A stretch of DNA of 64,000 nucleotides from Chrysomallon squamiferum. Its lineage: Eukaryota; Animalia; Mollusca. The translations under genes and the position numbers were made by a program. The DNA lies in NCBI GenBank assembly GCA_012295275.1, contig CM022665.1, positions 2,232,001 through 2,296,000 on the forward strand. Direction: 5' to 3'. Numbering within the stretch: the first letter of the stretch is position 1; every line of letters starts with the position of its first letter. The notes under the pieces were generated by a model. It worked only from the letters and a program-made list of their open reading frames with translations, was not told the origin of the DNA and did not search any database. Positions 1 to 64,000 of this stretch are shown in pieces.

Positions 1-333
1 CAATGTCCCATTCAGAATTAGATTCATTGTAAAGGGACTGTATCTTGGTGACTACTCCTAGTTATTCGTGTTCAAGCTTCAGATTTTCATCTGTATCTCT
101 CAAAACGTTCCCTGTAACTAATAATATCTGTCTACCCATCTATCCAACCACACACACATACATATAAAACTAACACATAAAATGATGTGGACTTAAAACA
201 CATTAAAATAAAACCAGATCTTGAGTGATCTGTGCATACGCTGCCCCTTCCCCACGGAAAACCTATATCAGCGCACATTGATTAAAAACTTGGTTTCGAT
301 ATCATCCATAGGACAGGAGACAGACTCATTTTA
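1..333 (+). repeat. Segmental duplication block A, copy 1 (partner 6868-7201)
   Basis: Near-identical, read by eye from caatgtcc..ttcag..ttagattcatt to gactcattttaat. Confidence 0.9.
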
Positions 334-354
334 ATTTAAAAAATAATAATAATC

Positions 355-955
355 AATAAATAAATAAATCAAATAATGAATGAATGAATGAATGAATACA
401 AATTAATTCAAAAAAGCAAAATACGAAATCCCCAAATCCCCCCCTTCAAAACTCCCCAAAAGAACGTTGAGGTATTGACATTTTCCAGTTCTGTTTAACA
501 CATAAATTTTCAAATATTATAAATAATATTGGTAGTATTTAAAATAAATAAATTAATAATTAAAAAAAATTAAATTAAATTAAATAACCACCGGAAAACC
601 CGATTTCTATAATTAACTATTTAGTTACGATAACAGTGTTGTTGTTTACGTTAGTGACCTAATCTTACAGCAACGATTATGTTCGATATACGTAACAATT
701 GTGAGTCATCAAGTGGAAAACCCACAATACTCAAAATAAAAACAAGTCATCTGGCCATCTTCCAAGTCATGATCTGTATGATAAAATTAATAAGTTTTAG
801 CTAATTTATCAGACAAGTCAGAGCAAGTTTCTATCTCACTCTCTTTATTTATTTATTTAGTTATTTATTATTTTTAATGGGTTTTTTCTTTCTTTCTTTT
901 CTTGTTTTAGTGTTTTTTTGGTAGGTTTTTTTTTTTAGTTTTTTCCCTCTCATAT
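355..955 (+). repeat. Segmental duplication block B, copy 1 (partner about 7790-8370)
   Basis: Shared run from aaatcaaataatgaatgaatg through gcaagtttctatctcactctctttattt to tttttccctctc; ends approximate. Confidence 0.85.
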
Positions 956-2301
956 TTATTTATTTATTTATTTATTATTTGGTAAAGCAGGCGACACGAA
1001 ATAAATAAATTGGGAGAATGGGGGAACTTTGGTTCATAATAAAATATATGTTATATGTAAAATAAAATTATATTCACAATTAATCAGTCAATGTATAGAT
1101 AGTAACACACGCACACGCACACACGCAAACTTTAAAGCTAAGACATAAAACGACTGTGGATTGAAAATACATTAAAATAAATTTCATGTCTCAGATCTTG
1201 ATGATCCTTGAATACAATGCCCCTTCCCCACGGAAAACCTCTATTCTGAGTGGCTAATTTAACATACGTTGTATATACACACACGCACACACAAACACTA
1301 ATATACATATTCTCTGAAATATACATGTGTAATTATATATAAATACTGTCAACAACTGTCATATACGTGTATAAAAAATATACATCAGGTATGTAGCTAC
1401 ATTAAATACAATAAAACAAAACACTCGTTTCTATTTCGTCGATCAGTAATGGAACTTAATAACGTTAATGTTCCTTAATTGTAGTTTCTAGAAATTTATC
1501 TTCAGTTGTTTAGCCTGATTTTCAGACTCTACGAAACTGTAGACCTACAAAAAGTCGATTTACAATAACAAAAATAATTTAAAAAAAAAGAAAGAAAAAA
1601 GCCTTCTCTGAATATAAATAATTAGCTTTTTTAAGAGCGAAAATGTATATTTATGTTGAAACGTTTCCACTGATTTATTGCCATTTTACATTTATCAATA
1701 TTATATAACGCTAAATAAATTTACCTCACAGGTAATGTTCGTCTAGAATCTAGACTCTAGATGCTTGGATGCATACAGAACACAAAACGTTATTTGAAAC
1801 TAATGAAAAGCAAAAATTCTAATCGTACATTAAGACATGATCACTGATTTATAAAACTGATTCCTTCTTCTTTCACACAATGAAGAAATACAACAACTTT
1901 CAGTCTCACTAAAATATTCAAATACAGATGTGGTAAGACCTTAAGCTAGTTATTTAAATTTATTTATTTATTGCTGTTTATATATTAATAAAATCTGAGA
2001 AACAGAAGTCTAAAGTCTTATGTTGGTCAGTCGACGTTGGTTTTGAAAGTTATCCCCACTGACAAAATGATCTGCTTATGCCTGTTCACTTATATTTGCT
2101 ATGCACACTGAAAATAGTTTCGGATTTAAACACGGTTTTAGTAATTGTGAAATGAACAAGAAAAATGAATACTATAATGAACAGGTTAGAAGTAGATTTA
2201 TGTGGATTTAAAAATGTTAACATTTAAGCTTATTTTTTGAATGATATCGTGTCTCACCTGTGCGTGTCTCACCTGTGCGTATCTCTTGACCAATGTTACA
2301 G

Positions 2302-2582
2302 GTATGTGTGAGGCTGGCACTGTTTGGAGTGACGCAAACAACGTTTGTCAATCTGAAACAACCATTTTCTCGTCCACTCCAGCAAACAGTAATACGTTGG
2401 ATGCTTCAACGACGACAACACCGTTAATACCGGATTGCTCAGAAGACGACGATACATATTACCCGGGAGAGAAATGTGACAGCTTTTACCACTGTGATCA
2501 GGGAAATGCTGTGACATTGTCATGTGGTCCAGGCACTATTTGGAATCAGAGTTCTAAAGTCTGTGTTACGGGAAGCTGCTGA
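2302..2582 (+). CDS. Terminal coding exon of a chitin-binding type-2 (CBM14/peritrophin-A) protein; upstream exons not identified in the window
   Basis: Acceptor ttacag at 2296-2301. Encodes the end of one CBM14 repeat (MCEAGTVWSDANNVC), a Ser/Thr/Pro linker, then a six-Cys repeat CSEDDDTYYPGEKCDSFYHCDQGNAVTLSCGPGTIWNQSSKVCVTGSC. TGA at 2580-2582; AATAAA signals follow near 2658, 2686 and 2723. Confidence 0.8.
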
Positions 2583-3469
2583 AAACAATGAATTGAGAAT
2601 ACTCTGATGTTTCATAATCTCATCTGCGACATTTTAATAATTAAAAACATTTGCACAAATAAATCTCTTTCAAGGATACTGTCAACAATAAATGATACTT
2701 AGAAAATGTAAAGTGTCAGTGAAATAAATGTTTCGGCTAATACAGATTAGAAAGCGGTATTTGTTATTAATTGATATATTTTGACTTTTGAGTTGTACGA
2801 TGTCGCCATCATTTGTCTTTGAAAAACAGTCTGTTCTCGATTCTATTACTAAAGAGTTTAATTTTTAAAATCATTCACATGAAAATTAAGACTCGTTCAT
2901 AACTTTCACAGTAAAAAATAAAAAATAAAAATAAAATGTAAATAGAAATAAAGTGGCCATATTAGTCTCGATCGATACTATCTGCAGTTCATTTATTTGG
3001 GTATTGTGTTTTCTGAATGTTAAATATTTTTAGCTGATCACACATTTACCCTAGAGCTCTTCAGGAACACATCTCGCTTTTGTTAACTGTTAAGGCCTGT
3101 CTCCGGAAAACGTTACTGCGTGCAGTTTTATGTTTATCTCGAGCAGTGATTCTTACGTGGTTTACAGAGCTGTAAAACCATTTCTAACTAATTATATTCT
3201 AATCTGAAATGTATTTCTGTACCCTTACATCAGCAAATAATTGTGTCAAATAAAATTTAAAATAAATTGATGAAAGGATAAAGAATTTCCCGGACTTCTG
3301 CGATTGGTACAATTAATAAGTGAACACTGGTCATGGCCTCCTATTACAGCATGGTTGCCTTTGCCCAAACAACTCCGTTTGCAACGAGGTCTATTCTGGC
3401 GAGATCTCGTGATAGGCGTCCTCGAATTACCCAGCAGTGGTCACGTGTGCAGTGGAATGCGAATCTCTA

Positions 3470-3571
3470 TTGTGAGTCGTCAAGTGGAAAGTCCACAATA
3501 CCCAAAATAAAAATTAATCATCTGGCCATCTTCCAAGTCTGACTTTCTTTCTTTCTTTCTTTCTTTATTTC

Positions 3572-3632
<61 letters not shown>

Positions 3633-3930
3633 TAATGTATTCTTTTATTTCTTTTCTTGTATATTTTTTTCTTGAATATTTATTTATTTATTTGGTAAAG
3701 CAGGAGGCACGAAAATAAAATTATATTCACAATTAATCAGTCAACATATAGACATACACACACATACACACACACACACATATAAAGCTAACACATATAA
3801 AACGAACACATAAAATGATGTGGACTTAAAATACATTAAAATAAAACTAGATCTTTGGTGATCTGTGCATACCCTGCCCCTTCCCCACGGAAAACCTATA
3901 TCAGTGCATTTTGATTAAAAACTTGGTTTC
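3470..3930 (+). repeat. Upstream module of paralog 1, duplicated at about 699-1240 and in part at 177-300, 7043-7165 and 8122-8190
   Basis: Same ordered sub-blocks: ttgtgagtc.tcaagtggaaa..ccacaata..catctggccatcttccaagtc, ggtaaagcagg..cacgaaa, aattatattcacaattaatcagtcaa, tgtgga.tt.aaa.tacattaaaataaa..gccccttccccacggaaaacct. Confidence 0.8.
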
Positions 3931-4056
3931 GATGCCATTCGTAGTGAACTCATTATAATGATACTTATTTCATTATAAAAATTATATTCATCACAGTATG
4001 ACATCGTATCTATATTTTTTCTAGCATTTTCCAATCGCCTTTCTCATTTTAATAAT

Positions 4057-4093
<37 letters not shown>

Positions 4094-4112
4094 CTTTCCA
4101 AAGTTCAAGCAC

Positions 4113-4178
4113 GAAAGAAAGCGAAAGTGGGGAAGTTTGTCATATCGCAACTGGAAATTCCACGTACAAATGACGTGG
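4113..4178 (+). promoter_or_regulatory. Motif cluster upstream of UBL-RBR paralog 1 (ISRE-like, kB-like, CRE/UPRE-like)
   Basis: GAAAGCGAAAGT 4117-4128, GGGGAAGTTT from 4129, GGAAATTCC 4153-4161 and TGACGTGG 4171-4178, all within about 160 bp of the ATG and just after a poly-T tract. Confidence 0.5.
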
Positions 4179-4273
4179 CAAAGAAATTCTTTTTAAAACA
4201 ACGATCGTACCTCGTTTTATTCATTTCGCGTGTTACTTTTTGCAAGTAGGAAGGGTAAAGCAAACGGAGTACA

Positions 4274-4910
4274 ATGTCTGACGAGTTGTCTAATACATAC
4301 AATGTGTTTGTTAAAGGGATAGAGGGAAAGACGAGAACATTACAAATCCATAAGGTCTGTTTAATTTTTATTTACACCTACTGCAGGATTTTAGAGATGG
4401 GAAGTGCGATGTTTGTTGAAATTTTGTTTTATATTTATTTTATTTACATACATGTATGTGTGTATGTATGAGCGTATATTACGTGGAGAGAACTGGGAGA
4501 GATTGTTGTTTCATTTGGTAATTATTTTTTTGTTTTATCAAATTTCTTTTTTTATTCTTCTACTTTTTTTTTTTTTTTTTTTTTCTCCTTACTGGTGACG
4601 GAAAAGAATTTTGCATAACATAATACTTGATATTATTCTTGAATAACTGAAAGATTTATTTATCAAACATTTTATATTTTATTCATTTGCATTTTCTTTT
4701 ATTTCAATTACAGTAATTTTATAATTTATTTAATAATATTATTATCTATTTATTTATTTATTTACTTTTTTAAATAATAAGGACGCCACGGTTGACGAAC
4801 TTATGCAGAAGATATCAAAAAAAATAAAGATTCCAGTCCATGAGCTGAGAATTCTTTATACAAGTAAGAATATAAACCAAGAGAATATATACAAATATGT
4901 CACAATGCCA

Positions 4911-4965
<55 letters not shown>

Positions 4966-6328
4966 ATAGTTATATTTTATTTCAGAAACCCTTCTTACCT
5001 AAAACATAACTCGCTCCTGTTGTATTACTTTTTTTAATTTTTTATTACTCGTTGTTTGGGATTACAATTATCATTATTTCTCTTCATGCTGTTGTTGTTG
5101 TTGTTTTTGTATTGATGTTGTTGTAGTGATGATGGTTGTGACGTTAGTGACGTTGGTGCTGAATATTTTGAATTTAATTCTTTATTTGGATTCTGAATAA
5201 CCACGTGTTGATTTTCTTGTCTGTTTACTACTAGCGAAACAGCTTGAATACGGAAGTAACAAGTATCTATCAGATTACAAAATGCAGAACAATTCAACGG
5301 TATATTTAGTGTTGAGGCAGCCAGGAGGCTCTGGAGAAGATTACTCGCTTAAACAGCTGGACGAAGACGCACCACGGTCTGATGAGCCAGATATGATTAC
5401 ACTGGACGACGATCCCAATAATGAACGAGCACAGATGCCATGTGGCCATGCCATCGGTAAGAAACGAAAATAACAGATTTGTGGTTTTACACAATGATGA
5501 TGATGATGATGATGATGATTATAAACGATTATGTAAATAATAATATTTATGACGATGATGATACGTCTCTTTATTCTTACCTGTTCATTCAGATTATGAT
5601 ATTTTTCTATTTGTTTGGTTAGAACAGCTAAAACTGTCACTCACACATTATACACTTTTCATTAATATTTGTCATTCGTCTTTATAGGCCCAGAATCCTT
5701 AACAGCATTTTGCCGAAGTCTCCTTGATGCTGGAAAGTTCCAGTTTCTATGTCCTTACAGAAACAACAATGAATACTGCGGCAAAGAATGGCCTTTCTTC
5801 ATTGTTAGGCGCCTGGCAGTTTTGACCGAAGGAGAAATTATCACATTTGAAAGGAAACTCTGTGAAAACTACATTCGCAAAGCAGTGGGGATTCAGGAAT
5901 GTCCACGGTGTCATTGCCTTTGCGAGCGAATCGACAAAACCAACCGCCGAGTCATCTGCACGTTTTGCTCCAGAAAGGGAACTCGTTTTGAATTCTGCTG
6001 GTCATGCCTGCATGAGTGGACCGGGAGTGGAATAGATGCATGTGGCAACGATGAATGCTCTGGAGAAGATCCCCGTCTGAGCATTCTTCGCAAAGCATCG
6101 AAGAAAACTATCGTTGGTGTGGCTAACTGTCCCTCGTGTCGAGCCTGCCCATCCTGCGGAATGATAATAGAGCACACGAAAGCCTGCAAACATATGGTAT
6201 GTCCATGTGGCCAGAAGTTCTGCTTCATCTGTTTGAAAAAGGCTGATGAAGATGGTCGGTATCAGTGTGGATCCTTCAATACGCCTTGTTCTGTTGCTGC
6301 AGTCCAAGAGTCAATACCAGGCTGTTAA
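4274..6328 (+). CDS. Ubiquitin-like domain-RBR (RING1-IBR-RING2) E3 ligase, paralog 1, 341 aa
   Basis: Exons 4274-4354, 4782-4863, 5235-5456, 5688-6328 with GT-AG introns sum to 1026 nt in one open frame. The N-terminus has a ubiquitin-like pattern (VFVKGIEGKTRTLQI..DATVDEL..IPVHELRILYTTKQLE..LSDYKMQNNSTVYLVLRQPGG). IBR-like CPRC..CTFC..FCWSC and RING2 CPSCGMIIEHTKACKHMVCPCGQKFCFIC follow; the predicted catalytic Cys codon is 6185-6187. Confidence 0.9.
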
Positions 6329-6867
6329 CATCGAGTACATAGCTCAACATTTGACTTTCGATCCACGAACTTGTAGAAATTGTTTTTACTAACAAATTAA
6401 ATTCATTTATGACACTTTTATAATAATAATAATAATAATAATTATAATAATTATAATGTTTATTACTATGATGATTTATTAAAAGTAAATAACTTAAGAT
6501 AAAGGTATAGTATGTAGAAATATTGGTGTATAGCAAGTTCACTTACTTATATCGTTGATTCTTTAGTTTTCTGAATGCTTATTTCTTGTTTCAAATAAAA
6601 ATAGATAAATCAATAACATGGACTTTTCGTTTTTAAATTACAAAAAGCAGGATTTATTTTTAATGGAACTGACGTCAGAGGTTCATTGGTTACACTTCTA
6701 GTCAGACGTCGTGTTAGTTTTGTAACCGCAGTAGAAAATAATCGACTCTTTTCCACTAATGGGATACGTGTTTTACTGAAAGAAAAGTACAGCTGAACAG
6801 TGACTTGTTCTAAATGATTCTAACACATGGCTGATTTGACATACGTTGCAGAAAATTAGCTTGTGTA

Positions 6868-7201
6868 CAATGTCCGATTCAGCATTAGATTCATTCTAAA
6901 GGGACTGTATCTTGGTGACTACTCCTAGTTATTCGTGTTCAAGCTTCAGATCTTCATCTGTATCTCTCAAAACGTTCCCTGCAACTAATACTATCTGTCT
7001 ACCCATCTATCCAACCACACACACAACATATAAAACTAACACATAAAATGATGTGGACTTAAAATACATTAAAATAAAACTAGATCTTGGGTGATCTGTA
7101 CATACGCTGCCCCTTCCCCACGGAAAACCTATATCAGTGCACATTGATTAAAGACTTGGTTTCAATGTCATCCATAGGGCAGGAGATAGACTCATTTTAA
7201 T
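6868..7201 (+). repeat. Segmental duplication block A, copy 2
   Basis: Matches 1-333 with scattered substitutions. Confidence 0.9.
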
Positions 7202-9003
7202 AAAAAAAAGTTTTAATTTTGGCGTATGAATACATTGCATAGTCATATTATATTAGTACAGTAATAATTCGATAAAAGTACACTGAACAGAAACACTATC
7301 AAATTAGGAGAAGAAATAAACTATTTTAGAAAATGTTACATTTACATCAAATTATGCTGGAACTTTTGTAAATACATTATTTTTCAAAACAAAAAAAAAG
7401 AAGGAAAAAGCCAATAAGTATCAACTGAACTAATCAATATATGGATGGACACCACAAAATATTTTATAATTAATGCTAGAGTTAAACTAATGTTTGTTGT
7501 TGCTTGTCATGGGGCCCAGCACATAAGAGGTGTTAGTTTCAAGTGCTAACGACTCTATTAAAATATGACTCGTTTCTTGTCTAGGGTTTGCGTCTTTGGT
7601 CGACCCGCTGTCTGTGAAATTAACAAACTGTGACGATTGATTAAAATAGATACACATATTTGCATGTACTACAGATATAAACTATATGTAATATCAAGTA
7701 TTCACTATGAATACCAAAACAAAACACAATATTTATATTACAAAGATAATTATTTATTTTACACATGTATAATAAGTAAATAAATAAATAAAAAATCAAA
7801 TTAAATCAAATAATGAATGAATGAATGAATGAATACAAATTAATTCAAAAATGCAAAATACGAAATCCCCAAATCCCCTCCATCAAAACTCCCCAAAAGA
7901 ATGTTGAGGTTTAACACATAAATTATTAAATATTATAAAAAATATTGGTAGTATTTAAAATAAATAAATTAATAAGAAAAAAGAAAAAAAGAAAAAAGAA
8001 ATTAAAAAAAGAACGGAAAAACCCGATTTCTGTAATTAACTATTTAGTGATGATAACAGTGTTGTTGTTTACGTTAGTGACGTAATCTTACAGCAACGAT
8101 TCTGTTCGATATACGTAACAATTGTGAGTCATCAAGTGGAAAACCCACAATAAACAAAATAAAAACAAGTCATCTGGCCATCTTCCAAGTCATGATCTAT
8201 ATAATAAAATGAATAAGTTTTAGCTTAATTTATCAGACAAGTCAGAGCAAGTTTCTATCTCACTCTCTTTATTTATTTATTTATTTATTTATTATTTTTA
8301 ATGTATTCTTTTCCTCTTTTAGTGGGGTTTTTTTTTGGGGGGGGATTTGGTGTTTTTTCCCTCTCGTATTGATTAAAGACTTGGTTTCAATGTCATCCAT
8401 AGGGCAGGAGATAGACTCATTTTAATAAAAAAAAAGTTTTAATTTTGGCGTATGAATACATTTTATAGTCATATTATATTAGTACAGTAATAATTCGATA
8501 AAAGTACACTGAACAGAAACACTATCAAATTAGGAGAAGAAATAAACTATTTTAGAAAATGTTACATTTACATCAAATTATGCTGGAACTTTTGTAAATA
8601 CATTATTTTTCCAAAAAAAAAAAAAAAAAAAAAGAAGGAAAAAGCCAATAAGTATCAATTGAACTAATCAATATATGGATGGACACCACAAAATATTTTA
8701 TAATTAATGCTAGAGTTAAACTAATGTTTGTTGTTGCTTGTCATGGGGCCCAGCACATAAGAGGTGTTAGTTTAAAGTGCTAACGACTCTATTATAATAT
8801 GACTCGTTTCTTGTCTAGGGTTTGCGTCTTTGGTCGACCCGCTGTCTGTGAAATTAACAAACTGTGACGATTGATTATAATAGATACACATATTTGCACA
8901 TACTACAGATATAAACTATATGTAATATCAAGTATCCACTATGAACACCAAAACAAAACACAATATTTATATTACAAAGATAATCATTTATTTTACACAT
9001 GTA
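7143..9003 (+). repeat. Direct duplication block C (about 7143-7770 and 8368-9003) enclosing block B copy 2
   Basis: Two almost identical copies of about 630 bp, from attgattaaagacttggtttcaatgtc to tttacacatgtat. Confidence 0.9.
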
Positions 9004-10853
9004 TACTTATTATTTAGTGCTTGAGGACGTGGGAGTTGGCGTTAAATGAAATACTACAATTCTTAATTCTTTTAATTTTCCCTACAAGGTTTTGTTAGAA
9101 ATAAATATATAATTCAAACTCTCTGTGGAGCATATACAGGTTACATAAAATTGATCAACAAATCAAACAGAGCCTACAGAAACAGGATAACCATTTGTCC
9201 CTGCTTCAAACAAAGACAACCCAAAATACAATTACCGACATAGTTGTCTAATAATGGACGCCAACTCCTCGTCCCACCCGTGTTTTCTCTTTGTTCTCTG
9301 TGGTATGGTATGGTAACTCTTTTTACGTGCTCACGTCCAGTTCAAGGTTCAGGCACGCCTATCACGGATCCGATCTCTGGGATCGCCAGGGATGGGTTCC
9401 GTGACAGGAGAGGGGAAGGGGAAGGGGAAGGGGAAGGGGGTGGTGCATTTGAAGTGGGCAATTTGGATTAAACCTTACGTGGTTTTTAGTTCTTTGTTCT
9501 CTGTGGTCTCTCTGTGACTGTGGGTCTTTTACTTAAATAAACACGTCGCGGACTTCCATGAAGTCAGCAGAGCGGAGCTGACAAAAATTCCTTTTGTCTC
9601 TCGCTAATGACTGTTAATTTTTAGGTGATTTCAGTAATTGGGTTACTGTTAACTAACAGTAGATATTTAATTAATACATATTGTTAGGAATATTTGTAGA
9701 AATGAATGGTTAACATATTTACTTACTTTAAGGTTAATTACGAGATGTTAAACTATATTAAAGTAAGTCATTTAGGTAAATATTAAATATGTTACCGACA
9801 TTTTCAAAAACTGTACCTTAAAAGTACAACAACATAAAATATTATAATAAGTAACAAAAAAAAAAAAAAATATAGCTACCAGCGAATTCTACAAGTAGGT
9901 ACAAACTAAACTGCAATTCGTGGCTTAGTAAATAAGTTAGGACCAATTTGCTACGTTAAAGAAACACAGAAAACAGTACATCTAAATATCACTGAGAAAA
10001 CTTTCCCAGCTTGAACAAGGCCCCACTAGGGTATGGCTAAGAGCCCCATTACGTAAGATAAAAACCATGGTTTGACGTCATATTGCTGTTGTTTGTTAGT
10101 GTTATTTAGACAGTAACAGATGGCCATACCAGAGCCTTCGATTTTAAATTTATATATATATATGTATATATATATAAGAAAAATATTAAAAATGAACTAT
10201 GTTGAGTATTATTAAATATATTTGCAGTGCTTATTAGTTTATAACCCAGTTATACTGAAATTAAATTGATTGCGTAACTGAAGAGTGAGAGACAAGTGAT
10301 AAGTGAAAAGAAAGTTATAAATTCTGTTAGTTACATCCAGTCACCTGATACTTCGGTTGTTTATACACTAGAAAATCAGTTTTGTATTTAATATTCTTAA
10401 TCCAAAGTGATGAAGATAACTGTTCAGAGGAATATGACGAGATAGCCTTCAACTTATTAAATTTTTAGATTTTAATTTTATTTATTCTATGTATGTGTGT
10501 GTGTGTGTGTTTTAAAATGTGGAGAAACTAAATCTGAATTTCAGCATTTATGTTTTCCCTTTTTTTTATATAAACAAATAATAAAAATATTTTAAATTGA
10601 ATGTTTTTATTACAGCTGATAAATTGCTTAGCAGTATAATTTAGTAGCTGTCCTTACTTTTCAAAATAAATAGTCACGAAAAGGTCAGTTCCAGAACAGG
10701 CAGAAATATGCACAGGTAAATTATTTGTCTGTGTGTGTGTGTGTGTGTGAGTGACAGAGAGAGAGTACGTTTCACCTGATTTACATAGACAGACAGACAA
10801 AAGTCATATAAATAGATATTGTTTCTTGTTTTTGTGGCAATTGTTACTTTCAC

Positions 10854-11447
10854 TCATCCTTTTATTGATGACAGAGCACTTTGTTCAGCTTTTGAAATGT
10901 AAATTGAATTGAAATGTGTGTACTCATTCAGCAGATCATGGTCGAACGAGTTTTCCACTTCTGGTTTTATCAGAAGTGAAAACAGAGCACGAAGAATTTG
11001 TTCCACATTGTTGGTGGCTTGCCAATTATCCGTGGACAAAAATCCCAAACAGACTTGACCACAGCTCTGGCTGACATTCAGGTGATAGATGGACGTAATA
11101 AAATGTATCTGAAATTGTGATTGGTCAAAATTTTAAATACGAACAATGAAAAATTGTGTGTGTGTGTGTGTGTAAGGTTGTAAACACAAAGGTTTTTCGG
11201 GGTTATTATTTCTTTATATGACTTTTGTTTCCTTTTACCTGATAATCACATCATGATTATTAAAATATTATTATTTCAAAAGAAAGGTGATATTACAGTT
11301 TTCATTGAAATCCTAACTATTCTAAATTATATGCGGTCAAACTTACCAGTGGTGGCTCCATAGGATATCCATCACTGAAACAAACAGCTCAGGAAACTTC
11401 TAAATCATAAAATATGTTGTACATTTTACACGTTGTATTTAATTTTA

Positions 11448-11502
<55 letters not shown>

Positions 11503-11676
11503 GTAATGACAGTTCTAATTTTATTTAACAATGCAGTTTGGAAGAAATTATTAATTGTAAACGTATCATCCTTTACAAGAAACGTTGAACTGTTAAGGAT
11601 ACGGAATGGTGATTCGTACTTTGAATCTTCCTCCTGGCGAAAACAAAAACAAATGTACATCTAAATAAAAACGTCT

Positions 11677-11716
<40 letters not shown>

Positions 11717-12252
11717 ACAAACACACACATAAATACAGTTATTAATCTGATTTCAATTTTCCCTTAAAGCATTCATTTTTCGACTGTTTATTTGTTTTTC
11801 GAGATTGTTTATACAGAGTCAACTGATAATTTTAAACAGACAGTAGCGGAGACGAAGACACAATCATTAACAACAACAATATAATAATAATAAGAAGAAG
11901 AAAGAAGAAGAATTTAAATATATTTATATATCTAATTATTATTCATGACGTTGTTGGATAAAATGTGTTCGTAAGTTTGGGTGTATGCGTGCATGCTCAT
12001 GCAAGTGTTTGCCTGTGTGTACCCTTATATGGTGATTCTGGTGGTCCTTCTAAGACTGCTTCCCACACATGTAGATTGTCTGACTCCAGAGACACAGATA
12101 TTCCTGGTGGGGGAGATTTCTGGAGCGCCGCGAACTCCTTTTTCAGTCTGGAAACAAAAAAAAAGTCTTACAGACAGACAGATGGACAAAGAGCGAGTCA
12201 GATAGACAGGCAGACTGATATATAGATAGACTAACAGACAGAGATACAGACG

Positions 12253-12302
<50 letters not shown>

Positions 12303-12378
12303 CAGGTACGTATATAGGCAGTTAGGTACGTAGTTAGATATGGACGGATGGACACAGAGGCATACAGCCATATACAGA

Positions 12379-12415
<37 letters not shown>

Positions 12416-12515
12416 AGATACAGAGACAATTAGATGAAAACGTAACAAATAATTTATTTTCCGTATTGACTAATTACGTCACGACTAAATACTACTTTCT
12501 CAGCACACACACAAA

Positions 12516-12586
<71 letters not shown>

Positions 12587-13230
12587 GTCTCCTATTCTGT
12601 TACACGAATAGAGGTAATGATAGGTATGCGTGAACCCCAAAAAAAGTTTACTTTCATAATAAACTGACACTAGAATTCTCCCTACTCAGTTCTTAGAATC
12701 GTATCCGAATACATTTCTTTGAAAAACATATTTTATTTGTAATAGCGTAACTGTGCAATGCTGTGTCATGTTTATTTCAATCATTACAAATATTATATAT
12801 TAGAAAATAAATATCATTGCTTAAAAGAATATCAGTTTAATAAGTATCAGCTGAATAATAAATCTGTAAAGGAAGTCTTACGTGTAAATATTATTTCCGG
12901 GGAAAACCCAGGAGTTTAACCTTTGACATTAATTTTATAATTTATGTTGGCTAATAAGAATAAAAAAAATACACATTTATATCTACATTGTATATAAACA
13001 AAGAACGCTGAACAGAATACGTTATTTACGATTTATTTGTTTATTTGTTTATTTATTTATTTATTTTAATAACAGAAAAGGAATTTTTGCACTTTATATT
13101 CGCTGTTTCAGAGTGCGGTGAAAATCCAGTACTGTACGTATGGAACAAATATTTAAACATTAAAATATTTAAACAATAATTTGTAACATACTTACCTGTT
13201 AGCGTATTGCCGTTCTAGCAGGGTGCTCAT
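10854..13230 (-). CDS. Divergent ubiquitin-conjugating enzyme (E2/UBC fold), 157 aa
   Basis: Exons 13230-13196, 12147-12023, 11633-11603, 11374-11347, 11108-10854 sum to 474 nt: MSTLLERQYANRLKKEFAALQKSPPPGISVSLESDNLHVWEAVLEGPPESPYKGGRFKVRITIPDGYPMEPPLIHFITSIYHLNVSQSCGQVCLGFLSTDNWQATNNVEQILRALFSLLIKPEVENSF...SSIKG*. UBC motifs RLxKE, W..GP..SPY.GG.F, YPxxPP, HxN and the catalytic Cys (11049-11051) are all present. Confidence 0.9.
11375..11602 (-). other. U12-type (minor spliceosome) GT-AG intron in the E2 gene
   Basis: 5' end GTATCCTT matches the U12 donor consensus. A branch-like TTTCCTGAG (11396-11388) lies about 14 nt before the AG. Splicing joins ITIP to DGYPMEPP and removes in-frame stops on both sides. 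Confidence 0.8.
12165..12583. repeat. Microsatellite cluster (GACA/GATA, GT, GA) in E2 intron 1
   Basis: (GATA)n about 12253-12302, (GT)n about 12382-12412, (GA)n about 12519-12583. Confidence 0.9.
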
Positions 13231-13679
13231 TGTTACTTATTTCACTTTAATCGACCGTTCCTTGGAAAATGAATCATAGGTTTTCCCTCACTGATCTAGT
13301 GGATTTTTCCTCGAAAAACAGTATGGTAATGAATATTTAAAGGTCTTACCTTATTTGTGTTGTAGGGGAGGCGACCTCTAGTTAAATCTTTCTATGTTTA
13401 ATGAAATCTGAATACTGAGGATGATGACGATGATGTTAAATCAAGAGAATATATACAAATATGCCACAGTTCCATAAATCTCTATCTCTCAGCTTTTCAT
13501 ACTTGAATATGAAATCAAGATTTTGAAACTCTTACACACATATAGATTTATTAGACTCGACATATCACCCGTCCCCGCCCACACCTAATTAACATAATAA
13601 TCACGTAAGAGGTTTGTTTTTCCGAGAATCGGAGATTACCAAGAAGTGTCAGTCTGGAAGTGAACACTGAGGTGGCGCG
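13231..13679. promoter_or_regulatory. Putative bidirectional promoter shared by the E2 gene and UBL-RBR paralog 2
   Basis: 449 bp between divergent ATGs. kB-like GGTTTTCCC (13279-13287) and GGATTTTTCC (13301-13310); GAS-like TTCCTCGAA (13307-13315) and TTCCGAGAA (13620-13628); GC box CCCCGCCC near 13573. A further GGGGAAAACCC lies at 12899-12909 in E2 intron 1. Confidence 0.6.
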
Positions 13680-15512
13680 ATGTCTGATCAGAATACCTGG
13701 CAGCTGTTTCTGAAAGGTTTGCAAGGAAAAACAACACTGATCGAAATTCATAAGGTAATACAGAGATAATATTTTTTAAATTATTATTTTCTTTGCCTAA
13801 TTTCTTTCTGTATGGATTTTTTTTACTATTATTATTATTATTATTATTATTATATGATCATTTATTTGTAGGATGCTTCGGTGGATGAACTGCTTAGGAA
13901 GATATCAAAAATGAATGGAATCCCTGTTGAAACTCAAAGAGTTCTGTACACATGTAAGATAAAAATGTGTTAAACCCACAACTTTTTATAAGAAAAAAAA
14001 GAAAAAAAAAAAGATTGTATTTATTATTATTTTGTTGTTGTTACTGTATGAGGAGGGTGGGAGAAAGAGGAGATGTAATACAGTGTTTGTAATAAATGCA
14101 CTTTACATTCTTTTTATATTTCTTGACTAGTTACTAGTTTGTTGTTATTATTGTGAACATTTCACTTTGATCACAAAGGTGTAAAGTTTTCAAATAAATT
14201 TTAAACTGAGTAAATTATGCAGTGGACAAAATTCTTCTTTCTTAAGTAAAATGAAACAAAAGCAATGAATCTATCTGCTTGGAAGCTTTGTTTGCATTTA
14301 GTTAATTCATTAGATCTTGATGTCAATAATGAGAAACCATTTGTTAAATTTTGTTGATTCTTTGATGCAGCTAGACAACTGGAATATGGAAAAAACAAAT
14401 TTATGACAGATTATAAGATACAGAATGAGTCGAATTTGTTTGTGGTTCTGCGACTGAAAGGTGGTTCTAATGTTCCACCAAAGGAGTTGGATGAAGATGT
14501 GGAACTTACTGACCTGCCTGACATGATCTCCTGGGATGATGACCCAGAAAACAAACGAGCAAAAATGCCTTGTGGACATGCCATAGGTCTAAATTTCATT
14601 TTTGTTTTTAACTTCATCTTTTTTCTTCTCGTCTATTAAAAATATTGGATATACTTAATTTGAAAAAAAACCCATCTCTGTTTTAAAATGTCTTAATTCA
14701 GTATTTTTCTTTTATTCAGCAGCTTAATCTTGTAAAACAACATATATTTTACCATTGTCATTTTAATTGGGTGTTCAGTTAATTCTGCAAAATTACAGGT
14801 TCAGACATGGTAAATCTTATTTTTTCTGCCCATTTTCTTACAGTATTTATGTGTTTGTTTTATAATATGTTGTAGGTCCAGAATCACTCACAGCTTATTG
14901 TCGCAGTTTGCTGGATGCTGGAAAGTATCGTTTTCTTTGTCCATACATGGATGACAACAGCTACTGTGGTAAGGAATGGGCATACTTCACTGTTCGTCGC
15001 TTGGCCGTATTAACAAAAGATGAGAAAAAAATCTTTGAAAACAAGATCACTGAAAACTACCTGCGTAAAGCATGTGGAATACAAGAATGTCCAAAATGCC
15101 ACTGCTTTTGTGAAAGAATAGACAAAAAAGATCGAAGAGTTATCTGCCCATTTTGCTCTAAAGATGGAGAGCTGTATGAATTCTGCTGGTATTGTCTCCA
15201 TCAGTGGAGAAGCAGTGAAACGCAAGAATGTGGAAACAAAGAGTGTTCAAAGGAAGACCCACGACTGAAGATTCTTCATAATGCTCCAAAAAAACCATTG
15301 TTGGAGTTAGCAACTGTCCTTCAAGAAGATCCTGTCCTTCCTGTGGAATGATACTTGAGCATGAGAAAGCCTGCAAACACATGATCTGTCCTTGTGGCCA
15401 GAATTTCTGTTTCATCTGTCTGAAGAAAGCAGTCAATGGTAATTACCAGTGTGGATCCTACAACAGTCCCTGCACAATAGCTGAAATTCAGAAAACCATT
15501 CCTGGGTGTTAA
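13680..15512 (+). CDS. Ubiquitin-like domain-RBR E3 ligase, paralog 2 (about 336 aa once a 1-nt frameshift in the A7 run at 15288-15294 is corrected)
   Basis: Exons 13680-13754, 13872-13953, 14371-14586, 14876-15512 have the same intron positions and phases as paralog 1. The UBL ends VVLRLKGG. The exon sum is 1010 nt, one short of a codon multiple; adding one A restores KKTIVGVSNCPSRRSCPSCGMILEHEKACKHMICPCGQNFCFICL..IPGC*, collinear with paralog 1. Confidence 0.85.
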
Positions 15513-15578
15513 CTGGCAGTACACAGTTTATGACAAACACTTTCTTGCTTTATGCTTGTTTAAACAAAGATAATCATA

Positions 15579-15693
15579 TCCGGACTGAGCTTTTTTTCTC
15601 TTAACTCCTAATATTCAGTTTTATGAGTATTTTAAACCGGACTGAGCTTTTTTTCTCTTAACTCCTAATATTCAGTTTTATGAGTATTTTAAA
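15579..15693 (+). repeat. Tandem duplication of about 57 bp in the 3' UTR region of paralog 2
   Basis: ccggactgagcttttttt(t)ctcttaactcctaatattcagttttatgagtattttaaa occurs twice in a row. Confidence 0.9.
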
Positions 15694-16177
15694 TCAGTAT
15701 ATTTTTAACTAGCAACTATTTCAAGAATATTATTTTATTTTGCTTAATATGTAGAAATTGTTTATTAAAAATTTCTGGTCAATAAAGATTTTTATTCAGT
15801 CTTCAAATTATTGTTATCATCTTACTTTTTAGATATTACATTATTTAGTTTTTAACTCTTCCTTCATATTTCAGATTATCAGTCATATTTTTAACATCAG
15901 TGATGTCATTATTAAGAAAATTATAATGTAAGAAAATGTAGCTGTTATTCATTTTTTAAAACTTTGTATAGTATCTGATTCCCAAGAAGAAGAAGAAAAA
16001 AATAAATGAATTCTGATATTAATTAACTTATTAAATTTAATTTTAAACTTGCAGATGGTATATTTAACATACAGAACAAAATTTGTTATCATTTGGGTTC
16101 CTGTTATATATTTTTTTCACTTTACAGTCACAGGTGCATTCAAAGAAGTACAAAAACAAACATGATTTTTAAAACAG

Positions 16178-19100
16178 TTATTGAGATTTAATAAACGTTC
16201 TGTGTCTGTTGATAATTTTTTCAATACTCTTTTTGTCATTGTCTTGTGGTTCCATTTCAATGAACAGTTTGAAATGATAGACAACTTTGTCAGAGAGCTG
16301 TCGTTTCTTCAGCTGTGTTTTCTTGTTAGCCAACCAATCACATATGATAGCAAAATTACGGTGCCAATGTGCAGGAACCTTCCTGGGAGTTTTCTCATAC
16401 GGTTTCAAAGCTGACACATACATCTGTGACCAGAGACAGTTATATAAATCAGAAAAATGGCATGTAACTTTAATACAGTTAAATAAATCAGAAAAATGGC
16501 ATGTAACTTTAATACAGTTAAATAAATCAGAAAAATGGCGTGTATCTTTAATACAGTTAAATAAATCAGAAAAATGGCATGTAACTTTAATACAGTTAAA
16601 TGAGAAAAGGTAATTTATAAAACCCCATATCACCAAAAACAAACAAAAGATAAATAAATTAATTCATTCATTCATTAATAATCAAGAAAAAATACATTAA
16701 ACATTTTTTTTTAAATGATAAAATCTAAAGAGAAATGAAATAAATAGTAAATTGGTATTAACTAATTTCTTAATACAGGTTATTAGTCACCTTCATAAAC
16801 AAATATTAACTGTACTTTTAGATATATACGCACTGTTTTATTTATAGTTGTTTTATATTGTATTTAAATCTTTGGCTGTAAAATGAAATGTCAATACCTC
16901 ATAAGATGTAGTCATTAAAGGAATGGATTCCTCTTCAGATTTCATGTTTAGTGCCAGTTCCAGCAAATGGAAAGCAGTAGCAATCCTGACACAATAAAAA
17001 TTTGAATTTCTTATTAAAAAAATATATAGTTTCTTAAAGTAATTTTTTTAAACAAATTCAGCTAAAACTTACAGAGTGAAAAAGAGAAGAATGAAAGCAA
17101 AAGATACAGATAGAGAGTGAATATAATTGTTATTTTAAAGGTGGTATGGTTATTCTAAAACAGATTTTTTTATTAAAACTGAAAATAAAAGATAAATAAA
17201 TATAGGATGAGGTTTCTACTTAACTAATATGAAAAGATTGCAGATTAAATTTCTTAAACTAACACATGAGTATCTGCTTGTCTGATATAATATATTTGTT
17301 ACTGTACACCTTTGCAGTTTGCTGTGAAAAGATTTTTTTGTTGATGGTTATTATCGATGTTGTTGTAAATGAATCCTTGATAAAAGAAGCAGCAGCAGTA
17401 GTAGTAATAATAGTATTTGTAATAGTAACTGAAGTATTAGTACTAATAGTAGTTGTTGTAGTAGCCAAAGTAAGATATGTAGAAATAATATCAGTAACAA
17501 TAGCAGTAGTAGTGATGGTAGAACTAGCAATGGTGGTGGTGTTGCCAGTAGCAGCAGTTGTAGTGATGATAGTGGAAGTGGGTGGTGGTGGTGATGGTGG
17601 TGATGGTGATGGTGATGGTGATGTGGTGATGGTAGTGAAGGGAGTAATGGAGGTGAGAGTGATAGTAATCACAGTAGTGGTGGTAGCTGTAGTAGCAGCA
17701 GTAGTAGTAGTAACAGTAGTGGAAGTGGTGATGTGAGTTATGATGGCATCTTACTTGGCATGCCACATCTGTTCAGTGGCAATTTGTTCCCAGGATGATG
17801 CTGGAAATCTGTTAACAGAACAAAATAAACAATGACTGAAAAGTAAGTCACATAGGAATGAGTTTGATTATAACATGGTTAGTAAACATTTTCCTACAAC
17901 ATTAGAAACAGATAAACATATCAAGAAAATCTCAGCAATGTTTTAAAATGATAAATTGTCTGTTTCCTAACAGCATCTTATATGAATGCCTTTCTCAACA
18001 ATCCATCATATACTCACCCATAGAAATCATATTTCCAGTCCATGCCAATGTTTTTAGTCTGTTGCACCCATTCCAGGATGTTGACATTTTCATCCTTTCT
18101 GACAATCCTGTGACAAGTACCATGTGGCCATAAATCATAATAGTTCTTCCACGATGGATCTTGATCTTGAATCCCAATACATGTAAATATTGGTCTCCTG
18201 CAAAAAAAATGTAAATAACAGACAAGAAGTTAAAATATTTTAAACTAAATCCTAAGTCTTAAACATAAAACCTAATCTTAATCTTCTGGACTGCCTTTAA
18301 AGTGCAGTATGACATGGGTTTTTTCTCTCTAATATCTTAATCTCAGTTGACAGCCAACAGGTTTACATATGGTTCAAGATCATACAGATAAAAGAGAGGA
18401 ATAATACTGCCACCACATTAACTAAAAAAAAATTGTTTGGATTAGCAGCAAGGGAATGTTTATATTCACCTTCTCATAAACTGGTAAACATACACAATTA
18501 TAAACCAGTAATTATTTCTGGTGAAGAATGTTTACAGTTAACTGTGTCTTATGCAGTTAATTAGTACAATAATAAAAGATTAATAAAAACAAAATTCTGT
18601 AAAAATCACATCTAAACTTACTTATAATTCACATCCAATAGATGTTTAAAGTTGAAAGTTATCTTTCCATCAGACCGTTTTTCATTAAGAAGGTGGAAAA
18701 TGTCACCAGGGAATACAATCTTTGAGTGGAATTTTCCAGTCATAGCAAGAGACCATTCATAGGTCAAAATCTGCATCAGTAAATAATACTAAATATACCA
18801 ACAGTTCTGTTTCAAAGTTTGCTATGTTTGGTTTATAATATAAGGTTTAAGACATTCAGTAATAATTTTAAGAAGAGAGATTTAAAAGTTATAATCAATA
18901 CAGTGGGGTTTTTAAGATTCTTTTTTTTTCAATTCACATTTTTCATAAAATACAGTTCTGATAACATTCCCTCCTTAAGAGTCACTCAAACTATTATAAA
19001 ACTGTAAATCATAAAAATAAAGAACTATAAGAATATATGTGTGAAGGTCACCTGTTGATCAAAAATATCTATGTCTGGTCGAATATTTTCACACAAATGG

Positions 19101-22100
19101 AAGTATCTGTAAGAAGAAAATAATTTTAATTTAATCAGTTATTAACTTTCTAGGCCAGTTTGAAAGTCAGAAACATGCATAAGTGTCAGTTAAGTACTGT
19201 TTTAAAAAGAATTATTATGTCAGTTTATTATATTTATTCTACAAAAACACAGATTCACTTACTTCAAAGACGTAGCAGATAAATCACCCTCTGTCAACAC
19301 AATGCTTGATGCTGGCAAACTGTAGAGTACAGATTTAGCAAAATCTTCAATCACGAAGTTTCTTGTCTGATCACATGAAGAATAGTTTCTCTGCTGAAAA
19401 AATGTACGAAAGAAAAGCAATTAATACAAGAAATTAATAAATTAATAATAGTAACAGCAACAACAATCATAATAATAATAGTAGTAGTACTGGTAGTAGT
19501 AGTAGTTGTAGTAGTAGCAGTAGTAATAATAGTGGCAGTAGTAGTGGTAGTAGTGATAGTAGTAATCTTAATACATAAATTGTTTTTAACACTCTCCTTT
19601 TTAAATTATTTCAGAAAGTTATGAAATTATTTTCTAACTACTAATGGAGTGTTTACTTATCTATTGTCTTGCATAAACTGAAAATTGTTGTGTAAAGTAT
19701 TTTAAAAAGCATTTGGTTACTTATCAGCATAAAACAAAAATGTAACATTTTGTTAAAAAGTATCATTATATTATAGATGTTATTGAACACTGAAAACTAT
19801 TGATTACTGACTTTTTAATTTTCAAAACACATGTAAAACCATATGTAAAAAAATGTAACTAAGCAAATGCCATAGAGTTTATTTTCATTTTTAAAATTGT
19901 CATCTGTACAGCTAAAATGATAAATAAATGAAACAGACCCATAATTGAACAAACATAAAAAACCCTGCAAGTTCATGAGACTGTTTGTGTGTAGGGAACA
20001 CACAGTTATTTTTAAATTTTCTGTTAAACAATGGTTTATATTCAGTTTCTTCCTTTCTTTTTATTAATAAAAGTAGTAAAGTAATAATTATGAAATTGAC
20101 TTCAGACCAATACAAACATTCAGCCATATTTTTGACATTTAGTCATGAATTTTTCTATATTCACAACATTAAAATCCTTTACATTATTTATTAATAAAAT
20201 TAGTGAAATAATAATGGTTTTTGACCAATCAAACAAGTGCTTCAATTAAGTGCATGAATTTCTTAAAACTCACAATTTGAAAGACAACAACTGATACTGA
20301 AAGTACAATATCAAGCTTCCATTTGTTGAGTGGAATGTACTTGGAGATCAAACTATAAAACAGAAACAAAAACAAATTTTCTTCACACTAAATATCTGAA
20401 TGACAAAACATGAAATTTCTGTTATTTAAAAAATATGGTATAAACAGTTAATTTAAACTGACAGCCATTAAACAGAAGATTAAAAATTTGAAAAAGAGGG
20501 GCACCATCAACATAGTGGACATATGTTGCAAAAACAAATTTCATTATAAAGTAAAAAAAATAAATAAATAAAAGTGGACTGAAAATTATGCAATTAATAT
20601 AATAACAATAACAATAATAATAATAATAATGTAAAATGGAATAAAAATAATAAATAAATAAAATAAAGGAAAATTGGAAAAAATGTTGAAAATGTCTGTT
20701 CCTATCTTTTGCCCTCTTATCACTCTTTCTTTTTTCTTTTTAATTTTTTATTATTATTATATTTTTTTTTTACCAACCTTACTAAAAACTGGAAGGTTAC
20801 AGCCAGAAGAATAACCAGAACCAAATTACTCTGTATCCAGAATCTCTCTACCTGTAAACATTGAAACACAACAAACAGTACTGGTGTGGAAAATATCAGT
20901 GTAATTTTTAAGTGTTACCTATTCCTGCCTGTCATATAACATATTATTCCATAAAATATCTGGCTAATATTACAGACAAAAAGAAGAATACAAGACAACA
21001 AAAAATAATTTTATATAAAGCTATAGATTTACAGCTACAAAAGAAAACAAAAAAATAACAAGAAAAATATAGCTATTGTCAGTGAAAGCAAAATAAATAT
21101 TTAATTTTTTAAACAGCTGAAAGAAACAAAGAATGATAGTTTGCAATATACTGATAATTATTCTGATTATCGAGTAACACCATTTTACTCAACACTGTAG
21201 TAATTAATTCTGTTACATTTTGAAAAATTTAATTATTCATAAATTAAAAACTATAAACAACAGATTTATTCAAATGTGCCTGCTATCAACAAAATAAACT
21301 TCAAAATAAACTTAATATGAGAGAGATAATAGTACACACAAAATCTTACAACTCCTAGAAGTAGTGGATTATCTGTGTCCAGATTAGCTCTCCAGGCAAA
21401 GAAAACACCATAAAGTGAAAACATGAGAAAAAAAACACCAGTGACTCTGCAGTGATCAGTCACACACCTAAAAATTAGAAAAACATTGTGAACTTTTAAA
21501 ATATTTGACAAAGTTATTAAATGAAGTGGAGAGTGCAGTACATAATAAATGTATTTATATATACACACACATATTTATAAACTCAGTTGCAGAGATGTGC
21601 ATGCTTGTGTGTGTCTGATGGTGTGATTGTCTGTGTGTGTATATAATAAACATCTTTCATAGTACTCATGAAATTAAATTATAATTTTGCTTTTAATAAA
21701 TCAAAAAACAAAAAAATATAGATCTTCTGTGTACATGTCATAGTCATTTCTAAGTATATTAACATACATACAAAACATAAATCAATTACACTTTTGTGTT
21801 ATACTGATAATTGTACAAAGACAGGAGTTCTTTACAACTATAATCAAAATTAAATAAAACTTATAACTAACCTTTTATAAACAAGAACTACTGACAAACA
21901 TGCAAGTAGTAAACCTATACTAGAATATTCTGCTATTATGTGGTCTGTATATTTTCTGCAATAAAGAAAAGTTAATCTTGTTAAAGTAATAAATATTAAA
22001 AATGTTAAAATGCAGTGTTCAAATAATTATATATATGATCATCTTTTTCAAATTGGTCTGTAACAATTACCTTTATATTTGTTGTTGTTTGTTGGGTTTT

Positions 22101-25100
22101 TTTTTCATTGTTTGCTTTTTTGTTGTTTTTTTCAGACATATTTTCAAAAACTAGTTGTTTTTACCAAAGTCATAAGACGTATTGTTATCAGAAAGCCAGA
22201 TGGCTGAAAAACGAGCTATACAATTTTTTTTTTTTTTTTCATTCTAACATTGTTCTGCCTTGATTGCATTATCTCTATGAGTTTCTATGGGTAACATATT
22301 AAGAAAAACATTTTTTATTTCTTTACCTCATCTTTTTAAAAATGTTTGCATTTGTTGTTTAAGTTTTAATGCAGTTATCTGCATCTGATTTTCATGCCAA
22401 AAAATGTGCATTAACATAATTTTTTAAAAGATTTACCTATTTATGTAACTTATCTTGCATATATAACACAAATTTCAAAATATATTTCATCAATTCGGAA
22501 AAAAAAGTATTTTAAAATTTAAAAACCATAAAAATAAAAATAAACAACCTGAGATTTTTCTGCAGAGTTTGTCCTCTCTGATCTTTGTGCTAGAAGATAC
22601 AAATGTACAGGCTCTTTCAATCCTATATTTTAGTTTGATGTCATAATGTGAGACAATTTCATATTTATTCCTGGAATCTGTTGCTATTTTTGGACAAAAT
22701 AGTTTACACAAATAGGAAATATAAAGAAAAATAAGACAGTTAAAATATGAAAAACATTTTATAAATAATAAATTTGTGAAATTAATAAAATTTTTTTTTT
22801 ACAAAAACCTCAGTTAACATTCAAAACATTTTGAATGCAGTAAACACAAAAAAACTGAATAAATTTCAAATATGAAAATAGCATAAAGATCAGATGCATG
22901 AATAAAAAAGAAAATTTATTTCAAAAATGATAACAGAATAAATATTTAATGTTTATCATTAAACATAACTGGATACAAAATCACAATTCATCAGTTTGTA
23001 AAATTATTTAATCTTTAAATATAAATCAGTTATATTTTAAATGCAACATATAACATCAGGATATATAATATTTGTATTAATTCATACATTTTTAAAATAT
23101 AATAATAACAAGAGAAATAGTAGTAGTGGCAATAGTAGCACTAGTAGTAATTAACTGTAATAATAATAATAATAATAGTAATAACAATATTAATAATAAT
23201 AATAGATATTGTAAGTATAAGTAATTATAATAATAATGATAATAATATTAGTAACATTAATAATAATAGATATTGTAAGTATAACAGTAATTATAATAAT
23301 AATGATAATAATATTAGTAACATTAATAATAATAGATATTGTAAGTATAACAGTAAATATAATAATAGATATTGTAAGTATAACAGTAATTATAATAATA
23401 ATGATAATAATATTAGTAACATTAATAATAATAGATATTGTAAGTATAACAGTAAATATAATAATAATAATAATGTTTAACACACCAATTGAAAAGTTCC
23501 GTACTCTTCTCGGAGTAGATGGGTGAGAAAACCATGCAAACTTCGCTGATCCCCCAGGTCCATCGTCCAGTGTTGATGTGAGCAGAAAGAGGTAAATATA
23601 TGTATGGTGAGAGACCAGCCACAAAACACAGAGACAGCTTAATAAATAAAGTCCATGTCAACACCTGAAACAATACAACATGAACATACAAGTTTATCTA
23701 CTGATGTAAGAAATGTCAGTTTTATAAAAGAGGTTGAAATATATAACTAAAACTTGGCAGGAAACAAAATTAAAATTAAAAAGGTTAATTTATAAATAAA
23801 AGAAATAATTTAGTTTTGTTTTTCCAGTACACCATCTTGCTTACCTACAAGGTTAAAGACAAGCACAAACGTGTTAGAGAGAATATTACAGTTTTGTTTC
23901 CAACTGCAGACACTGTTTATTATATACATAGCTTTATGAACTGGCTTGTGTGATAAATATTAAATATATATATGTGTCTGAAAAAACATTTCACAACTTG
24001 GAATATTCATCTACTGGTTGAACAAAAACAATTTTTTAAGTGAAATTCAAAGACAGTATTTAGATAGTTTTAACTAGGTTTATTCTACCATACATGTGCC
24101 ATTTTTTTCACCTTTCAGAATATGCATATGTGTCATATATTTAAATCATGTGTGGAATGAAATGACCTGTTGAGATGCCTGCCACCTACTGAAAAACACA
24201 CAAACGTTTGATCCAAGCCAATACATTATTTACTGTGTTAACTCTGAGGATAGCTCTCACACTTTGATGTTAGTGAAATAATGAAGGACAAACCTGTGAC
24301 TTGTAAAGAACAGTGAAAACCCATGGTACAAGACAAGTGACATAAATAACAGATGTATGCTGGTTACACAGGGATAATCCACAAGTAAAGGCACCAAGCA
24401 TTGCAATCTGAAAATACATTTTAGAAAATTCATTTTGATTAATGCACTTTCAAATGTCCCACATTAAAGCAAACGCCAGCAAGTGTCATTGGGAATGAGC
24501 ATTCAGACTTAGCCACTAATGAGACTGTGTTACATGCACACAAAAATTATTTCATAATTCTAACATCATTATAATGTGTACTCACTTAGAAATGAGTAAC
24601 ATACAGAGCCACATTAGAGATAAAACTAACAAGAGGTCATGTTTTTCTCAAGATTTGATTTTACAAAAAAAAATTAATTAGAAGATGAACATCTGAAATC
24701 TATTTGGAGGAAGCTTTTCATGGATTTATCACAACTGTATGGCATTTAAAACCTTAAGCAATAGCATAAAGTTTTAATGTTAAAATGACATCTAATTTCC
24801 ATAGGCAGACCATAAAAATCTAGTATTTTCAAATTTATATTGAATTAGCAAAAGTTAGAATCATAAAATGTTGTTCTTAGTATTATTATTTAAGAAATTA
24901 TGCTAGTGAAAGAAAGTATTTATAACTAAAATGTTACTGAAGTGACAGTCACCATGTTTAAATGTCTGACAGATTTTGCCTGGTCCAGACACACAGCAAG
25001 AAACATGAGCAGAGACAGAAACAGACTGTTGAGACTGAACACTTCTGCTGTCACTGACCACACCCAGGTTAAACGACTAAAAGAAAAAAGTCCTGATGCT

Positions 25101-28100
25101 AGTATTCCTGCAGCTATTGAACCAGTCAGTCTGCAATGAATGAAGGAAAAAAAGAAGTTTAATATCACATTAACATGTTTTGTTACAAGTAATATATATT
25201 TTTTTACAATGGTAAAGTCTTAGAAACTAATTATACCACTCCATTAGAAAATGTTATTTATTATCAGCAGGGAACTTTATAGTCATTTTGCCATGATTGC
25301 CAATGTACAGGACTGGCAAGAATTGGAAACTGCACCAAATTGCAATCTAAAAGGTTAAACCTGTAACCTTAGACCACTGAACTGCAGTTATAATCAGAAA
25401 ATAAATAAATTTTAAAATATCAGCATTTTCTGTTAACTATAAAATTTATTAGTTTATAATTAGTTTAAACTAAAAATGAGAGAAATGAAGTAAGTCAAAA
25501 GTGAAGTAAGTTTAACTGTCAGTTCTGGGTGGTATATAGTTTAACACAAACCTTGCTGATATTTCATAAACAAGAACTGAACACAGTGAACCAAAAATGG
25601 AAGAAAGAAGATTCACTCTCCATGCAACTGTACCAAATGGCACAATCACCATGGCAACATGGGCCAACAAAGTAAAAACAGGATAGCCTGGAGGATGAGC
25701 AACCTGTAAAATAAACAATATATAACTACACAACAACAACAGTAATAGAATAACAATAATAAATTATAAAGTAATAATAATAATAACAACACCAAGAATA
25801 TTAGATAAATAATAATGACATTTAAATGACAGTATTAATATCAATAGGTACTATTTAACCTAAAAGGTGATCTGAATCTGAAACAGATCTATCAAATAAA
25901 TATTATTTTAAAATAATTATTATAATGATAGAATTTTTTTATTAATATAAATTATTCAAATTAAAACAAAAACAACAACAGGTAAGTGAACCTGAATTTT
26001 AACATGATAATAATAAGTATTATATTCCATGGCTGTAACTAAACTCTTTTTGAAATGAGGCAAAAACACTTAATCGCTAAGACAGTTATGTCTTTCATCA
26101 CAACAATGTCAGTAGACTCCAAACAGTAACTGTAGATATAAACAATTCATTCAGTGGATATCATTTCTGTTGGAATAAAGATTTGTATTTTATATTTTTT
26201 AAACAAAATCTTTGTATAAAAAAACATCATCTATTTCTGTATCAGGTATTTGTCTCATTTGCCTCAGTGTAGTTATGGCCATGTATTCTAAGTACTTACA
26301 CCTAACTCATGTGCTGCAAGAATGAGCTCCCCTAAAAGTTTAATTTAAAACAAAAATAATAATCAAAATAATAAAATAACAATAACAACAAAATGAAAAA
26401 TAAGAAAAGATTTAATTTAAATAATTTTGATTTATACAGACAGAAAGAGAAATTCATCATATTTAAATTGAAAATTCAGTAAAAGAATATATTTTACAGA
26501 TTCAAACTATTTCAAACTGACAAATCATATCTCATAATAAAAATGAAGAAAAACAATACTAAAGAAAGAAACACGAAGAAAGGGAAATATGTTCAAAAGA
26601 AAACATCTCAAAATCAAAATGACAACCATATGTGTCAAATTAGTGGTATTTGTAATATAATGTCAAAACAAATTATTTCTTTAAATACAGACTTGACTTA
26701 AAAAAAATAAAATTTTAAAAAAGATTTTCACTGAACTTTTATTTTTTTTCACTAAAATGTTTTTCTAATTAATTAATTAATTTGTTTGTATTTTGTGGGT
26801 TCTTTTTAAATTTTATTTATTTTATTTATTATAACATATATTTTAAAGACTGGATATTTATATTTAAAAAAAAGATGTAGTAAAATATTCAATAAGTACC
26901 TGAATCTCCTCCTGGTAATGATGGATACAATGTATTTGCATAAATTGCCATGGTAATGAAGCCAATGCATGAAGAAATGGCATACTCTTTTTTAATACTG
27001 AAATTACACAAATTCATTTATAATAATAACAAAAAAATATATTGTTTCGTATGAACCAAATTAATTGATCCTATACAAAATCTTTATATATTATTTCATA
27101 CTTATTAATAAGAGGAATCAGCTGTGTAAATGTTTGTAATAAGAAATAAATAAATAAAAAAGTCTTTCTTTTCTAAAATAAAATAAAAACCCCAGTAACT
27201 ATAAATGAATAAAACAAACATCTTAAAATTATAAAGGAAACTATTGATAACAATATATTTATAAAATGAATGTATTTTAAAGTAATATCTTACTTCCTAG
27301 TACTTATATATACATATATATATCACAGAGAAAAATGACAGTGAGTACATTTAACAGACATTTGGTTTTAAGTGCATTTTGACATACCTCATAATGATTA
27401 AGGCAAGGCACAAGGCACAAAGTTTAAATTTAATTGTTAAAGCTGTATTTATTGTACTTCATGGGGTGAGGTAAATCTAAAAGAGAAAATAAAGGATTAA
27501 GCTATCTGATAAAGTTATTACAGATAATCCATCATCAAAAAGCTTTACATATTTTTCTCTGCTTGATAATGTATAATAATATTCTAATATTAATATTTGT
27601 AACACGTATCACTGGCATAGATTTATGAAATTTAACTTTTGCAGAATGCATACGTCATTAATTCTAATCTAAATATATTTATTATTATTATTATTATTTT
27701 ATTTTAATTTATTTTATTTTATTTATTATTCTTATATACATTTAAATGCATTTGGGAACTTTGGGCAGGATGTGAAACAGTCAAATCATAAATGCAATAA
27801 AAAAAACAACAACTGCAGGTACGTTTGATATACAAGGGAAATAACTATAACCACACTTTTGTAACATCCTTGACATACGACGTGAAGCGTTCTGAACTAT
27901 GCTGTTAAACATGCTTGTGACTTATGGGAAGTGCATGTGTTAAAATTGAGTCTACTATGGTAAGTTTGATTTTGACTCCTGTATTGATAATAATAATTAT
28001 TATTATTTTTATTTATTTGATTTATAGATATATGAAATAAACACGAATGCCGTAATATCATATAGCATTGCTAAGGTTTCCGGTTTTGTATTTAATAAAT

Positions 28101-28593
28101 AAATAAATAAATAAATAAAGTTAACAAAAAACAAACAAATTAATTAATTAAAATTAAAAATGTTTAAAAAGTAATGTCAGAAGAACGCAAAGACGATGTA
28201 AATAACACCTCGTGTCGTATATAACATTAATAAATAAAATAACACGCGCACGCGTCCTTTTATTTATTATAATACTAATTATTATTTAAGGACTATGCAA
28301 AATCGCTAACAGTAATTCATGAATGTCATTTACCTATAAATATTATATCAACATTTAATCAAACAAGTATAGAGTGTAAAGGCAGAATTTTATTATTATT
28401 GATTGTTTCTTTTTATTTTATTTTATTTTTATTTTAGTTAGTGTAATGAAGAAACATTTACGTAGTTAAAGAGTGATAATAACTGGTATGTTAGAAACAA
28501 GGAATGTGCTTTCTTTTGGTAACGTTTTCATGCATTATTTAACTTAACTGCTTACCGGTTTGTTGGTGTATAGCTTTTTCAGTTTTATTTATT

Positions 28594-28629
<36 letters not shown>

Positions 28630-29537
28630 TTTTTTTTTTTTTCACGTTATCGTTAAAATACATATAGATAGAATGGATAATCACTAACTCGATCCATTGA
28701 ATCTCACTGTTAGGAACAGCATAAAGAAACTGTTATTTACGCAGTTTTGCCGAAGGTTATTTTGGTCTATTAATTACCCAAAACATTTTATTTAAAAATT
28801 AATTAATTAGTTAAGTGAATAAGTAAGTAAGTAATAACTGAATAAATAAAAAATGGAAGTTAAAACATCTGGGTTAAAAATTCAGATATTTTTAATTTTA
28901 ATTTTGTTTTTAATTTTGTTTTAAACGGGCCCTCTTAAAAGTTGTATCGCATCATAATAAATGCCAAAAAGTTTGAATTATTCAGCTAAAATGTAATATT
29001 TACTTTTAGGGGATGGAGGTATACTTTGTTTGTGAACTGTACCTTATTCGTTAGTTTTTCACAGATTCACTATTAATGTGTCATCTATAAAATGCACCAA
29101 CAAGTCGCAAAACAACCAAAGCTTAATACATCAGAGCTTCACATCATTTATTACGAATTTAAAAGTTGCATTTCTTCACTCGTCCAGTTTAACGTGGTGC
29201 TCCAACATGTTTTAAGGAATTTTGCACATAACCATGTAGTCAAGATTGTTACCCAAGTTACTAAATAACAAACCAAATGAAAATTTGTATACGATTCTTC
29301 GCTACTGTTATATTCATCATCATCATCATCATCATTATTATTATTATTACTATTATTATTATTAACAACAACATGATCTACAACAACAATATTAATCGCA
29401 GAAGCTAAATGCATCAAGAATAAATATATATTTAATGACGATTTTAATAACTGCATATCGAATTTTATTTTCACTGGGCAGTTATAATTACATATATTAC
29501 AGCACTCTTAAAACAAAAGGATTCTATACCTGTTCAT
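16178..29537 (-). CDS. TMEM260: TMEM260 (multi-pass protein O-mannosyltransferase), about 686 aa; 1-nt frameshift at 23551-23555
   Basis: Exons (minus): 29537-29530 (tentative ATG exon), 26997-26900, 26331-26300, 25703-25552, 25130-24953, 24407-24294, 23664-23486, 22589-22549, 21955-21872, 21467-21350, 20851-20778, 20352-20274, 19393-19263, 19106-19052, 18770-18622, 18197-18018, 17808-17755, 16985-16898, 16423-16178. Family motifs: [72 protein letters not shown]. All splice phases agree. Confidence 0.92.
16436..16600. repeat. 39-bp minisatellite, about 4 copies, in the last TMEM260 intron
   Basis: Unit ataaatcagaaaaatggcatgtaactttaatacagttaa; explains the repetitive spurious ORFs here. Confidence 0.9.
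17390..17735. repeat. Degenerate GTA/GTG/GCA trinucleotide low-complexity tract (TMEM260 intron)
   Basis: Mixed (GTA)n/(GGT)n/(GAT)n; the ORFs here are poly-V, poly-T or poly-H artefacts. Confidence 0.85.
23185..23475. repeat. AT-rich compound minisatellite (TMEM260 intron)
   Basis: Repeated ataatagatattgtaagtataacagtaa and ataataatattagtaacatta units. Confidence 0.85.
26028..26283. mobile_element. MITE-like non-autonomous element, copy 1
   Basis: Imperfect terminal inverted repeats catggctgtaacta / tagttatggccatg and subterminal tgaggcaaa / tttgcctca; homologous to 39303-39551. Confidence 0.65.
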
Positions 29538-29695
29538 TCTGTAAAGAGTGTGCCTACTAAATAGGTGTTCAATCGAACTCTAGCTATGCGGCTTCCGTTA
29601 AAGAACGACCTTGACCTTTTGACAGGTCACCTTGCATTTGTGTCAACATAACTGTACGAGAAAATTGTTGTCTCGAACATACAATTAAGAGCAAA
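29538..29695. promoter_or_regulatory. Putative bidirectional promoter for TMEM260 and UGP2
   Basis: Phase-compatible micro first exons (ATGAACAG|gt on minus, ATGACATCG|gt on plus) are separated by 158 bp. Contains ETS-like CGGAAG (minus, near 29592-29597) and TGACCT/AGGTCA half-sites near 29605-29630. Confidence 0.6.
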
Positions 29696-57284
<27,589 letters not shown>

Positions 57285-57885
57285 GATCTGTGCAGACTCC
57301 GCTATAGTGCATGCTTTACTTTGAGCTATCTGTCAGCTAGTCAGCTGTGCTGATTCTGTTGTTTCTTATATCATGTTTAACTCAGTGAAGTTAATGTTAT
57401 TGGTCATTTCATCGTCACACACATAGGTATTGTTTTCACGCAGTTAATCACTCTGGTGGGAATATGTAGAGCCATGGGATAGATTTTTGTTTTAAGCTTG
57501 GTATGAATAATGTACGCAGAAGTTAACCTGTTGATTTGTTTAAAATAAAACATTAATCATTTATATGTTCGGAAACATGTGGTTAGATGCAGCGTGACAG
57601 AATTTTTTTTTAATTTCTGCTGTTGTGTCATACATGTTTTGGCAAACAAAGTACATGTAGTAGTATTAACCAGCACCCTAAATATATTTTGTTTATTCCC
57701 ACCTGATTGTTTTGTTTATGCAGATCCAGTTTTATGTTGATAATAAAGACTAACAGTAAAATAAGCTTGCAAAGATGCAGTTGGCTGACATTTTCTCTTT
57801 TGTCATGTCATCTCTGACAGGAGATCTAGAATGCATTCATTTTGAATCTGCAAGGTTTTTAAAAATTATTAATATTATTATTATG

Positions 57886-57942
<57 letters not shown>

Positions 57943-60900
57943 TTTACAAAATGATGCATTAACTGAAACAAATTAAATGTCAGCCTATAGAAATCTATAC
58001 AAGTTTGTTATTTTATTGCTCTGCTTTGAAGTCAGCTAAAAACGAACCAACACACATAAATGAAACAGTGAGCTGTAAATGTGCAAAATGTGTTTAGTTA
58101 TTTGTTTACACAGTCACTTTAAACAAGTTGACTAGAGCTTTAAGGATGTCAATGTGTTTTTATTCACTGTATACTGTAATTTAAGCACATCTGTTAGATG
58201 CAATTCACTTTTATTCCATCCAGTTGTAATCAAATTATATTTATTTACTGTGCATGGTTGCTGTAGTCTGGTTGTGAGATTGAATACAGTATTAATGTTT
58301 CAGACTGATTAATCTGATTTTCTTTCTGAAGCTGGGGGGAGTGTTTGTTTTTGCTTTTTCCATCCTTTTTCACAGATATCTGTGAAGTTTTCTATTCAGA
58401 AAATTTAAGGGTTTGAAAATGATACTGAAACAGATATGGTACTTTGATTTTACACAGAACCTTTCAGTACATGCACTGGACTGTGGCCATTATTCATTAG
58501 TGTGGGTTTTATTCATTATCAAGATAGCGAGGGTAAAATGTAAGTAATTATATTTGCTTCAGTCATTTTAATGTCATTTTGTTACAGAAATATTCTGTAA
58601 TTTGGTATATATAATTATAACTGGATTTGCATTCTGATACCCATATGATAAAATTAACAATAATCCTGCCTTCTCACAATTTCAGTAATGTATGCCTTAT
58701 AGGCAGTTCAATCAGTTTCTTTGAGGGATATTTTCTTCTTTTTAATGTTGTTTTGTCTTTGTTTTTTTGTTTTTTTCTTTGTTATTATCATTTATTATTA
58801 TTATTTTAATAGTAGTTTTATTGAGATGTACTGAAGTTTTAGACTAAGAAATACTCAGCCATTTCTAAGTAAAGTAAAGTTTAACATTTACTTACAGTAG
58901 TGCTTTCACCTTTGTGTTACAATCTCATTAGGACTGTCATAAAACTTTGTTTTGTTGCCAGGATAGTATTTTTGTACATCTGTTTGAAATAAAATTATTA
59001 GTTTGACTTATTTGGTTTTTTGCAGGTTAAAAAAAAATAATAATAAATAAATAAATTGGATTTAAAAAAATATAAAATAATAAACAAACATAAATTTGCA
59101 GACAAATAAAAATTTATCATTCTAATCTCAAGTTTATTATGATTTCATCTTTGCTCAACTGATTTGCAAACAGTTTACATCCAGTTGTACATTTCAAAGA
59201 AATCATTTGATTTGAAGGTTCTGACACTAAAACAAGTTACTACATTACATTCTACTACTGGATGTGAAGTTTTATATTTAAACTGTTTTGCTTGAGCTTC
59301 AAACCCTAAGAATTAAAATACTTTTTAAAAAAACGACAAAAACAAAACAACAAATAAAGGTTTTGTTGCATTTTTTTTAGTGTTAAATAAATTGTGGGGA
59401 ACCAGCATGTTTTGAATCCTTTGTTCTTGCATATTCATTTTTCTGTTGTTACACAACTTATTTTTTTAATTATATCTATATATATATATATAATTTTTTA
59501 TTTTTTTTTGCTATCTCTTCAGTCTGTAAATAAAGGATTTTTAACAGATGATACTTTTTTCCTCCTTTATTCCTGATTCAGCTTTCTTTTTTCTGTTTGT
59601 GTGGCTCAAGTACTCTAAAAAAAAAAAAAAAAAAAAAAAATGTGTTTATTGTTGGGGGTTTCTGCAGGTGTGCTGAACAAATTCAGATTATTTTTATGGA
59701 AAAAAACAAATGAAAGATATTTACAGTTTGTAGTTTCATCATATTACCTTGTACATGTAAACACCTGTCAACCCTATACTTGTGCAAAAAGACATAGCAT
59801 TCCTAAATTATTACACTTTACATTTCTTAAAATACAACATTAGTCACAAAATTAACCAGCAGACAGTCTTGTCATCAAATAACATTTGACAGTGTAGAGA
59901 ACAAAATAGACACAAACAAGAAATGATTTTATTCATTTATTTTTTACATTATATATGGAAAAACAAGATTACAAAGCACTCACCAATATAATAATTTAAA
60001 ACATGCAATTCATAGTATATTGCACAATAAAACAACAACTGGAAAATGGTATTCCAGCATCCATGTTCTTGGTTTTGATAATATTTCAACTGAATGGATG
60101 ATCACACAACTTCAGTTTGTACCATGTAGAAACAAACATCACACTGTTCAGTTACTTTTTTAATTTTTTTTTTATTGAGATCTAGTTTTTGTTTCAAGCA
60201 AAATACTGAGCACCTTTGTTAAAGCCGAAAGCCCTCTTCTAGGAAGAAAACCCAGTTACAACTATGGTTTAAATAAATAATACATTTTTACATCCAATTC
60301 CTACAGGCTCCTGATTACATTAAAATATTGAGATTTTAAGTGAAGACTAAATAACAGCATCTAAATTTAAGTTACTTGTGAAACTAAAACTTAACTATAA
60401 ATATGAACCAAGTTCTTTCTTCTCTTGAACATTATTTTATGTAAACCATGATTAAGCTGGGGTTTTTTTTATGTAGATATCGAGTATCGACATCAGCCCT
60501 ATCATCATCATATAATCTGTTTATTCTCGATTCATATTACAGCAAGAAAATAAATTGGTACATTTGATATCTTCTAATACCATTTGTAAAGAATAAACTG
60601 AAAAGAAAGCAACTGTATCTAGTATACTTAAAGTACTAAATGAAGTATTTTAACATAAATAAGTTGCTGTTGTATCTTTATTTTTTATTTATTTATTTAT
60701 TTATTATTATTTTTTTTTTTTTTTGTTTAATCATGATTCAGTAGTTAAGCTATTTTAAACAAAACATGGACAGGACTGCCCACAAGTGACCAAAGCTATT
60801 ATATTTTAAAGGAACTATTTTCTGCTACATGTCCTATGCTTCAAAGCTTGAACAGCTAACTATATTGTTACTTCCACACACAGAGAAGAGTTTTCAGCCG

Positions 60901-63900
60901 ATTGTTTTAAAATATTTAAAATATTTGTTTGTATGTTCAAAAATGTCCAGTTGTTATTTGTGGTTTATAAGTGAATGAATTGGAAACATTTTTTTCTTTT
61001 CAAATATAATCATCTTCGTCATCTGACATTAAAATAACATTTTTCTAAAACTTTCTTAACATTAAATGCTAAATGTTAAGAAATCGGTGTAAAAAGAATA
61101 TACACTGATACAAAATATATAAATTAAACCATTAACAAAGATTTTTAATTTTTTTTCACTTACTCAAAATCAGCCAGTGGGTTTCAAAAAAAAGAAATGA
61201 CAAAAACATATCTGGATGAGGATGGGTGCTTTCTTTAGCCATGAAGTGCAAAACAGGATATCCACTTTCACTGCAGACACAGTCTGGTACAGTTGCCTTT
61301 TGTGCCAAAGAGAGTAGCAGATTAAGAAGGGTTTGGAAAGTGTAAAATAATTTATTATGAATGCACCATACTTTAGAAAAAAAAAAATCTAGTAAGGTAC
61401 TACAATCTATATCAATATTATGTTTTTCACAACCCAGTAGAAATTAAAATCTGAATAAAGCTGTAATTATAAAGGCACACTTTCTTTTAATATAATTATT
61501 TTTCAGTATACAGATTTCTACAAGTTCTTACTACTAATTAGTGTGAAAAAGACTGATAAGCAGTGTCATAGGCAGCTTTAGTTTATACTTTACACAGAAA
61601 GCTCTTCAAAAATGTTTGCTGTCAGTATATGTAGACCTTATTATTTTGTTTTGTCATATAATGACAAATGGGAAAAAAAAAAAAAAAAGATGAAAAATCT
61701 AATGAACAATTTACAAAATATGTGTAACTCTGTGAGCAAGCTATGACTGACTTCTCTTGGAAAAGGTCAATCCTGAATGCTTTGGTAAGGTCTGATATTA
61801 ATATATGTAACCCAGATTATCAAAAAATACTAATTTCAATCTTTTAACGGTTTTTAATTTTGAGGTTATGCAACAGACAATTCAGTATACATGGGCATTA
61901 CAAATATTGTATACACAGTTAAAAATACATACTGTATTACAAAACGTGCCACCAAACCAAGTGCACTTTTCTGATTCAAACCAATAGCTTGTATACATTT
62001 TAAATACTTACAAGTTTTTTTATTTGTCACTAGCAACAAATCTTTTCTGAAAAAAATTAGTCTTTTGAGGGCACACTGAAACTGATATTTAACATTTTTC
62101 AAAACGCCATCTTGTAAAGTTGCCTCAGTTTTTAATGGATTTGTTTTGCTGGGTTTTTTTTTTCTTCTTCTTTTCTGTTTTTTTTAAATTATATTTCTGT
62201 GTACTAAGTGGTGTCATGTTTCCCTGTATGCTTATAAGTTTGTTATATTATTGTCGTACTTTATTATTAGCAAAGATCCAGAAACAAATAAAACATTTAT
62301 AAGGAAGAATATAAAATGCACTTAGGCTATTTGTTTGAATCATTGAATATTTATCTGAATAAAATCTATTATTTACAAACATAATTCTCATGTTAAGAAT
62401 GGAAACAAAGGACCAGCAGTTGTTTCCATTTATAAAATAAAATATAAAATTAGCAAAAATGACATTTCTAATGCAATTTAATTCATATTTGCTTCTGATA
62501 AAAACAAACCGTAACCTAGGAAGTGTATATGACTGTCATCCCAACATGCATATAAATATTCAGAATCTTCAGATATATATAAATAAATATGACATGTTAC
62601 AAGTATCACACAAAAAATGCGTTAGCTCCCAACAACCTTAAAATAAACCCTAACCAAGGGATTATATATAATGGTCCCACTGACATGCATATAAATTATA
62701 TAATGTGTAGAATCTTCACGTATTTATACATTAATAACAGACTATGTCACATACATCTACACTGCAACTTAAAATAAACACATATTAAAAACACCCTTAC
62801 AGACAAAAGGTTAAATCTGATAAAACCTTGCTTAAAATAATTTAAAATCTGCTGTTTACATTTGTTTTAATGTATAACAGTTTAATAAATTAGTTGATGA
62901 GTAAATATTAAGAAGCTATATGTCAAAATAAAAAAATCACTATGGGCAGTGGTTATATGATTGTCTTTAAACTTATTCCAGTTCAATCTACTGAAAGTAA
63001 AATGACTAGAATAATTATGCCAAACAGATTAATTAAAGAAAAACAGTTCAGTTAATAATTTCTGATTTATATTTATCATTATAATATGGTCAACATAAAG
63101 TATTCATAAGTTTTTACTAAGTTAACAGAACCACAAATTTGTAAATTAAAAAAAAAAAAATAATAATAATAATAATAACAGTGCACTTTATCCATTAATT
63201 TACCATTCACATACAGATTTTAGTGAGTATATAAATAACTGTAAGAATTTTTTTTTTTTTTTTTTTTATGAAGTGGTTCATATCTGAATTTACGAAAAAA
63301 GAAACTTGAAATGCTAGCATTCCTTTAAAAGGAATAGTGCGTGTACCATCTTTTCTGTTTGACAATGCAGTGAAAGTTAATGTCTACAATTTACTTCATC
63401 TCTAGCAACATCATTTGAAGCAGAAACCTCAGTGTGATAATCCAGTAGGGTCCAAACTGAACTAAAGGGAAATCTTTTGATATCCCTAATACCAAGCACT
63501 AACGTGTTTTAGGTAGCTTCAATAACTTACAATATACATTTATGCAAAGTTTCACTAAACAGAAGATTCTGCAGTGCATTTCCTTCAAATATTTCTTAAT
63601 GATGGAACTGAAGCAAAATGAAAGGGGAAACCTTGACAGACAATGAAAATGTCAATCACTGTGTAAGACAAAAATCTGAAGACATGTTGGAAATTCAGGG
63701 AAAGCTAGATTTAAAGAATACATGTGGAAGAAGAAACATGTTTTAAGTTGGGATCCTCAGTAGCTGAAAACAAGAGATCAGTTTAGAAGGTGTAAGGGCA
63801 GATAAATGCACATCATTATTTATCTAACTTGAACAACTGTCACTCTGAAGAAACACTTCTATCTGCATTTCTGATCATACTGCAGTAAACACACAACATG

Positions 63901-64000
63901 TCTGTTAATCTATTAACTTGAAATACTGGGGTACTTGGAGGCAGCAACATCAACAGAAGCCTTATGTTAGTGGAGATCTGTTGTCATCAAGAATGGTATG

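What the first reader, a model, noticed from the sequence alone, without database searches (positions are those of the whole stretch)
4274..15512. Self-contained conjugation cassette: UBL-RBR ligase, divergent E2, UBL-RBR ligase
Seen: within 11 kb, two paralogous genes each fuse a di-glycine-ending ubiquitin-like domain to an RBR E3 with an intact RING2 catalytic motif (ACKHM), and they flank a non-canonical E2 that is head-to-head with one of them. Established: RBR ligases accept ubiquitin from an E2 onto a RING2 cysteine, and vertebrates have an inducible modifier pathway with its own enzymes (ISG15, UBE2L6, HERC5); E2 and cognate E3 genes are not usually adjacent in animals. Inference: modifier, E2 and E3 are encoded together as a co-regulated, operon-like module, possibly an invertebrate immune or stress conjugation system that needs only an E1 and a protease in trans. 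No E1 is present in this window.
Basis: partly seen in the sequence, partly recalled or inferred. Interest (0 to 1): 0.88.

Follow-up and report, generated by a model that had tools for sequence, protein, structure and literature searches.

The report
Ancient linked E2–RBR immune tagging module
In this likely snail genome an unnamed ubiquitin-carrier enzyme (E2) sits head-to-head with a ubiquitin ligase fused to a ubiquitin-like tag, the two genes are also neighbours in corals, a bristle worm, an acorn worm and amphioxus, and they likely form a dedicated, probably infection-induced protein-tagging pair whose ligase half is the fish interferon-induced gene ARIT.

Summary
Observation confirmed. 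Two spliced UBL(GG)-RBR genes flank a five-exon E2 lying head-to-head with gene B (449 bp between ATGs); B's apparent frameshift is corrected by reads. The pairing is ancient: 18 of 54 E2-clade records share a contig with this RBR family, accessions are consecutive in Owenia, amphioxus and Ptychodera, and 5 coral loci are head-to-head with conserved kB/GAS-like sites. The ligases are invertebrate, UBL-bearing members of ARIT, an RBR clade named in salmon in 2025 and strongly induced by IFN-gamma and virus (PMC12234341). RING1 lacks its first zinc site. The E2 forms its own clade, tentatively next to UBE2L3, and lacks both lysine-activating aspartates, so it is predicted to hand over only to a cysteine. 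'Self-contained' and 'operon' overstate: no E1 or protease, divergent transcription, and the conserved unit is the E2-RBR pair. Best reading: a dedicated E2-E3 pair using ordinary ubiquitin, with the UBL as regulator (0.5); the UBL as an ISG15-like tag is open (0.3). Activity, cleavage and co-induction are untested.

The parts
4117..4161 (+). Gene A proximal promoter: ISRE/IRF-like site (4117) and kB-like site (4153)
   Evidence: motif consensus recalled, picked after seeing the sequence; 0 of 159 control tiles hold both
4274..6328 (+). Gene A: UBL-RBR (ARIT family), 4 exons, 341 aa; GG 5324-5329, one-zinc RING1 from 5387, RING2 ACKHM 6182-6196
   Evidence: 251/340 identical to Gigantopelta XP_041354389
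5427..6062 (+). 636-bp segment missing in an allele or near-identical copy of A (non-GT-AG joint); in-frame, leaves UBL + RING2 (206 aa)
   Evidence: joint 5426>6063 in RNA X8, X9 and DNA X1; frame check
10854..13230 (-). E2 gene, 5 exons (two micro-exons of 31 and 28 nt), 157 aa; HLN 11084-11076, catalytic Cys in VCL 11054-11046
   Evidence: spliced RNA contig
13231..13679 (.). Shared divergent promoter and 5' UTRs of E2 and gene B; GAS-like sites at 13307 and 13620; E2 transcript reaches at least 13380
   Evidence: 2 of 106 control tiles hold 2 or more GAS-like sites
13680..15512 (+). Gene B: UBL-RBR (ARIT family), 4 exons, 336 aa; GG 14460-14465; ACKHM 15369-15383; 1-nt assembly error in the A-run at 15288

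Best explanation
The E2 and the UBL-RBR genes are an ancient linked pair that likely works as a dedicated, probably immune-induced ubiquitin relay: a general E1 would load ubiquitin on this E2, which is predicted to pass it only to a cysteine, the RING2 cysteine of its partner ligase, and the fused GG-ending UBL likely acts as a built-in ubiquitin mimic that regulates the ligase and may be clipped off. Shown: gene structures, transcription of E2 and B, conserved neighbourhood, conserved catalytic residues, loss of RING1 zinc site 1, loss of the D87 and D117 equivalents. Inferred: co-induction through the shared kB/GAS-type promoter; E2 docking on the altered RING1; transthiolation; ubiquitin rather than the UBL as main cargo; cleavage after GG, which would leave a product shaped like vertebrate ARIT (RBR only).
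For: Linkage: 18 of 54 E2 rows on contigs of 5 kb or more share an exact contig length with an RBR-family row, including contigs of 5.9, 25.6, 148 and 198 kb; consecutive accessions in Owenia (CAH1781574 / 575-576), B. lanceolatum (CAH1244598 / 597) and Ptychodera (XP_070557712 / 710-711); head-to-head in 5 of 13 coral E2 loci, 745-911 bp apart, all 5 with the same kB-like and GAS-like words. E2: His, Asn and Cys in 44 of 44 rows; Asp at the D87 and D117 positions in 0 of 44, like UBE2L3, which is cysteine-only and serves HECT/RBR ligases (PMC5095918 passage; PMC4822130 passage); clade SH-aLRT 99, sister to UBE2L3-like rows at 91 (P0195 is UBE2L3). Ligase: RING2 Cys in 70 of 70; predicted fold matches RBRs, RING1 to RNF144A RING1 Z 8.0, rmsd 3.4, 88 aligned. 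Immune link: ARIT log2FC above 11 with IFN-gamma and above 4 with ISAV (PMC12234341). Complex model: weak support, 0.56 against best control 0.00, runs agree in at least 55% of contacts, partner pLDDT at least 84; at 0.60 or under the mark was reached by 5 of 78 solved complexes and all 4 passing mismatches, and E2-RING1 is a textbook pair, so it may pass from memory (P0002 with P0108, not a cognate pair). For ubiquitin as cargo: a ligase-fused tag gives only one tag per enzyme (inference); no E1 in the window; the UBL tail position 74 is free (Leu 19, His 14, Pro 10, Arg 9, Lys 9 of 69); one RNA contig of B reads Ser for the first Gly.
Against: No biochemistry and no induction data for any invertebrate member. 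36 of 54 E2 rows had no contig match (both lists are incomplete samples of cluster representatives); coral locus L017 shows no RBR in 3.6 kb upstream of E2 exon 2; Argopecten E2 and RBR rows are on different contigs; no E2 row came up for Gigantopelta, Mytilus, Mya, Dreissena, Macrostomum, Actinia or Dendronephthya, which have the ligase. The coral loci are one lineage (L006 and L011 are 99.9% identical). The tree is the quick one, with outgroups drawn from the profile's own top hits, and the UBE2L3 sister branch is below the 95 mark. The GG is the most conserved part of the UBL (69 of 69 and 67 of 69), which fits the rival as well or better. Promoter motifs were chosen after seeing the sequence and single motifs are only modestly above shuffles.
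Confidence: 0.5

Rival explanations
1. The UBL is a real modifier: a protease cuts after GG, UBA1 or UBA6 (or an unlinked E1) activates it, and this E2 and the freed RBR attach it to targets, as an invertebrate counterpart of ISG15.
For: G75 69 of 69, G76 67 of 69, R72 64 of 69, R42 64 of 68, no Pro after GG in 69 rows, although the UBL overall is the fastest-changing domain (42% mean identity against 57-67%). That R42/R72/GG are E1 determinants is recalled. Vertebrate ARIT keeps the odd RING1 but has no UBL, and no vertebrate-named row is among the 84 E2 hits: the E2 tracks the UBL rather than the RING1.
Against: One tag per ligase is a poor supply; no linked E1 or protease seen; Pro at position 74 in 10 of 69; a G75S read in gene B. 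The co-loss is only a hint: the word-index search also missed vertebrate ARIT, and one Atlas cluster, mostly chordate, has a ubiquitin domain in 24% of members.
Confidence: 0.3
2. The genes stay together only because they share an immune-responsive bidirectional promoter; the E2 and the ligase work mainly with other partners.
For: Vertebrate ARIT apparently works without this E2; the complex prediction is weak and may come from memory; several ligase-bearing genera gave no E2 row.
Against: Both partners have altered the usual E2-E3 surfaces: RING1 zinc site 1 is replaced by an invariant D-M-x-T motif, and the E2 has Leu/Tyr/Met in most rows at the F62 position (Phe in 2 of 34) and a variable SPA loop; a cysteine-only E2 needs a cysteine E3.
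Confidence: 0.13
3. Chance neighbourhood or a decaying local duplication with a catalytically weak E2.
For: Gene A shows broken alleles or copies (in-frame deletion; 1-nt loss at 5916 in X1); HPN is HLN.
Against: Neighbourhood kept in Cnidaria, Annelida, Hemichordata, Cephalochordata and here; catalytic His, Asn, Cys in 44 of 44; E2 and B are spliced in RNA runs.
Confidence: 0.04

Closest known systems
ARIT RBR ligases of teleosts, reptiles and some mammals (PMC12234341; zebrafish si:ch211-212k18.15-type clusters)
   Same: Same motifs along the whole RBR in the paper's alignment SF1.12 (D-IT-D, R-x-MSCGHAV-P-SLT-CRSLL-G, F-CP, VRRLA-LT, EFCW-CL-W, CPS-RACP-CG, FCF-CL, RQT-IP), compared by eye; small RBR without transmembrane part.
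   Different: Vertebrate ARIT has no flanking domain and reads CKN/CKY in RING2; the invertebrate members have an N-terminal GG-ending UBL, CKH (54 of 70) or CKQ (16 of 70), and a linked E2. In the sections I read the paper calls the RBR typical and does not mention invertebrates, a UBL, a linked E2 or the lost zinc site.
UBE2L3 (UbcH7) with RBR ligases (parkin, ARIH1, HOIP)
   Same: E2 without the D117 acid, GQVCL and xNW motifs, 36% identity over 127 aa; tentative sister group.
   Different: Separate clade; HLN; altered F63 and loop-7 surfaces; physically linked to one ligase family, whereas UBE2L3 serves many.
Vertebrate ISG15 pathway (UBA7, UBE2L6, HERC5/ARIH1, USP18)
   Same: GG-ending UBL precursor, UBE2L-related E2, immune-induced ligase family.
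   Different: Single UBL fused to the E3, not a free tandem UBL; no dedicated E1 or protease found; conjugation unproven; ISG15 genes are unlinked (recalled).
Parkin (UBL-RING0-RBR)
   Same: N-terminal UBL on an RBR; top Foldseek hits for the full model; UBL regulates in cis (PMC3940038 passages).
   Different: No RING0; the UBL keeps an LRLxGG tail (parkin's lacks it, recalled); one-zinc RING1.
Ubiquitin/FUBI-ribosomal protein precursors; prokaryotic Bil and archaeal ubiquitin operons
   Same: GG-ending UBL made as an N-terminal fusion; conjugation genes clustered (PMC11354881 passages).
   Different: The fusion partner is the E3 itself; divergent spliced genes, no operon; family not found in viral or prokaryote collections.

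Membership tests
RBR E3 ligases | RING1-IBR-RING2 order and fold | tested here: met
   Pfam IBR above cut-off; models pLDDT 88 and 87 match ARIH2, parkin, HOIL-1, RNF144A RING1
RBR E3 ligases | Catalytic Cys in RING2 | tested here: met
   Cys in 70 of 70 rows; His two residues on in 54, Gln in 16
RBR E3 ligases | RING1 with two zinc sites (8 ligands; pattern recalled) | tested here: not met
   Only C126, H128, C152, C161 (site 2) are kept; site 1 positions read D-M-I-T and G/T/S-P-E-S. An atypical RBR, as is ARIT
RBR E3 ligases | E3~ubiquitin thioester activity | not testable with these tools
   needs an in vitro assay
ARIT clade | Shared ARIT sequence motifs over the RBR | tested here: met
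   by-eye comparison of SF1.12 with column counts; Atlas first hits are si:ch211-212k18.15 clusters, 0.94
ARIT clade | Clusters with ARIT in an RBR phylogeny | not tested
ARIT clade | RBR only, no flanking domain | tested here: not met
   N-terminal UBL in A, B and the full-length invertebrate rows
ARIT clade | Induced by interferon or virus | not testable with these tools
   only promoter motifs; contigs give no expression level
UBE2L3/UBE2L6-type E2 | UBC fold with catalytic Cys and Asn | tested here: met
   (44 of 44)
UBE2L3/UBE2L6-type E2 | No acid at the D117 (and D87) position | tested here: met
   0 of 44 Asp at either; Asn125 aligns to UBE2L3 His119
UBE2L3/UBE2L6-type E2 | Nests within UBE2L3/L6 | tested here: not met
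   own clade (99), only sister to UBE2L3-like rows (91) in a quick tree
ISG15-type modifier pathway | UBL with di-glycine end | tested here: met
ISG15-type modifier pathway | Free tandem two-UBL protein from its own gene | tested here: not met
   single UBL fused to the ligase
ISG15-type modifier pathway | Dedicated E1 and protease | tested here: inconclusive
   none in the window ORFs screened; no whole genome held
ISG15-type modifier pathway | UBL is cleaved and conjugated to proteins | not testable with these tools
   needs biochemistry or proteomics
Operon (polycistronic cassette) | Co-directional genes on one transcript | tested here: not met
   E2 is on the opposite strand to A and B; separate spliced contigs

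The most novel reading that the evidence does not exclude
An ancient, inducible ubiquitin-like conjugation pathway of invertebrates, older than ISG15: the tag and its E3 are made as one precursor, cut at GG, and the tag is attached by a private cysteine-only E2 transcribed from the same kB/STAT-responsive bidirectional promoter; vertebrates dropped both tag and E2 and kept only the ligase (ARIT), which hominoids then lost.
Probability: 0.3. Interest if true: 0.92.

Novelty: new variant of a known kind. Interest (0 to 1): 0.78.

Why it matters
Cognate E2-E3 pairs are hard to assign, and in animals their genes are rarely neighbours (recalled). Here gene order kept from corals to amphioxus names a candidate partner E2 for an uncharacterised, interferon-induced ligase family, and adds a one-zinc RING1 and an unnamed E2 clade predicted to be cysteine-only. 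Three small soluble proteins make directly testable whether invertebrates have an ISG15-like inducible tag, and what ARIT's ancestral antiviral or antibacterial role was in corals, molluscs and amphioxus.

Tried and rejected
No whole genome is held, so paralogues, an unlinked E1 and the DNA upstream of the window could not be searched. Gene B as a pseudogene: rejected, reads add the missing base. Viral or prokaryote origin: RBR alignment found no relative in viral contigs (0 of 79 pattern matches) or GTDB genomes (0 of 146); P0108 none in viral contigs (0 of 7); the E2 motif pattern gave 3 GTDB loci, none an E2; 6 of 19 metagenome loci were chance matches and 7 of the 13 true ones end too early to test linkage. 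An E2-RBR fusion protein: none among the 2 hits of 131-2000 aa or visible in the 24 top rows printed, a weak test; longer RBR forms (above 371 aa) were not searched. RNA contigs of gene A show only the internally deleted form; the lack of cover over 5604-6004 is no evidence that intact A is silent. Induction data for invertebrate members: the 4 readable supplements of a Nematostella immune-cell paper (PMC13319465) held none of 5 terms; its two large files could not be read and may bear on this. Literature searches that found no description of the invertebrate family, the E2 or the linkage: (only PMC12234341 for ARIT); the library lacks most subscription papers. The careful E2 tree did not finish. 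The copy structure upstream of gene A was not checked with further runs. The wide VIA-align search was not run; RING1 likeness to U-box or SP-RING is therefore untested. The Atlas look-up of the E2 gave only generic UQ_con clusters.
Full report
Observation. The three genes are real. Joining exons at GT-AG sites gives gene A (+, 4274-6328, 341 aa), an E2 (-, 13230-10854, five exons, 157 aa) and gene B (+, 13680-15512). Pfam finds ubiquitin, IBR and UQ_con above curated cut-offs. As assembled, B has a 1-nt frameshift in an A-run at 15288, upstream of RING2; all three runs that cover the site (RNA X8, X9; DNA X1) add one base, so this is an assembly error and B is 336 aa. Both RNA runs join two introns of B, and one contig carries E2 exons 1, 2 and 5 with exactly the 59 letters of the two micro-exons between them; its 5' end reaches 13380. 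E2 and B start 449 bp apart, head-to-head; A ends 4525 bp from the E2 stop. A and B are 224/336 identical. The best named relative is from the gastropod Gigantopelta aegis (74%), so the source is likely a gastropod. No E1 or DUB family appeared among the ORFs screened (65 outside the cluster, 10); other genes seen are TMEM260-like, UDP-glucose pyrophosphorylase and a chitin-binding ORF.

The ligase family. One search returned 107 relatives among 242 candidates, from corals, an anemone, a flatworm, an annelid, bivalves, gastropods, hemichordates and amphioxus. I aligned 63 of them, chosen as long enough to reach the UBL, with 6 cluster members and the window exon. RING2 keeps its Cys in 70 of 70. 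The UBL is the least conserved domain (42% mean identity against 57-67%), yet its two glycines are nearly fixed (69 of 69, 67 of 69), with R72 in 64 of 69, R42 in 64 of 68, K48 in 62 of 69 and no Pro after GG; position 74 is free. RING1 keeps only the second zinc site (C126, H128, C152, C161); where the first site's cysteines belong there is an invariant D-M-x-T motif and G/T/S-P-E-S (canonical pattern recalled). AlphaFold models are confident (pLDDT 88.0 and 86.8) and match RBRs; the RING1 part aligns to RNF144A RING1 (Z 8.0, rmsd 3.4, 88 residues) and ARIH2 (Z 8.3, rmsd 3.9, 91). The Atlas points to fish si:ch211-212k18.15 clusters (0.94). A 2025 salmon paper (PMC12234341; I read passages, section 3.6 in full, and parts 3-4 of its supplement) names an undescribed RBR clade, ARIT, in teleosts, reptiles, echidna, elephant and monkeys, absent from humans, RBR-only, with log2FC above 11 after IFN-gamma and above 4 after ISAV. 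Its printed alignment shares this family's motifs from the D-IT start of RING1 to the C-terminal RQT-IP (by eye; no joint tree). The window's ligases are therefore most likely invertebrate ARITs that still carry a UBL.

The E2. A profile search over 1.84 billion representatives and a follow-up (84 hits among 1424 candidates, at least 2 of them ordinary E2s) define a clade with the YH[LV]N-x-G[QHN]VCL[GR] motif in corals, scallops, a nemertean, Owenia, hemichordates and amphioxus; no named row is vertebrate. In a quick IQ-TREE run of 167 rows (the careful search did not finish; outgroups were the profile's own top hits) the window E2 and 24 full-length members form one branch (SH-aLRT 99), sister to UBE2L3-like rows at 91, below the 95 mark. 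His, Asn and Cys are present in 44 of 44 aligned rows, but neither D87 nor D117 has an Asp in any; Asn125 aligns with UBE2L3 His119. UBE2L3 has His at the D117 position and reacts only with cysteine, serving HECT and RBR ligases (PMC5095918, one passage; PMC4822130 and PMC5758712, passages). The E3-binding F62 position and SPA loop are also changed. Cysteine-only reactivity is a prediction.

Linkage. Eukaryote genomes cannot be browsed here, so I used three proxies. (ii) Accessions: of 6 named pairs with both numbers, 3 are consecutive (Owenia, B. lanceolatum, Ptychodera), 1 is 16 apart, 2 are uninformative (Montipora, Saccoglossus); these give no orientation. (iii) DNA: a motif scan of metagenomes gave 19 loci, 13 with the E2; 5 reach an RBR and all 5 are head-to-head, 745-911 bp ATG to ATG; 7 end too early; L017 has 3.6 kb without an RBR match. 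These loci are stony corals by similarity and count as one lineage; L006 and L011 are near-identical and have a second RBR downstream in tandem. So the conserved unit is E2 head-to-head with one UBL-RBR, and further ligase copies vary (Gigantopelta has three consecutive ones). Against: 36 of 54 rows unmatched, Argopecten on different contigs, and several ligase-bearing genera without an E2 row; the lists are incomplete samples, so these are not proven exceptions.

Regulation. The E2/B interval holds two GAS-like sites (14 of 500 shuffles reach 2; 2 of 106 control tiles), and gene A's 300-bp upstream holds an ISRE-like and a kB-like site (72 and 13 of 500 shuffles; 0 of 159 tiles hold both). 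All 5 coral intervals keep a GGGAAATTCCC, a TTCTGAGAA and a second kB-like word. The consensus motifs are recalled and were chosen after seeing the sequence, so this is a lead that agrees with ARIT's induction, not proof of co-regulation.

Binding. A complex prediction of the Gigantopelta RBR (95-342) with the unnamed E2 P0108, folded without alignments, gave weak support: 0.56 against best control 0.00, at least 55% shared contacts, partner pLDDT at least 84; at 0.60 or under the mark was reached by 5 of 78 solved complexes and by all 4 passing mismatches, and E2-RING1 complexes are well represented among solved structures, so it adds little.

Mechanism. Most likely (0.5) a dedicated, inducible E2-E3 pair relaying ordinary ubiquitin from a general E1 through E2 Cys to RING2 Cys, with the UBL as an in-cis ubiquitin mimic or removable pro-piece; parkin's UBL regulates in cis (PMC3940038, passages), and cleavage would yield an ARIT-like product. 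The rival (0.3) is that the UBL is the tag. For it: the near-fixed GG, R42 and R72, and the apparent joint absence of UBL and E2 in vertebrates while the odd RING1 persists. Against it: one tag per enzyme, no linked E1 or protease, Pro74 in 10 of 69, and a single RNA contig (X8, depth 11) reading Ser for B's first Gly. Mere co-regulation without partnership gets 0.13, chance 0.04.

Gene A is unstable. Window 1-960 repeats 6868-8374, depth over A is about 1.5-2 times that over B in X1, and a 636-bp non-GT-AG deletion that removes RING1-IBR in frame stands in two RNA runs and one DNA run from two studies; X1 also has a 1-nt loss at 5916 in about half its depth. A further A-like copy just upstream of the window is likely but unchecked. 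The window's Gln at UBL position 73 reads Leu in X8, X2 and most of X1.

Novelty. The ligase clade was named in vertebrates in 2025; ten searches of the open library found no account of the invertebrate UBL fusion, the E2 clade, the linkage or the one-zinc RING1. For hits other than the seven papers opened I saw listings and abstract starts only; PMC11354881 was read as passages; for PMC13319465 only four supplements were searched and two could not be read. The scan's own notes held nothing by sequence or place and two loosely similar, unchecked arrangements in other eukaryotes by words. Verdict: new variant of a known kind, interest 0.78; 0.92 if the UBL proves to be a conjugated tag.

Noticed in passing
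window 1-960 vs 6868-8374; 7143-7771 vs 8368-9005: Segmental duplications (85-97% identity); the first repeats the DNA downstream of gene A and suggests another A-like copy just before the window.
   Followed up: partly
window 5427-6062: In-frame deletion form of gene A (UBL + RING2 only, 206 aa) in RNA and DNA runs of two studies.
   Followed up: partly
window 14460: One RNA contig reads G>A, turning the first glycine of gene B's di-glycine to Ser; not seen in X9 or X1.
   Followed up: partly
window 2241-2582 (+): ORF with a chitin-binding peritrophin-A domain (CBM_14, E 4e-11) just upstream of gene A.
   Followed up: no
window 8812-10014: High-copy repeat between A and the E2 (depth tens of times the flanks in DNA runs); not classified.
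   Followed up: no
window about 24900-25800 (-) and 49200-56230 (+): Exons of a TMEM260-like gene and of UDP-glucose pyrophosphorylase: ordinary neighbours.
   Followed up: no
L003:263-2332: A contig with both E2 and RBR already spliced and joined through the promoter, as if the two divergent transcripts overlap or an unstranded assembly bridged them.
   Followed up: partly
L017:1999-7347: A more divergent coral-type E2 with no RBR match in 3.6 kb upstream of exon 2: possible exception to the linkage.
   Followed up: partly
P0035 (Gigantopelta XP_041354388): A tandem paralogue with a degenerate tail (EG for GG) and CRQ in RING2, next to two intact copies.
   Followed up: no
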